This document shows positions 1 through 64,000 of a stretch of DNA of 64,000 nt, one piece after another (position 1 is the stretch's first letter; each line of letters opens with the position of its first letter). The notes under the pieces were generated by a model, which was not told the DNA's origin, searched no databases, and was given only the letters and a program-made list of their open reading frames with translations. Source of the DNA: Thermoplasmata archaeon. Its GTDB lineage: Archaea; Thermoplasmatota; Thermoplasmata; RBG-16-68-12. Location of the stretch: contig DASQGG010000167.1 in assembly GCA_035632695.1 (NCBI GenBank), positions 120 to 64,119 on the forward strand. The letters are read 5' to 3'. Position numbers and translations under genes: made by a program.

Positions 1-87
1 TTCCCGCCGCAGGGGGGCGAGAGGAAGGACCTGCTCGCGGATCCCCGGATCCGGACGAGTCGCGACTGGCTCGTGGCAGCGTCGTAA
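1..87 (+). CDS. 3' end of an upstream gene (partial, unknown function)
   Basis: Open frame 1 from the window edge to TAA at 85-87 (..DWLVAAS*). No domain is recognisable in 28 aa. Confidence 0.25.
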   Translation, partial: FPPQGGERKDLLADPRIRTSRDWLVAAS

Positions 88-227
88 GCCGGGATCCCAC
101 CGCCCCCTAGCGGTACAGGCGCTTCCTCTGTCCGTTTCCGTGCATGCGTGCGCCTCCCCGAAGCCGCGGTCATCTTTGATATTCGGTGCGTTAGCCTTAT
201 CCGCCCGTACTCACGGTGAGGTTACGA

Positions 228-2027
228 ATGCAGCGGATGCTACGCAAGGAGGACGAGGGTGTAGCCGCGGCCGTGGCTACGATGTTTGTCCTGCTCATCG
301 TCCTCATCCTTCTCCAGGTCACCGTGATCGGCGCGGTGCCCGCCCAGCAGTACGATGCGGAGTACAGCACGACCAAGCACGACATCCAGCAGATGGACTT
401 CCTCCGGTCCATGATCGTCGGTCCCGCGGTGGCGGGCGCGCAGGTCTCCGTGCCGTTCGCCCTCGGGACCCAGGCTGTCTCCCCGTTCGCGACCGCGAGC
501 GCGGGGACGCTGAGCTACGCCGCGAGTGACACGGCGGGCGTGTCCGTCTCCTTCGCCTTCGTCCCCCAGTTCCGGCAGGCGTCGGTCAAGAAGATCGACC
601 AGGATGTGATCCTGCTCATGGACGACTCGGGTTCCATGGCGCAGAACGACCCGCAGAACCTCCGGATCGTCGGCGCCCAGAACTACGTCGGGCGGCTCTC
701 CGTCCCCGACTGCGTGGCGATCGTGGCCTTCAACGGCAACTCGTGGCTCACCCAGGCGAACATCGGCGGGGTCGCACACCACCTGTACTATCCGGGCATG
801 TGCGGCAACCCGGACTACACGCAGCCCAAGGTGGACCTCGGCACGATCAGCGACATCGACAGCACGAACATCGGCCGCGCGATCATGACCGGGAACAACG
901 AGCTCATCGCGAACGGCCACAAGGGCAAGGCGTGGGTCGAGATCCTCCTGACGGACGGACAGAACGAGTGCGGTGGCAGCGTGTCGCCGTGCGGCGACGC
1001 GTACACGGTCCAGCAGGCCCAGATCGCCAAGGCGAACAACATCACGATCTTCACGATCGGCCTGTGCAGCTCCGGGGACGGGCCGCTCCTGACCCAGATC
1101 GCCTCGATCACGGGCGGGACGTACTACGCCGCGCCCACGGCCGCCTCGATCAAGTGGATTTACTTCGAGATCAGCATGCACTATCAGAGCTCCGTGCAGT
1201 GCGGGAACGTGTACTCCGCGGAGGCGTACGGCGGTTCCCTCTCCTTGGACCTCAACAACATCTACTACCCCTCCCAGGCCCTCCGGTTCGAATCGGGGGG
1301 GCTGGCTGCCATTCAGCCGGACGGGGCCGTGATGCGGGCGGGATTCCCCCTGGAATACACGTCGTACGGTGACGGCTCCGGGAGTCTTCAAGTCGCTCTG
1401 GTCACGTTGACCGGGAGTTCGTTCCAGAGTTCGGGCGGTGGCACGCACGTTCTTGAAGCGAACGTCCTCGCAAGGCAGGTGGTCGACCAGAATCTCACCA
1501 AGGTGAACCTGGCCTCCGAGGCTCAGAACGTCGCCAACATCTCGTCGAACTTGGCATTCTGGGTGACCCAGGGCGCGGCGACTCCGGCAGGCGCCGCCGC
1601 CGTGAACCAGCCCCTCAACGCGTCCCAGGCGAACCTCCTGGCCGCCAACACGAACATGGTCGCGGGAGACCCGGTCAGCGCGCACTTCAACGTGGACCAG
1701 GCGACGACCAACCTCGCGATCGCGCTGAACGTGACGGAGACCCAGAAGAACAACAACAACATCCAGGGCTGGCTCGCGCAGACCACGGAGGACTCGATCC
1801 TCCTCGAGGAGTGCCGGGTGGGCCAGTGGGCCAACTGGTACACCGGGCTCACAATCACGATCATCACCTCCGCGCCGAGCGCCTGGGCGAGCTGGTTCAA
1901 CACGACGATGCCCGAGTGGAAGATCCCCTTCGATCTCGGAATCTCCGGGAACACCGTGGTCGTCTCCCTGCACGCCCTGAACAGGATCATCACGGACCGC
2001 CGTGTCGTCTCCCTGTCCGCGATGTAG
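228..2027 (+). CDS. von Willebrand factor A (vWA) domain surface protein with N-terminal hydrophobic anchor or pilin-like leader
   Basis: MIDAS motif DDSGSM (LLMDDSGSMAQND) sits in a vWA-like alpha/beta region. The N-terminus MQRMLRKEDEG-VAAAVATMFVLLIVLILL has a charged stretch followed by a hydrophobic stretch. The C-terminal half is Asn/Thr-rich with many N-x-S/T sequons. ATG at 228 is the first ATG of the ORF; the 216 start in the track is a GTG. A TATA-like GCCTTAT lies about 28 nt upstream. Confidence 0.75.
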   Translation: MQRMLRKEDEGVAAAVATMFVLLIVLILLQVTVIGAVPAQQYDAEYSTTKHDIQQMDFLRSMIVGPAVAGAQVSVPFALGTQAVSPFATASAGTLSYAASDTAGVSVSFAFVPQFRQASVKKIDQDVILLMDDSGSMAQNDPQNLRIVGAQNYVGRLSVPDCVAIVAFNGNSWLTQANIGGVAHHLYYPGMCGNPDYTQPKVDLGTISDIDSTNIGRAIMTGNNELIANGHKGKAWVEILLTDGQNECGGSVSPCGDAYTVQQAQIAKANNITIFTIGLCSSGDGPLLTQIASITGGTYYAAPTAASIKWIYFEISMHYQSSVQCGNVYSAEAYGGSLSLDLNNIYYPSQALRFESGGLAAIQPDGAVMRAGFPLEYTSYGDGSGSLQVALVTLTGSSFQSSGGGTHVLEANVLARQVVDQNLTKVNLASEAQNVANISSNLAFWVTQGAATPAGAAAVNQPLNASQANLLAANTNMVAGDPVSAHFNVDQATTNLAIALNVTETQKNNNNIQGWLAQTTEDSILLEECRVGQWANWYTGLTITIITSAPSAWASWFNTTMPEWKIPFDLGISGNTVVVSLHALNRIITDRRVVSLSAM

Positions 2028-2114
2028 GCGTGCCCGTCCCGACCTGACCCTGGATGCGCGGATAATTCGCGACTGTGATAGTGGAGTCCATTTCCTTTTG
2101 AACTCGCGGTCGCA

Positions 2115-2543
2115 ATGGTGGACGTGAGCGTGATGGATTCTCTCCGCGCGGTCCCTGCCGACTTCTTCGCGGACCTCGTCCCGAACGGTAGAATCGAGGC
2201 GGCCATGCTCCTCAAGCGGAACGGACGCATGCTCGCCGCCTGGGCGCGGGCCCCCGTGTCGTGGGAGATCGCCTCGATCATGGCGGCGACCGCGCTGGGA
2301 TCGCTCGAGACCCTGCTGGAGACCCTTCGCTCCCCCTCGCCGCAAGTCCTCACGATTGCGGCCGCGGGCAGCCGCATCCACATCGAGAAGGTGGAGCCCC
2401 AAGGCCTCCTCGTGCTCGTGGCCAAGGAGGCCGTCCCGGAGGCCTACCTGCGTGAGATCGCAAGGCGGGTCGTCGCCAAGCTGCCTCCCCCGTCGAACGG
2501 CGAGCCCCCGCGCCAGGTGACCCTGGGCCCCAACTCCCACTGA
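2115..2543 (+). CDS. Roadblock/LC7 (MglB-like) domain protein
   Basis: At 142 aa it has alpha/beta Roadblock-like sequence (..GRIEAAMLLKRNGRMLAAWA..AAGSRIHIEKVEPQGLLVLVAKEAV..). It sits immediately upstream of a Ras-like GTPase, the classic MglB/MglA arrangement. Confidence 0.7.
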   Translation: MVDVSVMDSLRAVPADFFADLVPNGRIEAAMLLKRNGRMLAAWARAPVSWEIASIMAATALGSLETLLETLRSPSPQVLTIAAAGSRIHIEKVEPQGLLVLVAKEAVPEAYLREIARRVVAKLPPPSNGEPPRQVTLGPNSH

Positions 2544-2704
2544 GGATCGTCCACGCGGCGCCCTGGTTCGCCCGATTCTGAGCCTAGTCCAACGACGTGC
2601 CGTCCCGCGCCCTCGTTCCCCCGGGCGATAGCAACACAAGAATGCTTAAGCGGGGCACGGATTCATGCCTCCGTCCCCCATCCGCATCCCTGAGGCCTAG
2701 GACA

Positions 2705-3259
2705 ATGGAGCGCGAGACCCTCAAGACCAAGGTCTGTCTTGTCGGAGACAACGGCGTCGGGAAGACGTCGCTGATCCGCCGCTACGTCCTCGACATGTAC
2801 GAGGACCGGTACATCAGCACGCTAGGCACGAAGGTCTCCAAGAAGGAGATCCAGGTCTCGTTCCCCAAGGAGAACGTCACCGCGAGCATGGACATGCTCA
2901 TCTGGGACATCATGGGTCAGCACGGGTTCCAGGAGCTCCTCAAGGAGGCCTACTTCTACGGGGCCCGGGGCATCCTGGCCGTCGTCGACCTGACGCGCCG
3001 CTCCACCCTGGACGGGCTCGACGACTGGATCGCGTGCGTCGAGGAGGTCGCGGGGCACCTGCCCGCCCTAATCGCCGTGAACAAGACGGACCTCGCGGAC
3101 AAGGCCGAGTTCGGACTGCCCGAGATCACGGAGCGCTGCAACGCGCTCGGCTGCGGCTACTTCTGGACGAGCGCGAAGACGGGGGAGAACGTGGAAGCTT
3201 CCTTCCAGCGCCTCGCGACGATCGTCGCGGAACAGCAGATCTGGGGCGCCCAGTTCTGA
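2705..3259 (+). CDS. Ras-superfamily small GTPase (MglA/Rab/Arf-like)
   Basis: G1 is GDNGVGKTS, switch I has STLGT, G3 is WDIMGQ, G4 is NKTD and G5 is SAK. The protein is 184 aa starting from the internal ATG at 2705 (METLKTKVCLVGD), so it follows the Roadblock gene. Confidence 0.8.
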   Translation: MERETLKTKVCLVGDNGVGKTSLIRRYVLDMYEDRYISTLGTKVSKKEIQVSFPKENVTASMDMLIWDIMGQHGFQELLKEAYFYGARGILAVVDLTRRSTLDGLDDWIACVEEVAGHLPALIAVNKTDLADKAEFGLPEITERCNALGCGYFWTSAKTGENVEASFQRLATIVAEQQIWGAQF

Positions 3260-3289
3260 GCGGCCGTCAATCCTAAGTGGCGGGACGCC

Positions 3290-3874
3290 GTGGCGGGGCC
3301 GGTGCGGACGACCGCCGCGGAACTCCGGAAGGTCCTGCTCCCTGCGGAGCTCGCGGAGACGGAGCTCTCGTCGAAGCCCGCGTCCGCGGTCCTCGTTCTC
3401 CTGCGGCCCAAGGGCGACGGCCTCGAGGTGCTCCTGGGCCGACGGGCGCGCCGCCAGGGAGACCCGTGGTCGGGGCAGATCTCGTTCCCCGGGGGGCACC
3501 GCCATCAGGAGGACGTCTCCCTCCTGGTCACCGCCCTGCGGGAGACCAACGAGGAGGTGAACCTGGACCTCACGGGACGAGCCGAGGTCCTGGGCCACCT
3601 TCCGCCGCGCTCGCCGGGGAACGTCCCCGAGATGCTCGTCGTGCCCTTCGTCGCCTATACGAACGCTCGGGTGGACCCGAAGCCGGGCCCCGAGATCGTG
3701 GAGACGTTCTGGGCGCCCCTCGCAGAGCTGCCGTCCTCCCGGTCCATGACCACGGTGGCCACGCGCTTCGGCGACCTCCGCGTCCCGGCCTACCTGTGGA
3801 AGGGCCTCGTGATCTGGGGCCTCACGTTCCGGATCCTCGAGGAGCTCCTCCTCCTCGTCGGCATGGGCCGGTGA
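3290..3874 (+). CDS. Nudix hydrolase, CoA pyrophosphatase (NudL/NUDT7-like)
   Basis: The Nudix box GGHRHQEDVSLLVTALRETNEEVNL (GX5EX7REUXEEXGU) is preceded by the NudL-type motif GQISFPGG. Confidence 0.75.
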   Translation: MAGPVRTTAAELRKVLLPAELAETELSSKPASAVLVLLRPKGDGLEVLLGRRARRQGDPWSGQISFPGGHRHQEDVSLLVTALRETNEEVNLDLTGRAEVLGHLPPRSPGNVPEMLVVPFVAYTNARVDPKPGPEIVETFWAPLAELPSSRSMTTVATRFGDLRVPAYLWKGLVIWGLTFRILEELLLLVGMGR

Positions 3875-3884
3875 GATGGGTTCC

Positions 3885-4442
3885 CTAGCTGGGGCCCTTG
3901 GGGCGCCGCTCGTCCGGGTCGCGGGGGCTGCGCGGGGAGTCCAGCTGCCTGAGAATCCGTTCGAACTCCTCCGGGGGGACCGGTGCATTCTCCACGTCTC
4001 CCAGGAGCCGGACTTCATCGGATCGGGGACCCGCGAGGTCCTTCCGGGACAGGCGGCGCGCGTCGTCGATGGCCTTGCGGAGCATGACCGCCGCCAGGAC
4101 CTCCTTCTCCGTGGGCCGACGCGACGGGCGGATCCGGTAGTGCCGTGCCGTGTCCTTCAAGGTCTCCTCGAAGAGCGCGCGGCCGCAGGTCTCGCACACC
4201 GTCTTCACGGGCTCGGCCTGCGGGTAGTACAGGGTGGCCACGACGAAGATCAGCCGCAGGAACAGGTAGAGGATCGCGGTGACGAGGAGGAAGCCCTCCA
4301 GGGTGAGGGGCCGCGCCGCACTCCCGGGCTGCAGGTACAGGGACCCGTGGATGAAGAACAGGTACGCTCCTACGCCCGCCACGGCGAGGACCGCGAACTC
4401 CCTCGCGGTGGTCCGTGCAAACCGGCTTTCGCTCAAGTCCAT
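3885..4442 (-). CDS. hypothetical membrane protein with C-terminal zinc-ribbon (CETCGRAL / CPTCA)
   Basis: The protein is 185 aa from ATG at 4442 (MDLSESRF..) and has two predicted TM helices and Cys pairs. No family assigned. Confidence 0.5.
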   Translation of the reverse strand: MDLSESRFARTTAREFAVLAVAGVGAYLFFIHGSLYLQPGSAARPLTLEGFLLVTAILYLFLRLIFVVATLYYPQAEPVKTVCETCGRALFEETLKDTARHYRIRPSRRPTEKEVLAAVMLRKAIDDARRLSRKDLAGPRSDEVRLLGDVENAPVPPEEFERILRQLDSPRSPRDPDERRPKGPS

Positions 4443-4618
4443 GGTCGCGCACGTGGGACACGACGCCACGCCTTGCGGCGGGGTCCCCTCCTCCGTCACC
4501 TCGAACGCCCGCGGGACAAATAAAGTCTCGGTCCGCGCCCTCCGCCGGGCGGTACCAGTATCAAAAACGAGAAGGAGGGGAGATAGTATATCCGGCCCGA
4601 CACAGGGTCGGTTTTCCA

Positions 4619-5362
4619 ATGGTCTCCGAACGAGTCGCACGGCCGCGCACGCTGTCGGCCGTCTTTGGCGCGTACTTCCTCGTCATGGCGATCATCGCGT
4701 GGTATGGCGGGCAGACACTCGGTTACCACTACACCTCGGACATCACGCGGTTCAGCTTCATGATCTTCCTTCTCGCGGGAGCCATCTTCCTCGTCGGCGT
4801 GCTCGCCGCGGCCCTCCTGAGCGCACGATCCCTCGACGCCCGCATCGCGCGGCTCGAGGGCGCTTCGGCTTCTGACACCCTGGTCATGGAGGAAGTCGTC
4901 ATCGAGGAGGAGCCCACGGACGACGTGCCTCCGCCCCTGGAGGAGACCCCTGCGCCCACGGGAGACCACGTGGACCGCGACATCGACGAGCTGCTTGTGA
5001 GCCTCCAGGAGATGGAGCAGGACGCGGGCACCACCGAGGAGGTCGAGACCGTCGAGGCTCCCGCGGAGAGTCGACAGTCGACACGCCCGCTCGAACCCCG
5101 GTCCATGCCGAACGCCGCGGACTCGAAGCGCCTTGCCGCCCTGCGGAAGAAGCGCGACGGGATCGTCGGGTACTTTGCGGGTCCCGCGCTCGCGGCCATC
5201 GGCGCCATCGGGATCAGCGCGGCCATGCTCCCGGGATCCGACGCGTTCCTCCAGACGTACTTCCAGCTCAACACGTCCTTGCTCCTCGGGCTCGCCTACA
5301 CGTTCGGAGGGATCGCGGCCTACGTGGCCGCCTCAATCCTGCTCCTGGTCCGCAGCAAGTGA
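4619..5362 (+). CDS. hypothetical membrane protein (2 N-terminal and 2 C-terminal TM helices, acidic central linker)
   Basis: Internal ATG 4619 (MVSERVARP..). Hydrophobic segments flank an acidic Glu/Asp-rich low-complexity region. There is no recognisable domain. Confidence 0.5.
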   Translation: MVSERVARPRTLSAVFGAYFLVMAIIAWYGGQTLGYHYTSDITRFSFMIFLLAGAIFLVGVLAAALLSARSLDARIARLEGASASDTLVMEEVVIEEEPTDDVPPPLEETPAPTGDHVDRDIDELLVSLQEMEQDAGTTEEVETVEAPAESRQSTRPLEPRSMPNAADSKRLAALRKKRDGIVGYFAGPALAAIGAIGISAAMLPGSDAFLQTYFQLNTSLLLGLAYTFGGIAAYVAASILLLVRSK

Positions 5363-5487
5363 GCCGTTTCGAGGTGCCATTCTATGGAGGGACCGCCGAA
5401 ATTGGTGTCCCGTTATCGAGGTCAAGGGCTTCACACGGTACCTTTATATCCTTGGAAGGTCCAATCCCCTTAGACAGGGGACCTGCG

Positions 5488-5721
5488 ATGATCACCACCG
5501 TCGTCACGACCACATCGACTTTCTTGGCGGGCTCGTTCGGAGCCGCCGCGGTGGTCTCCCTGATCCTCCTGTTGATCATGCGGGAGCTGTCGAGCGCGCA
5601 CGCGGAGGAGTCGGGTAGCCTGAGGTCCAAGATTCTCTCTCACACGCTCCTCATCCCGATTACGCCGCTTCTCGTGGTCTTCGCCTTCATCGTCGCGGTG
5701 AAGGTCCTCGAAGTCCTCTGA
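5488..5721 (+). CDS. small two-TM membrane protein (hypothetical)
   Basis: MITTVVTTT..LILLLIM..LLIPITPLLVVFAFIVAV (77 aa). Support is only the ORF and hydrophobicity. Confidence 0.25.
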   Translation: MITTVVTTTSTFLAGSFGAAAVVSLILLLIMRELSSAHAEESGSLRSKILSHTLLIPITPLLVVFAFIVAVKVLEVL

Positions 5722-5764
5722 GCGCGCCTGAGTACCTGTTGCGTCCACGTACGAGCGGAGCGGC

Positions 5765-6634
5765 TCACGGGCGGAGTGGTGGAAGCCAGGACGCGAGTAG
5801 GAACGGCGCGATCAGGTATAGCACGACGTTGCCGAGGGTGTGGCTCATGATCGCGCCCCAGAGGCTCTTTGTCTTCACAACCACCAGGGCGAAGAACAGC
5901 CCGACGAAGAAGACGAACGTGAGGTCGTATCCGTTGAGGAAGAAGATGTGCATGGCGCTGAACACGAGGGTCACGAAGAGGATCCCCGTCCGATTGCCCA
6001 GCATCTCCATGGCCCGACGGAGCAGGATCCCACGGAAGATGACTTCCTCGGCGAGGCCTGTCGAGAAGAAGATCACGACGCCGCCCGCGAGGACGGGAAC
6101 GATTGTATCACCCGAGATCCAAGGGTACTGCCTCAGAATCGTGTATTCGATGAGGCCGAGGGGGATCCCCGTGAGACCTATGGTGAACTGCAAGGCCATC
6201 TCCCGCCAGGACCGGAATCCCAACCCGAGGAGCCACGGGGGCAGCTGCTGCACGTAGGCGACCGCGCCCGCCGCGGTCAGGAGCGGGATGCCCACCACGG
6301 CGAGCCACGGAAGGGTATGGATCGGCTCCGCGCCCCAGAACCGCGGCATGGAGAGGGAGAAGATGCGGATCAGAGGAGCGAGGCTCAGGGCCATCAGGAA
6401 CAAGGAGAGCTCCGTGTCCTTCTCTTGGATCGTCACGGAGTGGAAGAGGAGGGCGAAGACCAGGAGGATGTGGATCGTGAGCCCGTACTGCTGGTACGGG
6501 TACACGCCTGACTTGGACGGGTCGGGTACGGCGATTAGGATTTCCGCTAGGACGATCAGGCCGAGATAGATCGCGCCGATGGCCCATCGCGGCGGGGGGA
6601 GCGGCGGGGCGGCGTGGACGGTCTCCGTGGCCAT
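5765..6634 (-). CDS. CPBP-family intramembrane glutamic metalloprotease (CAAX protease-like)
   Basis: Motif 1 EEVIFRG, motif 2 FSAMH and later H..GN are characteristic of the Abi/CPBP family in a polytopic membrane protein. The start is ATG at 6634 (MATETVHAAPPLPP). Confidence 0.8.
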   Translation of the reverse strand: MATETVHAAPPLPPPRWAIGAIYLGLIVLAEILIAVPDPSKSGVYPYQQYGLTIHILLVFALLFHSVTIQEKDTELSLFLMALSLAPLIRIFSLSMPRFWGAEPIHTLPWLAVVGIPLLTAAGAVAYVQQLPPWLLGLGFRSWREMALQFTIGLTGIPLGLIEYTILRQYPWISGDTIVPVLAGGVVIFFSTGLAEEVIFRGILLRRAMEMLGNRTGILFVTLVFSAMHIFFLNGYDLTFVFFVGLFFALVVVKTKSLWGAIMSHTLGNVVLYLIAPFLLASWLPPLRP

Positions 6635-6644
6635 GGGTCCTACC

Positions 6645-8006
6645 TCAGGGTTGGATCGGCGTCGTGTCAAGGGGCTCCTTGGGCTCTTGCTGGAACGACA
6701 TGCGCGCGACGTACCAGTAGTACGGGAGCGGGGCGATGGAGCCCAGGACGGTCGCACTGGCTAGCCCGTTGATGCCCGAGCTCTGGAGCCACGCGTACCC
6801 GAGTCCGAGGTTGACCACCGTGGCGATTGACGAGCCCACGATCAGGGGCAGGCTGCGGCGGCGGATGCGCACGCGCGTGACGAGCACGTTGCCGAGCAGG
6901 CCCGGGATGGCGGCGAACACGAGGATCTGCAGCACGGCCGTGGCGTGGACCGAGTAGTCCGAGCTCCCTCCGAACAGGAACAGGAGGAACGGCGCAAAGA
7001 CGAGCATGGCGACGATCGCGGGCGCGAGGAGCACGATGGCGAGGAGGAGCGCCCGCCGCTCGTCCCGATGGCGGTCCACTTTGTTGGACGCCTTTTGGCT
7101 CGCCTCCGCGAAGAACGAGGAAAAGGCGGCACCCGGGATCACGCTCAGGAGACCCGCTACCGCGCTCGCCGCGTAGAAGTAGGACACCGCCCCAGCTCCC
7201 TTGATGACGAGGATCATGGGCGTGAGGAGGGTCGCGCCCGCGGCGCCGACGACCGCCGCGGCGTAGTTCCCCGCGCTGAAATGGAACATCCTCCGGAGCG
7301 GGGAGAAGTGGAAGCGAGGCCGGACGCGGTACGCCGGGAGAACCCGCGGCAGGAGCCAGAGCCCCTCGATGAGTACACTCGCCCCCGTCGCGAGGACGAG
7401 CGCCAGGAAGACCCCGAGCCGCCCCACGCCGAAGGGTTGGCTGAGCGTGTACGCGATCCCGAGGGCGATCGGAATCTTCAGGAGGGCCATCGAGACGCCC
7501 CGCCACAGGCCCAGGTCCGCACGGCGCAGGGCCAGGACGACCGCGTCGTACACGGTCCCCATACCCACCCCAACGGCTCCGAGGACGATTCCCGCGATGT
7601 AGACGGGGTTCGCGAGCACGAAGGCGAGCCCGAGGTTGAACACCGCGATCACGAGGATGTACGCGAACCCCAGGAGGATGGCGAAGCTGCCCACCAACGT
7701 GAGCGACGCGTTGATTAGCCCCACCTGGTCCTCCGCCTCCGGCAGGTAGCGGACCAGGGACACGTTGTAGCCCAGCAGCGCGAGGGACGAGACGAAGGAG
7801 ACCGTGGAGAACAGCGCGACGGCGAAGCCGATGTCGTTGAGGTCGTACACGCGGTACATGATGACCCAGAAGACGAACCCCAGCGCGCTGCCCGCCGCGC
7901 TGTTGATCATCAGGAACAGCGCGTTCCGGTAGAGCGGCGACTTCACCTCGCCCCAGATTCGCCCGATGGGTCGCTGGATGCCTCCGCGGTTGTTTCCCAC
8001 ATGCAT
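6645..8006 (-). CDS. MOP-superfamily polysaccharide/oligosaccharide flippase (Wzx/MATE-like)
   Basis: A 453-aa polytopic membrane protein with about 12-14 TM helices, typical polysaccharide-biosynthesis transporter composition and layout. It lies next to other envelope genes. Confidence 0.7.
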   Translation of the reverse strand: MHVGNNRGGIQRPIGRIWGEVKSPLYRNALFLMINSAAGSALGFVFWVIMYRVYDLNDIGFAVALFSTVSFVSSLALLGYNVSLVRYLPEAEDQVGLINASLTLVGSFAILLGFAYILVIAVFNLGLAFVLANPVYIAGIVLGAVGVGMGTVYDAVVLALRRADLGLWRGVSMALLKIPIALGIAYTLSQPFGVGRLGVFLALVLATGASVLIEGLWLLPRVLPAYRVRPRFHFSPLRRMFHFSAGNYAAAVVGAAGATLLTPMILVIKGAGAVSYFYAASAVAGLLSVIPGAAFSSFFAEASQKASNKVDRHRDERRALLLAIVLLAPAIVAMLVFAPFLLFLFGGSSDYSVHATAVLQILVFAAIPGLLGNVLVTRVRIRRRSLPLIVGSSIATVVNLGLGYAWLQSSGINGLASATVLGSIAPLPYYWYVARMSFQQEPKEPLDTTPIQP

Positions 8007-8090
8007 GCGTCCTGGGGACGGTTGGGACGATGCAAGTTTCTCGGGATAGATTAAGGCTTCGACCCGAATCGCGACCTGAGGTCCGACGCT

Positions 8091-8753
8091 TCATTCCCTC
8101 CCGCGGAGGAGACCGTCCTCGAGCCGGAGCTGGGTCGTCGCGAGGGCCTCGACCGCGGAATCGTGGGTCGCGATCACCACCGCCGCGCCGAAGCTCGTCC
8201 GGGCCAGGCGAAGGGCGTCGAGGACCGCCGCGGTCCCCTTGGGATCCAGGGACGCCGTGGGCTCGTCCGCGAGCAAGAGCTTGGGCCCGTTCGCGAGGGC
8301 GCGGGCGACGGCGACGCGCTGCGACTCTCCCACGGAGATTTCGCCAGGGCGCCGCGAGCCCAGTTTTGTCAAACCGAATGCCTCAAGCAGCTCGTTCGTG
8401 CGGTCTCCTGCAGGCCGCCGCGCCAGTCGGCAAGGAAGCGCCAGGTTCTCCTCCACCGTGAGGTCCTCGACGAGCCGGTGCGTTTGGAACACGAAGCCGA
8501 CCTCCAAGAGCCGGACGCGAGCGAGCTCGGCCTCCTTGAGATGGGTGATGTCCCGGTCGGACAGGAGCACGCTCCCGCGGTTGGGCATGTCGAGTCCTCC
8601 CAGTATGGAGAGGAGGGTGGTCTTGCCGCTGCCGTTCTCCCCCCAGACCATGACGGCCTCGCCGCGTCCCACCTGGAGATGGGCCCCCCGGAGCACGTCG
8701 GTCCGGCCGTCGTATGACTTCCAGAGATCGCGGGCGACCAGGAGCTCCGTCAT
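8091..8753 (-). CDS. ABC transporter ATP-binding protein (LolD/MacB/FtsE-type)
   Basis: Walker A is GENGSGKTT, a Q-loop is present, the signature is SVGESQRVAVARAL, Walker B is LLLADEPTASLD and the H-loop is ATHD. The protein is 220 aa from ATG 8753 (MTELLVARDLWKSY). Confidence 0.85.
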   Translation of the reverse strand: MTELLVARDLWKSYDGRTDVLRGAHLQVGRGEAVMVWGENGSGKTTLLSILGGLDMPNRGSVLLSDRDITHLKEAELARVRLLEVGFVFQTHRLVEDLTVEENLALPCRLARRPAGDRTNELLEAFGLTKLGSRRPGEISVGESQRVAVARALANGPKLLLADEPTASLDPKGTAAVLDALRLARTSFGAAVVIATHDSAVEALATTQLRLEDGLLRGRE

Positions 8754-8880
8754 TCGGCCGCGCAACGCTCCCAGCCCCGAAAAGGTTTCGCGCGACGCGC
8801 GCGCGTGTCGCGACGTGTCGCGCCTTGTCGAAAGGTTTAGAACCCCCGTGCGAGATGCGGCCCCCAGAAGAGGATGGGCC

Positions 8881-10752
8881 ATGCACTCGAATCGTTCTCG
8901 GGTAGCGTTCGTGCTGACGCTGGTGCTCGCCATGGCGGCGTTATCGTTCGCCGTGGTCGTCGCACCGGCTCGCGCGAACCACGACACCGTGCACTGGAAC
9001 TACAGCAACCCTGTGACGACGGACGCGAACGCACAAACAAGCTGGCCATGGGTATTGGACGACCAGGTGGGCCACTTCTACGTGTCGTACAACTACTACA
9101 ACACGGGGACGCTCACGACCAACGTGAACCTGACCAAGTACATGGATTCCCAGCTCGGCCAGGCCCCAGTCAAGGTGTTCCAGTCGCGTGTGAACACGGT
9201 CGCCAATGTGGCGAGCAGCTGGGGCACCGCGATGGCCCTGGATCCGCTCGGGAACCTGTACGTGGCGTGGACCCGGACCGATCCCACGTACGGACTGAAG
9301 ATCTTCATTAGCAAGTCCACGACCGGCGGCGCGAGCTTCGCGGCCGAGGTCCCGGCCACCGCTCCGAACACGTACGGCTCGGACTACTGGCCCAAGATCG
9401 CGTCGACGGCCGATGGGACCATCTACGTGGGTTGGATTCAGAGCTGGTCCGGCTCCAGCATCACCGTGTCCAAGAGCACGGACCACGGCGCCACGTTCGG
9501 ATCCTGGACGAACGTGTCGACGCAATCCGCGAGCTTCACGCCATCCCGGTTCGCAATGACGGCCGACGCGCATGGCCGGGTCTACCTCGTCGTCGAAGGC
9601 TACTCGACCACGCTGGGGAGGCAAGCCGTGTACCTGTACCACTCGGACGACGGCGTGACCTGGACCGCCCCTACGTTGCTGAGCTCAGCCTCGGTCACGA
9701 GCCTGGGTCCGTCCGCGGCGATCGATAGCGCTGGGCGCGTCTACGTGACGTTCTTGGGCCTCTTCGGGTCGAGCTTCCGGGTCTACGTGACGACGTCGGA
9801 CGACCGCGGGTTGACCTGGAGCACACCATTCCCGCTCACCCAGGGAACCTCCTCGGTCACTTACATCCCGACGATCGCGGTGAAGCACGACACGGCGATG
9901 GTTGTCTGGGGCGGATCCGAGGGATCCACGGCAGGCGTGGGGTTCGTCGTGAGCCCCGACCGCGGTGCGACGTGGTACCCCGAGGAGTTCTACGCGCCCG
10001 TGGGCGTTTCGCCGGGCTACTCGGTGGTCAACGCGGATGCGAACGGGACGTTCTACGCGGCCTACGAGACGGGCGCGAGCATGGTCCGCGTGTCCGCGTG
10101 GCACAGCCCGCCCTCGACGCCCGTGATCACGGAGGTCAGTTCCAGCCTTGCCAACGCGAACGTATCCTGGTCCGCGAACCCGGAGCCCGACGTCGTTGCC
10201 TACGAGCTCTTCCGGAGCGCGGACGGATCCAGCTACTCCTTCGTGGCGAACGTCGCGGCCGGCCAAACGTCCTACACGGACGTCGGCCTCGCGAACGGAA
10301 CGTACTGGTACAGACTCATCGCCGTGGACAACCTGGGCGTCTTCAGCCATCCTTCGGCTCCCGCATCGGGAACGGTAGGGCCCACGACCCAGGCGCTCAT
10401 TAACCAGCTGAGCGCCGAGATCGCGGCGCTCAAGGCGCAGCTGAACACCGCGAACACGAACCTGGCGGCTGCCCAGAGCCAGCTCACCGCGATCCAGAAC
10501 CAGCTCGCCGCGATCAAGGGCAACACGACCGCGCTCCAGAACCAGATCAACAACCTGCAGAACCAGCTGAACAACCTGCAGGCCCAGCAGGCGACCCAGA
10601 CGATCTCCTACGCGAACCTCGCGTTCGAGGTCATCGTGGTGGTCCTCCTGGTCGTGCTGCTCCTGAACCAGATGCGGAGGCCCAAGGCCCCGCAGATGAT
10701 GATGGCGCAGCCGGGTCAGGCGGAACCGAAGAAGCCGGAAGACGAGCTCTAA
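8881..10752 (+). CDS. secreted BNR/Asp-box repeat (sialidase/glycosidase-like beta-propeller) surface protein with FN3-like domain, Q/N-rich coiled-coil stalk and C-terminal TM anchor
   Basis: A signal peptide (MHSNRSRVAFVLTLVLAMAALSFAVVVAPARA) is followed by four Asp-box motifs (SKSTDHGATF, SDDGVTWT, SDDRGLTWS, SPDRGATWY). The C-terminus has a coiled coil (LKAQLNTANTNLAAAQSQL..), then a TM (VIVVVLLVVLLL) and a basic tail. Many N-x-S/T sequons are present. Confidence 0.75.
   Translation: MHSNRSRVAFVLTLVLAMAALSFAVVVAPARANHDTVHWNYSNPVTTDANAQTSWPWVLDDQVGHFYVSYNYYNTGTLTTNVNLTKYMDSQLGQAPVKVFQSRVNTVANVASSWGTAMALDPLGNLYVAWTRTDPTYGLKIFISKSTTGGASFAAEVPATAPNTYGSDYWPKIASTADGTIYVGWIQSWSGSSITVSKSTDHGATFGSWTNVSTQSASFTPSRFAMTADAHGRVYLVVEGYSTTLGRQAVYLYHSDDGVTWTAPTLLSSASVTSLGPSAAIDSAGRVYVTFLGLFGSSFRVYVTTSDDRGLTWSTPFPLTQGTSSVTYIPTIAVKHDTAMVVWGGSEGSTAGVGFVVSPDRGATWYPEEFYAPVGVSPGYSVVNADANGTFYAAYETGASMVRVSAWHSPPSTPVITEVSSSLANANVSWSANPEPDVVAYELFRSADGSSYSFVANVAAGQTSYTDVGLANGTYWYRLIAVDNLGVFSHPSAPASGTVGPTTQALINQLSAEIAALKAQLNTANTNLAAAQSQLTAIQNQLAAIKGNTTALQNQINNLQNQLNNLQAQQATQTISYANLAFEVIVVVLLVVLLLNQMRRPKAPQMMMAQPGQAEPKKPEDEL
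10384..10605 (+). repeat. low-complexity CAG/AAC/CTG-rich segment encoding the Q/N/A/L heptad coiled-coil stalk of the BNR surface protein
   Basis: Visible reiteration of cagctg / aaccag / ctgcag units, giving ..LNTANTNLAAAQSQLTAIQNQLAAIKGNTTALQNQINNLQNQLNNLQAQQ.. Confidence 0.5.
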
Positions 10753-10807
10753 GGAATGCAATCACGGAGGGCCGCGAAGGCCCTCCCCTTTCTCCGTTTT
10801 CGAACCC

Positions 10808-11752
10808 TCAGGCCACGCTCGCGAGCGCCCGATGGTACGCGAGCGTCCGCTCGAGCCCCTCGCGTAGCGACGTCTTCGGCGTGAAGCCGAGTCGGTCCAT
10901 GGCCTTCGAGATGTCGGCCCGCGAGTGGCGCACATCCCCTGGGCGGATTTCCTTCCGGGCGGCCTTGATCGGGTTCCCGATGATCTCGGACAGGAGCCGA
11001 GCGACCTCCGTGACCGTGGTCGCGGAGCCCGAGCCGACGTTGAACACCTGCCCCGCCACGGGACGCTCCCCGGCGAGTTCCATGGCCTCCGCCGCGTCCG
11101 CGGCGTAGAGGAAGTCCCGGGTCTGGTCCCCGTCCCCGTAGATCTCGATTCCCTTGCCGCGGGCGACCGCGGAGGAGAACTTGGCGATCACGCCCGCGTA
11201 GGGCGCGTTCGGGTCCTGCCGCGGGCCATACGCGTTGAACAGGCGGAGCACCACGGTCTCGATGGGCTTGAGCTGGGGGATCTCCTCGCACGCGAACTCC
11301 CCGACCATCTTCGTGGTCGCGTACGGGGAGGCGGGCTCGGGCCGCATGGTCTCCACCTTCGGGACGACCTCGGACGAGCCGTAGACCGCGGCGCTCGAGA
11401 TGAACACGACGCGCTTCGCGCCCGCGTCCACGGACGCCTTGAGGGCGTTCAGCGTGCCCTCCACGTTCGTGCGCCAGTACTCGTCCGGCTTGGCCACGCT
11501 CTCGGGCACCGAGGTCTTTGCGGCCAGGTGGTAGACCAGGTCGTGCCCCTCGAGGGCCTTCGCGAGCTGCTTGGGCTGGAGGATCGAGGCGCGATGGAGG
11601 CGGACCTCCTCCTTGGCCCCCTGGAGGTTCCGCAGGGAGCCCGTGGACAGGTCGTCGAACACGGTGACCTCGTTTCGAGCGCTCAAGCGCTCGACCAGGT
11701 GCGAGCCGATGAACCCGGCTCCCCCCGTGACGAGGATCTTCCTGTCCTGCAT
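10808..11752 (-). CDS. NAD-dependent epimerase/dehydratase (UDP-sugar 4-epimerase, GalE-like)
   Basis: Rossmann motif ILVTGGAGFIGSHL and catalytic S..YxxxK (SPYATTK) mark the SDR extended family. The protein is 314 aa from ATG 11752. Confidence 0.85.
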   Translation of the reverse strand: MQDRKILVTGGAGFIGSHLVERLSARNEVTVFDDLSTGSLRNLQGAKEEVRLHRASILQPKQLAKALEGHDLVYHLAAKTSVPESVAKPDEYWRTNVEGTLNALKASVDAGAKRVVFISSAAVYGSSEVVPKVETMRPEPASPYATTKMVGEFACEEIPQLKPIETVVLRLFNAYGPRQDPNAPYAGVIAKFSSAVARGKGIEIYGDGDQTRDFLYAADAAEAMELAGERPVAGQVFNVGSGSATTVTEVARLLSEIIGNPIKAARKEIRPGDVRHSRADISKAMDRLGFTPKTSLREGLERTLAYHRALASVA

Positions 11753-11912
11753 CGGCCCGCGGTCGACACGCTCGTAGGTCCATAAGTGTTGTGGTGCAAC
11801 TTGAACGGCTGCGGCGTCGGGAGGCTCAGGCACCCGCTCGTCCCTAGGACATGTTTGCGTCGGGGAGATTGTTCCCGACGGCTTTATAGGCGGGAGGACC
11901 GAACCCGCACGC

Positions 11913-12911
11913 ATGTCTGCGCCCGCGGCTCCCCTTCCGTCGAACCGCCGGCTCATTCTGTACTTCGTACTCCTGGCGGCCCTCTTGCCCGAGGCGATCA
12001 CCGGTTCGACGCCGCCCCAGGCGTGGCTCAACCCGATTCAGGCCCTCCTCAACTTCTGGCTTTACGGGAGCGGCGTCCTCGTGGTCCGCGAGGTCGCCCG
12101 CCGATGGAAATCGGGGTGGCCGGGGATCCTGCTCCTCGGCGCCGCGTACGGGATCGTCGAGGAAGGCCTCGCGGTGACCACGTTCTTCAACCCCACGTTG
12201 CCCCAGCTGGGCACCCTGGGCTGGTACGGGCGTGACTTCGGCGTGAACTGGCTATGGGCGGTCTGGCTCAGTGAGTTCCATGCCCTCGTGTCCATCGCGA
12301 TCCCCATCTTGCTCCTGGAGTGGCATTGGCCCGCGCTCAAGGAGAAGCGACTCTTGTCGGATCGCGGTCTCTACGTCGCGCTCGCCCTCCTCGCCCTCGC
12401 GGCCGTCACGATCAACGTGATGGTCCACCTCGCCAGCCCGTACCGGGAGGCGGGGCCCGAGTACCTCGCCGCCCTTGCGGCGATCGCCCTCCTCGCGTAC
12501 GCCGCACGTCGATGGTCCACCACGTGGTGGCGTCATCTGCCGGCGACCGGGAGGCCGCTGACCGCGCGCGGGCACTTCCTTCTGGGGTTCACGTTCATCG
12601 GTGGGTCTTTCCTTCTGTACGCGGGCGGACCGTTCTTCGGCCGCCAGCCGCTGATCTCGCTGGCCGAAGGCCTCGCGCTGCTGGGCGTCACGCTCCTGCT
12701 CGTCCGTCGGTCGGCAGGCCGTGCGGACGGGGAGGTCCTCGGGTTCGCGTTCGCGGCGGGTGTCACCGGTTTCTTCTGCGTGTTCGACCTCGCTCTGGTC
12801 CCGGGCAATCCCCTGATGGTCCTTCCGGCGACCGGCTTCGGGTACCTGGTCCTCAGGTTGTGGCGAGAACGTCCTATCTCGCCTACGGCTCTCCCGGTGG
12901 CCCGCGCTTAG
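11913..12911 (+). CDS. hypothetical polytopic membrane protein (about 9 TM)
   Basis: 332 aa and highly hydrophobic. A TATA-like TTTATAG lies about 25 nt upstream, suggesting a leaderless transcript. No family assigned. Confidence 0.5.
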   Translation: MSAPAAPLPSNRRLILYFVLLAALLPEAITGSTPPQAWLNPIQALLNFWLYGSGVLVVREVARRWKSGWPGILLLGAAYGIVEEGLAVTTFFNPTLPQLGTLGWYGRDFGVNWLWAVWLSEFHALVSIAIPILLLEWHWPALKEKRLLSDRGLYVALALLALAAVTINVMVHLASPYREAGPEYLAALAAIALLAYAARRWSTTWWRHLPATGRPLTARGHFLLGFTFIGGSFLLYAGGPFFGRQPLISLAEGLALLGVTLLLVRRSAGRADGEVLGFAFAAGVTGFFCVFDLALVPGNPLMVLPATGFGYLVLRLWRERPISPTALPVARA

Positions 12912-13028
12912 GCACCAACCGGGGCCACGCGCGAACCTCCACGCCGCGCCGAACCGTGTCCTCGATTGACCCTAGCGGTCCGAGGAGAAGCCTTAATCCG
13001 GCCCCGCGATACAGCGGAGGAGGGACGC

Positions 13029-14129
13029 ATGGGACGGCCGGTTCTCCGCCTCGCCACGCGCATCAGCCGCCGCACGCGCTGGACGGCGTGGGCCATCGCG
13101 TTTGCGTGCATGGTCCTCGTGGGCTCCCTGAGTCTCGCGGACGGCCTCGGCGCGGGCGTCGACGCCGTGACCGCGCGTTTCTCCAGCGGCGCCACGGTGT
13201 ACCTCCGCGGCAGCGATCTCCTGGGAAGCGCGATCGACGCGAGCGCGCTCGCCGCGATTCCCACGGACTACGCGGTCCTTCGAGCGCACCTTGGCGCCCT
13301 GAGCATCAACGGACTGTCGCGGACTGCCGTGGTCGCATCCTGGACCGTGTATCATGGCGGCAACGCCACGGTCCCGTTCCCCGCGGCGTCGCTGGATGTC
13401 GCCATCGATTCCGGGCTGCGTTCGCAGATCGAGAACGCGAGCGGACACCCGCTCGGGACGACCGCGAACGTGAGCCTCTTCGGTCTCGCCTCGAAGCCGC
13501 TCGCCGTGACCGCTGCGCCCGCGTCCAGGCCCAGCATGCTCCCGGACACCTGGGCGTGGGTCCGCCCAGACCTCTTCCTCTCCCTGAGTGCGTCCGAAGG
13601 AGGGCCTGCGCAAGCCGTGATCACGCCCGTGCCCCTGGACGCCGGCATGGCGACGTGGCTGGGCCTCACCCCGCTTCAGACCGTCGGTGCGATCGGGTTC
13701 ACCGAGGCGAGCATCGCCGAGGCGCAGTCCGTGCTCCTCGGCCTCGCGGGCGTGCTCGCCGTGGTCATCGGGCTCCTTGCGTACAACGCGATCGGGCTCG
13801 AGGTCCACCTCCGGCAGGACGAGATCCGCACCCTCTGCAGCCTCGGCGCCTCGCCTCGGACGATCGCCGCCGTCTACGAGGCGAAGGCCCTCGTGATCGC
13901 GCTCCTGGGGGCCACCGTGGGTTCCGCGCTGGGGATCGTCGTGGCCCACGGGATCGTGTCCTTCGCTCCCTTGCTCGGGTTGCCGAACCTCCTCCTGCTT
14001 CCCTTGCCCGTGGTGCCGGTGGCCCTGGCGTACGGTCTGGCCGTAGGTGCCGCAGCGCTGGGCGGGCTCCTCCCCGCTGCCCATGCGGTCCGCCTCCTGC
14101 GTCGCCCGACGGGGGCGAGACCATCCTGA
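13029..14129 (+). CDS. ABC transporter permease, FtsX/MacB family
   Basis: N-terminal TM, large extracytoplasmic domain, then a C-terminal FtsX-type 3-TM bundle ending ..LLPAAHAVRLLRRP. ATG 13029 is preceded by GGAGGAGG (an SD) 7 nt upstream. Confidence 0.75.
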   Translation: MGRPVLRLATRISRRTRWTAWAIAFACMVLVGSLSLADGLGAGVDAVTARFSSGATVYLRGSDLLGSAIDASALAAIPTDYAVLRAHLGALSINGLSRTAVVASWTVYHGGNATVPFPAASLDVAIDSGLRSQIENASGHPLGTTANVSLFGLASKPLAVTAAPASRPSMLPDTWAWVRPDLFLSLSASEGGPAQAVITPVPLDAGMATWLGLTPLQTVGAIGFTEASIAEAQSVLLGLAGVLAVVIGLLAYNAIGLEVHLRQDEIRTLCSLGASPRTIAAVYEAKALVIALLGATVGSALGIVVAHGIVSFAPLLGLPNLLLLPLPVVPVALAYGLAVGAAALGGLLPAAHAVRLLRRPTGARPS

Positions 14130-15328
14130 CGAGCCGTCGCGCGTTCGCGGGCCTGCTCCTCTGCGCCCTGCTCCTGGGCTTCACGTGGCCGCTCCTGTCC
14201 GCGGTCCCGGGGCTGCCGTCCCAGATCCTCGCGGGCGACGTATACGTGCTCACGCCGGGCACGGGTCCTTACTCGATTAACGAGAGCCTCGTGCAGAACC
14301 TCACCGCGCAGCCGTGGGCCCAGGCCGTGAGCCCCGAGATCTTCTCCCTAGGCACGCTAGGCGGCGCCCCCGCCGTCATCCGCGGCGTCGATCCCGCCAC
14401 GTTCCTGCGGATCGAGGGCGCCTCCTCCGGGCCGCCCTCCAACCTGACGCCGCCGTGGGCCCTCGCGGGGTCGGGCCTCGCGTCGCGCCTCGCGCTCGTC
14501 CCCGGGCAGGAACTCACCCTGGTCGGCTCGTCCATCCCGCGCCTGGATGTCGTGCCCCTGGCCGGCACGTTCCGGACGTCCACGGCGGCGGACGACGAGC
14601 TCCTCGTCGACTACGCCACGGCGCGCTTCCTCACGGGTGTGGGACTCGGCGTGTACCACTCGATCCGCGTTGAGACCTCCGAGCCCACCCGACTCGTCGC
14701 CTTCCTCGCAGCGCGGACCGCGAGCGTCCATGTCGCAGGCCCCGGCGGGAACGTCGGCGGCGTGAACAGCGCCCCGCTGCCCGCGGACCCGCGCGTGATC
14801 AACCTCTTCCTGCGCTACGGCCTCGGCCCCCTCCCCCTCGACTACGTGGCCGAGGGCGTCACCGAGGCCGCGAACTCCGTGCAGGTCGTGGCCTGGGGCC
14901 TCGAGACGTTCATGCTCCTCCTGGTCGCGTGCGGGATCCACGCCGTGCAGGCGCGCGCCTTCGCGGACCGGCGGCCCACCGTGGGCGTACTCCGTGCCCT
15001 TGGCGCCCCGGGCACCTGGCTCCGGCTGCAGGCGCTGCGGGAGCTGCTGCCCCTCGCCGCTGCGGCCGGGGCTCTCGGCGCGGTCCTGGGTGCCGTGGGA
15101 GCCACGCTCCTCACGCCCAGCGCCGCGATCGTCGCGTTCGGCCACGAAGTCCGCGTGACGCTCGGCCCGATCGACATCCTCCTCGTCGCAGTGAGCGTGG
15201 TGCTCGTCTCCGCGGTCTCGGAACTCGGGCTCCTCCAGGGCGCGATGCGGGAGCGGCCCTCGGAGTCCATCCGCGGCAGCCCGGTCCGGCAGCCTCCTCG
15301 GTCTCTAGAGGTGGTCCTGCGCGAGTGA
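14126..15328 (+). CDS. second ABC transporter permease, FtsX/MacB family; start codon uncertain
   Basis: The frame opens exactly at the stop of the first permease (..GGETILTSRRAFAGLLLCALLLGF..). It has a TM1-like N-terminus, a large loop, and a C-terminal FtsX bundle (..RALGAPGTWLRLQALRELLPLAAAAGALGAVLGAVGATLL..). No ATG/GTG/TTG lies near the N-terminal TM helix; CTG (14126) and ATC are the only candidates. Confidence 0.55.
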   Translation: MTSRRAFAGLLLCALLLGFTWPLLSAVPGLPSQILAGDVYVLTPGTGPYSINESLVQNLTAQPWAQAVSPEIFSLGTLGGAPAVIRGVDPATFLRIEGASSGPPSNLTPPWALAGSGLASRLALVPGQELTLVGSSIPRLDVVPLAGTFRTSTAADDELLVDYATARFLTGVGLGVYHSIRVETSEPTRLVAFLAARTASVHVAGPGGNVGGVNSAPLPADPRVINLFLRYGLGPLPLDYVAEGVTEAANSVQVVAWGLETFMLLLVACGIHAVQARAFADRRPTVGVLRALGAPGTWLRLQALRELLPLAAAAGALGAVLGAVGATLLTPSAAIVAFGHEVRVTLGPIDILLVAVSVVLVSAVSELGLLQGAMRERPSESIRGSPVRQPPRSLEVVLRE

Positions 15329-16953
15329 AGAGCCACCTCGCCCTGGTCGCCTCCCTGTACGCGTTCGCCCTGGCGCTCCGGCTGGTGCCGCTGACCTTCT
15401 CCCCGCTCCCCTACAACATCGACGGCTTCCCCCTCGCGAGGATCGCCGCGCAGATTACGGGGACCGGGACCTGGCGCATCAACCCGGTCGACCCGAACTG
15501 GTACAACGAGATGATGCCCGTCTACTCCCTGGTGTGGTCCTCGGCTTCCCAGCTCGGAGGGCTCGATCCGCTCCTGTACCTTCAAGCAGTCCTCCCCTTC
15601 GTCCTCGCGACCGCGGTCCTGCCCGCGTACCTCCTCGGCGTGAAGGCTGCGGGGCACCCCGCCGCGGGCTTCGCGTCGGGCCTGTTTGTCGCGGCGTTCG
15701 GGAGCTTCCTCTCCCTGACGAGCATGGGGATGAAGGAGTCTCTGGCCCTCGTCCTCCTTCCGACCGTAATCCTCGTGTTCGCGGAGCGTCGCGACCCGCG
15801 CAAGCGCGCGTTGGCCCTCCTGCTGCTCCTGATTCTCCCGTTCCTCCATCAGCTCTCCGACTTCCTCGTCCTGGGCATGGTTGCGGCGCTCGTCGTGCTC
15901 ACCCACGCCCGCGCGATCCAGCGCGGTCGGTTCGCCGCGCGCGCCCTGCTCCTGGACATCGCCACAGGCCCGGGCCCCGCGGTGCTGGCCTACGCGTACT
16001 ACGTTGTCGTGAGCATGCCCGATCTCGATGCGGTCACCTCCCCGGACGCCCTCGCCCTGTTCCTCGGCGTCACGACACTCCTGTCCGCCCTCCTTGTCCG
16101 GATGGCCCGGCCTTCGAGCCTCCGCCCCGGAGCGCGGCTCGTCCGCCCGGTCGGCCCCATCCTCCTGGTCCCCGCGATCGCCTTCGTCGCGCTCCTCGTG
16201 GACGCCCGCACGGACCTGTTCGCAGGCGTGTTGGGGACGCAGCCCGCGCTCGTGCCGATCTTCCTGGCAGCCGCGGCCCTGGTCGTGTTCGCGTTCCTCG
16301 GATACCAGCTCCTCCGCCGCACGGCGAACCCGTTGACGGACCTCGCGCTCGCGATGGGCATCGCCCCCGTGGCCCTCGTCCTCTTCGCCTTCCTGCGCGG
16401 CCTGGACGGCCTGAGCCAGGTGCTCGTGTACCGGAGCTTCGACTTCCTGGACTATGGGCTCGCCCTCGCCGTCGGGGTGGGCTTCGCGTATTCCTGGCAT
16501 CGTCTGGGCCGGACGCCGGCGCGGCTCGCCCTCGCCGTGGGCCTATTGGGGCTTCTCCTCGCCACGACGCCGATCGCCTGGAACACCCAGGCCGTGTTCG
16601 GCGTAGACAATGTGACGACCTCCTCGGAATTCCAAGCCCTGGCCGTCCTCGCGTCCTTGCATCCTTCGAACGTGACCACGGACCAACGTCTCGCGGACGT
16701 CGGCCGGTTGTGGTTCGGACTCCCCACGGACCCGACGCTGCCGTACCGGCTCCGGGACAACGGGTCCATCTCGGGCCACGACTACGCGTTGGTCTTGGAC
16801 CGCTGGACGTCGATCGGGGCCCAGGTGCATCCCCAGCCCAACATCATCCTGTCGCCGACGATCCTGAGCGCGCTCCTTCGGGCGAACCGTGTCGTCTTCG
16901 CCGCGGGGCCACCGGGCGATCGCATGTACGTCGTCCAGTTGGCGGGGACGTGA
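15325..16953 (+). CDS. large polytopic membrane protein, putative GT-C-fold glycosyltransferase (AglB/PMT/ArnT-like topology)
   Basis: GTG start overlaps the preceding stop (GTGA). 542 aa with about 13 TM helices, then a C-terminal soluble domain of roughly 130 aa. Loop-1 motif NIDGF..VDPNWYNE resembles the acidic first loop of GT-C enzymes; FDFLDYG is a possible weak WWDYG-like element. The family call is tentative. Confidence 0.5.
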   Translation: MKSHLALVASLYAFALALRLVPLTFSPLPYNIDGFPLARIAAQITGTGTWRINPVDPNWYNEMMPVYSLVWSSASQLGGLDPLLYLQAVLPFVLATAVLPAYLLGVKAAGHPAAGFASGLFVAAFGSFLSLTSMGMKESLALVLLPTVILVFAERRDPRKRALALLLLLILPFLHQLSDFLVLGMVAALVVLTHARAIQRGRFAARALLLDIATGPGPAVLAYAYYVVVSMPDLDAVTSPDALALFLGVTTLLSALLVRMARPSSLRPGARLVRPVGPILLVPAIAFVALLVDARTDLFAGVLGTQPALVPIFLAAAALVVFAFLGYQLLRRTANPLTDLALAMGIAPVALVLFAFLRGLDGLSQVLVYRSFDFLDYGLALAVGVGFAYSWHRLGRTPARLALAVGLLGLLLATTPIAWNTQAVFGVDNVTTSSEFQALAVLASLHPSNVTTDQRLADVGRLWFGLPTDPTLPYRLRDNGSISGHDYALVLDRWTSIGAQVHPQPNIILSPTILSALLRANRVVFAAGPPGDRMYVVQLAGT

Positions 16954-16968
16954 GCCCCTGCGAGGGGC
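16954..16968 (+). terminator. perfect 6-bp stem / 3-nt loop hairpin (GCCCCT-GCG-AGGGGC) immediately after the stop of the GT-C-like gene
   Basis: The inverted repeat is seen directly in the sequence. It sits at the end of the flippase-to-GT-C gene string. Confidence 0.45.
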
Positions 16969-17054
16969 AAGCCCTAATATGGGCGGCCTTCCCTACTTGA
17001 GTCCTGTCCAGGGGGTCGAGACTCGCGCGGACGCTCCTGATCGCACTGGCACTC

Positions 17055-19382
17055 GTGCTCGCCTCCCTCGCGATCCCGGGGGGCGCGGCCGACGCGGCGC
17101 GCTCCGGCGCCTCGACGCGCGGGCTCACGGGCCACGCGCCGATCGACATCGAGGGCAACGCGGGGTTCAACGCCACGAACGGCGTCATGTCAGGGACCGG
17201 GAGCGCGACCGACCCCTACGTGATCTCGGGATGGTCGATTGCGACCGCGGGATCCATGGGCGTCCAGATTCGGAACACGGTCGCCCATGCGGTCCTGCGC
17301 GATCTCCAGGTGACGGGCGCCACCGTGGCGGCACTCTACTTCTACAACGTGGCGAACGTGACCCTGGCGAACGTGACCGCGAGCCTGAACCCGGGCGACG
17401 GGTTTCGTTTCGAATCGAGCCGCGACGTCGCGGTCGGGGGGAGCGACGCAACGGAGAACGCGAACGGCCTCGTCCTCCTGAACACGGTTCGGGCCGTGGT
17501 TCGAGGCACGAACTTCACCGCGAACACGGGCGATGGGGTCCTCCTCACCGGGTCGCCGAACGCCACCTTGCAGGGCAACCGGGTCGCCTACAACGGGTTC
17601 GGCGGCGGTCACGGCATTGAGCTCTCCTTCACCACGGGTGATGCGATTCGGGGGAACGCGTTCACGGGGAATGGTGTCTTCCTCGACGGCGATGCGCTCG
17701 GCTACTTCGACTCCCATGCGATCACGTCGGACAACCTGGTCGGCGGGCTCCCGATCCTCTACGAGAAGGGCCAGAACGGACTCGGACTTTCGGGGATGCA
17801 GGTGGGGCAGGTCCTGCTGGCCGGGTGCCTCCACACGCACCTGTCCAACCTGACCGCGACGGGAGCCGACGTGGGCATCCAGGTCGCGTTCGGCAACAAC
17901 GTGACGGTAGGGCCCGGCGTGACCGTATCCGATACCGCGGTCGGCGTCCAGGTGCTGCAATCTCCGGGGTTCCGGCTCCTGGGGAGCGCCCTTCTCGATA
18001 CCGCTACGGGGGTCCTGGTGCTGTCCTCAGGTAACGCCGCGATCCTCAACACGAAGATTTCCGCGCCGTTCGCGACCTCGGGACCCTACGACGGCGTCGT
18101 GATCCGGAACTCGGGCCTCGCAAACGTCTCGGGCAACCTGATCCGTCACCACCGGAACGCGATTGCAGTCTCGAATTCGGGCAACGCCACCCTGATGGAC
18201 AACGTGGCCCAGTTCAGCGTGGTCGGGTTGAACGTGTCGTCGTCCGCCCACCTTCGCGCGGCCGGGAACCTGATCGTCCAAGACTCCGCGGGGATCCGGC
18301 TCCAGAACGTGACCAACTCGACCTTCTCCGGGAACGCGGTCCTCGGGATCCTGGGCACGGGCGCGAACGTCTCCGGCTCCTCGAGCCTCAGGTTCGTCCA
18401 CAACACCTTCGGCGGCGCCCGCACCAACGCGTACGACGCCTGGGGTCCGAGCGACCGTTGGAACGCGAGCTATCCCACGGGCGGCAACTTCTGGGCCGAC
18501 TACCACGGCGTCGACCAGTGCCACGGCTCCCTGCAGAACGATTGCACGGGCGGCGACGGGATCGGCGACACGCCCTACCCGTTCGCCGTGAACGCGGAGG
18601 ACCGGTATCCTCTCATGGTGCCTCCCGTGAACGCGAGCCTGCCCCCGGAGGCGATCCTCGTGGTCGCGCCGCTCGAGGGTACCGTGCTTACACCGTTCGA
18701 GGCCACGGCGAACCTGTCTTCCGACTTCAAGGATTCCCTCGCGTCCCTTCAGGTGCGGTGGTCCTGGGACGACGGGCTGTCGTGGACCCCGTGGTCGACC
18801 GCAAAGTTCGTCTCCCACCGATTCGCCACCGTGGGCGCCCACACGGTCGACCTCGAGGTGCGGAACCGCGCCGGCCTCACGGACAACGCGACGGAGCGAG
18901 TGATCCTGGTCCCGAAGCCGGACACGGTGCCGCCGGCGATCCTGTTTTCGCCTCCCGCGAGCGCGAACGTGTACATGCCCATCCCGCTCGTCGCGAATCT
19001 CTCGGATCTCAGCGGCATTGCGAACGCCACGGTGCTCTTCCAGGGTGTGGACGGCGGACCGTTCCTTCCCCTGTCGATGCGGATCGAGAGCGGCGGCGAG
19101 AACTTCACGGCGACGGTCCCCGCGCAGTCCCACGCGGGCACGGTTGCCGTCGTCCTCTTTGCGAACGACACGTGGGCCAACGAAGCCCGCGCACCGCTCG
19201 TGGGTGCGTCGACAATCCGGATCGTGGACACGCAGACCCCGATTCTCATCGGGTTCGCCCTAGCCGCCTCCCTGATCGCCGCGGTCGCGGTCGTGTTCTT
19301 CCTTCTCCGGAGGAAGCGCAAGCGGCCGGCGGTCCCGCCCGCGGCTCCCGCCGAACCCGCGCGCCCACCCGAGAAGCCTTAA
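17055..19382 (+). CDS. surface protein with right-handed parallel beta-helix repeats (pectate-lyase/NosD-like) and a PKD domain, C-terminal TM anchor
   Basis: Repeating G-x-x-x-x-N-x-(V/I/L) rungs occur (NTVRAVVRGTNFTANTGDGVLLTGSPNATLQGNRV..). A PKD-like WSWDDGLSWTPW..HTVDLEVRNRAGLTDNATERVILV is present. The C-terminal TM ILIGFALAASLIAAVAVVFFLL is followed by RRKRKRP. The start is uncertain: only GTG 17055 is available, yet an in-frame signal-peptide-like ..RTLLIALALVLASLAIP.. lies upstream without a canonical start. Confidence 0.7.
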   Translation: MLASLAIPGGAADAARSGASTRGLTGHAPIDIEGNAGFNATNGVMSGTGSATDPYVISGWSIATAGSMGVQIRNTVAHAVLRDLQVTGATVAALYFYNVANVTLANVTASLNPGDGFRFESSRDVAVGGSDATENANGLVLLNTVRAVVRGTNFTANTGDGVLLTGSPNATLQGNRVAYNGFGGGHGIELSFTTGDAIRGNAFTGNGVFLDGDALGYFDSHAITSDNLVGGLPILYEKGQNGLGLSGMQVGQVLLAGCLHTHLSNLTATGADVGIQVAFGNNVTVGPGVTVSDTAVGVQVLQSPGFRLLGSALLDTATGVLVLSSGNAAILNTKISAPFATSGPYDGVVIRNSGLANVSGNLIRHHRNAIAVSNSGNATLMDNVAQFSVVGLNVSSSAHLRAAGNLIVQDSAGIRLQNVTNSTFSGNAVLGILGTGANVSGSSSLRFVHNTFGGARTNAYDAWGPSDRWNASYPTGGNFWADYHGVDQCHGSLQNDCTGGDGIGDTPYPFAVNAEDRYPLMVPPVNASLPPEAILVVAPLEGTVLTPFEATANLSSDFKDSLASLQVRWSWDDGLSWTPWSTAKFVSHRFATVGAHTVDLEVRNRAGLTDNATERVILVPKPDTVPPAILFSPPASANVYMPIPLVANLSDLSGIANATVLFQGVDGGPFLPLSMRIESGGENFTATVPAQSHAGTVAVVLFANDTWANEARAPLVGASTIRIVDTQTPILIGFALAASLIAAVAVVFFLLRRKRKRPAVPPAAPAEPARPPEKP

Positions 19383-19386
19383 ATAT
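19379..19386 (+). promoter_or_regulatory. TATA box (TTAAATAT) about 27 nt upstream of the rpS3Ae ATG; leaderless mRNA
   Basis: An A/T octamer in otherwise 67% GC DNA. The identical octamer precedes larA at the same spacing. Confidence 0.5.
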
Positions 19387-19412
19387 CCCCCGCCCATTCG
19401 AGCGGCTTACCC

Positions 19413-20186
19413 ATGCCGGAGAAGAAGTCCCGCGCCGCGGCACGCAAGATCAAGGACAAGTGGAAGGCGAAGGTCTGGTACAACCTGCTCGCCCCCGACA
19501 TGTTCAACAAGCAGCTCCTCGGCGAGACGCCCACGGACACGCCGGACAAGCTCGTCGGCCGCATCACGGAGGTCACGGTCCAGGACCTCACGGGGGACTT
19601 CAGCAAGATGCACATCAAACTCCTGTTCCGCGTGAACCAGGTCCAGGGGCAGGACGCACTCACCCAGTTCGTCGGGCATGACATGACGTCGGACTACATC
19701 CGCCGCCTCACGCGCCGGAAGCGCACGCGGACGGACCTCACGGTCGACGTGGCCACGAAGGACAACTGGCACATCCGCGTGAAGCCCATGGCGATCACGG
19801 ACCGCCGCATCCAGTCGTCCAAGCAGCGCGTGATCCGCGCCATCATGGCCAGGACGATTTCGGACACGGCCGCGAAGCAGAGCGTGGGCGAGTTCGTCAA
19901 GGGAATCATCTCCGGGGATCTCGCCAAGGCAATCGCCCTGGGCTGCAAGCCCATCCACCCTGTGTCGCGCGTCGAGGTGCGCAAGTCCGAGGTCACGACC
20001 ATGGGCGCGGTCCCCACGGAGCCCATCACGCCTCCCGCCGCGGAGGAGAAGCCAACGGAGGCGCCCGTGGAGCCGCCCGCCCCGGAAGCGCCGGCTCCCG
20101 CGCCCGCGGAGCCGAAGCCCCAGGAACCCACTCCGGAGGAACTCCCACCCGAGGAGATTCCGCCCGACCGACCCGGCGGGCTCTGA
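19413..20186 (+). CDS. rps3ae: 30S ribosomal protein S3Ae (S1e)
   Basis: N-terminus KKSRAAARKIKDKWKAKVWYNLLAPDMF and the rest match the archaeal S3Ae family. An unusual Pro/Glu/Ala-rich C-terminal tail of about 55 aa follows. Confidence 0.9.
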   Translation: MPEKKSRAAARKIKDKWKAKVWYNLLAPDMFNKQLLGETPTDTPDKLVGRITEVTVQDLTGDFSKMHIKLLFRVNQVQGQDALTQFVGHDMTSDYIRRLTRRKRTRTDLTVDVATKDNWHIRVKPMAITDRRIQSSKQRVIRAIMARTISDTAAKQSVGEFVKGIISGDLAKAIALGCKPIHPVSRVEVRKSEVTTMGAVPTEPITPPAAEEKPTEAPVEPPAPEAPAPAPAEPKPQEPTPEELPPEEIPPDRPGGL

Positions 20187-20243
20187 GTCTGCGTCCGTGC
20201 AAAATGGGGAAGGACCGGCTCCCGTCGGGCCGGTCGTCCTCGG

Positions 20244-22376
20244 TCACGAGACGGTCGTCGGCACCCACGCCTCCAACGGCTGGGTTCCGGCGTCCGTGGT
20301 TCCTGGCGAGTTGGGATCGGGGCCCGAGTACTCGTAGACGATCCATTCGTGGCTCACGATGCTCCCGTCCGGCGCGTACACGGTCTTCTCGGCACGGAAG
20401 GAAATCGTGACGTTCCGGAACTGGCCGGTGGAGTTCGCGTCCACGTACCGCGCCTCGTAGCTGAGGGACTCGGTCATCTCGAGCGTGCCGTTCTGCGCCT
20501 TCTGGACCACGGACCCGCTCGCGGTGACGTTCACGTACTCCGGCTGGCCGTCGTCGTTCGCGTCCGTGTACTGCACGTAGAGGTCGAAGGAGGCCTGATA
20601 CTCCGCGACGCCGTCGTGGTTCAGGTCCACCACGTCGGTCGCGTGGACCGTGAGGTTCGCGGATTCCGCGTGGCCGTCCGAGTTCGCGTCCACCGCGACG
20701 AAGTCCAGGGTGACGCCTCGAGTCTCGTCCGTGATGCCGTCCCCGTTCAGATCGATGGTCTCCGTCGCCACGTAGTGTAGCTCGACGCGGTCCGGGTGCT
20801 CCGCGCCCAAGTCGTTCAGCACGAGGGCGTCCAGCGTGGCGTAGGCGTGCGCCACCGTGCCGTTCGCAACGACGAGGGCCTCGGCCTGGAGATGCAACGT
20901 GGCCTTCTCCACGACGCCGCTGGAGTCGTTGTCGTAGGCGGTGTACACGCCGTCCAGCGTGGCGTTCACGTGGGGCCGCCCGTCGCTCACGTTCCGCAGG
21001 GCGGCCGCGTGGAGCGTGAGTTGCAGGAACTCGGGATGGCCGTCGCCGTTCGCGTCCATCGCCACGCCGGCGATCTCGAGCGCCGTGCGGTACTCGAGAC
21101 TGCCGTTTCCCTGCGGATCCGCCCAGCCGTACACGTAGATGTGCAAGTCCGTGCGCGTCGGGTTCGGGAGGTCCCCGGGGTTCGAGGCGTTCAGGGCGAA
21201 CTCGAGACCGCGCGCGAGTTCCGGCCGCCCATCCCGGTCTCGGTCCAGGGCCTCATAGCCCGTCGCCGTGACGTTGGCCGTCTCGTTGCGGCCGTCGTGG
21301 TTCGCATCGACCGTGTGCGCCGCGATCTCCAGGACGCCCTCGTATTCCTTTCCGCCGTCGTCGTGGAGGTCGTACGTCTGGTACACGCGGAGGGAGACGT
21401 TCGCGGTGTTGGGCACGCCCGCGCTCAGGTTGGTCACGGTCTCGAGGTGGGCGGTCACCGTGCGCACGAACTCCGCGTTCCCGTTCCCATTCCGATCGAA
21501 CGACTGCATGCCTGCAAACGTGACGCGGGCGAACTCGGGCTTGCCGTCCTCATCCGCGTCGCGTACGCTCAGGGTCCACGAGGCGAGGGCGTGGTACTGC
21601 CAGGTGCCGTGAAGCGGACCCGCGTAGGCCTCGAGTCCCTGTCGGGCTTCCAAGGCGTTGAAGACCCCGCTGGAGTCGTTGTCCCAGAGCTGGACGTCGC
21701 GGGCCACCGTGGCCTTCGCGATCACGACGTCGTTGCGGGTGACCGTGCAGGTCCCGAGCATCTTGATGTCGACGTATTCCGGATGGCCGTCGTGGTCCTT
21801 GTCCGAGGAGGTAACCTCCTTGGTCCACGTGCACGCGCTCTCGTTCACCGTGGGATCCAGGAAGTGGGCCACGTCGGGCGCGCCGGTCACGTTGCCCGCG
21901 TCCCGCGGCAGGACGCCCAGGCCGAAGGAGTCCAGGGGGTTCGCGGTCAGGTTGTCCCTCGTTTCGTTCAGCTCCAGAATCGCCGGACTGGAGGTGCCCA
22001 CGGGATCCGCGCCAGCGGACGAGCCGCTCCCGACCGTGGTCGTCGCGTTCGCGGGGGGCGCGGTTGGCGGCGCGGTCCGGGCGGTCGCCTGGGGCGGCGA
22101 GGGGGTCGCACCCGGAACCGCCGCGGCGGCGAGCATGACCTGGCCCGCGTTCGCGTCGCCGGCGCTCTGGGCGGTCAGGGAGGTCCCGGTCGACGCGGGC
22201 TGGAAGCCCAGGAGCCGCAGGAACGTGGGATTTCGGCCGAGGCCTCCCTGGAGGAGGGAAGGGCCGAACGCGGCGGTCACGGCCACGGCTCCCAGCACGA
22301 TCGCGATCACGAGGTACAGGACACGGGGCGGACGTCGAGAGACGCAGAGGGCTTGCATCGGTCGCACCTTGCCCAT
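20244..22376 (-). CDS. secreted/anchored repeat protein with 10 or more DxNxDG-type calcium-binding loops (EF-hand/thrombospondin-3-like)
   Basis: N-terminal signal/anchor (RPPRVLYLVIAIVLGAVAVTAAF). Reiterated about 40-aa units carry loops VDANHDGRNE, MDANGDGHPE, VDANSDGHAE, VDLNHDGVAE, TDANDDGQPE, IDLNGDGITDE, FDRNGNGNAE, LDRDRDGRPE, DADEDGKPE, SDKDHDGHPE. The protein is N-x-S/T rich. Confidence 0.7.
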   Translation of the reverse strand: MGKVRPMQALCVSRRPPRVLYLVIAIVLGAVAVTAAFGPSLLQGGLGRNPTFLRLLGFQPASTGTSLTAQSAGDANAGQVMLAAAAVPGATPSPPQATARTAPPTAPPANATTTVGSGSSAGADPVGTSSPAILELNETRDNLTANPLDSFGLGVLPRDAGNVTGAPDVAHFLDPTVNESACTWTKEVTSSDKDHDGHPEYVDIKMLGTCTVTRNDVVIAKATVARDVQLWDNDSSGVFNALEARQGLEAYAGPLHGTWQYHALASWTLSVRDADEDGKPEFARVTFAGMQSFDRNGNGNAEFVRTVTAHLETVTNLSAGVPNTANVSLRVYQTYDLHDDGGKEYEGVLEIAAHTVDANHDGRNETANVTATGYEALDRDRDGRPELARGLEFALNASNPGDLPNPTRTDLHIYVYGWADPQGNGSLEYRTALEIAGVAMDANGDGHPEFLQLTLHAAALRNVSDGRPHVNATLDGVYTAYDNDSSGVVEKATLHLQAEALVVANGTVAHAYATLDALVLNDLGAEHPDRVELHYVATETIDLNGDGITDETRGVTLDFVAVDANSDGHAESANLTVHATDVVDLNHDGVAEYQASFDLYVQYTDANDDGQPEYVNVTASGSVVQKAQNGTLEMTESLSYEARYVDANSTGQFRNVTISFRAEKTVYAPDGSIVSHEWIVYEYSGPDPNSPGTTDAGTQPLEAWVPTTVS

Positions 22377-22501
22377 GCGATTCCACGCGCAGGGGATATC
22401 CGGACGGGCAAGAGTCTTCCCGATGGCTTTATGAGGTCCTCCGTTCGACCCGTCCTGCGGAACGCATTAAGTAGCCCCGTTCCGGTGCCGCGGCTGTCCT
22501 C

Positions 22502-22885
22502 ATGCCCTCCCGGCCGTACAAGGACCTCGTGATCTACGGATGCTTCGTCCTGAACCGGCTCGTCGCGGACCTCGGGATTGACTTGTACCAGGACGACCTG
22601 GAGGCCAAGCTCGATCCGCTCCTGCCGCGGCAGGCGGGAATTTCCAAGGAGCAGGTGAAGCGCGAGATCAAGTCGAACCACTTCATGACGGAGCGCGTCC
22701 TCGAGGCGCTGGTCAAGGAGGGCCACGTGACGGTCGAGGAGGCGGAGGGCCACTACCGCGTGAAGATCACCAAGGCGGGCGTAGTCCACATCCGCAAGTA
22801 CAATGAATTCTACCGCAAGATTTACGAGGAGCAAATCCGGGACCACTATCGGTTTACCAAAGCGCCGTTCTGGCTCCAGGAGTAA
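22502..22885 (+). CDS. hypothetical protein, possible winged-helix domain
   Basis: 127-aa ORF with a C-terminal segment ..MTERVLEALVKEGHVTVEEAEGHYRVKITKAGV.. that looks like helix-turn-helix plus wing. The assignment is weak. Confidence 0.4.
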   Translation: MPSRPYKDLVIYGCFVLNRLVADLGIDLYQDDLEAKLDPLLPRQAGISKEQVKREIKSNHFMTERVLEALVKEGHVTVEEAEGHYRVKITKAGVVHIRKYNEFYRKIYEEQIRDHYRFTKAPFWLQE

Positions 22886-22891
22886 CGCGCC

Positions 22892-24046
22892 TCACGCCTT
22901 CGCGGGCGGAGGAGGAGTGGGGGACAACCCGAGGGCGGGCTCGACGACGACGGGGATGAAGTCGTACGTGCCATCTTCCCCTTCGCGCGCGAGCTCGAGG
23001 GAGCAGACGAACGTGGAGCCGCGGATCGTGACTCGGATCGCATCCTTTGTGACGAGGTCGTAGACGTCGGGAGCGATCGTCTCCGTTCCCTTGCCCTTCC
23101 AAATCGCGAGGACGCGCGCAGGAGGGATCCGCGTGGCCAGGCAGACGTCCGCGACCGCGGTTTTCAACGCCTGCACATCGGCGATGGTGGGCGTGTGGTC
23201 GAACGTCTTCGCGAAGATCGCGAAGCCCGGGTCGCCGAACCCGGTGTACCGCCGCACGGCGGACGGTGTGGCGCGGAGGTAGCCGTCGAAGGAGTACGTC
23301 AGGCCGCTCTTTCCCGTGAGCAGGGCCGGCGTCGCGAGGGCTCCCGGGATTGCCGCGACCGCGCGCACGTCGGGGCTCGAGGCCGCCAGGTGGCTGAAGA
23401 TTCGGCTGACGGAATCCTTCCCTTCCGGGATGTAGACCACGGGGTCCGAGCTGCGGAGGCGTTGAATGACCCGGTGCCGCAGGGCGAAGTAGTCGAAGAA
23501 TCCGCGGAGGTCACGAAGCAGCTCTAGGATGAGGAAGCCGAGGAAGAACAAGACTTCGAGGACCGTCCCGATGATCAGGGTGCCGCGGAACGAGAGGACT
23601 TGGAGCACGCCGAAGACGAGCGCGGCGGCGAACACGACGGACCGGCTCGTGGGGGTGCTCGTGTAGCGCAGGGCGAAGAGAAGGCCAACGACGGGGGCGA
23701 ACAGGACGAGCGTCAAGCCCTTGTCCTCGGACATCAGAATCATGATGAAGAAATCGAGGACCAACCAGACCAGCACGAACCACCACACGTACCGCAGCAT
23801 GCGTCGAATCTTCGGCGTCTGGCGATTCACGGACTCCGCCAGATCGAACGTTGCGGCGATGGGGTCCTCGACAGCGCGTGCGTCCCGTGACGCGTATTCC
23901 GGGTCCACGTGGAACTCACGATTTCGCAGGTATTTAATGGGGTCGGGAAGATCGACGCCTTGACTGGACCGCCTGTGCTCAACGGAGCGAGCGTAGCGGT
24001 CCGGACCAATTCCCTCCAGGCTCACGGGAACTTCCGTTTCGCCCAT
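22892..24046 (-). CDS. hypothetical membrane protein (4-5 TM N-terminal region plus about 200-aa cytoplasmic domain)
   Basis: 384-aa ORF. TM helices are VWWFVLVWLVLDFFIMILM, LVLFAPVVGLLFAL, VVFAAALVFGVLQVL and VLEVLFFLGFLILELL. Its 3' end overlaps the next gene by 25 nt. Confidence 0.5.
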   Translation of the reverse strand: MGETEVPVSLEGIGPDRYARSVEHRRSSQGVDLPDPIKYLRNREFHVDPEYASRDARAVEDPIAATFDLAESVNRQTPKIRRMLRYVWWFVLVWLVLDFFIMILMSEDKGLTLVLFAPVVGLLFALRYTSTPTSRSVVFAAALVFGVLQVLSFRGTLIIGTVLEVLFFLGFLILELLRDLRGFFDYFALRHRVIQRLRSSDPVVYIPEGKDSVSRIFSHLAASSPDVRAVAAIPGALATPALLTGKSGLTYSFDGYLRATPSAVRRYTGFGDPGFAIFAKTFDHTPTIADVQALKTAVADVCLATRIPPARVLAIWKGKGTETIAPDVYDLVTKDAIRVTIRGSTFVCSLELAREGEDGTYDFIPVVVEPALGLSPTPPPPAKA

Positions 24047-24906
24047 GCGATGAGAGGACGCCAGGAACCCTCGGGGAACACCGCATGCCTTGCCCCCGGA
24101 ATGACCAAGAATTCCTTGTCGTCACACTCGATGCCGTCCAAGAGTGCACGTGTCGATTCCACGGGAAAGAGCTCGTCCTGGTCCCCGACTCCCACGAGGC
24201 TTGGGACTTGGAGCTTCCGGCGGAATCGCAGGTTCGGGGAGTCCAGCTGCCCTTCTCGGAACATCCGTGCCACCGCGAGCGCGGGCGCTCCGAACAGGAT
24301 CGACATGAAGCGGGCGGAATACTCGAAGTTGAAGAGGGGATCCCCTTCGCCCGTCATCCCGGCACGGCGGTACTCGATGAGGGGTCGGCCCCGGAGCAAG
24401 GAGACGCCGATCAGGGTCTTGACGAGCGCGCGGCCTTTCGGCTTCGCATACACGCCGCGTCGGAGTTGGCGTCCCGCGCTGATCAGGACGAGCCCGTCGA
24501 TTCGGTCGGGGAACGCGTTCGCGGCGACGACGGCATTCAGGGCTCCGAGACTGTGGCCCAGTAGTACGGTCTTCGGAACCTGGGTCCTCATGAAGGCGAG
24601 GGCCTCACCGAGGTCCGCCAGCAACCGGTCGCGGCTGGGATAGTCTCCGCGGCGGCCGTCCGAGAGACCGTGGCCCCGCAGATCGAGGCCGTACACGGGA
24701 AAGCCGGCGGCGGCGAGCTCCTTGGACAGCAGCCCCCCATACGGCCCGCTGTGCGCGGTGATGCCGTGGAGCACGAGGAACGCGGTGCTGGAGCGCGCGG
24801 CGGTGTCCCATCGTCGAAGGAACAAGACCTTCCCATCCGACGCGTGGACGAGCTCGTGGGGTTCCGTGAACCCCTCACGCAACTGCGCCACGTCGACGCG
24901 AACCAC
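24022..24906 (-). CDS. alpha/beta-hydrolase (lysophospholipase / monoacylglycerol-lipase-like)
   Basis: Nucleophile elbow GHSLG, an HG oxyanion motif (LHGITAHSGPYG), and a length of 294 aa fit the Hydrolase_4/MGL family. Confidence 0.8.
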   Translation of the reverse strand: MVRVDVAQLREGFTEPHELVHASDGKVLFLRRWDTAARSSTAFLVLHGITAHSGPYGGLLSKELAAAGFPVYGLDLRGHGLSDGRRGDYPSRDRLLADLGEALAFMRTQVPKTVLLGHSLGALNAVVAANAFPDRIDGLVLISAGRQLRRGVYAKPKGRALVKTLIGVSLLRGRPLIEYRRAGMTGEGDPLFNFEYSARFMSILFGAPALAVARMFREGQLDSPNLRFRRKLQVPSLVGVGDQDELFPVESTRALLDGIECDDKEFLVIPGARHAVFPEGSWRPLIAWAKRKFP

Positions 24907-25115
24907 ACCTCACCAACCCGGGGACCGCACGGGGTTCCCGAGTCCATCGGGACAGCGGCGAACCGCATGAGCTTTCTGGCCGGCCACGTGCGGATGTTGC
25001 CGCGCGAATTTCCGTGGTTCGTGGATTCGCGGGTCGGGCTGCGCGGGGGCGCGGTTCGGAGGAAATGCGGAAACACGAATCGCGAAGCGAGTCGCTGCCG
25101 CGGTCGCCCCGCATG

Positions 25116-25123
25116 CTTTATTA
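25116..25123 (+). promoter_or_regulatory. TATA box (CTTTATTA) 24 nt upstream of the tRNA 5' end
   Basis: An AT-rich octamer at canonical archaeal spacing from the mature tRNA start. Confidence 0.5.
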
Positions 25124-25146
25124 CACGCCGGTCCATGGGCCGGGCC

Positions 25147-25258
25147 GTCGGGGTGGCTCAGCCTGGTGGAGCGTCGGACTCATAGGGTGATGCCGCCGTC
25201 CAGACCACGGCGCTCCTGAGGCATCCGGAGGTCGCGGGTTCAACTCCCGCCCCCGACA
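25147..25258 (+). tRNA. tRNA-Met (anticodon CAU; elongator type, or tRNA-Ile2 if C34 is agmatinylated) with a 38-nt intron after position 37
   Basis: The structure was folded by hand. The acceptor stem is GTCGGGG / CCCCGAC with discriminator A, and U8 is present. The D-stem is GCTC / GAGC. The anticodon stem is TCGGA / TCCGG with one G-U pair, and the loop CTCATA+A gives anticodon CAT. The T-arm is GCGGG-TTCAACT-CCCGC. Exons are 25147-25184 and 25223-25258; the intron is 25185-25222 (GGGTGATGCCGCCGTCCAGACCACGGCGCTCCTGAGGC). G1-C72 means it is not an initiator. Confidence 0.8.
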
Positions 25259-25265
25259 TTCACCG

Positions 25266-25778
25266 TCAACCGGGATCGGGCATGCGCTTCGGAATCACCC
25301 AGGGGACCTCGGCGGCGAACTCGAGCTGAACGACGGGCTTGTCGCGGAAGGGCTTCGGGGTGCGCGTGAGACGCGTCGTGAAGCCCATCCGGAACGTGGG
25401 CGTCAGGAATTCCGTGGCCTCGCGATCGTTCATCAGCCCCCCGCCCGGTTTCGGTTTCCAGAAATCCGAGCCGGACACGAGCTTCCCGATGAGCGCGAAG
25501 GATCCGGTGTAGAAGTACGTGTCGCGACCGAGCGGCTCGACGGGGATCACCTCCTGCTCCAGGGCCGGCGTAATACCGAGGCGCTGCATGAGGTCCGTCG
25601 CCTCGACCGGGTACGTGGTCGGGCGCGCCTGCGCGAAGTTCCGACAATGCACGCACCCGCAGAACTCGGGCCAACCGATGCCGATGCTCGCGTACGCGTC
25701 GTGCGTGCCGAGCGCGTCTGCGGCAAGCTCCCACCGGCGGAATCGGACGGTCTGCAGCCGCACGGTCCCGTGAACCAC
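25266..25778 (-). CDS. hypothetical protein
   Basis: 170-aa ORF (..GWPEFCGCVHCRNFAQARP..) with no recognised family. Its codon usage is consistent with its neighbours. Confidence 0.45.
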   Translation of the reverse strand: MVHGTVRLQTVRFRRWELAADALGTHDAYASIGIGWPEFCGCVHCRNFAQARPTTYPVEATDLMQRLGITPALEQEVIPVEPLGRDTYFYTGSFALIGKLVSGSDFWKPKPGGGLMNDREATEFLTPTFRMGFTTRLTRTPKPFRDKPVVQLEFAAEVPWVIPKRMPDPG

Positions 25779-25824
25779 AGGAGCGCCTAAGAGCTTGGCG
25801 GGTCGCTCAACTGTCCCGCTGTGC

Positions 25825-26973
25825 CTACATGAGGTGCTCGGCGACGTACTCCGCGACGTCGCGGACCGCCAGGGGCGACGATGCGACCGTCTTCGAGCTG
25901 TCCTCGAGGTTCAGGACGCAGTAGGGGCACGCGGAGCAGAGCACCTGGGCGCCTGTCCGTTCTGCCTGGGTGACCCGGAGATCCGAGAACCGCTCCCCCC
26001 GGGGCGTCTCCAGGAAGATCCGCCCCCCGCCGCCTCCACAGCACAGGCTGTCGGTCCGGTTGCGCTCCATCTCCTCCAGGCGCACCCCGGGAATCGACTC
26101 CAGCACCTTCCGGGGCTCCTCGTACACCCCGTTGTACCGCCCGAGGTAGCAGGGGTCGTGGTACGTCACGCGGGCACCTCCGTACGTCTTGAGCTTGAGG
26201 CGGTCCTCGTCCGCGAGGCGGGCCAGGAGCTGCGTGTAGTGCTCCACCTCGAACGACGCCCCGAGCTTCGGGTACTCGTGCTTCAACGCCTCGAAGGAGT
26301 GCGGGCTGATCGTGACGATGCGTTCCACGCCACGCTCGCGGAACCGGGCCGCGTTCCGATCTGCAAGAGATCGGAAGAGGGCCGGGTCGCCGATCCGGAG
26401 TGCGGGGTCTCCGCAGCACGCCTCGTCGTTCCCGAGGGTCCCATACCTCACCCCGGCGGCGTCGAGGATCTTGACGAGCGCGCGGGCCACGGTCCGGATG
26501 CGGGGGTCGTACGCCGCCGTGCAGCCCACGTAGAGGAGGAGGTCCATGCCGGGCTCGAACGGGCGCACGGTCAGACCCTCCGCCCATCGGCTCCGTTCCT
26601 CAGGGTTCCCGCCCCACGGGTTCTGGACCGTGGACAGGCGGCCGAGGACCGTCTTCAGCGCGTCAGGTTCTGCGCCCACGGCGGTGACGAACTCCCGGGC
26701 CGTGCGGATCACGCTCGGGATGTCCACGCCGCGCGGGCATCGGGCGGTGCACGCACGGCACGTCGTGCAGAGCCACAGGAAGTCACCTTCGAGACCGCCG
26801 AGGCCGAGCTGGGTCAGGCGGAGCATCTTCCGCAGGCTCACGTCCCGGACCTCGCTCCACGGGCACGTGGCCGTGCACGTTCCGCACTGATAGCAGAGGT
26901 ACAGGGACGACCCGCCCGCTTTCCCGAGTTCGTCCATCATCTCGTCGAACGGGCGCACGGCCGTGGCGGTCAT
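25825..26973 (-). CDS. CCG-domain iron-sulfur oxidoreductase (GlcF / HdrD-like: 2x[4Fe-4S] ferredoxin motifs plus two cysteine-rich CCG domains)
   Basis: CxxCxxCxxxCP motifs are CYQCGTCTATCP and CTTCRACTARCP. CCG-domain hallmarks are YVGCTAAYDP, CCG, YHDPCYLGR, CCGGGGG and CPYC. Confidence 0.8.
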   Translation of the reverse strand: MTATAVRPFDEMMDELGKAGGSSLYLCYQCGTCTATCPWSEVRDVSLRKMLRLTQLGLGGLEGDFLWLCTTCRACTARCPRGVDIPSVIRTAREFVTAVGAEPDALKTVLGRLSTVQNPWGGNPEERSRWAEGLTVRPFEPGMDLLLYVGCTAAYDPRIRTVARALVKILDAAGVRYGTLGNDEACCGDPALRIGDPALFRSLADRNAARFRERGVERIVTISPHSFEALKHEYPKLGASFEVEHYTQLLARLADEDRLKLKTYGGARVTYHDPCYLGRYNGVYEEPRKVLESIPGVRLEEMERNRTDSLCCGGGGGRIFLETPRGERFSDLRVTQAERTGAQVLCSACPYCVLNLEDSSKTVASSPLAVRDVAEYVAEHLM

Positions 26974-27042
26974 GGGAGCACACTCCCGTCGGTGTCTCCC
27001 TTGCGGTGGGCCTCGGTTGCACGGTCCATGCGGCCGGTGGCA

Positions 27043-28554
27043 TCAGATGCGGAAGGAACTCCCAACGAATCGCCCCTCGATATCCGAGTGGAGGAGATGA
27101 GGACTGAACACGTTCGCGGGGTCGTACGTCGCCTTGAGGCGGCGCAGCTCCTCGTGGCGCGACGCGGTTCCGTCCCGGAAGAGCGCGAGGCCAAGCCCGT
27201 GTTCCTTGCGGTCCTCCACGGTGAGGTCGGTGCGCAGCACGGCCTCCCGAACCTTCTGGATGAGCGCCCACGCGGCCTCGATGTCCGCCTTCGTCACGGC
27301 CGCCTGCGGCCGGTAGTGGACCTCGATCCCGTCCGGGTAGTGGTGGCCTACGGGCCGCCCTGCGGCGCCCTCCATGGCTGCGAACATCCGCGAGAGGACG
27401 TCCCCGAACCGCTCCGGGTCGTACACGATGAAGTCCTCGCATCCGGGGACGTTCACGCGGTGGAGCGCCTTCCCCGTCGCCGCGGTCCGCACGGCCATCA
27501 TCTTCCGGAATTCTGGGAACGTGATCTCCCGGTAGCCGACGTCCGGGAATTCCGCCGCGATGCGGGGCAGCGGCTCCATGCCTTCCGTGCGTCCCCGGTA
27601 CAGCAGGACCATGCGGCGCCGGCCGGGCGTGACGGCGAAATAGGCGCCGAGGACCGGGTCCGTTCGGATCGGGTCGTCCGGCCGCACGATCCCTTCGTCG
27701 ATGAAGAGGAACTCGCCCGCGAAGTACCGGCAGGAGGCCGCGACCCGCTTCATCAGACGGCCCATGGTCGCACCGAGACGCCCGGCTTCCTCGGACTCGA
27801 TGGAAAGGATCGCGCACACCATGTCCTCCGGCTTCGGGATCGGGGCGATCCGAACGTCGAGTTCCGTGACGAGGCCACAGAGCCCGTGGTGGCCGGCGAG
27901 GCGTCGGATTTCCTTCCGGTCCGTGATCTCGAGGACGCGCGCGCCTTCCTTCGACGTTGCGACCATCCGGAGGCGGTTGACCGCGTCGCCGAAAGCGCCG
28001 AAGGCGGGAGTCCCGCTGCCTCGCGCGTTCGTCGCGAAGTTCCCGCCGAATGTGCTGTAGCCACTGCTCGGCACGACGGCCACGGTCCACGCGTACCTGG
28101 CGAGTGCTCGATTTGTCTCGTCGCTCGTCCGTCCCGCGCCGACGCGGACGTACAGCTCGTCCTCGGGTCCCGCGTTCGCCAGGTCGACGGCGCCCCCGTT
28201 CGCGTCCACGATCAGGGGCGTGAAGAGCCCGCGCCGGTGGCCGCGCGCATCGGTCGCACCGACCCGCTCCATGTCCACGAGGAGCGACCCGGGGGGCGCG
28301 ATGGCTGCCCCTGCGGTGCCCGACCCCGTTCCCCGAGGCACGAGCGCGACGCCATGCCGCACCGCATGTTCCGTGAGGGCCACGCACTCCGCCTCGTCCT
28401 TGGGGAAGGCGATCCGGGTGGGGACCCCGAGCGTGAGGAACGACGCGTCCGTGGCGTACCCCAGGAGCTCGCCCGCCTGATATGGGATCCTCGCCTCTCG
28501 GAGGAACGCCAACGTCGCGTCCTCCCGGCCTTGCTCGAGGGCGAGGGCAACCAA
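27043..28554 (-). CDS. FAD-linked oxidase (GlcD / D-lactate dehydrogenase family: FAD_binding_4 plus FAD-oxidase C-terminal domain)
   Basis: 503 aa with PCMH-type FAD-binding signature (VPRGTGSG..G) and the C-terminal GlcD-like domain ..EHGLGL.. It is operonic between two CCG Fe-S proteins, the classic GlcD-GlcF / Dld-LldF pairing. Confidence 0.85.
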   Translation of the reverse strand: MVALALEQGREDATLAFLREARIPYQAGELLGYATDASFLTLGVPTRIAFPKDEAECVALTEHAVRHGVALVPRGTGSGTAGAAIAPPGSLLVDMERVGATDARGHRRGLFTPLIVDANGGAVDLANAGPEDELYVRVGAGRTSDETNRALARYAWTVAVVPSSGYSTFGGNFATNARGSGTPAFGAFGDAVNRLRMVATSKEGARVLEITDRKEIRRLAGHHGLCGLVTELDVRIAPIPKPEDMVCAILSIESEEAGRLGATMGRLMKRVAASCRYFAGEFLFIDEGIVRPDDPIRTDPVLGAYFAVTPGRRRMVLLYRGRTEGMEPLPRIAAEFPDVGYREITFPEFRKMMAVRTAATGKALHRVNVPGCEDFIVYDPERFGDVLSRMFAAMEGAAGRPVGHHYPDGIEVHYRPQAAVTKADIEAAWALIQKVREAVLRTDLTVEDRKEHGLGLALFRDGTASRHEELRRLKATYDPANVFSPHLLHSDIEGRFVGSSFRI

Positions 28555-28558
28555 CCTC

Positions 28559-29716
28559 TCACCCCAGGGCTTGCGCGGCGAGGTCGGTCAGGTCGATGAT
28601 CTTCAGCGCGGGGAGGGGATCCACGGGCCGGCCGTCGAGGTAGCAGGAGAAGTGGATGCGACAGTGCGGGCACGCGGTGACCAGGTTCCCCGCCTTCGAC
28701 GCGGCTTCCTCGAGGCGCTCCTGCTGCAGGAACTTCGTCTGCGCGTCGCAATTCGAGTACGCCCCGACGCCGCAGCACATCGCGTTCTCCCGCACGCGGT
28801 CCATCTCGACCAGTGTGACGCCCGGGATCGCCTGCAGGACGGCCCGCGGTGCGTCGTACTCCCGGGAGTGGCGGCCGAGGCGGCAGGGATCCTGGTACGT
28901 GACCGTGAGGTCCACGGGCTTCGTGAACGCGAGCCGTCCCTCCTGGACGAGTTCCTGGATGAGCTGGGTCATGTGGAGGACCTCAATGGGCCACTCGCCG
29001 ACGACCTTCGGGTACTCGTACTTCAGCATGGAGTAGCACTCGGCGCATGTGGTCACGAGGCGCTTCGCGCCGCTCGCCCGGATCCACTCCGCGTTCCGGC
29101 GGGCCAGGGTCTCGAACGTCTCGCGGTCGCCGTTCCAGAGGGCGTCGTGGCCGCAGCACCGTTCCGCGTTCGCGACGACGGGCACGATCCCGGCCGCATT
29201 CATGATCTTGATCGCCGCCTTCCCGATCCGGGCGCTGTCGCAGTAGGAGAAGACGCCGTCGAGGTAGGGCATGCAGCCCGTGAAATAGATCACGTCGCCG
29301 GTGTCCGCGACCTTGAGCCCGTCCCCGATCCAGGCGCGGCGGTCCTGCTTCAGGTTCGGCTTCGCCATGATCTTGGCCAGGAGGTCCTTGTACCCACCGT
29401 GCTTGCACGGTGCGGTCCGCTCCCGGATGGGGCGCAACGCCTCCCGCTTCGCGCGGATGAACGCCGGGTACGGCACCTGGGTCGGGCAGACCGCCTGGCA
29501 CTCCCCGCACGTGAGGCAGGCCCAGAGGTCTCGCTCGCTCATGCCGTCCGCCCCGCCCAGGTACGCCCGGAGGACCACCTTGCGGGGGCTGAAGAGGACG
29601 TCTGCCCGGTGGACGGGGCAGCTCAGGGTGCACTTGTTGCACTGGATGCAGCCCTCCTGGGCCAGGATTCGCAGGGCGTCGTCCGGGCCAACCGTCGGGG
29701 ATGCGAGGGCCGCCAT
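28559..29716 (-). CDS. HdrD-like iron-sulfur protein (HdrC-type 2x[4Fe-4S] N-terminus fused to HdrB-type CCG domains)
   Basis: CIQCNKCTLSCP and CLTCGECQAVCP, then FTGCMPYLD, CCGHD, YQDPCRLGR, CCGVG and CPHC. The start is ATG at 29716, overlapping the mvhD stop in an ATGA overlap. Confidence 0.8.
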   Translation of the reverse strand: MAALASPTVGPDDALRILAQEGCIQCNKCTLSCPVHRADVLFSPRKVVLRAYLGGADGMSERDLWACLTCGECQAVCPTQVPYPAFIRAKREALRPIRERTAPCKHGGYKDLLAKIMAKPNLKQDRRAWIGDGLKVADTGDVIYFTGCMPYLDGVFSYCDSARIGKAAIKIMNAAGIVPVVANAERCCGHDALWNGDRETFETLARRNAEWIRASGAKRLVTTCAECYSMLKYEYPKVVGEWPIEVLHMTQLIQELVQEGRLAFTKPVDLTVTYQDPCRLGRHSREYDAPRAVLQAIPGVTLVEMDRVRENAMCCGVGAYSNCDAQTKFLQQERLEEAASKAGNLVTACPHCRIHFSCYLDGRPVDPLPALKIIDLTDLAAQALG

Positions 29717-30129
29717 CAGGCCACCTCCCGCAGGGGGCTCGGGCCAAGCTTCCGAAGGGTGTCCGTGAACTCGTTCGCGATTTCCGCGAACCGCGGTCCC
29801 TCCGAGCTCGAGGCCGCTTCCATCCGGAGCCGCTCGGGGCCGATGCCCAGCGTCCGGAGGACGCCCGAGAGACGGTCCGTCTGCTCGCGCGCCTGGACGT
29901 TCCCGCTCTTGTAGTGGCACGAACCCGGGTGGCAGCCCATCACGAGGACACCGTCGAACCCGCGCTCGAACGCCCGGAGGACGTAGTACGGGTCCACCAT
30001 GCCCGTGCACATGAGGCGGACGATCTTCACCGCGGACGGATACGGGATCTTCGCGGCGCCCGCCTGGTCTGCGGCGTTGTACCCGCACCAGTTGCAGCAG
30101 AGCGCGAGGATCTCGGGGTCGGCCGTCAT
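29716..30129 (-). CDS. mvhD: methyl-viologen-reducing hydrogenase delta subunit homologue (MvhD/FlpD [2Fe-2S] electron-transfer protein)
   Basis: 137 aa with LALCCNWCGY, CTGMVDP and MGCHPGSCHY, the diagnostic MvhD cysteine pattern. It lies directly downstream of hdrA. Confidence 0.85.
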   Translation of the reverse strand: MTADPEILALCCNWCGYNAADQAGAAKIPYPSAVKIVRLMCTGMVDPYYVLRAFERGFDGVLVMGCHPGSCHYKSGNVQAREQTDRLSGVLRTLGIGPERLRMEAASSSEGPRFAEIANEFTDTLRKLGPSPLREVA

Positions 30130-32129
30130 GGGGCCACCGCCTTCGGAGCGAGCGCGTCGATGGACGCGACGATCTGCGGCTTCGTGAACTGGCGCACGGT
30201 GATCGCGCCCGTGGGACAGACGACCGTGCACTTCCCGCATCCCTCGCACGAGGTCTCGTCCACGACCGCGACGAGCCCCTGCGGGTCGATGTGGACGGCG
30301 TCGAACTCGCACGCGTCCGTGCATCGGTCGCACGCGCGGCACAGATCCGGGTTCACCTCCGCGACGAGCGGGTTCAGGGTCATCTCGCCGCTCCCGAGGA
30401 ACGTCGCCGCGGACATCGCCGCGGCGCCGGCCTGCGCGATCGTGTCCGTGATGTCCTTGGGGCCCTGGGCGCAGCCCGCGACGAAGACGCCCTTCACCGC
30501 GGTGTCCGTGGGGTTGATCTTCGGGTGATATTCCTTCACGAACCCGTCCGCGGTCTTGTCGAGGTGGAGGGAGGCCAGGAGCCCGTCGACGTCTCCCGGC
30601 TCCATCGCGGTGCTCAGTACGACCATGTCCACCGGCACGCGGAGGGTGACACCCGCGAGCGTGTCCTCGACGACGATCATGAGCTTGCCCTGCTCCTCCG
30701 GCGACGTCGCGACGTCCGTCACCCGCGCGGGCTTCCCGCGGACGAACCCGACCTGCTCGGAGGCCACGCGCTGGTAGAACTCCTCGTATCCCTTCCCGTT
30801 CGCGCGCATGTCCATGTAGAAGTTGTACACGCGCGCCCCGGTCCGCTCGCGGATCAGATGGGCGTACTTCAGGGAGTACATGCAGCACACGCGCGAGCAG
30901 TACGGGCGGTACTTCTCGTCGCGTGAGCCGACGCAGTGGATGATCCCCACGGACGTCGGCGGCGTCCCGTCCTTCTTCACGAGCTTCCCACCGGTGGGTC
31001 CCGTGGAGGACAGGAGTCTCTCGATCTGCAGGCCATGGTACACGTCCGGATACGTCCCGAACCCGTAGTGCGCGACCTGCGTAGCGTCGAACGGACGGTA
31101 CCCCGTGGCGACGACGACCGCGCCCACCTCGACCTTGACTTCCTCCGGTTGCATGGAGAAGTCGATGGCGTCCGCGGGGCACACGTTCGCGCACATCCGG
31201 CACGCGCGGTTCCTCTGGAAGTAGAAGCAGTGGTCCGCGTCAATCGTCCAGAGTTGCGGGAGGGCCTGGGAGAACGGGAGGTAGATCGCCTTGCGGAGGT
31301 CGAGCCCCATGTTCCATTCGGATTCCACCTTGACCGGGCTCTTGGGCGTGCTCACGGGGCAGCGCTCCGTGCACCGATTGCACCCGATGCAGTCGTCCGT
31401 CACGTAGCGGGGCTTCTTGCGAACGGTCAGCGTGAACTTCCCCGGCGTGCGGACGGCATTCGTGACCTCGGCGTACGTGAGCAGCTCGACGTTCTTGTGG
31501 TTGAAGACCTGGTTCATCTTCGGGGAGAGGGTGCACATCGCGCAGTCCATCGTGGGGAACGTCTTGTCGAAGCGCGCCATGTTGCCGCCGATCGTGGGGC
31601 TCTTCTCGATGAGCGTGACCTTGTGCCCGGCATTGCCGAGCAGGATGGCCGCGTGGATCCCCGCGATCCCCGCACCGATCACTGCGACGCCCTCGTGGAT
31701 GGGGGCGATCTTCACCTCGAGAGCCCGGAGACGGAGGACCTTGGCGACCTGGGCTCCCACGAGGGCCTTCGCCTTCTCCGTCGCCTTCTCGGGCTGGGAC
31801 CGGTGGGCGTAGGCGCACTGCTCGCGCACGTTGGCGATCTCCAGGAGGTACGGGTTCATCCCCGCGTCCTTGGCGGTCTCGCGGAACATGTCCTCGTACA
31901 TCTTGGGGGTGCAGCATGCGACGACGACCCCGTCGAGTCCCTTCTCCTTGATCGTCTCCTGGAGCTGCGCCTGCCCCTGGTTCGAGCACATGAACCGGAA
32001 GTCCGTGGCGGCCACGACCCCGGCTTGCTTCGCGGCGAACTCCCGTAAGGCGTTGACATCGACGACGTCGGAGATGTTCCCGCCGCAATGGCAGATGAAG
32101 ACGCCGACCTTGCGTTCCCCGTCCGTCAC
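30126..32129 (-). CDS. hdrA: heterodisulfide reductase subunit A (HdrA flavoprotein)
   Basis: N-terminal Cys cluster FICHCGGNI, FAD Rossmann motif VAVIGAGIAGIHAAILL, several CxxCxxCxxxCP ferredoxin motifs (CIGCNRCTERCP, CRMCANVCP, CEGCGKCTVVCP) and a C-terminal Cys-rich region. GTG start at 32129 overlaps the hdrB stop (GTGA); 667 aa. Confidence 0.85.
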   Translation of the reverse strand: MTDGERKVGVFICHCGGNISDVVDVNALREFAAKQAGVVAATDFRFMCSNQGQAQLQETIKEKGLDGVVVACCTPKMYEDMFRETAKDAGMNPYLLEIANVREQCAYAHRSQPEKATEKAKALVGAQVAKVLRLRALEVKIAPIHEGVAVIGAGIAGIHAAILLGNAGHKVTLIEKSPTIGGNMARFDKTFPTMDCAMCTLSPKMNQVFNHKNVELLTYAEVTNAVRTPGKFTLTVRKKPRYVTDDCIGCNRCTERCPVSTPKSPVKVESEWNMGLDLRKAIYLPFSQALPQLWTIDADHCFYFQRNRACRMCANVCPADAIDFSMQPEEVKVEVGAVVVATGYRPFDATQVAHYGFGTYPDVYHGLQIERLLSSTGPTGGKLVKKDGTPPTSVGIIHCVGSRDEKYRPYCSRVCCMYSLKYAHLIRERTGARVYNFYMDMRANGKGYEEFYQRVASEQVGFVRGKPARVTDVATSPEEQGKLMIVVEDTLAGVTLRVPVDMVVLSTAMEPGDVDGLLASLHLDKTADGFVKEYHPKINPTDTAVKGVFVAGCAQGPKDITDTIAQAGAAAMSAATFLGSGEMTLNPLVAEVNPDLCRACDRCTDACEFDAVHIDPQGLVAVVDETSCEGCGKCTVVCPTGAITVRQFTKPQIVASIDALAPKAVAP

Positions 32130-33019
32130 GCCTTCACGACCTCCTGTGCCTCGAGCATCCCGATGACAGGGGCCACGCTGACCGTGTGGCGCCCCACGCC
32201 GAGGCGGCCCGGATCGATGCCGAACGCGAGCCCGGCGAGCTGGGGGAGATGGAGGATGGGCATGCCGATCCGCCGGCCTGCGGCCTTCGAGGCCTCCTTC
32301 TGATGCGCGTCGAGCACGAGGTGACAGAGTGGGCAAGGGGTCGCAAGCATCGTCGCACCCGCGTCCTTTGCCTCTGCGAGGGCCGCGCCGGACAACCGCG
32401 AGGTGAGGTCCTCGCTCACCGTCGGGGCATCGAACCCGCAGCAGGCGGTCCGGCCTCGGTACGGCAGCGGATTCCCGCCGAGGATCCGGACAAGGCGCTC
32501 AATCGATTTCGGGTCCGCAGGCGTGTCGAACGCCTCCGCACCAGGAGCCCGCAAGAGGCGGCACCCGTAGAACGCGCCCACCGCGACGTCGCCGAGCGGT
32601 CGCCGCACGTGGGCCGCGAGCTTCTTCTCGCCGACGTCCTGCAGCAGGACCTGGAGGAGATGTTTGACCCGAACGCCACCGCCGTAGGCGCTCGGTCCCG
32701 CCCGTCCCAGGGCGTGGTTGATCCTCGCGCGTGTATCCGGGTCCTCGAGGGCCTGCGCGGCTTCGGACAGGTAGAGCTGGCACGCGCCGCACACGGTGAG
32801 GATGTCGAGCCCCTTGGCCTGTGCCAGGGACAGGGTGCCGGCGTTCGCCGCCAGGGCGCGTTCGGGCTCCGTCCGTTGGAGGTCCCCCGCGCCGCAACAC
32901 GCGGCGCCCTCTAGGTCGACGAGTTCGATCCGGAGTTCCTTCGCCACCGCGCGCGTGGACTCGTCGAGCTCCTCGCACTCATCCTGCGCCGCGCACCCCG
33001 GGAAATACGCAAATCTCAT
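32126..33019 (-). CDS. hdrB: heterodisulfide reductase subunit B (HdrB; two CCG domains)
   Basis: MRFAYFPGC N-terminus, CCGAG, YGCR, CCGFD and CPLCH, typical of HdrB. The protein is 297 aa from ATG 33019. Confidence 0.85.
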   Translation of the reverse strand: MRFAYFPGCAAQDECEELDESTRAVAKELRIELVDLEGAACCGAGDLQRTEPERALAANAGTLSLAQAKGLDILTVCGACQLYLSEAAQALEDPDTRARINHALGRAGPSAYGGGVRVKHLLQVLLQDVGEKKLAAHVRRPLGDVAVGAFYGCRLLRAPGAEAFDTPADPKSIERLVRILGGNPLPYRGRTACCGFDAPTVSEDLTSRLSGAALAEAKDAGATMLATPCPLCHLVLDAHQKEASKAAGRRIGMPILHLPQLAGLAFGIDPGRLGVGRHTVSVAPVIGMLEAQEVVKA

Positions 33020-33305
33020 GGGAATTCCTCCAAGGCGGCGAGCGTTGATCCCCTGCCGGCTCGGCGTGCAACGCCGCGTGACCTCGAGGCGACTCCGGGC
33101 CAGAACTCGGGAGCCACCGAACGAGGGGATGTCAGCTCCATCGCTCCCGCCATCCTGTGGGCGTCGACCCTCCGGACGCCGGATATAGCTAAGGTACGTA
33201 CTGCACGTGTAATCCCTGGACGCGTCCACTGGAGGATCGACAGGAAGACGCACGGGCTCGGAAGGCGCCGGATGCGGGGCCATCCGCACGGTGGGTGCGC
33301 GTCCG

Positions 33306-33313
33306 TTAAATAT
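33306..33313 (+). promoter_or_regulatory. TATA box (TTAAATAT) about 25 nt upstream of the larA-like ATG (33337); leaderless
   Basis: The same octamer precedes rps3ae. It lies in the 300-bp divergent intergenic region between hdrB and the larA-like gene. Confidence 0.5.
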
Positions 33314-33336
33314 CGCGTCCCGCGTTGTGGCGACCC

Positions 33337-34797
33337 ATGGTGGCGAAGAGCATCGCGGCGCAAGTGCCCCGCCTCGCGTACGGGGATCGCTTCCTATCCG
33401 ACTTCCTCCCGGATCGCGTCCTGTCCGAGGGCCGACTCGTTCCGCTGCGGACGCCCGAAGGTGCGCCCGCGGTGCCGGACGTGGCGGTCGCCCGGCGGCA
33501 AGCGCTCGAGGTGTCCTCGACGCCGGACCTGGTCCCTGCCCTGAACGAATGGCTCGTCTCCCGGTACCGCGGCGGGGATGTCGCGGTCATAATCGACGAC
33601 TACGCGCGGCCGTGCGCCCACCAACGTCTCCTCCTGCCCGGCCTCCTCGAGTGGCTCCAGGCCCACGGCGTCAAGCGGGAGCGGATCGCCTTGATCATCG
33701 CCGCGGCGACCCACCGGGACCCGAAACCGGAGGAGTGGCCGTACATGCTCGGGGACAAGCTGTGGCCCGCCTGGAAGGACCGCGTGTTCTTCCATCACGA
33801 CCGCGAGGACCTCGAGAAGCTCGGCGCGATGCCCGACGGCACGCCCATCGAGCTGAACGGACGGGCCGCCCGCTCGGAGCTCATCCTCTCCCTGTGCGAC
33901 CTCGACTACCACTACTTCGCCGGCGTGAGCGGAGGGCCGAAGCACCTGGTGCCCGGGATTGCGGGGCGGGCGCTCACGACCGCGGACCACCTCCGGATGT
34001 TCGGCGAGCTTGGGTTCGCGCCCCACGTGGACATGGGCATCCTAGACGGCAACCCGGTGTACGAGTACAAGCGCGCGGCCGTGCGGATCGTCCTGGACGC
34101 GCTCCGGGCCCGCGGGAGCTTCGTCTACGCCGTGGTCTGCGTCCTGAACCCTGCGTACCAGGTGGTTGCGCTCCAGGGCGGCGATATCGTCGCCGTCCAC
34201 CGGAGGCTGCGGCACGACCTCGACAAGGTGTACGCCGCGTCGATCCCGCGGCTCGCGGACATCGCGATCGTGACGGCACGCCACCTGGGGATCAACGTCT
34301 ATCAGGCCGGGAAGGCGATCAACGCCGCGGCGCGTGCCGTGAAGCCGGGCGGGACCGTGGTCTGCGTGGCCCCATGCCCGGACGGGTTCGGGAACGAGGA
34401 GTTCCGAAACCTGATGAAGATCGCGGCCCCCGTGCTCCAGGAGGCGGACGACCTGATCGCCCTAGGTGGGGATCCTGCCAAGCTAGGTCCCGAGGCGATC
34501 GACCGCGCCCTGCGGGCGGTCCAGAAGGTCGTCATGGCGGACTTCAAGATCGGGAAGCAGAAACCCGTGGACATGCTCGTCCAGTACCGCCGCACAGGCT
34601 GGGGACACCTGTGGCTCCTGTGCGACGGGCTCACGGACGAGGAGCGCAAGTTGCTCCCCTTCCGCTACGTCGGCAAGCGCGGCGAGGACCCGCAGACGCG
34701 CCTACAAGCCTGGGTCCGGGACCAGGAGAGGAACGGCAAGCCCACGTATCTGATCGTCGACGACCCTACGTACTGGATTCAGCTCAAAGGCGCGTAA
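33337..34797 (+). CDS. larA: lactate racemase (LarA) family protein, DUF2088-type nickel-pincer enzyme homologue
   Basis: 486 aa. N-terminal DUF2088-like region and central HYFAGVSGGPKHLVPGIAG (LarA-type H..G.SGG.K) are present, with several conserved His/Asp candidates. It is adjacent to lactate dehydrogenase-like genes. Family-level confidence only. Confidence 0.65.
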   Translation: MVAKSIAAQVPRLAYGDRFLSDFLPDRVLSEGRLVPLRTPEGAPAVPDVAVARRQALEVSSTPDLVPALNEWLVSRYRGGDVAVIIDDYARPCAHQRLLLPGLLEWLQAHGVKRERIALIIAAATHRDPKPEEWPYMLGDKLWPAWKDRVFFHHDREDLEKLGAMPDGTPIELNGRAARSELILSLCDLDYHYFAGVSGGPKHLVPGIAGRALTTADHLRMFGELGFAPHVDMGILDGNPVYEYKRAAVRIVLDALRARGSFVYAVVCVLNPAYQVVALQGGDIVAVHRRLRHDLDKVYAASIPRLADIAIVTARHLGINVYQAGKAINAAARAVKPGGTVVCVAPCPDGFGNEEFRNLMKIAAPVLQEADDLIALGGDPAKLGPEAIDRALRAVQKVVMADFKIGKQKPVDMLVQYRRTGWGHLWLLCDGLTDEERKLLPFRYVGKRGEDPQTRLQAWVRDQERNGKPTYLIVDDPTYWIQLKGA

Positions 34798-34820
34798 GCC
34801 CGGATTCGGAGGCCGCGCGT

Positions 34821-36140
34821 CTACCCCGCCAGTTCCATGTACTTCGCGATTTCGTCCCAGTTCCACGAGCCCCCCGATTTCGGGCTCGGCTTGAGATGAT
34901 CCAGGTCCCCGCGGTTGGCGAGGCGGTCCACGAGGTACGCGGCGAACGCGGGAGAGCCCGTGGCCCCCGGGGAATTGTAGTTCAAGATGTGGTACGAGTG
35001 GGGTCCGGGCACCTCGATGGCTTCTTTCACGATCCCCCCGCGGCGGTTGACCACCGGAGTGCGGATGCCCGCGGTCCCCGGCGAGACGAGGTGCGCGAGC
35101 CTCAACCCGGGCAGGAACCGCTGCACGCGCTGCAGCATGGCCTCCTTGGAGACTGAGCTCCACATCTCTTGGGTGGCCAGGCTCAGGAAGTCCTTGTCGA
35201 GCATGAGGCGGACCTTGTTGAAGATCGGCGGCTCGAAGAACTTCGCGAACCACGGGCCCATGGGTCGGAACAGCCCATCGTAGGACGCCGGCCCGGAGAC
35301 AGGCACGGCGTTCGGCCCGATCTCCCGCCGGCCGTTCGCGCGGATCACCCAGTGTGGATCAAGGAACGGAAGGTCCGTGTGCCGCGGAACCGAGTAGACA
35401 TTGTGCCGGACGAGGTCCGCGGCGTGCGCGTCGATCGTCCAGTACTCGCCTCGGAAGTGCATGTCCGTGTACTCCAGCGCGACCCCCATCGCGTGGGCGA
35501 GGTCGATCGCGCTCCCGCCCGCGCAGCCGATCAGGAATCCGGCGCGAACGGGCTCGTTCGCCCCATCCACGCGGACTTCGATGCCCGAGTCCGACGCGAG
35601 GACGGAGGTCGCGTCCGCGCCGGTGAGGAACCGGACCCCGAGCGCCTCCGCATCCGCCTTGACCGATTCCGTGAACGCCTGGTAGTCCACGGCCGTGTCC
35701 GTCCTCGAGAACAGGGCGCCCTCGCACCGAACGTTCGGTTCCCGACGCGCCATCTCGCGTCTGTCGAGGAGCTCGACCTCGGAGGGCGCCATCCCGTTTT
35801 CCGCGGCGTAGCCCACGTACGCCCCCAGGTGGGACATCTGCCCGTCCTCGAGCGCCACCTCGTAGGTTCCGATCTCGTACCACGGGAGCCCCTTCGTCGC
35901 GGCGTACTTCTTCCAGAGATGATACGAAATGCCGGCCGCACGGGCGAAGATTCTCGCCTTCGCAGGATTCAGGTAGAACGGCCGGTGGACGACGCCCGTG
36001 TTCCGCCGGCTCGCATGCAGGGCCACGTCGCGCTCCTTCTCCAGGACGACGAACCGGCCGTCGTAGCGGGCCGCGAGCCAGTAGGCGACGGAGGTGCCGA
36101 GGATTCCGCCTCCCACGATGGCGACGTCCCAGGGTTCCAT
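34821..36140 (-). CDS. FAD-dependent oxidoreductase, L-2-hydroxyglutarate oxidase/dehydrogenase-like (LhgO/YgaF family, DAO superfamily)
   Basis: N-terminal dinucleotide-binding motif WDVAIVGGGILGTSVAYWL, a length of 439 aa, and DAO-family C-terminal elements. Confidence 0.75.
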   Translation of the reverse strand: MEPWDVAIVGGGILGTSVAYWLAARYDGRFVVLEKERDVALHASRRNTGVVHRPFYLNPAKARIFARAAGISYHLWKKYAATKGLPWYEIGTYEVALEDGQMSHLGAYVGYAAENGMAPSEVELLDRREMARREPNVRCEGALFSRTDTAVDYQAFTESVKADAEALGVRFLTGADATSVLASDSGIEVRVDGANEPVRAGFLIGCAGGSAIDLAHAMGVALEYTDMHFRGEYWTIDAHAADLVRHNVYSVPRHTDLPFLDPHWVIRANGRREIGPNAVPVSGPASYDGLFRPMGPWFAKFFEPPIFNKVRLMLDKDFLSLATQEMWSSVSKEAMLQRVQRFLPGLRLAHLVSPGTAGIRTPVVNRRGGIVKEAIEVPGPHSYHILNYNSPGATGSPAFAAYLVDRLANRGDLDHLKPSPKSGGSWNWDEIAKYMELAG

Positions 36141-36194
36141 GAGGGTCCTGCGGTCTCCGCAACCAAGCGCGGCTTATTAGGACTGCGACAACGA

Positions 36195-37280
36195 CTACGG
36201 ACCGGTCCAAGGTACGCGCAGATCGGAACCGATTTGCTTCAGGTTCTCGGCGACCTTCGGAGAGAGCGGGATGCCTTCCTTCCGGTATTTCTCCATGCGC
36301 GCGAAGCTCTTCTCGCCCGCGACGTAGATGCGCGTCTGGCCCTCCGCCTTCGGGCTGTCCTTGAGCTCGCGGGCGAGGCGGTCCATGTCCCGCTTGAACT
36401 CCTCCAGCGGCCGAAACGCTCCCGGATCGATCGCCAGGAAGAAGTGACCCACGTCCGGACGCTTTTCGTCCGCGTAGACCTGGAGCCCCGTGGCCGCGCC
36501 GGGGAGGACTCCCGAGAGGACGTCGACCAAGAGGGCGAGCCCGTAGCCCTTGTGGCCTCCGAGTTCCTCGCCCTCGCCTCCGAGGGGCAGGAGGCCGCCG
36601 CCGAGACGCTTGGACAAGGCGTTCAGGACGCGGGCCGCGTCCGAGGTGCTCTTCCCGGTTTCGTCCACCGCCCAGCCGTGCGGCATAGGCTTGCCCGCCC
36701 GGTTGTAGACCTCGACCTTGCCCCGCGGGACCGTCGCCGTGGCCATGTCGAAGACGAAGGGCGTCTCGTGCGACGTCGGCGCGGTGATGCTGATCGGGTT
36801 CGTCCCGAGGACGGCCGATCGGCCGAACGTGGGCACGACGAGCGGCGCGGCGTTCGTCATGCTCATTCCGATCAGATCGTGCTCGAGCGCCATCAAGGAA
36901 TAGTACCCGGCGATGCCGTAGTGATTCGAGTTCCTCACGGTCACGACGCCGACCGCGGTCTCTTTGGCCTTCCGGATCGCGAGCTCCATGCCCTTCTTGC
37001 CGACGACCTGCCCGAGGCTCTGCGCCCCGTCGAGCAGCGCGGTGGCCTTCGTCTCCCGGACGATCGTGCTGTGGTCCGTGGGCTTCATGTAGCCTTCCTG
37101 GAGCCCGCTCACGTACCGCTGGAGCCGCGCGACGCCGTGGCTCTCGATGCCGCGAAGGTCCGCAAGGACGAGGACGTCCGTCGTCACGCCCGCGTCGTCC
37201 GCCGGCACCCCGAGCTTCATGAGGACTTGTTCGCAGAAGCTCCTGAGAGGCTTCTCCTGGATGAGAATCTTGTCCGCCAT
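36195..37280 (-). CDS. Ldh_2-family malate/L-lactate/L-sulfolactate dehydrogenase (type-2 MDH/LDH, ComC-like)
   Basis: 361 aa from ATG 37280 (MADKILIQEKPL..). Conserved Ldh_2 motifs are GIESHGV, NSNHYGIAGYY, GTNPISIAAP and GHKGYGLAL. Confidence 0.8.
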   Translation of the reverse strand: MADKILIQEKPLRSFCEQVLMKLGVPADDAGVTTDVLVLADLRGIESHGVARLQRYVSGLQEGYMKPTDHSTIVRETKATALLDGAQSLGQVVGKKGMELAIRKAKETAVGVVTVRNSNHYGIAGYYSLMALEHDLIGMSMTNAAPLVVPTFGRSAVLGTNPISITAPTSHETPFVFDMATATVPRGKVEVYNRAGKPMPHGWAVDETGKSTSDAARVLNALSKRLGGGLLPLGGEGEELGGHKGYGLALLVDVLSGVLPGAATGLQVYADEKRPDVGHFFLAIDPGAFRPLEEFKRDMDRLARELKDSPKAEGQTRIYVAGEKSFARMEKYRKEGIPLSPKVAENLKQIGSDLRVPWTGP

Positions 37281-37405
37281 GCACACGCCTCGGTTCGGGG
37301 CCCACAATTGCCGTTCGCGTATAAGGCTGCGGTGCGTACGATGGGAACCACGGGAACGCCGGTCATCGCCGCAGACTCAAGTAGGGGTGCGTCTCTCCGT
37401 CCACC

Positions 37406-37936
37406 GTGAGTGCGGAGCGCGATGCGTTCTTGCTCCTCCGTCGGCTGGCGCCGGAGGACCACGGGCTCACCGTGTTCGATGCGGACACCCAGGAGACTTC
37501 GTACGGTACGTTCGTCGTCGACGGGCTCCCCCTGATCTTCGACACGCATCGCAAGGAGACGTGGTTCGTGTCCACGGCGGAGCTCCTCACGGAGATCGGG
37601 GCTCCCGCCCGCGTGACGCCTGAGGAGGTCGAGCGCTTCGCGAAGGTCGCGGAGCACGCGGGCGCGCAGGCGATTCCCTACAGCGCCTGCTTCTTCAAGG
37701 GAAACCTCCACGTGTACGCGTACTACGGGCCCGTCCGCGGCCTGGACATTTCCACGGTGGGTGAGTCCGTTGCCGCTGCGGAACGGAAACTCGACGCGAT
37801 CGTTCGCGGGCTCTGGTCCGACATCCCCGGGGGCGTCCGGGAGGCGCAGGCCGAACTCCTCTCGGGCCGGCGAAAGGCCCGCTATCCCGAGGACCTGGAG
37901 GTCTTGTTGAAGAGAAAGGCCGCGGCCCCCGGTTGA
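37406..37936 (+). CDS. hypothetical protein
   Basis: 176-aa ORF with good codon usage, divergent from the Ldh_2 gene with TATA-like GCGTATAAGG upstream. No family recognised. Confidence 0.5.
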   Translation: MSAERDAFLLLRRLAPEDHGLTVFDADTQETSYGTFVVDGLPLIFDTHRKETWFVSTAELLTEIGAPARVTPEEVERFAKVAEHAGAQAIPYSACFFKGNLHVYAYYGPVRGLDISTVGESVAAAERKLDAIVRGLWSDIPGGVREAQAELLSGRRKARYPEDLEVLLKRKAAAPG

Positions 37937-37945
37937 GCTCGACAC

Positions 37946-38743
37946 CTACCTGGGCCTCGACCGACTCTTCCGCCGCAGTTCCTCGCGGAACGCCTTGGAC
38001 GCGCGTTCCGTCGCCACGGTGATGGTCACGGGTGGGAGGCCTCGCGCGTGCTTCCGCAAGAACGCCTCGGTCCTCCGGCGGTCCCGCTTCCAGCATTCCC
38101 GGAGCCAGGTCCCCACGGCCCGCTGCACCCAGAACTCCTCGTCGTACAGGAGGCGTTCCAGGAGGCGGAAGGGCTTGTCCAGCTCGCCCCCGCGGACGAA
38201 TTCGTTCAGTGCGTAGGTGGACGCGCGGCGGCGCCAGAAGTTCTTCGCCTTGGTCCACCGCAGGAGTTCGGCGAACCGCTTGGGCGTCGATCGGGCCATG
38301 GAGCTGATGGGTCCGGAGGCGAGGCCGTCGCTCAGCGCCCACCCCGTGGCCTCGTCGACCCAGGAATCCGCCAAGAGCCACGAGCGCTCGTCGAGCACGT
38401 CGCGGTGGCGGTCCAGGAGCCCGATCGCAAGCGCCTTCTCCTCGAACGTGTGGCCGGACCACAGGGCCCCCGCGAGGAGGTTCACCTCCCGCACCGTCAG
38501 GGTCGGGTGGTCCTTCCGGAACTGAGCCTGGAGGGCCCGGAGCTGTGGGGTGGATAGGCCCAGTACGGGGACCGGCGAGCCGAGGTACGCCTGGAGCTTC
38601 TCCCAGGTCCCCGGACGAGCCACCCCGCGCATGGCGCCGAGAAGTCGCTCCCGCTCCGCCCACACATCGAGGGGCATCGCTCGGGGAACGTGCGGGAGCC
38701 CCATGAGGCTTCCGCCGCACCCGGAGGCTCGCGTTTCCCACAC
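37946..38743 (-). CDS. DNA alkylation repair protein (AlkD/AlkC-like HEAT-repeat glycosylase family); start may be an internal ATG
   Basis: An all-helical protein of about 250 aa with W/R-rich HEAT-like repeats (..EFWVQRAVGTWLRE.., ..WRRRASTYAL..), typical of Pfam DNA_alkylation. Family-level call only. Confidence 0.55.
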   Translation of the reverse strand: MWETRASGCGGSLMGLPHVPRAMPLDVWAERERLLGAMRGVARPGTWEKLQAYLGSPVPVLGLSTPQLRALQAQFRKDHPTLTVREVNLLAGALWSGHTFEEKALAIGLLDRHRDVLDERSWLLADSWVDEATGWALSDGLASGPISSMARSTPKRFAELLRWTKAKNFWRRRASTYALNEFVRGGELDKPFRLLERLLYDEEFWVQRAVGTWLRECWKRDRRRTEAFLRKHARGLPPVTITVATERASKAFREELRRKSRSRPR

Positions 38744-38790
38744 GCCGTCCCTCGAAAGTTACTTTACCCCCTTCCGCTGTGGTCGCCCCA

Positions 38791-38958
38791 ATGCCGAGCT
38801 TCAAGTGCGCGGACATCGGCATGGACTGCAAGTTCGCGGCGAAGGCCATCACGAAGAACGGTCTCATGAAGAAGATCCAGGACCATGCCTCCGAGGTCCA
38901 CAAGATCACCTCGATCCCCGAGGACCTCAAGACGAAGATCGAGAGCGCGATCAAGTAG
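38791..38958 (+). CDS. DUF1059 family small metal-binding protein (55 aa)
   Basis: MPSFKCADIGMDCKFAAKAITKNGLMKKIQDHASEVHKITSIPEDLKTKIESAIK matches the conserved DUF1059 pattern (M..F.CAD.G..C......TEEELM..I..HA...H.....PE......AIK). It is below the 60-aa cutoff of the supplied ORF track. Confidence 0.75.
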   Translation: MPSFKCADIGMDCKFAAKAITKNGLMKKIQDHASEVHKITSIPEDLKTKIESAIK

Positions 38959-39070
38959 CGGTCCGCGGACCGTGTCCGCCGCGCGACGGAACGCCGCGCC
39001 GTGGTCGCGGGGAAAGGCTAAATAGCCCGCTTCGAATGGGACGGTTCGTCTCCCGAAGGGAGGGAACCGT

Positions 39071-39865
39071 ATGAGTTGGGGACTCCACAACCGACTGTCC
39101 CGGATCATCCGCCCCACGGACCATCGGACGGTCATGCTCGCCGTCGACCATGGGTACTTCCTCGGACCCACGCACAAGCTCGAGGTGCCGCGGAAGACGA
39201 TCGAACCCCTGCTGCCCTTCGCGGACGGCCTCATGATCACCCGCGGTGTCATCCGCACGTCGATCGACCCCGCGTTCAACACGCCCATCGTCCTGCGCGT
39301 GTCGGGCGGGGCGAGTGTCCTCAAGGAGGATCTGAGCCACGAGGAGGTGACCACCTCCATGGACGAGGCGATCCGGCTCAACGCATCCGCGGTCGCCCTC
39401 TCCATCTTCGTGGGCGCGCCCCACGAGCACGACAGCCTCGTGAACCTGGGTGCGCTCGTGGACCTGGGCGAGGAAGTCGGGATGCCCGTGCTCGCCGTGA
39501 CCGCGGTCGGCAAGGAGCTCGAGAAGCGCGACGTGCGCTACCTGAGCCTGGCGTGCCGCATCGCCGCGGAGTTCGGCGCGCACTTCGTGAAGACGTACTA
39601 CTGCGACGAGTTCGAGAAGGTGGTCGAAAGCTGCCCCGTTCCCCTCGTCGTCGCGGGCGGCCCGAAGCTCGACACGGAGCTGGACGCCCTCGAACTCACG
39701 CAGCGCGCGATCGAGGCGGGCGCCGCCGGCGTGGACATGGGGCGGAACATCTGGCAGGCCCCGAATGCGGTCGGCATGATCCGCGCCGTGCGCGCGGTCG
39801 TGCACGAGCACGCCTCCGCGAAGGAGGCCCTCGAGTACGTGAAGGGCTCCAAGGCCAAGCGCTGA
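39071..39865 (+). CDS. class I fructose-bisphosphate aldolase family protein (archaeal DhnA/FbaB type; could also be ADH synthase AroA')
   Basis: 264 aa with motifs DHG (MLAVDHGYFLGP) and Schiff-base lysine context HFVKTYY. GGAGGG (an SD) lies 7 nt upstream of the ATG. Confidence 0.8.
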   Translation: MSWGLHNRLSRIIRPTDHRTVMLAVDHGYFLGPTHKLEVPRKTIEPLLPFADGLMITRGVIRTSIDPAFNTPIVLRVSGGASVLKEDLSHEEVTTSMDEAIRLNASAVALSIFVGAPHEHDSLVNLGALVDLGEEVGMPVLAVTAVGKELEKRDVRYLSLACRIAAEFGAHFVKTYYCDEFEKVVESCPVPLVVAGGPKLDTELDALELTQRAIEAGAAGVDMGRNIWQAPNAVGMIRAVRAVVHEHASAKEALEYVKGSKAKR

Positions 39866-39884
39866 GCGCGGCGGACGGCACCCC

Positions 39885-40904
39885 ATGCGCGCCGCGATGT
39901 ACTACTCGAACAGCGACGTGCGCCTGGTGGACCTGCCGAAGCCGACGATCGGCGCGGGCGAGGCCCTCGTGAAGGTCCGCGCGAGCGGCATCTGCGGCTC
40001 CGACGTCATGGAATGGTACCGCAAGCCGAAGGCGCCCCTGGTCCTCGGGCACGAGATCGCCGCGGAGGTCGTCGAGGTCGGTGCGGGCGTCCGCCGGGTC
40101 AAGGTGGGCGACCGCGTGTTCGTCTCCCACCACGTCCCGTGCGGGGAGTGCCGCTACTGCAAGGCCGGGCACGAGACCGTCTGCGACACCCTGCGAACCA
40201 CGAACTTCGATCCCGGTGGCTTCACGGAATTCGTGCGCGTCCCGAAGATCAACATGGACCGCGGGATGTACAAGCTCCCCTCGGAGGTCTCGGACGACCG
40301 GGCGGTCTTCATCGAGCCGCTCGCCTGCGTGGCCCGCGGCCAGCGCCTCGTCGGCGTGCCGAACGGGGGGACCGTCCTGGTCCTAGGCAGCGGGATCGCG
40401 GGGCTCCTGCACATCCGGCTTGCCCGGGAGCTCGGCGCGGGCAAGATCCTCGCGACCGATGTCGTGGAATACCGGAAGCAGGCCGCTCGCCGCTCCGGAG
40501 CGGACGCCGTTATCGACGGCAGGGAGGATGTGCCCGCACGCGTGAAGGCGGAGAACCGCGGTCACCTCGCGGACCTCGTGATCACGTGTACGGGCGCTCC
40601 CGCGGCGATTGCCCAGGGTCTCGCGTCCGTGGACCGCGGCGGCCGGGTGCTCTTCTTCGCTCCGACGGATCCCGCGGCCACGATTGCCGTGCCCTTCAAC
40701 GCGCTCTGGCGGGAGGAAGTGACCCTGACCTCATCGTATGGCGGCGCGCCTCAGGACATACGGGCCGCGATCGAGCTCCTGCGGCTCGAGAAGGTCCAGG
40801 TGGACGATCTCGTCACGCACCGCCTCCCGCTGGAGAAGGCGGGCGAAGGGTTTCGCCTCGTGGCCTCCGCCCAGGATTCCATCAAGGTCATCCTCCGGCC
40901 CTAA
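39885..40904 (+). CDS. zinc-dependent medium-chain alcohol/polyol dehydrogenase (threonine/sorbitol dehydrogenase-like)
   Basis: Catalytic Zn is GHEIAAEV, structural Zn is C..C..C..C (CGECRYCKAGHETVC), and the NAD motif is VLVLGSGIAGL. Confidence 0.85.
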   Translation: MRAAMYYSNSDVRLVDLPKPTIGAGEALVKVRASGICGSDVMEWYRKPKAPLVLGHEIAAEVVEVGAGVRRVKVGDRVFVSHHVPCGECRYCKAGHETVCDTLRTTNFDPGGFTEFVRVPKINMDRGMYKLPSEVSDDRAVFIEPLACVARGQRLVGVPNGGTVLVLGSGIAGLLHIRLARELGAGKILATDVVEYRKQAARRSGADAVIDGREDVPARVKAENRGHLADLVITCTGAPAAIAQGLASVDRGGRVLFFAPTDPAATIAVPFNALWREEVTLTSSYGGAPQDIRAAIELLRLEKVQVDDLVTHRLPLEKAGEGFRLVASAQDSIKVILRP

Positions 40905-40942
40905 GGCCTCCGACTCGTGGGGCCGATCCGTCTCCCGCCGGT

Positions 40943-41602
40943 TCACGGGTGGCTTTGCGCTCCAACGTAGGGAGCCCGAACGGCCTTCGCGCGGCGGCGC
41001 AGGCCCGGTCCGAGGGGAATCGTTCCTGCCCCCAGGTTCGAGTTGGTGACGATGGCGAAGCTCGTGTACGCAGCGGCGGTGGCCGAGAAGATGCCGAAGT
41101 AGCCTCCCGCCGTCGTCGCCATCGTGCTGGGAAGCACGTCGCCCAGGCCCAGGAACACGAAGGCCAGCCACAGGAAGAGGAACGTCAGGTTCAGGGAGAG
41201 GTTCGCGAACATCGCGGGGATCCACATGTAGAAGGTGAAGATCCCGTAGAGCAGCAGGGCCGTCCCCACGGCGACCGCGGGCGGCGCGATCAGGCCCATC
41301 TTCTCTAGGAGGACGAGGCTTCCGAAGAAGAGCCAGAAGGCCCCGTAGCTACTGAAGGCCGTGAATCCGAAGGTGTTCCCCTTGCGCATCTCGAACACAC
41401 CCGCCAGGAGTTGGCCCAGCCCCCCGTAGAACAGCGCCAGGGGGACAACGACGCCCACCGCGCTCGCGCCGAGCCATCCGGTGTTCACGAAGCTGAGAAG
41501 GAACGTCGTGAACGCGAAGCCGGCCAAGCCGAGGGGCGCGGGGTCTGCCAGGAGGGCTTTCTCGTTCAGACTCGTCGGCGAAGGCGCAGTCATTTGACTC
41601 AT
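40943..41602 (-). CDS. acetate uptake transporter, GPR1/FUN34/YaaH (SatP/AceTr) family
   Basis: Family signature NPAPLGL-GFA-TT is present as [20 protein letters not shown], with six TM helices in 219 aa. It is divergent from acs. Confidence 0.8.
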
Positions 41603-41837
41603 CCTGATCCACCTCGTTTCATCAGGTCCGCCGCATCCGTTGGCGGGCTCCGTCGGCCCGTTCAGCCCTTGCCGGGTAAGGAGCTATGGAAAATACCCTA
41701 CGGGACGAGTGCGCGAGGCGCCCGGCCGCGAGCTGCGCGGGAATCCGCTCACGCTATATACTTTCTATGGATTGTGCTTGACCAGCCCTTATAAAAGAGG
41801 GCATCGCCTGGAACGATTCCGAACCGGGGTCGCGACC

Positions 41838-43799
41838 ATGGTTGTGTCCAGTGCCACCATCGACAGCCTGCTCAAGGAAAAGGAACAGTATCCTCCGTCG
41901 GACGACTTCCGCCGCCGCGCCCTGGTCAAGGACGACGCCGTCTATGCGCAGGCGGCCAAGGACCCGGAGGGGTTCTGGGCCAGGCAGGCGGAACAGTACC
42001 ACTGGATCCGGAAGTGGGACAAGGTCCTCGAATGGGACGCGCCGTTCGCGAAGTGGTTCGTCGGCGGGAAGATCAACGTCTCCGAGAACTGCCTGGACCG
42101 CCAGGTGCACTCGGAGCGGCGGAACAAGGCCGCGATCGTGTGGGAAGGCGAACCCGGCGACAAGAAGGTCTTCACGTACTACCAGCTGTGGCGCGAGGTG
42201 AACAAGTTCGCGAACGTCCTGAAGTCTCTAGGCGTGAAGCGCGGGGATCGGGTCACGATCTACATGCCCATGATCCCCGAGCTGCCCATCGCAATGCTCG
42301 CGTGCGCCCGGATCGGGGCGCCCCACAGCGTGATCTTCGGCGGCTTCAGCTCCAAGGCGATCCACGACCGTGCGTCGGACGCGGAGTCCGCGATCATCGT
42401 CACCGCGGACGCGGGGTACCGCCGCGGCAGCCTCGTCCCGCTCAAGAAGACCGTGGACGAGGGGATTGCGGACCTGCCCAGCGTGAAGCACGTGGTCGTA
42501 TTCAAGCGCGCGACCGGCGATTGCGCGATGAAGGAGGGCCGCGACGTCTGGTGGCACGACCTCATGGCCCACGCAGACCCCTGGTGCGAGCCCGAGCCCA
42601 TGGACGCCACGGACCCGCTCTTCGTCCTGTACACGTCGGGCACCACGGGCAAGCCCAAGGGGATCGTCCACTCCACGGGCGGCTACCTCGTCGGCGTCGC
42701 GGCGACCCAGCGGATGATCTTCGCCCTGCGCGAGGATGACTTCTACTGGTGCACGGCGGACATCGGCTGGGTCACGGGGCACTCGTACATCGTGTACGGC
42801 CCCCTGGCGAACGGCGCGACGTCCTTCATCTACGAGGGCGCCCCCGACTTCCCGAAGCAGGACCGCTGGTGGTCCCTCGTGGAGGACTACGGCGTCACGA
42901 TCATGTACACGGCCCCGACCGCGATCCGCGCGTGCATGCGCTGGGGCGACGACTGGCCCAAGGCGCACGACCTGTCCACTCTGCGGCTCCTGGGGACCGT
43001 GGGCGAGCCCATCAACCCGGAGGCGTGGCGGTGGTACTACAGGAAGATCGGCGGCTCCCGCTGCCCCGTCGTGGACACGTGGTGGCAGACGGAGACGGGC
43101 ATGATCCTGATCACGCCCCTCCCCGCGGTCGGGCCCCAGAAGCCTGGGTCGGCCACGTTCCCGTTCCCGGGCGTGAGCGCGGAGGTCGTCGACGAAACCG
43201 GACAGCGCGCGGGCGTGAACCGCGGCGGCTACCTCGTGATCACGAAGCCATGGCCCGCGATGCTCACGACGATCTACAAGGACCCGGAGCGGTACAAGGC
43301 CACGTACTGGTCCCAGATCAAGGGCAAGTACTTCACCGGGGACGGGGCGCGCGTGGACGAGGACGGCTACTTCTGGCTCATGGGTCGCATCGACGACGTG
43401 ATCAACCTCGCGGGCCACCGGATCGGCACCATGGAGGTCGAGTCCGCCCTCGTGAGCCATCCCAAGGTCGCGGAGGCCGCGGTCGTTGGGAAGCCGGACC
43501 AGCTCAAGGGCCAGGTCCTCGTGGCCTACGTGGTCCTGAAGACGGGCCAGGAACGGTCCGAGGCGCTCAAGGACGAGCTCAAGAAGCACGTGCGTAAGGA
43601 GATCGGCCCCATCGCCGCCCCGGAGGCGATCTACATCACGGACAAGCTCCCGAAGACTCGCAGCGGGAAGATCATGCGGCGCGTGATCCGCGCCCTCGTG
43701 AGCGGCCAGGAGATCGGCGACACGACCACCCTGGAGGATCCCGGCGCCGTCGAGGAAGTCCGGAAGTGGCTCGCCGCCGTGGAGGGGAAGGCTCCTTAG
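41838..43799 (+). CDS. acs: acetyl-CoA synthetase (AMP-forming)
   Basis: 653 aa. The AMP-binding motif is [11 protein letters not shown], with WWQTETG and the acetylatable lysine motif [11 protein letters not shown] near the C-terminus. Confidence 0.9.
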
Positions 43800-43806
43800 G
43801 TCCGAC

Positions 43807-45753
43807 GTGGCATTCGTCCGCGTGAGCCCGGAAGGTGATCCCGTGCAGAGCCCCGATTCGAGCGCGGCGCAGGACTGGCAGACGCGCTACGAGGAGAAGG
43901 TCCGCACCCCGGACGAGGCCGTGTCCGCGATCCAGAGTGGGGACCACATCTTCATCGGGTCGGGGGCCGCGGAACCCCAGCGGCTCGTCGAGGCCCTCGT
44001 GAAGCGCGCGAACGCGGTCTTCGGCACGGAGATCGTTCACATCATGACCCTGGGCATCGCGCCGTACGCGGAGCCCAAGTGGGGCGACAACTTCCGCCAC
44101 AACGCCCTCTTCATCGGCCCCAACGTGCGGGAGGCGGTGGCCCAAGGGCGGGCGGACTACACGCCCATCTTCCTGGGCGAGATCCCGCGGCTCTTCGAGA
44201 CGGGGCGCGTGCCCATCGACGTCGCTCTGATCCAGGTGAGCCCGCCCGACCGGCACGGATACTGCTCCTACGGCGTGAGCACGGACGTCGTGAAGCCGGC
44301 CACGGAGGCGGCGAACCTCGTGATCGCCGAGGTCAACCGGGAGATGCCCCGGACCCTCGGCGACTCGTTCCTCCACGTGGACGACATTGACTTCCTGATC
44401 CCGGTGGCCTACCCGATCCTGGAGACCCAGGTGGGCGTGGCCGACGAGATCGCACGGAACATCGGGAAGTACATCGCGAACCTCGTCGAGGACGGCTCCA
44501 CGCTCCAGATGGGGATCGGCACGATCCCGGACAGCGTCCTGTACTACCTGCGGGACAAGAAGGACCTCGGGATTCACACGGAGATGTTCTCGGACGGGAT
44601 GATGCACCTCGTCGAGCTCGGCGTGATCACGAACATGAAGAAAACGCTGCACAAGGGCAAGGTGGTCGCGGCCTTCTGCATGGGCTCCAGGGCGCTCTAC
44701 GAGTTCGTGGACAACAACCCCTTCATCGAGTTCCATCCCGTGTCCTACACGAACGACCCGTTCGTCATTGCGCAAAACGACCGCATGGTCTCCATCAACT
44801 CCGCCCTCGAGGTGGACCTCACGGGCCAAGTGTGCGCGGACAGCCTCGGCGCCTACTTCTACTCGGGGATCGGCGGCCAGGTGGACTTCGTCCGCGGCGC
44901 GGCCCGCGCCAAGGGCGGCAAGCCGATCATCGCGCTCCCCTCCACCGCGGCGGACGGCACGATCTCCCGGATTACCGCGCAGCTCAAGCCCGGGGCCGGC
45001 GTGGTCACGAGCCGCGGGGACGTACACTACATCGTCACGGAGTGGGGCGTCGCGTACCTGCACGGCCGCACGATCCAGGAGCGTGCGCTTGCCCTGATCT
45101 CGATCGCCCACCCCAAGTTCCGCCCCGACCTCATCCGTCAGGCCAAGACATTCAAGTACATCGCGGACGACGTGCCCGAGATCTCCGAGATCGGCATGGT
45201 CTACCCGGAACGGTGGGAGATGACCCACACCTTCGAGGACGGCACGCGGGTCTTCTTCCGCCCCATCAAGATGACGGACGAGGAGATGATGAAGGACCTG
45301 TTCTACCGGCTCTCCGAGCAGACGATCTACCACCGGTTCTTTCGCTCCCTGAAGTCCATGCCCCACCGCGACCTCGTGCACTTCGTCCACATCGACTACA
45401 CGAACGAGATGGGGATCGTGGGCATCGTCCAGGATCCCGACAAGACGGAGCGCGAGGAGATTATCTGCATCGGGCGGTACTACCTGAACCGTTCCACGAA
45501 CGTGGCCGAGGTCTCGTACCTGGTCCGGGACGACTACCAGAAGCGCGGCATCGGATCGTACCTGGTGAAGTACCTCGCCCGGATCGCGAGGGAGAATGGG
45601 ATTGCGGGCTTCGAGGCGGAGATCCTGCCGGACAACCCCCCCGCGATGAAGGTCCTCCACAAGCTCGGTTTCCCGGTCGAGACGATCGCGTCCTCGGGGA
45701 ACTATCAGCTTCGCGTGCGCTTCGAGCGGCCCGCGCCCACGGCGAAGAGCTGA
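43807..45753 (+). CDS. fusion protein: acetyl-CoA hydrolase/transferase (family I CoA-transferase, AbfT/Ach1-like) N-terminal domain of about 440 aa plus a C-terminal GNAT N-acetyltransferase domain of about 190 aa
   Basis: The N-terminus has AcetylCoA_hydro architecture (..IFIGSGAAEPQ.., ..HTEMFSDGMMHL.., ..GGQVDFVRGA..). The C-terminus is a GNAT with motif A RDDYQKRGIGSYLVKYLARIARENGI and the preceding beta-strands. Its start is 8 nt after the acs stop. Confidence 0.8.
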   Translation: MAFVRVSPEGDPVQSPDSSAAQDWQTRYEEKVRTPDEAVSAIQSGDHIFIGSGAAEPQRLVEALVKRANAVFGTEIVHIMTLGIAPYAEPKWGDNFRHNALFIGPNVREAVAQGRADYTPIFLGEIPRLFETGRVPIDVALIQVSPPDRHGYCSYGVSTDVVKPATEAANLVIAEVNREMPRTLGDSFLHVDDIDFLIPVAYPILETQVGVADEIARNIGKYIANLVEDGSTLQMGIGTIPDSVLYYLRDKKDLGIHTEMFSDGMMHLVELGVITNMKKTLHKGKVVAAFCMGSRALYEFVDNNPFIEFHPVSYTNDPFVIAQNDRMVSINSALEVDLTGQVCADSLGAYFYSGIGGQVDFVRGAARAKGGKPIIALPSTAADGTISRITAQLKPGAGVVTSRGDVHYIVTEWGVAYLHGRTIQERALALISIAHPKFRPDLIRQAKTFKYIADDVPEISEIGMVYPERWEMTHTFEDGTRVFFRPIKMTDEEMMKDLFYRLSEQTIYHRFFRSLKSMPHRDLVHFVHIDYTNEMGIVGIVQDPDKTEREEIICIGRYYLNRSTNVAEVSYLVRDDYQKRGIGSYLVKYLARIARENGIAGFEAEILPDNPPAMKVLHKLGFPVETIASSGNYQLRVRFERPAPTAKS

Positions 45754-45762
45754 GGCTCACCG

Positions 45763-46212
45763 TCACCCGCGGCGTCGCCGGGTCTTCCGTGGCCTAGCGA
45801 TTCGTCGCTTCTTCGTGGGCTTCGTGGCTCGGTGGAAGACGTCGAGCCAGAGCCCATCCACCACGGGAACGAAGGCGTAGTGCCACCGCCCACCATGGAA
45901 CGGTCCGTGTTTCACGAGGTAGCCCTCCTCCTTCAGGCTCGCGAGGGCCGCGTCCAAGTCATCGACCTCGAAACCCAGGTGGTCCAACGTGTCGCCCTCG
46001 CGGAACGGACCCTCCACGGGACCCTGCTCGGGGTACCAGTTCAGCTCAAGCCAGTGCTTCCCATCGCGGCTCAGGAGGTTCGCGAACTCCCCTTGCGTCC
46101 ACTTCGGCTTCACGCGCCCCCGGAGCTTCATGCCCATGACCCGGGTGAAGAAGTCGATGGCTCGGTCGAGGTCCCGCACGCGGATGCCCGTATAGGCGAA
46201 CGCGGACTTCAT
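45763..46212 (-). CDS. VOC-family protein (glyoxalase/bleomycin-resistance/dioxygenase fold)
   Basis: Paired beta-alpha-beta-beta-beta modules (..FAYTGIRVRDLDRAIDFF..GMKL.. and ..HLGFEVDDLDAALASLKEEGY..). 149 aa with a basic tail. Confidence 0.65.
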   Translation of the reverse strand: MKSAFAYTGIRVRDLDRAIDFFTRVMGMKLRGRVKPKWTQGEFANLLSRDGKHWLELNWYPEQGPVEGPFREGDTLDHLGFEVDDLDAALASLKEEGYLVKHGPFHGGRWHYAFVPVVDGLWLDVFHRATKPTKKRRIARPRKTRRRRG

Positions 46213-46258
46213 GGCCCGCGGGACGTGGCGCAAGCGGCTTAGACTTTCCGTCGTCCCC

Positions 46259-47002
46259 TCACGGGTCCGTCCAGTGGGCCAGGCGCGAGGCGAGGAGGGC
46301 GAGGGCCACCGCGAACCCGATCAGGTAGGCCCAGCCGAACACGAGTTCCGTGCCTGTGAGCGGCACGGCCAGGAGGCCCGCGTAGTTCTTGGACAGCTGG
46401 GCCGCTTGCGTCGTGGGGATGAGGAGGGCGAGAGGCTGCAGAAAGACCGGGAGCCGGTCCAACGGGTAGTAGACCGGCGGTAGGAACCCGAGGAGGAGCC
46501 CGAGCAGCTGCGGCAGAGAGTTCGCCCGCCGCGTGTTCTTCGTGCTCGCGCCCAGGACGAAGCCCAGCAGGAGCATGGCGATCCAGGTCACGAGGGCCAC
46601 GAGCGCTACCGCCAGGATGCCCAGGATGCCCGCCGACGTCTCCAGGAGCAGGAGCGTCATCGCGATGACGAGCGCGGGCAGGGAGACGAGCAGGGTGCTC
46701 ACGCTCAACCCGATCGCGTACGAGACGGGCGAGACCCGCGAGGCGACGAAGATGTCCTGGAAGCGGAACCAGTGTTTGTTGAAGTAGACGGACTGAGCGG
46801 AGCCGATGCCCGCGAACGCAAGGCTCAGGACGATGGCCCCGACCACGGACTGGAGGAACGCCTGTTGGCCCGCGTTGAATACGAAGATGAAGAGGACGGG
46901 GAGGAACGAGATCAGGCTCAGGAGGATCATGAGCATGGGGTCGCGGAGGAGCGGCAGGGAATCGAACAGGCCGATGTAGACGGCCTCACGCGCTCTCATC
47001 AT
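46259..47002 (-). CDS. ABC-2 type transporter permease
   Basis: 247 aa with six TM helices and ABC-2 membrane-component topology. It is downstream of, and overlapping, the ABC ATPase gene. Confidence 0.75.
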   Translation of the reverse strand: MMRAREAVYIGLFDSLPLLRDPMLMILLSLISFLPVLFIFVFNAGQQAFLQSVVGAIVLSLAFAGIGSAQSVYFNKHWFRFQDIFVASRVSPVSYAIGLSVSTLLVSLPALVIAMTLLLLETSAGILGILAVALVALVTWIAMLLLGFVLGASTKNTRRANSLPQLLGLLLGFLPPVYYPLDRLPVFLQPLALLIPTTQAAQLSKNYAGLLAVPLTGTELVFGWAYLIGFAVALALLASRLAHWTDP

Positions 47003-47864
47003 CGATGTTCCCTCCCACCATGGCGATGAACGCGTCCTCGAGGGTCGGCGGCTTGAATGTGACCCGCTTCCCGTCCTGAATCCCTCGCTGCACGATCTGC
47101 ACGATCTCCTGATCCGAGTTCGGGCTGAGGACCTGCCGCTCGCCGCCGTTGTTGAGCGCCTCGATGATCACCTGCATGCCGTGTCCGGCGTGGGCCTTGG
47201 CCGCCTCGACGCTGCCGAGGAAGACCGTCCGGCCCTTGTCCACGATCGCGAGACGGTCCGAGAGCCGCTCCGCCTCGTCCATGTAGTGCGTCGTCAGGAG
47301 GACGGTCACGCCCTGTCTCGTCATGCGGCGGACCATGGCCCATACCTGCCGCCGCCCGAGCGGATCGAGACCAATCGTGGGCTCGTCGAGGAACAGGAGC
47401 TCGGGGTCCGTCGTCAGAGCGATCGCGACCATCACGCGCTGCCGCAGGCCGCCGCTCAGGTCCGCGGTGAGCTTGTCCTTGTGCTCCCAGAGGTCGAACT
47501 CCTCCATGATCGCTCGCGTCCGGCGCCGGGCCTCGGCGCGCGGAATCCCGCGGATCATCGACATGAGGTAGATGTGGTCGTAGGCGGAGAGCATCATCTG
47601 GGGGCGCGCCTCCTGGGGGACCACGGAGATCTTCTCGCGGATCGCGCGGGCCTCCTTCGTCACATCATGTCCTAGCACCGTGGCGTGCCCGGTCGTGGGA
47701 CGCAGCTGGGTCGCCAGGATGCGAAGCAGCGTGGTCTTGCCGGCCCCGTTGCGGCCGAGAAGGCAGAAGACTTCGCCCTTCGGAACCTCGAAGGAGACGC
47801 CCTCGAGGGCCTGCGTGCCTCCCGGGTACGTCTTGCCGAGGGCCTGCACCTCGATGACTGCCAT
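46986..47864 (-). CDS. ABC transporter ATP-binding protein (ABC-2/DrrA-type)
   Basis: Walker A GRNGAGKTT, signature LSGGLRQRV, Walker B LLFLDEPTIGLD and H-loop TTHYM. 292 aa from ATG 47864. Confidence 0.85.
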   Translation of the reverse strand: MAVIEVQALGKTYPGGTQALEGVSFEVPKGEVFCLLGRNGAGKTTLLRILATQLRPTTGHATVLGHDVTKEARAIREKISVVPQEARPQMMLSAYDHIYLMSMIRGIPRAEARRRTRAIMEEFDLWEHKDKLTADLSGGLRQRVMVAIALTTDPELLFLDEPTIGLDPLGRRQVWAMVRRMTRQGVTVLLTTHYMDEAERLSDRLAIVDKGRTVFLGSVEAAKAHAGHGMQVIIEALNNGGERQVLSPNSDQEIVQIVQRGIQDGKRVTFKPPTLEDAFIAMVGGNIDDESA

Positions 47865-47874
47865 CCCCCGTTCG

Positions 47875-48921
47875 ATGTGGCACCCGGTACTTGAGCGTTC
47901 TGAGCCTTTGTGGCCGATACGTTCCACTCGCAGGGAGGACGTCGCTCGGCGTCCGGGCGCGATCGTCCACAATGTACTTACCGTGCAGGGTTCGTCGGGG
48001 GCCGTGGACGGTACCGCGAAACCGGCCGGACCGGCCGAGGAGACCGCCCGGGCGAAGTGGTCCCGCGGTCGCAAGATCTTCGCGGTGATCGGGGCGCTCA
48101 TCTTGGTCTTCGTCGGCGTCTACGTGGCGTACGGGTACCTGAACGGCCTCCCTCCCCAGGTGCTGTCCGTCCTAGGTCGAGGGCAGGCCTACCTGGACGT
48201 GGCCTTCATGACGGTCTACACGCCGTCCATCCCGGGCGCCACCGACTTCAATGTCACCGCGATGGTCACCTTCGCCAACGGATGGCAGTTCCCGTTCGCG
48301 TGGGGGAATGTGAGCGGTACCTCGCTGCCCGTCCGGTTCGTCCTGAGTCCCAGCGACGTCTTCCGGACCGGTCCGTCGGACGGGTTCGTGTACGGGGAGG
48401 CCGTCAGCGGGACGACCCGCATCGGGGTCGTAGGCCCTCACCCGCCCGGCGCGTTCGTGTCGTTGTGGTTCATGACCTACTCCGTCCGGCAGCTGACGGC
48501 CTGGCAGGGGTTCACCCAGGCCACGTGGCTCGAGGTGGACTACGCCCTGGCGCCCGTTTCGCTCGACTTTGGCGAACCCCTTCCCGTGGCCAACGTGAGC
48601 GCACCTGTCGCGTCCGATCTCATCCCGGCGGGCATCACGGACGACCTGAACCTAAGCGTGCAACCGGGCTACGTCTTGCCGCTGGACCACGACATCTACA
48701 ACGCGTCGTCTCCGTGGCCCACCTTTCACCACGCGCTGCCCGCGGTCACCTTCCGCGCAGGCAGCGTGGGCAACTTCACCGCGTCGCTGACGTCCTCGTT
48801 CCAATGGGCGAAGGGGGACAACTACCGCGTCGAGATGACGTTCTCTGGAGCCTTGCACGGGTATCTGACCTGGTATTGGGACGCACGGTTCGGCTCGTTG
48901 TACGCCGTGTTCTCTCCCTAG
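47875..48921 (+). CDS. hypothetical N-terminally anchored extracytoplasmic protein
   Basis: A cytoplasmic N-terminus, one TM (IFAVIGALILVFVGVYVAYGY), then a roughly 280-aa Ser/Thr/N-sequon-rich domain. The start is ATG 47875, or alternatively GTG 47983. Confidence 0.5.
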   Translation: MWHPVLERSEPLWPIRSTRREDVARRPGAIVHNVLTVQGSSGAVDGTAKPAGPAEETARAKWSRGRKIFAVIGALILVFVGVYVAYGYLNGLPPQVLSVLGRGQAYLDVAFMTVYTPSIPGATDFNVTAMVTFANGWQFPFAWGNVSGTSLPVRFVLSPSDVFRTGPSDGFVYGEAVSGTTRIGVVGPHPPGAFVSLWFMTYSVRQLTAWQGFTQATWLEVDYALAPVSLDFGEPLPVANVSAPVASDLIPAGITDDLNLSVQPGYVLPLDHDIYNASSPWPTFHHALPAVTFRAGSVGNFTASLTSSFQWAKGDNYRVEMTFSGALHGYLTWYWDARFGSLYAVFSP

Positions 48922-49025
48922 GACCGCAGTTTGATTTCGGTTCGTCGCCTTTCGTTTTGGGACGACCCAAAATCGCCGGAATACGTGCCAAAGGCTTATG
49001 GTCCCGTCGTGAATCCAGTCGGCTC

Positions 49026-50735
49026 GTGGACCGCCTCGCATACGACGTGGTCGTGGTCGGCGGCGGCGGCGCGGGGCTGCGCGCGGCGATCGCCGCGGCG
49101 GAAGCCGAGCCGAAGCTGACTATTGGGTTGCTCTCCAAGGTGTATCCGATGCGGAGCCACACGGTTTCCGCGGAAGGCGGCACCGCCGCGGTCATGCGGG
49201 ACTACGACAGCTTCGAGCTGCACGCACTCGACACGATCAAGGGCTCCGACTACCTGGCGGACCAGGACGCGGTCGAGTACTTCGTCGCCCACTGTCCGGA
49301 GGAAATCGTCCAGCTCGACCACTGGGGATGCCCCTGGTCCCGCGACGACGACGGCAAGATCCAGCAGCGGGCCTTCGGCGGCATGTCCGTGAAGCGGACC
49401 TGCTTCGCCGCGGACAAGGTCGGCTTCCACATGCTCCACACCCTTTTCCAGACGTCCATGAAGTATCCCCAGATCGTCCGGCACGACGAGTGGTTCGCGA
49501 CGGACATCATCGTGGAGAACGGCGTCGCCGCGGGCGTGGTCGCGATCGACATCCGTCGCGGCGAGCTCAGCTACGTGAACGCGAAGGCCGTCGTCCTCGC
49601 GACCGGCGGCTCCGGGCGTGTGTACGAGTTCACGACGAACGGGTTCATCAAGACGGGCGACGGGATGGCGCTCGCGTACCGTGCCGGCGTTCCGCTCAAG
49701 GACATGGAGATGGTCCAGTTCCATCCCACCTGCCTGCCGGGCACCGGGATCCTGATCACGGAGGCGGCCCGTGGCGAGGGCGGGTACCTGATCAACAAGG
49801 ACGGGGAGCGGTTCATGAAGAACTACCTCCCGAGCAAGATGGAGCTCGGCCCGCGGGACATCCTCTCCCGGTCGGAGATTCAGGAGATCCGCGCGGGCCG
49901 CGGCTTCGAGGGGCCCCACGGCGCGTACGTGGGCCTCGACCTGCGCCACCTCGGCGAGAAGGCGATCGACGAGCGGTTGCCCATGGTCCGGGAGCTCGCG
50001 GAGAAGTACCTCGGCCTCGACCCGATCCACGAGCCGATCCCGGTCCGGCCGGGGCAGCACTACATCATGGGCGGCGTCGCGACGAACCTCCGCGGCGAGA
50101 CGAACGTCCCCGGGCTTTACGCGGTGGGCGAGACCGCGTGCGTCTCGATCAACGGCGCGAACCGCCTCGGGTCGAACAGCCTGAGCGAGTGCCTCGTCTT
50201 CGGTAAGTCGACCGGGCTGGCGGCCGCGGCCTACGCGAAGAAGCGGGACTGGCCGCGGGGGACCGCCGCGAAGGAGCACCTCGCGAAGGAGGAGACCCGG
50301 ATCTTCGGCGGCCTGATGACGCGCGAGGTCGGCAAGGAGAGCGTCGCCGCGATCCGCACGGAGATGCAGCAGATCATGGAGCGGGACGTGGGCATCTTCC
50401 GAGACGAGAAGGGCCTCACGGACGCATGCGCGAAGCTCGCGACGTTGCGGCAGCGCTTCGCGAACGTGGGCGTCACGGACAAGGACCGCGTCTTCAACAC
50501 GGAGCTCCAGCAGGCGTTGGAGCTCGACTTCATGCTCGACGTGGCCCAGGCGATCGCGTGGAGCGCGCTGAACCGGCGGGAGTCCCGCGGGGCGCACAGC
50601 CGGACGGACTACGCAAGCCGGGACGACGCGAACTACCTGAAGCACTCCCTCGCGTACCGCACGGACCGCGCGCCCCGGATCGACTACCTGCCCGTGACGA
50701 TCACCAAGTGGCAGCCCCAGGAGAGGAAGTACTGA
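49026..50735 (+). CDS. sdhA: succinate dehydrogenase / fumarate reductase flavoprotein subunit
   Basis: GTG start giving (M)DRLAYDVVVVGGGGAGLRAA. The FAD-attachment motif RSHTVSAEGG and active-site R..HY.MGG, ..RESRGAH.R are present. 569 aa. Confidence 0.9.
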   Translation: MDRLAYDVVVVGGGGAGLRAAIAAAEAEPKLTIGLLSKVYPMRSHTVSAEGGTAAVMRDYDSFELHALDTIKGSDYLADQDAVEYFVAHCPEEIVQLDHWGCPWSRDDDGKIQQRAFGGMSVKRTCFAADKVGFHMLHTLFQTSMKYPQIVRHDEWFATDIIVENGVAAGVVAIDIRRGELSYVNAKAVVLATGGSGRVYEFTTNGFIKTGDGMALAYRAGVPLKDMEMVQFHPTCLPGTGILITEAARGEGGYLINKDGERFMKNYLPSKMELGPRDILSRSEIQEIRAGRGFEGPHGAYVGLDLRHLGEKAIDERLPMVRELAEKYLGLDPIHEPIPVRPGQHYIMGGVATNLRGETNVPGLYAVGETACVSINGANRLGSNSLSECLVFGKSTGLAAAAYAKKRDWPRGTAAKEHLAKEETRIFGGLMTREVGKESVAAIRTEMQQIMERDVGIFRDEKGLTDACAKLATLRQRFANVGVTDKDRVFNTELQQALELDFMLDVAQAIAWSALNRRESRGAHSRTDYASRDDANYLKHSLAYRTDRAPRIDYLPVTITKWQPQERKY

Positions 50736-50736
50736 C

Positions 50737-51492
50737 ATGGCGGAACCGAAGCGCGTCGTGTTCCGCGTCCGGCGCTACCAGCCCCAAGGGACGAAGGGCC
50801 CGTACTATCAGGAGTACACGGTCCCGTACCGCGACGACGAGGTCGTGCTGGACGGGCTGAACTACATCAAGGACCACCTGGACCCCACGCTCACGTTCCG
50901 CTGGTCGTGCCGGATGGGCATCTGCGGCTCCTGCGGCATGGACGTGAACGGGAAGCCCAAGCTCACGTGCGGCACGTTCATCCGCGACGCGAGCGCGGGC
51001 GGCGTCGTCCAGGTGGACCCGCTCACGAGCTTCAACTCGATCAAGGACCTGGTCACGGACTTCGACCCGTTCATGGAGCACTTCCTCCACGTGAAGCCCT
51101 GGCTCATCCGGGAGAAGGAGAAACCGCTCTCCGAGGGCGAGTACCTCCAGTACCCCGAGGACCTGGCGGCCTTCCGGCAGCAGAGCCTGTGCATCAACTG
51201 CACCCTCTGCATGGCCGCGTGTCCCGTGTTCCAGGGCGACGACGGGTTTATCGGCCCCGCGTCCCTCGCGATGGCCCTGCGGTACATCCGGGATACCCGC
51301 GACCAGGGCGCTGAGGAACGGTTCCAGCGCATCTCGACGTCCCACGGGATCTGGGAGTGCACGTTCGTGGGCGAGTGTTCCGTCGTCTGCCCGAAGGAGG
51401 TCGATCCCGCGGGCGCGATCCAGACCCTGAAGCTCATGGCGACGACGCGGCGGATGAAGAAGCTCCTCATGCCCAAGTCCGCCCCGAGGTGA
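50737..51492 (+). CDS. sdhB: succinate dehydrogenase iron-sulfur subunit
   Basis: The [2Fe-2S] motif is CRMGICGSCGMDVNGKPKLTC, the [4Fe-4S] is CINCTLCMAACP and the [3Fe-4S] is CTFVGECSVVCP. It starts 2 nt after the sdhA stop. Confidence 0.9.
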   Translation: MAEPKRVVFRVRRYQPQGTKGPYYQEYTVPYRDDEVVLDGLNYIKDHLDPTLTFRWSCRMGICGSCGMDVNGKPKLTCGTFIRDASAGGVVQVDPLTSFNSIKDLVTDFDPFMEHFLHVKPWLIREKEKPLSEGEYLQYPEDLAAFRQQSLCINCTLCMAACPVFQGDDGFIGPASLAMALRYIRDTRDQGAEERFQRISTSHGIWECTFVGECSVVCPKEVDPAGAIQTLKLMATTRRMKKLLMPKSAPR

Positions 51493-51496
51493 ACGC

Positions 51497-51892
51497 ATGG
51501 TGGAAGTGCGAGAGGCTCGATGGCGACGCCCCGCGGGCTGGTGGGCCCACAACCGGCGGTACCTGCTCTTCATGCTCCGCGAGGCGGGCGGCTCCCTGTC
51601 CGCGGTCTACGGGATCATCCTGCTCGGCCTCCTGATCATGGACCACCAGGGTCCCGGCGCGTACGCGAACTACCTCGCGTTCCTCCAGACGCCCGCGATG
51701 CTCGTCGTGCAGGGCGTCATCCTTGCGTTCGTCCTCATCCACGCGGTCACGTGGTTCTACCTGATCGGCAAGAGCCAAGCCGCCATGTCCGCGTACCGTG
51801 CCCCGTCGTGGACCCGGATCTTGACCCTGATGATCGTGGTCTTCCTGGCCGCGTCGGTCGGCGTGCTGTACGTCGTGTTCGGAGGCGTGTGA
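51497..51892 (+). CDS. sdhC: succinate dehydrogenase membrane anchor / cytochrome b subunit
   Basis: 131-aa three-TM protein immediately after sdhB, with a His in TM2 (LIHAVTWFY) as a candidate heme ligand. Confidence 0.7.
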   Translation: MVEVREARWRRPAGWWAHNRRYLLFMLREAGGSLSAVYGIILLGLLIMDHQGPGAYANYLAFLQTPAMLVVQGVILAFVLIHAVTWFYLIGKSQAAMSAYRAPSWTRILTLMIVVFLAASVGVLYVVFGGV

Positions 51893-52357
51893 ATGGGCGA
51901 CGAGACGGCGGACCGTTTCGACGCGCGCTACAACCCCGGCCACGAAATCATCCGCGCCGAGGCGACGCAGAAGGAAGGCGAGCTCGCCCTCGAGCCGTTC
52001 CTTTGGGGCTTGTTCTCCCTGGGCGGCTTCCTCACCGCCTTCCTTCTCCCGATCACGATCCTCGCGCTGTCGTTCTTCGTGCCGCTGGGGATCTGGCCGT
52101 CGAGCCGAACCGGGTACGCGTGGCTTCAATCCGCGATGAACCCTGCCGCGGCGTACTACCAAGGACTCCTCGTCCGTTTGTTCTTCCTGCTTGTAATCGC
52201 GGGCTCCCTGTTCCATGGGGCGCACCGCTTCACGTACATGGTCTCGGAGGCCGCCGGGCACCGCGGGGAGAAGGGGATCAGCGCCCTGTTCCATGGCCTG
52301 GCGGCCCTCGGGAGTCTGATCGCCCTCTACTACGTCCTCGTGGGCTGGCTCCTGTGA
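51893..52357 (+). CDS. sdhD: succinate dehydrogenase hydrophobic anchor subunit
   Basis: 154-aa three-TM protein, translationally coupled (ATG 1 nt after the sdhC stop). His-containing helix LFHGAHRF is present. Confidence 0.7.
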   Translation: MGDETADRFDARYNPGHEIIRAEATQKEGELALEPFLWGLFSLGGFLTAFLLPITILALSFFVPLGIWPSSRTGYAWLQSAMNPAAAYYQGLLVRLFFLLVIAGSLFHGAHRFTYMVSEAAGHRGEKGISALFHGLAALGSLIALYYVLVGWLL

Positions 52358-52364
52358 CGCCGGT

Positions 52365-52625
52365 TCACGGCGGCAGGACCTTGTAGACGAGGTCCCTCTC
52401 CCGCGCGCGGTCCTTCAGCTTCACGCCGACCTCCTGTCCCTTCGCGGCCTCTCGCACGGCGCCATGCTCGATCTGCATGGTCTCCACGACCTGCGTGAGG
52501 TTCGTCGAGGGCCCTTGGACCTGGATCGTGTCCCCCACGGCGAGCGCGCCGTCCGTCAGGCGGATGGCCGCCACGCCGATGTGCCCGAAGTAGTGAAAGA
52601 CCTCGCCGACCTTCGTGCGCTCCAT
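52365..52625 (-). CDS. small beta-barrel protein, EF-Tu/aIF2-gamma domain-II-like (hypothetical)
   Basis: 86 aa (..GEVFHYFGHIGVAAIRLTDGALAVGDTIQVQG..EVGVKLKD..) resembling translation-factor domain 2 barrels. Low certainty. Confidence 0.4.
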   Translation of the reverse strand: MERTKVGEVFHYFGHIGVAAIRLTDGALAVGDTIQVQGPSTNLTQVVETMQIEHGAVREAAKGQEVGVKLKDRARERDLVYKVLPP

Positions 52626-52773
52626 TCTATCCGCGGGAGAACCGGTGGCTCGCGATAAATACGTTGGTCCCGCCTCGGCTGTTCCATGGTCCTGCGGGAG
52701 GCGCGGCCTCCAGAAGAAAAGGTTTAAGACGGCTCACTCGCTTCCGCCGCCACAGAAGGGGGAACGGCCTTTC

Positions 52774-52989
52774 ATGGTGATGCCTCTCAACGTTCTAGAA
52801 AAATCCATCAACAAGCGCGTCCAGCTTCTCCTCAAGGATAACCGCCTGCTCGAGGGCAAGCTCGTCGGGTACGACGACTACATGAACATGGTCCTCGAGG
52901 ACACCGAGGAGACCAAGGAGGATAACGTGCGCCGCGTGGGCACGGTCGTCCTCCGCGGGAACAACGTCGTCACGATTGTCCCCAAGTAG
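52774..52989 (+). CDS. Sm-like archaeal protein (SmAP/LSm)
   Basis: MVMPLNVLEKSINKRVQLLLKDNRLLEGKLVGYDDYMNMVLEDTEE....GTVVLRGNNVVTIVPK contains the Sm1 and Sm2 motifs. 71 aa. Confidence 0.85.
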   Translation: MVMPLNVLEKSINKRVQLLLKDNRLLEGKLVGYDDYMNMVLEDTEETKEDNVRRVGTVVLRGNNVVTIVPK

Positions 52990-53027
52990 CCCCCGCCGGG
53001 GGAGAAAATAGATATTCGGACCGCAGC

Positions 53028-54050
53028 ATGCGCGCGCCCGTGCAGTTCGTGATCATCGCGGGAGGATTGGGCACGCGCCTCCGGCCCTTGACGCTCCGCC
53101 GCCCCAAGGCGCTCCTCCCTCTCCTGAACCGTCCCCAGATCCTCCATGTCCTGGACCGTCTCCCCATGGGTTGCGACCGTGTCGTCGTCGCAGTGAACTA
53201 CCTGTACGAGCAGGTCCGCGACTACTTCGAGGTCCTCGACTCCGACGTCGAGGTCGTCGTGGTCAACGAGCCCCAACCGCTCGGGACCGGCGGTGCGATC
53301 AAGAACGTCGAGGACCACGTCTCGGGCACCTTCGCGGTCGCGAACGGCGACGTGATCGACCGGATCGACTTCGAAGGGTTCCTGAAGTTCCACCGCCGCC
53401 ACCGCGGGATCGGGTCCCTCGGCGTCGGCTCCGTCGAAGATCCCACCGCGTACGGGGTCGTCGCCCTGGACGGCGAGCGCATCACGCGCTTCGTCGAGAA
53501 GCCCCAGGAGACGGAGGCTCCGAGCAACTTGGCGAACGCGGGCCGCTATCTCCTGGAGCCCGAGGTGTTCGATGCGATTGAGGCGGGGCGGGTCGTCTCC
53601 ATGGAGCGCGAGGTGTTCCCCAAGCTGATCCCTCGGGGCCTGTACGCCTTCCGCGAGGAGGGCTACTGGTCCGATGCGGGGACGCTCCCCGCGTACCTGG
53701 AGGCCCAGCGCTTCCTCCTGGAGGACGGAGGCAGCGGCCTCGCCAAGGGCGCCGAGGTCTCCCGCGCCGACCTCCTGTCGCACGTCCTCGTGGCACCGGG
53801 CTGCTTCGTCGAAGGCCACCTGGGGCCCAACGCGGTCCTGGGGAAGGGGTGCAAGGTCGGCCGCTCCGTGGTCCGGAACGCGGCGCTGTTTGACGGCGTG
53901 AGCGTGGACGACAAGGTGGAGATCGACACCTCCATCGTCGGGGAAGGCGCGGCGATTGGCGAGGGCGCGCTGGTGCGCAACTCCATCGTGGGGGACGGAG
54001 TCCAGGTGCTGCCCCATGCGCGGCTCCTCGGGGCGCGGGTGGACGGATGA
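53028..54050 (+). CDS. sugar-1-phosphate nucleotidyltransferase (mannose-1-P guanylyltransferase / glucose-1-P thymidylyltransferase-like) with C-terminal left-handed beta-helix
   Basis: N-terminal motif IIAGGLGTRLRPLT (G-x-G-T-R-x-x-P-x-T), then GTGGAI, then C-terminal hexapeptide repeats (..VGEGAAIGEGALVRNSIVGDGVQV..). Confidence 0.8.
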   Translation: MRAPVQFVIIAGGLGTRLRPLTLRRPKALLPLLNRPQILHVLDRLPMGCDRVVVAVNYLYEQVRDYFEVLDSDVEVVVVNEPQPLGTGGAIKNVEDHVSGTFAVANGDVIDRIDFEGFLKFHRRHRGIGSLGVGSVEDPTAYGVVALDGERITRFVEKPQETEAPSNLANAGRYLLEPEVFDAIEAGRVVSMEREVFPKLIPRGLYAFREEGYWSDAGTLPAYLEAQRFLLEDGGSGLAKGAEVSRADLLSHVLVAPGCFVEGHLGPNAVLGKGCKVGRSVVRNAALFDGVSVDDKVEIDTSIVGEGAAIGEGALVRNSIVGDGVQVLPHARLLGARVDG

Positions 54051-55402
54051 CGCGGCTCTTCGGGACGAACGGGATTCGGGGCGTCGTGGGCCAGGACATG
54101 ACCGCCGACCTCGCGGTCCGGGTCGGGCGTGCCATCGGTTCCCAGTTCGGAGCCGGCTCCGTGGTCCTCGCCCGCGACCCGCGCCTATCGGGACCCATGC
54201 TCGCCCGAGCGGTCGCGGCGGGCCTCATGTCCGCGGGCCTCGAGGTGATCGACCTCGGGATGGTCCCGACGCCTTGCGCCCAGTACTACATCCACAAGCA
54301 CGGCCACCTGAAGGGCGGCGTGGTGATCACCGCCTCCCACAACCCCCGGGAGTTCAACGGGATCAAGGCGATCGACGCCCGCGGGATGGAGATGGCTCGG
54401 GAGGAAGAGGAGGCCATCGAGACCATCTACTTCGAGGAATCCTACCGCGCCGCGGACTGGTCCGCGGTGGGCGACCTCCGGTCCGACGGGAGCGCGATCG
54501 ACCTGTACCTTCGCGACATCCTCTCCCGGGTGGATGTCGACGCGATCCGGAAGCGGAAGCTGACCGTGGTCGCGGATCCCGCGAGCGGCGCCGGCTGCGT
54601 CACGACGCCGTACCTGCTGCGAATGCTCGGCTGCCGCGTGCTCACCCTGAACGGGCAACCCGACGGTGCATTCCCCGGGCGCCTCCCCGAACCCACGCTG
54701 GAGCACCTCGGCGACCTCATGCGGGCCGTGCCCGACTCCAAGGCGGCCCTGGGCGTCGCCCACGACGGCGACGCGGATCGCGCCATCTTCGTGGACGAGA
54801 CGGGAGCCTTCCTCTACGGCGACCGGAGTCTCGCCCTCCTCGCGAAGTCGGAGCTCGCGGATCACGGCGGTCTCGTGGTGACTCCCGTGAGCACGTCGAG
54901 CGTCCTCGACGACGTGGTTCGCGAGGCCGGCGGCAAGGTCCTACGCACGAAGGTGGGCTCCCCGATCGTCGCGCGGACCATGCTCGAGCAGGGCGCCGCG
55001 TTCGGCGGCGAGGAGAACGGGGGCATCATCTTCCCCGAGCACCAGTTCTGCCGCGATGGCGGGATGACCCTCGCCAAGATGCTCGAGGTCGTGGCCCGGG
55101 AGGGCAAGCCGCTCTCGGTCCTGGTCGCTCAGCTCCCGCAGTACAGCCTGTCCAAGGCGGCCGTGGACGTCCCCATCGACCGACGCGAAGCCACCTTGGA
55201 GCGCCTGCTCGGGTTGGTCCGGGACCGGCGCGTCGAGACGATCGACGGCGTCAAGATCCACGAGGAGGACGGCTGGGTCCTCGTCCGCCCCTCGGGGACC
55301 GAGCCCCTGTTCCGCGTCTACGCGGAGGCGCGGACCCCGGAGCGGGCGAAGGCGCTCGCCCAGGAAGGATCGGACCTCGTGCGGAAGGCTCTCAGGTCAT
55401 GA
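54047..55402 (+). CDS. phosphohexomutase (phosphoglucosamine mutase / phosphomannomutase, GlmM/ManB family)
   Basis: Active-site serine loop TASHNPREFNGIK, metal-binding loop DGDADR, and sugar-binding GEENGG. It overlaps the upstream NTP-transferase by 4 nt. Confidence 0.85.
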   Translation: MTRLFGTNGIRGVVGQDMTADLAVRVGRAIGSQFGAGSVVLARDPRLSGPMLARAVAAGLMSAGLEVIDLGMVPTPCAQYYIHKHGHLKGGVVITASHNPREFNGIKAIDARGMEMAREEEEAIETIYFEESYRAADWSAVGDLRSDGSAIDLYLRDILSRVDVDAIRKRKLTVVADPASGAGCVTTPYLLRMLGCRVLTLNGQPDGAFPGRLPEPTLEHLGDLMRAVPDSKAALGVAHDGDADRAIFVDETGAFLYGDRSLALLAKSELADHGGLVVTPVSTSSVLDDVVREAGGKVLRTKVGSPIVARTMLEQGAAFGGEENGGIIFPEHQFCRDGGMTLAKMLEVVAREGKPLSVLVAQLPQYSLSKAAVDVPIDRREATLERLLGLVRDRRVETIDGVKIHEEDGWVLVRPSGTEPLFRVYAEARTPERAKALAQEGSDLVRKALRS

Positions 55403-56180
55403 GCGCGGGGAACCAGACGGCCAGGATCGCGTAGGCGAGGATCGCCCCCGCGGATGTGGCGAGCAGGTTCGTGGTCTTCTTGTTCACGATTCCCCTGCGC
55501 TCGAGCGTCGCCCCGATCACGCTGTCGATCTGGCAGCCCACGAACCCCAGGACCGCGGGCACGAGGAGGACCTCGGGAAGGCCCGGCATGGTCATGCTCA
55601 TGCCGTACATCCTCGCCACGTCCCCGAGGATAAACCATCCGACCACGGCCGTGTACAAGGCGGCGGCGACCGCGCACATCTGGCCCAGAACGGAGACGCC
55701 GCCGTCCGTGCCCGGTGTCACGCGTTTGAACGACGTGATCAGGTAGGCCTTCGGGGAGAGAACCCCGATCTCGCTGGCCAGGGTGTCGGAGCCCGCCACG
55801 GCGAGCCCGGAGAGGAACACCACGCCGCTCACGGTCCGAGGGAGCCAGGGCGGGTTCACGAAGGACAGGATGGCGGCGGCCATCGGGGCGATTCCGTTCG
55901 CGAGGACGTTCGACGCCCGGCGCTCCCCCTTGACGCCCTCCTGGACCCCCATGGCCTCCTTAAGGGCGAACTTGTACCGCGTGGCCAGGAAGGAGGAAAG
56001 GAGGAAAAAGAGGAGGAGGAAGAGCCAGGTCACGTCGCCGAAGATCCCGATGACCATGCCCACTGCGAAGGCCGCCACGGAGCCGTCCAGCGTGAGGACG
56101 TCCTTCGCGTAGGCGAGGTAGCAGAGCACCCCGCACATCCCCAGGCTGACGAGGGCGGAGCCCCAGAGGTCCAGCGCCAT
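55392..56180 (-). CDS. DUF92 / TMEM19 / VTE6-family integral membrane protein (putative isoprenoid-phosphate kinase-like)
   Basis: 262 aa with about 7 TM helices. The family signature region is ..RRASNVLANGIAPM..SGLAVAGSDTLASEIGVLS.. The start is ATG at 56180 (MALDLWG). Confidence 0.65.
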   Translation of the reverse strand: MALDLWGSALVSLGMCGVLCYLAYAKDVLTLDGSVAAFAVGMVIGIFGDVTWLFLLLFFLLSSFLATRYKFALKEAMGVQEGVKGERRASNVLANGIAPMAAAILSFVNPPWLPRTVSGVVFLSGLAVAGSDTLASEIGVLSPKAYLITSFKRVTPGTDGGVSVLGQMCAVAAALYTAVVGWFILGDVARMYGMSMTMPGLPEVLLVPAVLGFVGCQIDSVIGATLERRGIVNKKTTNLLATSAGAILAYAILAVWFPALMT

Positions 56181-56301
56181 TCCGGCATGGAAAGGGGGGT
56201 CCCCATAAAGGTTTTCCTTCGCGAATCTCGCCGTCGAAATCCGGCGGCGTCGTTCGAGGCGTCGAAACGTACAAGTACGCGACAATACGTTGTGGATACG
56301 C

Positions 56302-56309
56302 CATAAATA
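56302..56309 (+). promoter_or_regulatory. TATA box (CATAAATA) about 25 nt upstream of ATG 56332, with GGCGGAGG (SD-like) 9 nt upstream of the ATG
   Basis: An AT-rich element in GC-rich DNA. Its placement supports translation from 56332, which includes the RHH extension. Confidence 0.45.
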
Positions 56310-56331
56310 CGTTTTGGCGGAGGTATGACGT

Positions 56332-57048
56332 ATGACAGAAGTGCGCGTGGCTCTGTCCGAGGAGATCAACCGGTACCTGGATTCCCTGGTCCGCACGGGT
56401 CCGTTCGCGAGCAAGGCGGAACTGGTCCGGGCCGCCCTCGTGTCCTACGCAAGCGAGGCGGGTCCCATGGCCCAGGGCTTCGACCTGGAGACGCGGTTCG
56501 CCCCAAACGGGCGCGTGTACCAGTTGGAGTACGCTCGGGAGTGTGCCCGCCGCGGCAGCCCGGGCGTCGGTGCGGTGTACGACGGCGGCGTCCTGCTCGC
56601 GGCGACCGCGACCGCCGGGAAGTTGGTGCGTTCGATCCCCAAGATCCGCAGGATCGAGGAGCGCCTCGCGATTCTGGCCTCCGGGTTCGTCGCGGACGCG
56701 TACGTCGCGGCCCAACGGGCGCGACAGGCCAAGCCGCAGAGCACGGAGGATGCCCTCGACCTGCTCGTGAGCCTCTACTGGGAACACTCGGCAGACCGGA
56801 CGAAGCGACCCATGGCCGCCGGGCTCCTGATCGCCAGCGCCCTGGACGGCGATGGACGGCTCTTCTACCTAGACCCCAGCGGCGCGCTCATCGAGTACGA
56901 GGCCGCGGCCGTGGGTGACGACGCGGACGAGCGGATGGAGGCCCTCGAGAAGCGGTATCGGAAGGGGACGGCGCGGGAGACGGAACGGCTCCTCCTCGAC
57001 GTCCTCGGCAAGCCCCCGAAGGTCGAACTCCTGAAGGTGTCCGCCTGA
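56332..57048 (+). CDS. proteasome alpha-type subunit homologue carrying an in-frame N-terminal ribbon-helix-helix (CopG-like) extension
   Basis: Residues 1-45 (MTEVRVALSEEINRYLDSLVRTGPFASKAELVRAALVSYASEA) have the classic RHH beta-alpha-alpha pattern. Residues about 46-238 match the proteasome alpha signature (FDLETRFAPNGRVYQLEYAREC..GSPGVGAVYDGGVLLAA..RIEERLAILASGFVADAYVAAQRARQ). There is no Thr1, so it is alpha-type and not catalytic. Confidence 0.7.
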   Translation: MTEVRVALSEEINRYLDSLVRTGPFASKAELVRAALVSYASEAGPMAQGFDLETRFAPNGRVYQLEYARECARRGSPGVGAVYDGGVLLAATATAGKLVRSIPKIRRIEERLAILASGFVADAYVAAQRARQAKPQSTEDALDLLVSLYWEHSADRTKRPMAAGLLIASALDGDGRLFYLDPSGALIEYEAAAVGDDADERMEALEKRYRKGTARETERLLLDVLGKPPKVELLKVSA

Positions 57049-57051
57049 CCC

Positions 57052-58074
57052 TCACCCGAACCAGGTGTCCAGCGATTTCTGCTTCTGGGCGCCTCGGGCC
57101 TCGGTGAACTTGGCCAGCGCCTGGTCGATGCGGTCCCGCGAGAACGCGAACTCGTCGCAGAGCATCCTGCGAACGCCCTCCGCATCGGGGTCCCGGAACT
57201 CGATGGGGACCTCGGGCAGGACACGAGGCTCGAGGAAGATCCGGCGCACCTCGTCCTTGGACTCGATGTCGATCTGGAGTTCGTCGAGCGCGGGCTCCAG
57301 GGAGCCGTGCTTCTTGATCAACGCGAGCGCCTTCTTGGGCCCGATGCCCCGCACGCCCTCGTTGAAGTCCGTGCCGATGAGGAGGGCCATGTCCACGAGC
57401 TGCTCCCGCGTGATCCCGAGCGCGGTCAGCGTGGCCTCGAGTCCGATCTCCTCGGGCTGCACATCCACATAGACCTCCTTCCGCGGGAGCTTCCGGCGAC
57501 CCGTGATCGCGAGGTTCTTCACGAGGCGCGGCGAGCCGAAGAGGAGGGAATCGTAGTCCTGGGACGCCGCGGCGTACGCGGTGCCGGAGCGGGCCATGGC
57601 GGACGCCTGGGCCTCGCCCTCGCTAGGCGCCTGGACGCAGGGCACGCCCAGGAGCCCGAGGAGCCGCTTGGACTGCTCGACTATCTCCCGCGTCAGGCGC
57701 GAGGTCTGCATGGCCTTCGTCCTCGCCCTGGCCAGATCGCCGATCTCCACGGCCTCCTTCCACTCCCGCTCCGCGCGGACCTTGACCTCGTCGCGCTCGC
57801 TGATCGTGCGGGCCTTGAGCCGCGGCGGCTCGCCGTCGAACACGAACACGGGCCGGATGCCCGCGGCCACGAAGTTGGACAGGCGGTAGATCAGGCCGCT
57901 CAGGTGGGACGTGATCCGGCCCTGCCCGTCCATGAGCGGCGTGCCGTCGGGCTGGCGGATGATCGCGAGGAACTGGTACAGGGTGTTGAACGCGTCGATC
58001 GCAAGGACCTTTCCGGAGAAGTCCTCCAGGGCGCGCTTCTCCGGCGACACGATGTCGGAGAGGATGACTCCCAT
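57052..58074 (-). CDS. fen: flap endonuclease 1 (FEN-1)
   Basis: XPG-N (MGVILSDIV..AIDAFNTLYQFL) and XPG-I (..QAPSEGEAQASAM..SQDYDSLLFG) domains, a helix-2-turn-helix (GIGPKKAL), and a C-terminal PIP box QKSLDTWF. Confidence 0.9.
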   Translation of the reverse strand: MGVILSDIVSPEKRALEDFSGKVLAIDAFNTLYQFLAIIRQPDGTPLMDGQGRITSHLSGLIYRLSNFVAAGIRPVFVFDGEPPRLKARTISERDEVKVRAEREWKEAVEIGDLARARTKAMQTSRLTREIVEQSKRLLGLLGVPCVQAPSEGEAQASAMARSGTAYAAASQDYDSLLFGSPRLVKNLAITGRRKLPRKEVYVDVQPEEIGLEATLTALGITREQLVDMALLIGTDFNEGVRGIGPKKALALIKKHGSLEPALDELQIDIESKDEVRRIFLEPRVLPEVPIEFRDPDAEGVRRMLCDEFAFSRDRIDQALAKFTEARGAQKQKSLDTWFG

Positions 58075-58114
58075 GGCGTCGCTCCAATGGCGGGCGCGCC
58101 TAAAACCCTGCCGT

Positions 58115-61100
58115 CTACATCTGAGCCTGGCGGATCCCGAGGTACAGGGTGTCCTTGCCCAGGACCGCCTCGATCACGTACGCGTCTTGGGGCGCCTTCG
58201 ACGCGAAGCGCACCTCGAGGGCGTTCGCCTCCCGGAGGATCATGTCCCGCCAGGGCTTGAGCATGCCGCGGACCTCCGAGCTCCCGACGATGTCGAGCTC
58301 CACGACGCTCTCCTCGGTGAGGTTCAGGTCCTTGCGGGAGTCCTTCACGATCCCCACGATTTCCCGCGCGTAGCCTTCCGCGAGGAGGTCCTTGTTGAGC
58401 CGCGTGTCCAGGTAGATCACGCCGCCGTCGAAGGGCTCCTCGACGACGTGCTCGGGAATGCTCTCGACGAAGGAGACCATGCTCGGGTCGATCCGCACCT
58501 TCTGGCCCTCGATGCCCACGGAGTACTCGCCCTTGTCGAGGCCCGCCTTGATCTTCCAGGCGTCCTGGCTCCGGAGGAGGATCTCGATCTTCTTCGCCCA
58601 CAGCTTGTACGCCGCGGACACGGAGTCCATGTGGACGTCGATGTCGATCTTCATCCCCCGCCAGGTCTCGTTGGGGGGGATGATGTCGAGCTCCTTCGCG
58701 CCGCTTTGCCCAACGATGATCTTGCGGAACGCGCTCACCGCGTCGTAGACCAGGGGATCGCTCGCCTGGATTGCGAGTCGGGACACGGGCCAGTACCGCT
58801 CGATCCCGGCGCGCATCTTCGCCTGGAAGGCCGCCTCGAGGGCGCGGCGCAGCACGTCCACGAACGCCTGGACCTGCTCGTCGGAAAGCTGGAGGGTACC
58901 CGCTTCCTTGGCGGTCAGGACCTCCTTCTGGATCTGCTTCTGGATCTCCTCCGTCGGACCGACCGTCGCGTCGCGGACCTTCTGGAGCATCTGGGCACCC
59001 ACTTCGAAGCCGCCCTCCTCGATCGCAGCGCAGGCGGCTTCCAGGAAGTCGCCCTCCTTCCCGCCGAGCAGCCCGCGGTCGAGGAGGATGGGGATCTTGC
59101 TGACCGGCGTGTCTTCGAGGGGTCCCAGGGAGACGCCCTCCACCTCGGTGGCGAAGAGGAGCTTCCGGACCAGGTCCTGGACGCCGTCCAGGACCCCGAG
59201 GTCCCCGCTCCAGTTCTCGAGGCGGATGCCGTAGGCGTCGTGGATCTCCTTGAGGACCTGGACCGTGTAGAGCGGGAGGACCCGCGGCTCCTTGCCGCGG
59301 ATTCCCAGGATTACGAACATCTGGGGCCCGCGCGCGGCGAAGAGGTTCTGATGGCCCATCTTCGCTCGCTGGACCCCTCGGGCCCCGGAGTCCGCGAAGG
59401 CCTTCGTGATGAGGGCCTTGGCCTGGGCCTCCATGGTCGCGGCCTTGTCCGCCTCCTCGGCGGAGAGGTACACGCGGCTCTCGTGGCAGATCAGGTCCCC
59501 GCCCTCATGGAACAGGATTGCGTCCTCGATCGAGTAGCCGTCCTCCGCCTCCACGCGAACAATCTTGGAGTCCGTGACCTGGTGCTTCGCATCGTCGAGA
59601 GGGCGGGTGTAGTGGATCTCGAAGTCGAGGTCCATGGTGCCCGCTTCCCGCGGGCGGACGCCGAACTCGAGGGAGACTTTCTCGTTGGGGTCCAGCTTCT
59701 CCACGCTGTGGAGCCCATGGACGTCGGCAGGGCCGTTGACCACGGGGATGATGTTCTTCGCGGGCCAGTCCCCCTTGTTCTCGATCCGGAGCTCCATCCG
59801 GTTCCACCGGTTCGCCTGGAGGCCCGCGTTCTTCTCTTCGAGGAAGAGGCGCGGGTAGCGGTCCCGGAGGATCTGCTCGAGGCGCGCCCTCGCGGTCGCC
59901 TCAGCCCGGTCGATCAGGGGCTCGAGCCCCTTGAAGTCCTCGGCCTTGAGCGCCTCCTCGGCCTTTGCGAGCAGGACCTCCACATCGCCCAGGTCCGCGT
60001 GGACCTCCTTGGCCTCCGCGACGGTCGCCTGGAGCTTGGCGAGTTCCTCTTTGGCCCGCGCCAGGACCGTGTGGCGCCGCTGGCGCGCCAGGCTGTCCTT
60101 GGCGCGGCGGAGGTAGTCCTCCATCTGCCGGTAGTTCTTCCGCTGGATGGCCGCCTCGATCTTCGTGAGGTACGACTCCGCCTCGCGGGCGTCGAGGTTC
60201 TGGCTCTTGGCGATCTGGATGTCGTTGATCAGGGAAGCGAGCTCAATCTCCACGCGCTTCGCCGCGATTTCCCCCTTCGCGCGCTCCAGGGACTCGTGGA
60301 GCCCCGCGTGGATCTCGCGGACGCGCTCGTACTTCCCCTCGTGGAACGCTTCTTCGGCTTCCCGGAGGAGCAGCTCCGCCTGGCTCACGTCGACCCCGAG
60401 GGACCGCATCTCGCCGACCGTGTCGCGGGCCGCGGCCATGAGGTCTCCCATGCGGCTCTGCAGCTGCTCCTGGGCCGCGTCCGCCTGCGCCTTCGCCTGT
60501 TCGATGAACTGGAGAGCGAGCCGCACGTCCGTCTCGAGGGTCGACTGGGCCTTCGCGAGGAGCTCGTTCGCCGCCACGGTCTGCTCGACGCCGAGGGCGT
60601 CGATGAGCTTCGCGGTCAGGGTAATCGGGCTGTCCGCGAGCGCCCCCATGTCCGCGTTGGGGTCGGTCGCCACGTAGAGGAGCTTCTTGATGACGTCGTC
60701 GATCCCGTCGAGCTGGTGCAGGAGCCCCGTCCACTTGTCGAGGACGGTCCCATATTTCGTCTCGACCTCCTGGAGGATCTGCGCCATGTAGAGCGGGAGG
60801 AGCCGCGGTTCCTCGCCCACGACGACCGTGGCCAGGTACGTGTGGTCCGAGCGCTCGATGAGGACCTTCTCGTCCCCGAAGCCGAGTCGGTCGAGGCCCT
60901 TCCGGGCGCGCTTGAAGGAATCCTTGACGAAGTCCCGGACGACGGTCAGCATGCCCGAGAAGATGTCCTCGTCGATCTCCTCGCGGAACTTGCGGGAGTG
61001 GTGGCTGATCAGCCGGCCGTCCGAGTGGATCAGGAACACATCCTCCACGAGGTACGTGCCCTCGGGCTCCACCTTGACGCTTTGCCGGTCCTTGAGCTCG

Positions 61101-64000
61101 TAGCGGTTCTCGTCGAACATCCGCTGGTACGCGACGTCGACCGTGATGGGCAGATCTCCCGAGGTCCCCGGCTTCAGCCCAACCTCGACGAGCTTCCGCT
61201 CCCCGACGCCGAGCTCGGCGATCGGCGTGGAGCCCTTGACCTCGACGTCGCCCTCGAACCCGAACTCCACGTTCCGCGCGGGGAGCTTGCCCCGGTTCTC
61301 GACCTCGAACACGTAGCGGTTCCAGTTGTTCGCCTGGAGGCCCGTGGTCGGGAGGTGGAGGACCAGGTTCGGGTAGCGGTTCTTGATGAAGTTCGCGATC
61401 TGCATCCCGATGGAGACCTCGGCCTGTTTGATTAGGATGTCCGCCATCGCGAGGTCGTTCTTGCGGACCGCCTCCTCGGCCTGGGCCAGGGACGATTCCG
61501 ACTCGCCGATCTCCGCGCCGAGGCGCTTCGCGTTCGCGATCATGGCGGAGACCGCGTGCATCCGGGACTGGTAGCGGTTGATGAAATGATCACTGCGCGA
61601 CTTCTCGAGGGCCTCCTTCGCTGAGGCGACGCCGTTCTGGAAGCCGGGGACGTCCCCTGCCTCGATGGCGTGGCGAGCGTCGTCGAGCTTCCCGCGGGCC
61701 TCGGCCACGGGGATCCCGAGCCGCTCGCTCTGGACGAGCAGGTCCTCGAGGGTCTGGACCTCCTCGAGGGACCGGCGCTGGAGGGCTTTCTGCTTCGCCT
61801 CGAGCACCTTCTCCTGGAGGTCTCCCTTGATCTTGTAGACGGCCTCGAGGTCGCCGGCGACCGCCGCCTCCGCGGCGTGCTGCCGCGACTCCTGAAGTTC
61901 CTCGGAGAGGAGCCCGAGTTCGAGCCCTTCGTCGATCAGGGGCGAAAGGGATCCGACGAGGCCGTCCAGGTGGGCCTTCGAGGCGATGTCGATCGCCTCG
62001 GAGATCTCCTTGCGGTACGTCTCCATCTCCTCCAGGTTCCCTTCGGAGGCGCGCGCGTCCGCCTTGTCCCAGATTTCTTGGGGGATGCGCATGTCCGCCC
62101 CGAGCTTGGCATGGGCGTCGATGCTCGCCTTGAGCTCGGCGAGCTCGTCCCGCAGGGAGCGTGTGGCACGGTCGCGGCGTGCATCCGTCAGGATGTCCTC
62201 GATGACCTTCTTGTACTCGATCGCCTCGACGTACCGTCCGTCCTCGATCGCCTCGTGGGCGTTCACGAGGACCATGGCCGCGCGCCCCGGGTCGAGACCC
62301 GCGGTCTTCGTCTCTTCGAGGTCGCGCTCCGCCGTGCCGACGAGGTCGCGCGCCGCGGCCTCGAGCCCGATCGCGAGCCCCTGGGCCATCTCCTGGGTCT
62401 CGGCGAGTTCGGCGTGGACCTCGGGGAAGCGCCCTTCTTCGAGGGACTGCTCCGCCCGGGCCATGGCGGCGTCGGCGTTCACGATGGAGATGTCCGCCCG
62501 GGCCAGGTCCGCGAGGACTTTCCGGAGGGCTTGCAGCTCCTTCCGGGCGGCATCCTGGGCCTTGCGGAGTTCGAGCGCCTTGGCGTCCTCGATGAGCTTG
62601 AGCGCTTCCGTCATCCGCGTTTCGGCGGCGCGGGCGAACTCGACCGCGTCCGCGTATTCCTCGTGGTCGAAGTGGCTCTGCGCGCGGGCGAGCTGGTCCG
62701 CCGCGTCGGTCACGTCGACCCCGTTCTCCATCCCCTCCTGAATCTTCCTCTCGGCGCGCTGGATGAGCGCGCGGGCCGCCGCGACGAGCTCGTCCATGAG
62801 CTCCTTGGCCGTGTCGTCAAGGCCGCTCAGGATCGCATCGACGTCATCGAACGCACGTTCGTCGAGGGCTTTCTCCGCTTTGTGGAGGTCCTCCTCGGCG
62901 CCCGTGATGTCGATGTCGGCCTTCCGGAGATCCTCGATGAGCTTCTTGACCGCGATGAACTTCGTGGCGGCGGACTTCGCCTTGTCCATGGCCACGCGCT
63001 GTTGCTCCAAGAGCCGATCGCGGCGCTTGCCCTCGATCACCCGATCGAGGTCCTCCGCGGCTCGGATGGCGAGGCCCGCCCGGCCCTCCTTGAGGTGGGC
63101 CTCCGCTTCCCCGAGGGACGCCTCCATCTCCGGGGTGAGGTAGCTCTCCTCGCGGGCCGTCGCGATCTTCTCGCGCAGGTGATCAAGTGCCGTGGCCGCC
63201 TGCTGCTGCAGGGCGACCTTGGCGCCGTCCACGAGGCCCTCCGCCGCCGCGACGTACCGCTCCGCCCGATCCAGGTCCTCGTCCTTGATGGCCTGGTCCG
63301 CGCTCGCGAGGAGGGCCAGCGCCTTCGCGAGATCGAGTTTCTCCTCGACGAGGTGCCGGACTTCCTGGCCCACCGCCTGCATCCGTGCCTGGAGTCCCTG
63401 CACGCGGTCCGCCCGGGCCTGGGCTTCCTGCTCGCGGCTCTCGGCCTTGGCTTGGAGGGCCGATTGGGTGATCCGCTGGACTTCGTCGATGCAGGACTTG
63501 CTGATGTAGATCGTGTCGCCGTAGCGGCCCTCCGCGTATGCGGATTCGGCCTCCTTGAGCATCATGAGCACGGGCGCGTCCACGGAGAGACCCCCGGCCT
63601 GCGCGTGGTCAATCTCGCCCCGAGCGCGGCCGAGGACTTCGGCGGCCTCCCCCCGGAGGGTCTCCCGCAACGTCTGGAAGTCGTGTTCCACGGCGTCGAG
63701 CAGCCCGTCCGCGTTCGGGAACCGGCGCTCTTGGACCGCGATCGCCGCATCAGCGAGCTTGCCTTCCATGGCGATCGTGTCCTGGCCCGCCTGGCGCAGC
63801 TTGACAATTTCGTCGCGCGCCCGCAGGACCCGGTCGCCGAGGTTCCTCTCCGCCTCGGCGTCCGTCGTGTGGAGGTGCTCGTCGATGAGGGCTTGCAGGT
63901 CCACCGTCTTCCCGAGGGAGATCGCGTCGTCCACCTGGCGGAGGAGCTGGCGGCCGACTTCGGGGTCGAGCCCGCGCGGGGCGTTGATGAGAATGACCTT
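58115..64000 (-). CDS. giant coiled-coil / helical-repeat protein (>1,960 aa, N-terminus beyond the window edge) with duplicated beta-sandwich plus Roadblock-like modules and an aaRS-C-terminal-like tail
   Basis: One uninterrupted frame runs from the window edge (in-frame ..KVILINAPRGLDPEVGRQLLRQ before the first GTG/Met at 63934) to the stop at 58115. The composition is E/A/R/K/L/D-rich. At least 13 helical units of about 70-80 aa share the motif A-E-x-[AS]-x-x-E-G-[RK]-[YF] (for example AESAYAEGRYGD, AEAHLKEGRAG, AEEAFHEGKYER). Two paralogous modules of about 250 aa (aa about 845-1095 and 1352-1597; DNA 60652-61402 and 59146-59881) begin [ND]RYP[NR]L..LQAN.WNR..L.IEN.G..PA.N. The C-terminal segment ..LDTRLNKDLLAEGYAREIVGIVKDSRKDLNLTEESVVEL.. 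resembles class I aaRS (IleRS) C-terminal motifs. Confidence 0.6.
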   Translation of the reverse strand, partial: KVILINAPRGLDPEVGRQLLRQVDDAISLGKTVDLQALIDEHLHTTDAEAERNLGDRVLRARDEIVKLRQAGQDTIAMEGKLADAAIAVQERRFPNADGLLDAVEHDFQTLRETLRGEAAEVLGRARGEIDHAQAGGLSVDAPVLMMLKEAESAYAEGRYGDTIYISKSCIDEVQRITQSALQAKAESREQEAQARADRVQGLQARMQAVGQEVRHLVEEKLDLAKALALLASADQAIKDEDLDRAERYVAAAEGLVDGAKVALQQQAATALDHLREKIATAREESYLTPEMEASLGEAEAHLKEGRAGLAIRAAEDLDRVIEGKRRDRLLEQQRVAMDKAKSAATKFIAVKKLIEDLRKADIDITGAEEDLHKAEKALDERAFDDVDAILSGLDDTAKELMDELVAAARALIQRAERKIQEGMENGVDVTDAADQLARAQSHFDHEEYADAVEFARAAETRMTEALKLIEDAKALELRKAQDAARKELQALRKVLADLARADISIVNADAAMARAEQSLEEGRFPEVHAELAETQEMAQGLAIGLEAAARDLVGTAERDLEETKTAGLDPGRAAMVLVNAHEAIEDGRYVEAIEYKKVIEDILTDARRDRATRSLRDELAELKASIDAHAKLGADMRIPQEIWDKADARASEGNLEEMETYRKEISEAIDIASKAHLDGLVGSLSPLIDEGLELGLLSEELQESRQHAAEAAVAGDLEAVYKIKGDLQEKVLEAKQKALQRRSLEEVQTLEDLLVQSERLGIPVAEARGKLDDARHAIEAGDVPGFQNGVASAKEALEKSRSDHFINRYQSRMHAVSAMIANAKRLGAEIGESESSLAQAEEAVRKNDLAMADILIKQAEVSIGMQIANFIKNRYPNLVLHLPTTGLQANNWNRYVFEVENRGKLPARNVEFGFEGDVEVKGSTPIAELGVGERKLVEVGLKPGTSGDLPITVDVAYQRMFDENRYELKDRQSVKVEPEGTYLVEDVFLIHSDGRLISHHSRKFREEIDEDIFSGMLTVVRDFVKDSFKRARKGLDRLGFGDEKVLIERSDHTYLATVVVGEEPRLLPLYMAQILQEVETKYGTVLDKWTGLLHQLDGIDDVIKKLLYVATDPNADMGALADSPITLTAKLIDALGVEQTVAANELLAKAQSTLETDVRLALQFIEQAKAQADAAQEQLQSRMGDLMAAARDTVGEMRSLGVDVSQAELLLREAEEAFHEGKYERVREIHAGLHESLERAKGEIAAKRVEIELASLINDIQIAKSQNLDAREAESYLTKIEAAIQRKNYRQMEDYLRRAKDSLARQRRHTVLARAKEELAKLQATVAEAKEVHADLGDVEVLLAKAEEALKAEDFKGLEPLIDRAEATARARLEQILRDRYPRLFLEEKNAGLQANRWNRMELRIENKGDWPAKNIIPVVNGPADVHGLHSVEKLDPNEKVSLEFGVRPREAGTMDLDFEIHYTRPLDDAKHQVTDSKIVRVEAEDGYSIEDAILFHEGGDLICHESRVYLSAEEADKAATMEAQAKALITKAFADSGARGVQRAKMGHQNLFAARGPQMFVILGIRGKEPRVLPLYTVQVLKEIHDAYGIRLENWSGDLGVLDGVQDLVRKLLFATEVEGVSLGPLEDTPVSKIPILLDRGLLGGKEGDFLEAACAAIEEGGFEVGAQMLQKVRDATVGPTEEIQKQIQKEVLTAKEAGTLQLSDEQVQAFVDVLRRALEAAFQAKMRAGIERYWPVSRLAIQASDPLVYDAVSAFRKIIVGQSGAKELDIIPPNETWRGMKIDIDVHMDSVSAAYKLWAKKIEILLRSQDAWKIKAGLDKGEYSVGIEGQKVRIDPSMVSFVESIPEHVVEEPFDGGVIYLDTRLNKDLLAEGYAREIVGIVKDSRKDLNLTEESVVELDIVGSSEVRGMLKPWRDMILREANALEVRFASKAPQDAYVIEAVLGKDTLYLGIRQAQM

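Follow-up and report, generated by a model that had tools for sequence, protein, structure and literature searches.

Longin and Roadblock platforms play a central part in the membrane trafficking of eukaryotes, and their archaeal side has been discussed mainly for the Asgard group. In the structures of MglA-MglB, TRAPP and Mon1-Ccz1, the longin or Roadblock dimer has a platform face that is formed by one helix.

A second point of reference is the tRNA-binding C-terminus of type-2 IleRS. In the P. megaterium enzyme (PmIleRS2), the anticodon base G34 is read by residues Q961, R964, K965 and L969, with the R964A substitution abolishing charging (bioRxiv 10.64898/2026.02.03.703510). The same study, from which the domain names ARD2, INS and ARD3 are taken, documents the loss and remodelling of the IleRS C-terminal domain as ongoing in prokaryotes.

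Here we describe a giant gene at the edge of a 64,000-nucleotide stretch of Thermoplasmata DNA, which is referred to as "the window" in this study. The locus encodes one real, single protein of about 2,384 residues, which is conserved in one group of uncultivated Thermoplasmata. In the full-length protein, the order is a zinc ribbon, about 17 helical repeats, module 1, three further repeats, module 2, a helical linker, and ARD2-INS-ARD3, each module consisting of an Ig-like and a longin-like domain. We found no report of an architecture combining a zinc ribbon, repeats, two Ig/longin modules and an IleRS tail, and we infer its function from these parts.

Results

The C-terminal 1961 codons of the giant gene plus its stop codon occupy positions 58115 to 64000 of the window on the minus strand, to which all features of this gene given below belong. 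No internal stop interrupts the frame between the window edge (64000) and the terminal stop codon at 58115-58117, and its GC contents at the three codon positions (0.72/0.38/0.93) are those characteristic of coding sequence in this 67% GC genome. Orthologues are present in about 50 Thermoplasmata species, each as one ORF, and nearly all of them are 2381-2388 aa long (45 of the approximately 58 full-length family members). The first-pass annotation of this DNA had likewise taken the gene to be one continuous ORF rather than several, and the GC3 value and the single ORFs of the orthologues bear this out. A plus-strand ORF of 1174 aa (57911-61435), which is antisense to the giant gene, was rejected as a gene on the codon-position filter for high GC3 and low GC2.

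The database copy of the window protein, P0001, is 100% identical to it and, at 2299 aa, is partial too. Together with the full-length orthologues of 2384 aa, it places about 423 N-terminal residues outside the window, as had been assumed for the N-terminus before. Judging from the orthologues, the missing part includes a conserved zinc ribbon, CxxC-x9-11-CxxC. In the family, this ribbon stands at the N-terminus where a signal peptide would be, and a hydrophobic TM-like segment is absent in almost all members listed; the giant protein is probably cytoplasmic and soluble.

The gene had appeared to have no obvious family. That impression was not quite correct: a tight orthologous family does exist, which the databases annotate solely as "DUF5915 domain-containing protein". 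Within the family, module 1 is the best conserved region and the C-terminal IleRS-like head comes second. Searches of Pfam, NCBIfam and the PDB for ABC-type ATPase heads or hinge, SMC, Rad50 and S-layer domains yielded no matches for the giant protein. SMC and S-layer were the families that had been named as counter-cases at the outset, and an SMC-like protein was dropped as a candidate on the basis of these searches.

Twelve helical repeats (aa 64-883, positions 61352-63811) precede module 1 and three more (repeats 13-15; aa 1194-1388, positions 59837-60421) lie between the two modules, all located with an HMM built from the protein itself. The array carries on upstream through aa 1-63 of the window protein. 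Seeded with eight motif matches, the repeat HMM recovered 15 units in the first pass and, after iteration, 15 solid units plus one weak unit, the E-values of the later iterations being circular. The repeat core is 64 aa with a spacing of 63-84 aa, and the consensus, I..(x)..G.D(V/I)..AE..L..AE.A...G.Y, is followed by a long helix. Tandem helical units had been recognized at first sight as at least 13 repeats of 70-80 aa; their count is slightly higher (15-16) and the unit slightly shorter. The full-length orthologue P0002 has 20 units. Of all regions of the protein, the repeats are conserved least (31% identity among the distant orthologues), but gaps amount to just 0.7%. When compared with the PDB, the repeat profile matched de novo designed helical proteins exclusively, and the N-terminal 870 aa gave noise-level matches to PDB sequences at best (HAUS5, E=0.012).

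The two modules arose as an internal duplication, as originally proposed for a segment of about 250 aa: in a split-query BLAST comparison, aa 800-1127 and aa 1306-1634 are 31% identical over 329 aa (E=2.35e-61). Each copy begins with the Ig-like beta-sandwich that had been suspected. Copy 1 (aa 878-964, positions 61109-61369) matches Pfam CARDB (PF07705) with E=1e-6 and 29.3 bits against a cut-off of 22.7, while copy 2 (aa 1384-1470, positions 59591-59851) is its paralogue through the duplication (E=2e-61), with a sub-threshold Pfam match to HYDIN/VesB Ig over aa 1402-1466 (E=0.003). Nothing useful was obtained when the CARDB segment was compared with PDB sequences.

The beta-alpha-beta-beta-beta-alpha segment behind each sandwich has, in the predicted structure, a fold of the longin/Roadblock superfamily, in line with its first description as Roadblock/LC7/longin-like. 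The model has the five-stranded antiparallel sheet of longins (b1-b2-a1-b3-b4-b5-a2-a3) and no N-terminal helix. The helix ahead of b1 that marks Roadblock domains (PF03259; a-b-b-a-b-b-b) is therefore missing, and there is no Pfam Robl_LC7 match. Longin-like domain 1 (aa 985-1110, positions 60671-61048) is the most conserved part of the giant protein and shows, on its beta2-alpha1 loop and helix alpha1, the sequence signature of the family (HHSRKFREEIDEDIFSGMLTVVRDFVKDSF). Longin-like domain 2 (aa 1491-1617, positions 59150-59530), identified by the duplication and by an A1 HMM domain E-value of 1.2e-67, is more diverged; its helix-alpha1 signature is gone (SAEEADKAATMEAQAKALITKAF), and its identity is 34% in the distant orthologue set. 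One orthologue, P0077, has three longin-like copies. The first domain (aa 975-1135) had no match in NCBIfam and none in Pfam at E<=10, and the profile of the longin-like domain matched no PDB sequence. A helical linker (aa 1640-1707, positions 58880-59083; helices H13-61 of AF2 model B) follows module 2.

The last part of the protein (aa 1708-1961, positions 58118-58879) corresponds to ARD2, INS and ARD3 of type-2 IleRS, and the initial impression of an IleRS-like C-terminal junction was well founded. Pfam DUF5915 (PF19302) matches aa 1803-1938 with 43.9 bits against a gathering threshold of 27, the orthologues being above threshold as well. Among PDB sequences, the family profile picks out IleRS (residues 817-1038 of the yeast enzyme, E=1.7e-8), and Foldseek places the C-terminal model on solved IleRS2 structures (8c8w, P. 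megaterium, E=1.4e-14; 8wnd, E=2e-13; probability 1.00). The homology extends over approximately 220-255 residues and is significant by sequence and structure. By these profile and model comparisons, the C-terminal 250 or so residues are homologous to the tRNA-binding domains of type-2 IleRS.

Arg1889 (codon at positions 58334-58336) aligns with R964 of PmIleRS2. No other residue occurs at this position (250) of the family alignment A2, not even in the most distant aligned members, which are 32-36% identical over the C-terminal region. The window sequence retains the equivalents of K965 and L969, the former being kept in the family consensus as well, and the equivalent of Q961 varies in the family, being K in the window. 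Neither tRNA-synt_1 nor Anticodon_1 matched the window protein or full-length P0002, and thus the IleRS catalytic (HUP) domain, the editing domain and ARD1 were not detected in them; the MupA model was matched at positions 792-989 of 1024 only. As ARD1, the reader of bases 35 and 36, is lacking and the Q961 position is variable, any RNA binding by this region is putative, and so is a specificity for tRNA(Ile). We found no papers on "DUF5915".

Outside the giant protein, the longin-like domain has 4155 cluster representatives at E<=1e-3, and every named member is from Thermoplasmatota. Small members had no match in Pfam or NCBIfam scans, and by sequence the domain belongs to a large family that neither database covers. 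One member carries the JGI name "Roadblock/LC7/MglB family"; a literature search for longin or Roadblock domains in Thermoplasmata-type archaea returned nothing relevant. The most conserved stretch across the family is the beta2-alpha1 loop with helix alpha1, the signature of which is kept in the first copy of the giant protein; we take this helix to be the platform-face helix of longin/Roadblock dimers.

In 77 of the 152 members listed, mostly non-giant ones, the longin-like domain comes directly after a TM helix. These TM-type members have a PKD, FG-GAP or Ig ectodomain before the longin-like domain and often a zinc ribbon after it, with the domain itself facing the cytoplasm behind the basic residues that trail the TM helix. 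Most relatives thus appear to be juxtamembrane cytoplasmic tails of PKD/FG-GAP surface proteins, which points to membrane-linked partners. An HMM search of the window and about 400 kb of related loci found further longin-like domains in giant genes only and no TM-type tail gene; co-occurrence of the giant and a TM-type tail in one genome is therefore suggested only by one soil Thermoplasmata example (P0247). In three related genomes of a single lineage, a Ras-like GTPase gene, whose product shares 41% identity with the GTPase of the window, is preceded at 53-65 bp by a small two-TM longin-like paralogue.

The giant gene is surrounded by housekeeping genes (FEN1, DUF92, PGM and pentose-phosphate genes), and because the region is syntenic as a whole, the neighbourhood yields no functional clue. 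At all four orthologous loci examined, even that of an orthologue at 30% identity, as well as in the window, FEN1 lies directly downstream on the same strand after a gap of 25-57 bp. In the window and at three of the four loci, the ATG of FEN1 is preceded at about 25 nt by a TATA-like box, YTTTA(G/C)G, which suggests that FEN1 is transcribed from a promoter of its own into a leaderless mRNA. Operon coupling of FEN1 with the giant gene was rejected on account of this conserved box in the spacer.

A Roadblock and Ras-like GTPase pair had been reported at 2.1-3.3 kb of the window, 55 kb from the giant gene. The GTPase, at positions 2705-3256, is well supported (Pfam Ras, E=2.4e-30), but its partner stays below the Robl_LC7 cut-off of 23 with 18.2 bits (E=0.0021); as its comparison with the TM-type domain profile was not significant (hhalign, probability 3%), we do not count it among the members of the family. 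The first-pass annotation had also proposed checking whether the orthologues co-occur with small GTPase or Roadblock genes. No GTPase lies within 10 kb of the giant gene at three of four orthologous loci, and at the fourth, one is found 6.5 kb downstream with unrelated genes in between.

Discussion

The best reading of these data, which we hold tentatively, is that of a fixed-length, non-enzymatic cytoplasmic scaffold or adaptor linking longin-mediated partners to an RNA-binding head. According to this proposal: the repeats would form an elongated rod, the length of which may be under strong selection, with almost no indels across the family; the longin domains might act as dimeric docking platforms, as longin/Roadblock domains do elsewhere; their partners could be each other, or the homologous longin-like tails that lie next to the membrane in surface proteins of Thermoplasmatota, with a Ras-like GTPase as a further possible partner; and the IleRS-derived head with its anticodon-reading Arg would bind RNA, in the simplest case a tRNA anticodon arm. 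The protein would then physically tether its RNA-binding head, at a fixed distance, to a longin platform linked to a membrane or a GTPase. If module 1 and the C-terminal head are the functional ends of a spacer, their rank as the best conserved regions would be anticipated.

The first-pass annotation had inferred a "GTPase-docking scaffold or cytoskeleton-like element". In its pure form, this would make the two longins an intramolecular pseudo-heterodimer that acts on a Ras/Arf-like GTPase as its GEF, GAP or anchor, comparable to MglB, Ragulator, TRAPP or Mon1-Ccz1, with the rod and the IleRS part merely providing protein-protein scaffolding. The longin fold, the two diverged copies per chain (three in P0077), the two-TM paralogue immediately upstream of a Ras-like GTPase, the related GTPase in the window and the JGI label of one family member all speak for it. 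However, the window GTPase is far away from the giant gene, most orthologous loci have none nearby, and the adjacency is known from a single lineage and for a different paralogue. In addition, many longins (SNAREs, AP sigma and mu subunits, SRX) are no GTPase regulators, and the invariant anticodon-reading Arg is left unexplained, so that we consider this explanation unlikely. Somewhat more doubtful still is a translation or tRNA factor, that is, a trans-acting tRNA(Ile) binder or a scaffold of an aminoacyl-tRNA-synthetase complex, maybe compensating for or cooperating with an IleRS of remodelled C-terminus, whose rod and longins organise or localise translation components. Such a role would agree with the significant ARD2-INS-ARD3 homology in sequence and structure, the invariant R964 equivalent, the K965 equivalent in the window and the family consensus, the rank of the C-terminus as second best conserved region, and the documented C-terminal loss and remodelling of prokaryotic IleRS (bioRxiv 10.64898/2026.02.03.703510), but ARD1 and the catalytic core are absent, the Q961 equivalent is variable, and the rest of the protein and its neighbourhood have no translation links.

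Two further explanations fare worse. The constant position of FEN1 behind the giant gene, on the same strand in the window and at 4/4 loci, could reflect a structural protein of DNA replication or repair that is co-expressed with FEN1, like the long coiled-coil SMC or Rad50. This is very improbable, as the entire region is syntenic housekeeping DNA, the TATA-like box before FEN1 suggests a separate promoter, and no SMC, Rad50, ATPase or DNA-binding domain was matched. CARDB domains are usually found in extracellular or surface proteins (S-layer or adhesin-like), and longin-like relatives are indeed attached to such proteins. We nevertheless set this location aside as hardly credible because the orthologues begin with a zinc ribbon instead of a signal peptide and TM segments are absent; furthermore, the longin-like domain is on the cytoplasmic side in the TM-type relatives, and the IleRS-derived domain is cytoplasmic in origin.

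The scaffold or adaptor reading can be extended, as a long shot, to the core of a prokaryotic "cortex", in which the rod would dock by longin-longin pairing on the tails of PKD/FG-GAP proteins under the control of a Ras-like GTPase, while the IleRS head would hold tRNA or the translation machinery. If this were true, a membrane skeleton built on the longin/GTPase logic of eukaryotic trafficking would have evolved in a lineage outside the Asgard archaea. Apart from this extension, a predicted longin fold occurs in Thermoplasmata within an unannotated family of thousands that is tied to surface proteins, zinc ribbons and, once, a Ras-like GTPase; we regard it as a new domain family worth a Pfam entry. 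The giant protein is also a rare case of an aminoacyl-tRNA synthetase tRNA-recognition domain outside a synthetase, and we found no report of two longins, a fixed-length rod and such a module together. It gives concrete hypotheses on cell organisation in uncultivated soil and sediment Thermoplasmata.

Compared with known longins (the SNAREs Sec22b, VAMP7 and Ykt6; the N-terminal domains of AP-complex sigma and mu; TRAPPC1/2/4; Mon1-Ccz1; and Asgard longin proteins such as PDB 8yqg), the domain of the giant protein is just 5-12% identical and escapes Pfam and NCBIfam. Its host is a non-Asgard archaeon, it has no SNARE, adaptor or GEF context, and it is fused right after an Ig/CARDB domain within a 2,384-aa rod. 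It differs from Roadblock/LC7/MglB domains paired with MglA-type GTPases in having no Roadblock N-terminal helix and in scoring lower against them than against longins; moreover, the giant gene is not next to a GTPase gene, and the GTPase of the window has a separate, weakly Roadblock-like partner. As in the C-terminus of type-2/archaeal IleRS, the Arg, Lys and Leu equivalents of PmIleRS2 R964, K965 and L969 are kept in the window. Unlike IleRS, however, the giant protein carries this region, with a non-conserved Q961 equivalent, on a scaffold rather than a synthetase, and lacks the HUP catalytic domain, the editing domain and ARD1.

With spectrin/plakin-type or EzrA-like rods, the giant protein shares many tandem helical repeats in fixed number, an indel-free length and flanking binding modules, and a distant relative (P0075) gives a sub-threshold Spectrin match. 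However, its repeat is 64 aa rather than the 106 of spectrin, and its repeats match neither spectrin, EzrA nor any natural PDB protein significantly. The longin-like domain, with its strong signature, is shared at E-values as low as 1e-30 to 1e-50 with the type-I surface proteins of Thermoplasmatota, such as MDD1755844.1 of Methanomassiliicoccales, which consist of a PKD/FG-GAP ectodomain, a TM helix, a longin-like tail and a zinc ribbon. Zinc ribbons are a recurrent feature of both, as is an Ig-like domain immediately ahead of the longin-like domain. Those are membrane proteins with one C-terminal copy of the domain, whereas the giant protein is apparently soluble and combines two copies with a rod and an IleRS-derived head.

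Results

The giant gene runs on the minus strand from the window edge at 64000 to a stop codon at 58115-58117 (1961 codons, no internal stop), and its GC content by codon position (0.72/0.38/0.93) is typical of coding sequence in this genome, whose overall GC is 67%. The encoded protein is 100% identical to a partial database entry of 2299 aa (P0001, ‘DUF5915 domain-containing protein [Thermoplasmata archaeon]’), and about 70 orthologues, the lowest at 30% identity, are each a single ORF. The gene is therefore real and encodes one polypeptide, as the first-pass annotation had claimed for 58115-64000. That annotation also placed the N-terminus beyond the window, and comparison with orthologues puts about 423 residues there; full-length members (45 of about 58) measure 2381-2388 aa, and in orthologues the missing region opens with a zinc ribbon, conserved as CxxC-x9-11-CxxC, and continues into further helical repeats. 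Coding frames were chosen by a high-GC3/low-GC2 filter. An ORF of 1174 aa opposite the giant gene (57911-61435, plus strand) was rejected: it is antisense to the giant ORF and failed this filter, and is therefore treated as a high-GC artefact, most likely no gene.

Residues 800-1127 and 1306-1634 (numbered in the window part of the protein) are paralogous, with 31% identity over 329 aa (E=2e-61), so the internal duplication noticed earlier is genuine. Both copies open with an Ig-like sandwich followed by a domain of about 125 aa. The proposed CARDB/Ig-like fold of the sandwich was recovered above the Pfam CARDB threshold in copy 1 and as a sub-threshold Ig match in copy 2. Modelling of the second domain from a family alignment (A1) of both copies of 27 orthologues gave a confident structure (pLDDT 87, pTM 0.84) with the topology b-b-a-b-b-b-a-a. 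Longin domains differ from Roadblock domains in having no N-terminal helix and extra C-terminal helices (PMC10933270). The model shares both features with longins, whereas Roadblock/LC7 and MglB, at 7.9-8.5, score below them. Thus the suggested Roadblock/LC7/longin resemblance holds, and at the fold level the domain, as modelled, is a longin domain. A low-GC-type (K/E/I-rich) relative, P0077 (2171 aa), has three Ig+longin modules where the giant protein has two, and ends in the same IleRS-like region; the N-terminal zinc ribbon is not visible in its available sequence.

No Pfam or NCBIfam model recognised the longin-like domain in the giant segment or in the small family members scanned. Its profile, searched against 1.84 billion cluster representatives (50% identity), retrieved 4155 proteins at E<=1e-3, of which 2432 reach E<=1e-10 (examples are P0109-P0340, such as P0152, P0162, P0139 and P0143, MDD1755844.1), and every member with an organism name belongs to Methanomassiliicoccales, Thermoplasmata or Thermoplasmatota. 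Among the members listed, most non-giant proteins are type-I membrane proteins, usually with a PKD, FG-GAP or Ig ectodomain, a TM helix, basic stop-transfer residues and, directly after these, the longin-like domain, frequently followed by a C-terminal zinc ribbon. In these PKD/FG-GAP/Ig surface proteins the domain is accordingly predicted to form a juxtamembrane tail on the cytoplasmic side. Other architectures combine two tandem domains with four TM helices, or the domain with either a zinc ribbon or one or two TM helices. Conservation peaks in the beta2-alpha1 loop and helix alpha1 (signature H.TRRLKP..DDDILSGMLTAIQ.FVKDSF), and the signature is retained in copy 1 of the giant protein and lost in copy 2. 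Elsewhere in the window, a 793-aa NosD/right-handed beta-helix and PKD protein (17001-19382, plus strand) is probably a surface protein; the A1 HMM found no longin-like tail in it.

At least 13 tandem helical units had been counted by eye; we find 15 and one weak match. A repeat HMM was seeded with eight motif matches and iterated, and its first pass gave 15 repeats in the window part, later-iteration E-values being circular. After iteration, 12 units fall within aa 64-883 and three within aa 1194-1388, besides the weak one, with a 64-aa core and a spacing of 63-84 aa; one full-length orthologue has 20. Against the PDB, the repeat profile matched only de novo designed helical proteins and no natural family, and the repeat is best described as generic, either a helical hairpin or a bundle, apparently without a known natural family. 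The first eight repeats (aa 64-623, nt 62132-63811) are spaced by 65, 84, 65, 77, 64, 78 and 65 aa, and this alternation of about 65 with about 77-84 aa may point to a two-unit super-repeat of about 143-149 aa.

The claim of an aminoacyl-tRNA-synthetase-like tail is well founded. The C-terminus exceeds the Pfam DUF5915 threshold, the profile of its family alignment (A2) matches yeast IleRS residues 817-1038 (E=1.7e-8) as well as P. megaterium IleRS2 (PmIleRS2), and its model (pLDDT 85.5) matches the IleRS2 ‘C-terminal tRNA-binding domain’ in Foldseek (E=1.4e-14). The equivalent region has been named ARD2, INS and ARD3; in PmIleRS2, ARD3 reads anticodon base G34 via R964, Q961, K965 and L969, and R964A abolishes charging (bioRxiv 10.64898/2026.02.03.703510). 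These four residues align with R, K, K and L of the giant motif VKDSRKDLNL, and Arg1889, the R964 equivalent, is invariant in A2, also in its most divergent sequences, which share 32-36% identity in the C-terminal region. ARD2-INS-ARD3 is thus common to both proteins, but ARD1 and all catalytic domains of IleRS2 were not found in Pfam and family-library scans of the window protein and a full-length orthologue. The giant protein is therefore not a synthetase.

About 50 species carry the gene according to a GTDB genome scan, and all of them are Thermoplasmata-type MAGs of uncultivated organisms sampled in soil and sediment. Identity in the distant orthologue set is 66% in longin 1, 58% in CARDB 1, 50% in the IleRS-like head and 31% in the helical repeats; conservation peaks in module 1 and is lowest in the repeats, which are nevertheless almost indel-free. 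Since module 1 and the head are conserved while the repeats diverge at nearly constant length, the profile is the one expected if the repeats act as a spacer, under length constraint, between functional end-modules.

The gene lies among housekeeping genes that keep their synteny as one block, with ribulose-phosphate epimerase and transketolase upstream, and FEN1, DUF92, PGM and nucleotidyl transferase downstream. FEN1 is on the same strand and always next in the window and the orthologous loci examined. A TATA-like box, YTTTA(G/C)G, lies about 25 nt before the FEN1 ATG in the spacers of the window (58075-58114) and three of four loci (L001, 8346-8384; L005, 17159-17215; L004, 12328-12365), and is not present in the 25-bp spacer of L002. 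This conserved box suggests that FEN1 has its own promoter and would be an independent leaderless transcript despite the tight same-strand spacing.

A Roadblock and Ras-like GTPase pair had been proposed at 2.1-3.3 kb (2082-3259, plus strand), between a 610-aa VWA-domain protein (195-2027, plus) and a NUDIX hydrolase (3260-3874, plus). The GTPase half stands (2705-3256, plus, start probable; Pfam Ras, E=2.4e-30). The Roadblock half is less certain: the upstream ORF (2112-2540, 142 aa) is weakly Roadblock-like, below threshold (Robl_LC7, E=0.0021), and profile comparison could not demonstrate its membership in the longin-like family. At three loci (L057, 6001-7441; L059, 182-1631; L060, 4001-5468), a two-TM longin-like protein of 189-195 aa is followed on the same strand, after 53-65 bp, by a Ras/Arf/Roc GTPase of 271 aa, a layout resembling MglB-MglA. 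As the three genomes are related, this counts as one lineage-level observation. The 271-aa GTPase is 41% identical to that of the window (E=3e-45). At the most distant orthologous locus (L002, 22432-23957; L003, 19219-20744), an Arf/Ras/Roc GTPase of 295 aa is encoded some 6.5 kb beyond the 3' end of the giant gene, preceded by two small unannotated ORFs (114 and 87 aa).

Discussion

The giant protein is soluble, of conserved length, and has no detectable catalytic domain or signal peptide. We tentatively favor, at somewhat less than even odds, an adaptor in which the repeats would form a rod, the longin domains would serve as dimeric docking platforms, and the IleRS-derived head would bind RNA, most simply the tRNA anticodon arm. 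The longin partners might be each other, the homologous membrane-protein tails, and/or a Ras-like GTPase. The GTPase-docking scaffold or cytoskeleton-like element envisaged in the first-pass annotation is supported in part.

A platform for GTPases only, with window and longin-associated GTPases as candidate partners and the rod and head acting as scaffolding, is unlikely, and a scaffold centred on tRNA or translation, for which the invariant Arg1889 would speak, slightly more so. A DNA role linked to FEN1, the constant neighbor with its putative own promoter, is very improbable, and a surface protein, the location of many longin-like relatives, is the least credible.

Curated sequence families cover CARDB and the IleRS ARD2-INS-ARD3 region, the longin domain being recognised at the fold level only, and the database name stops at ‘DUF5915 domain-containing’. 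Neither the overall architecture nor the longin-like family has been reported in the literature searched. Compared with known longin/Roadblock platform proteins, the giant protein would be of the same kind, with an exapted aminoacyl-tRNA synthetase domain in addition.
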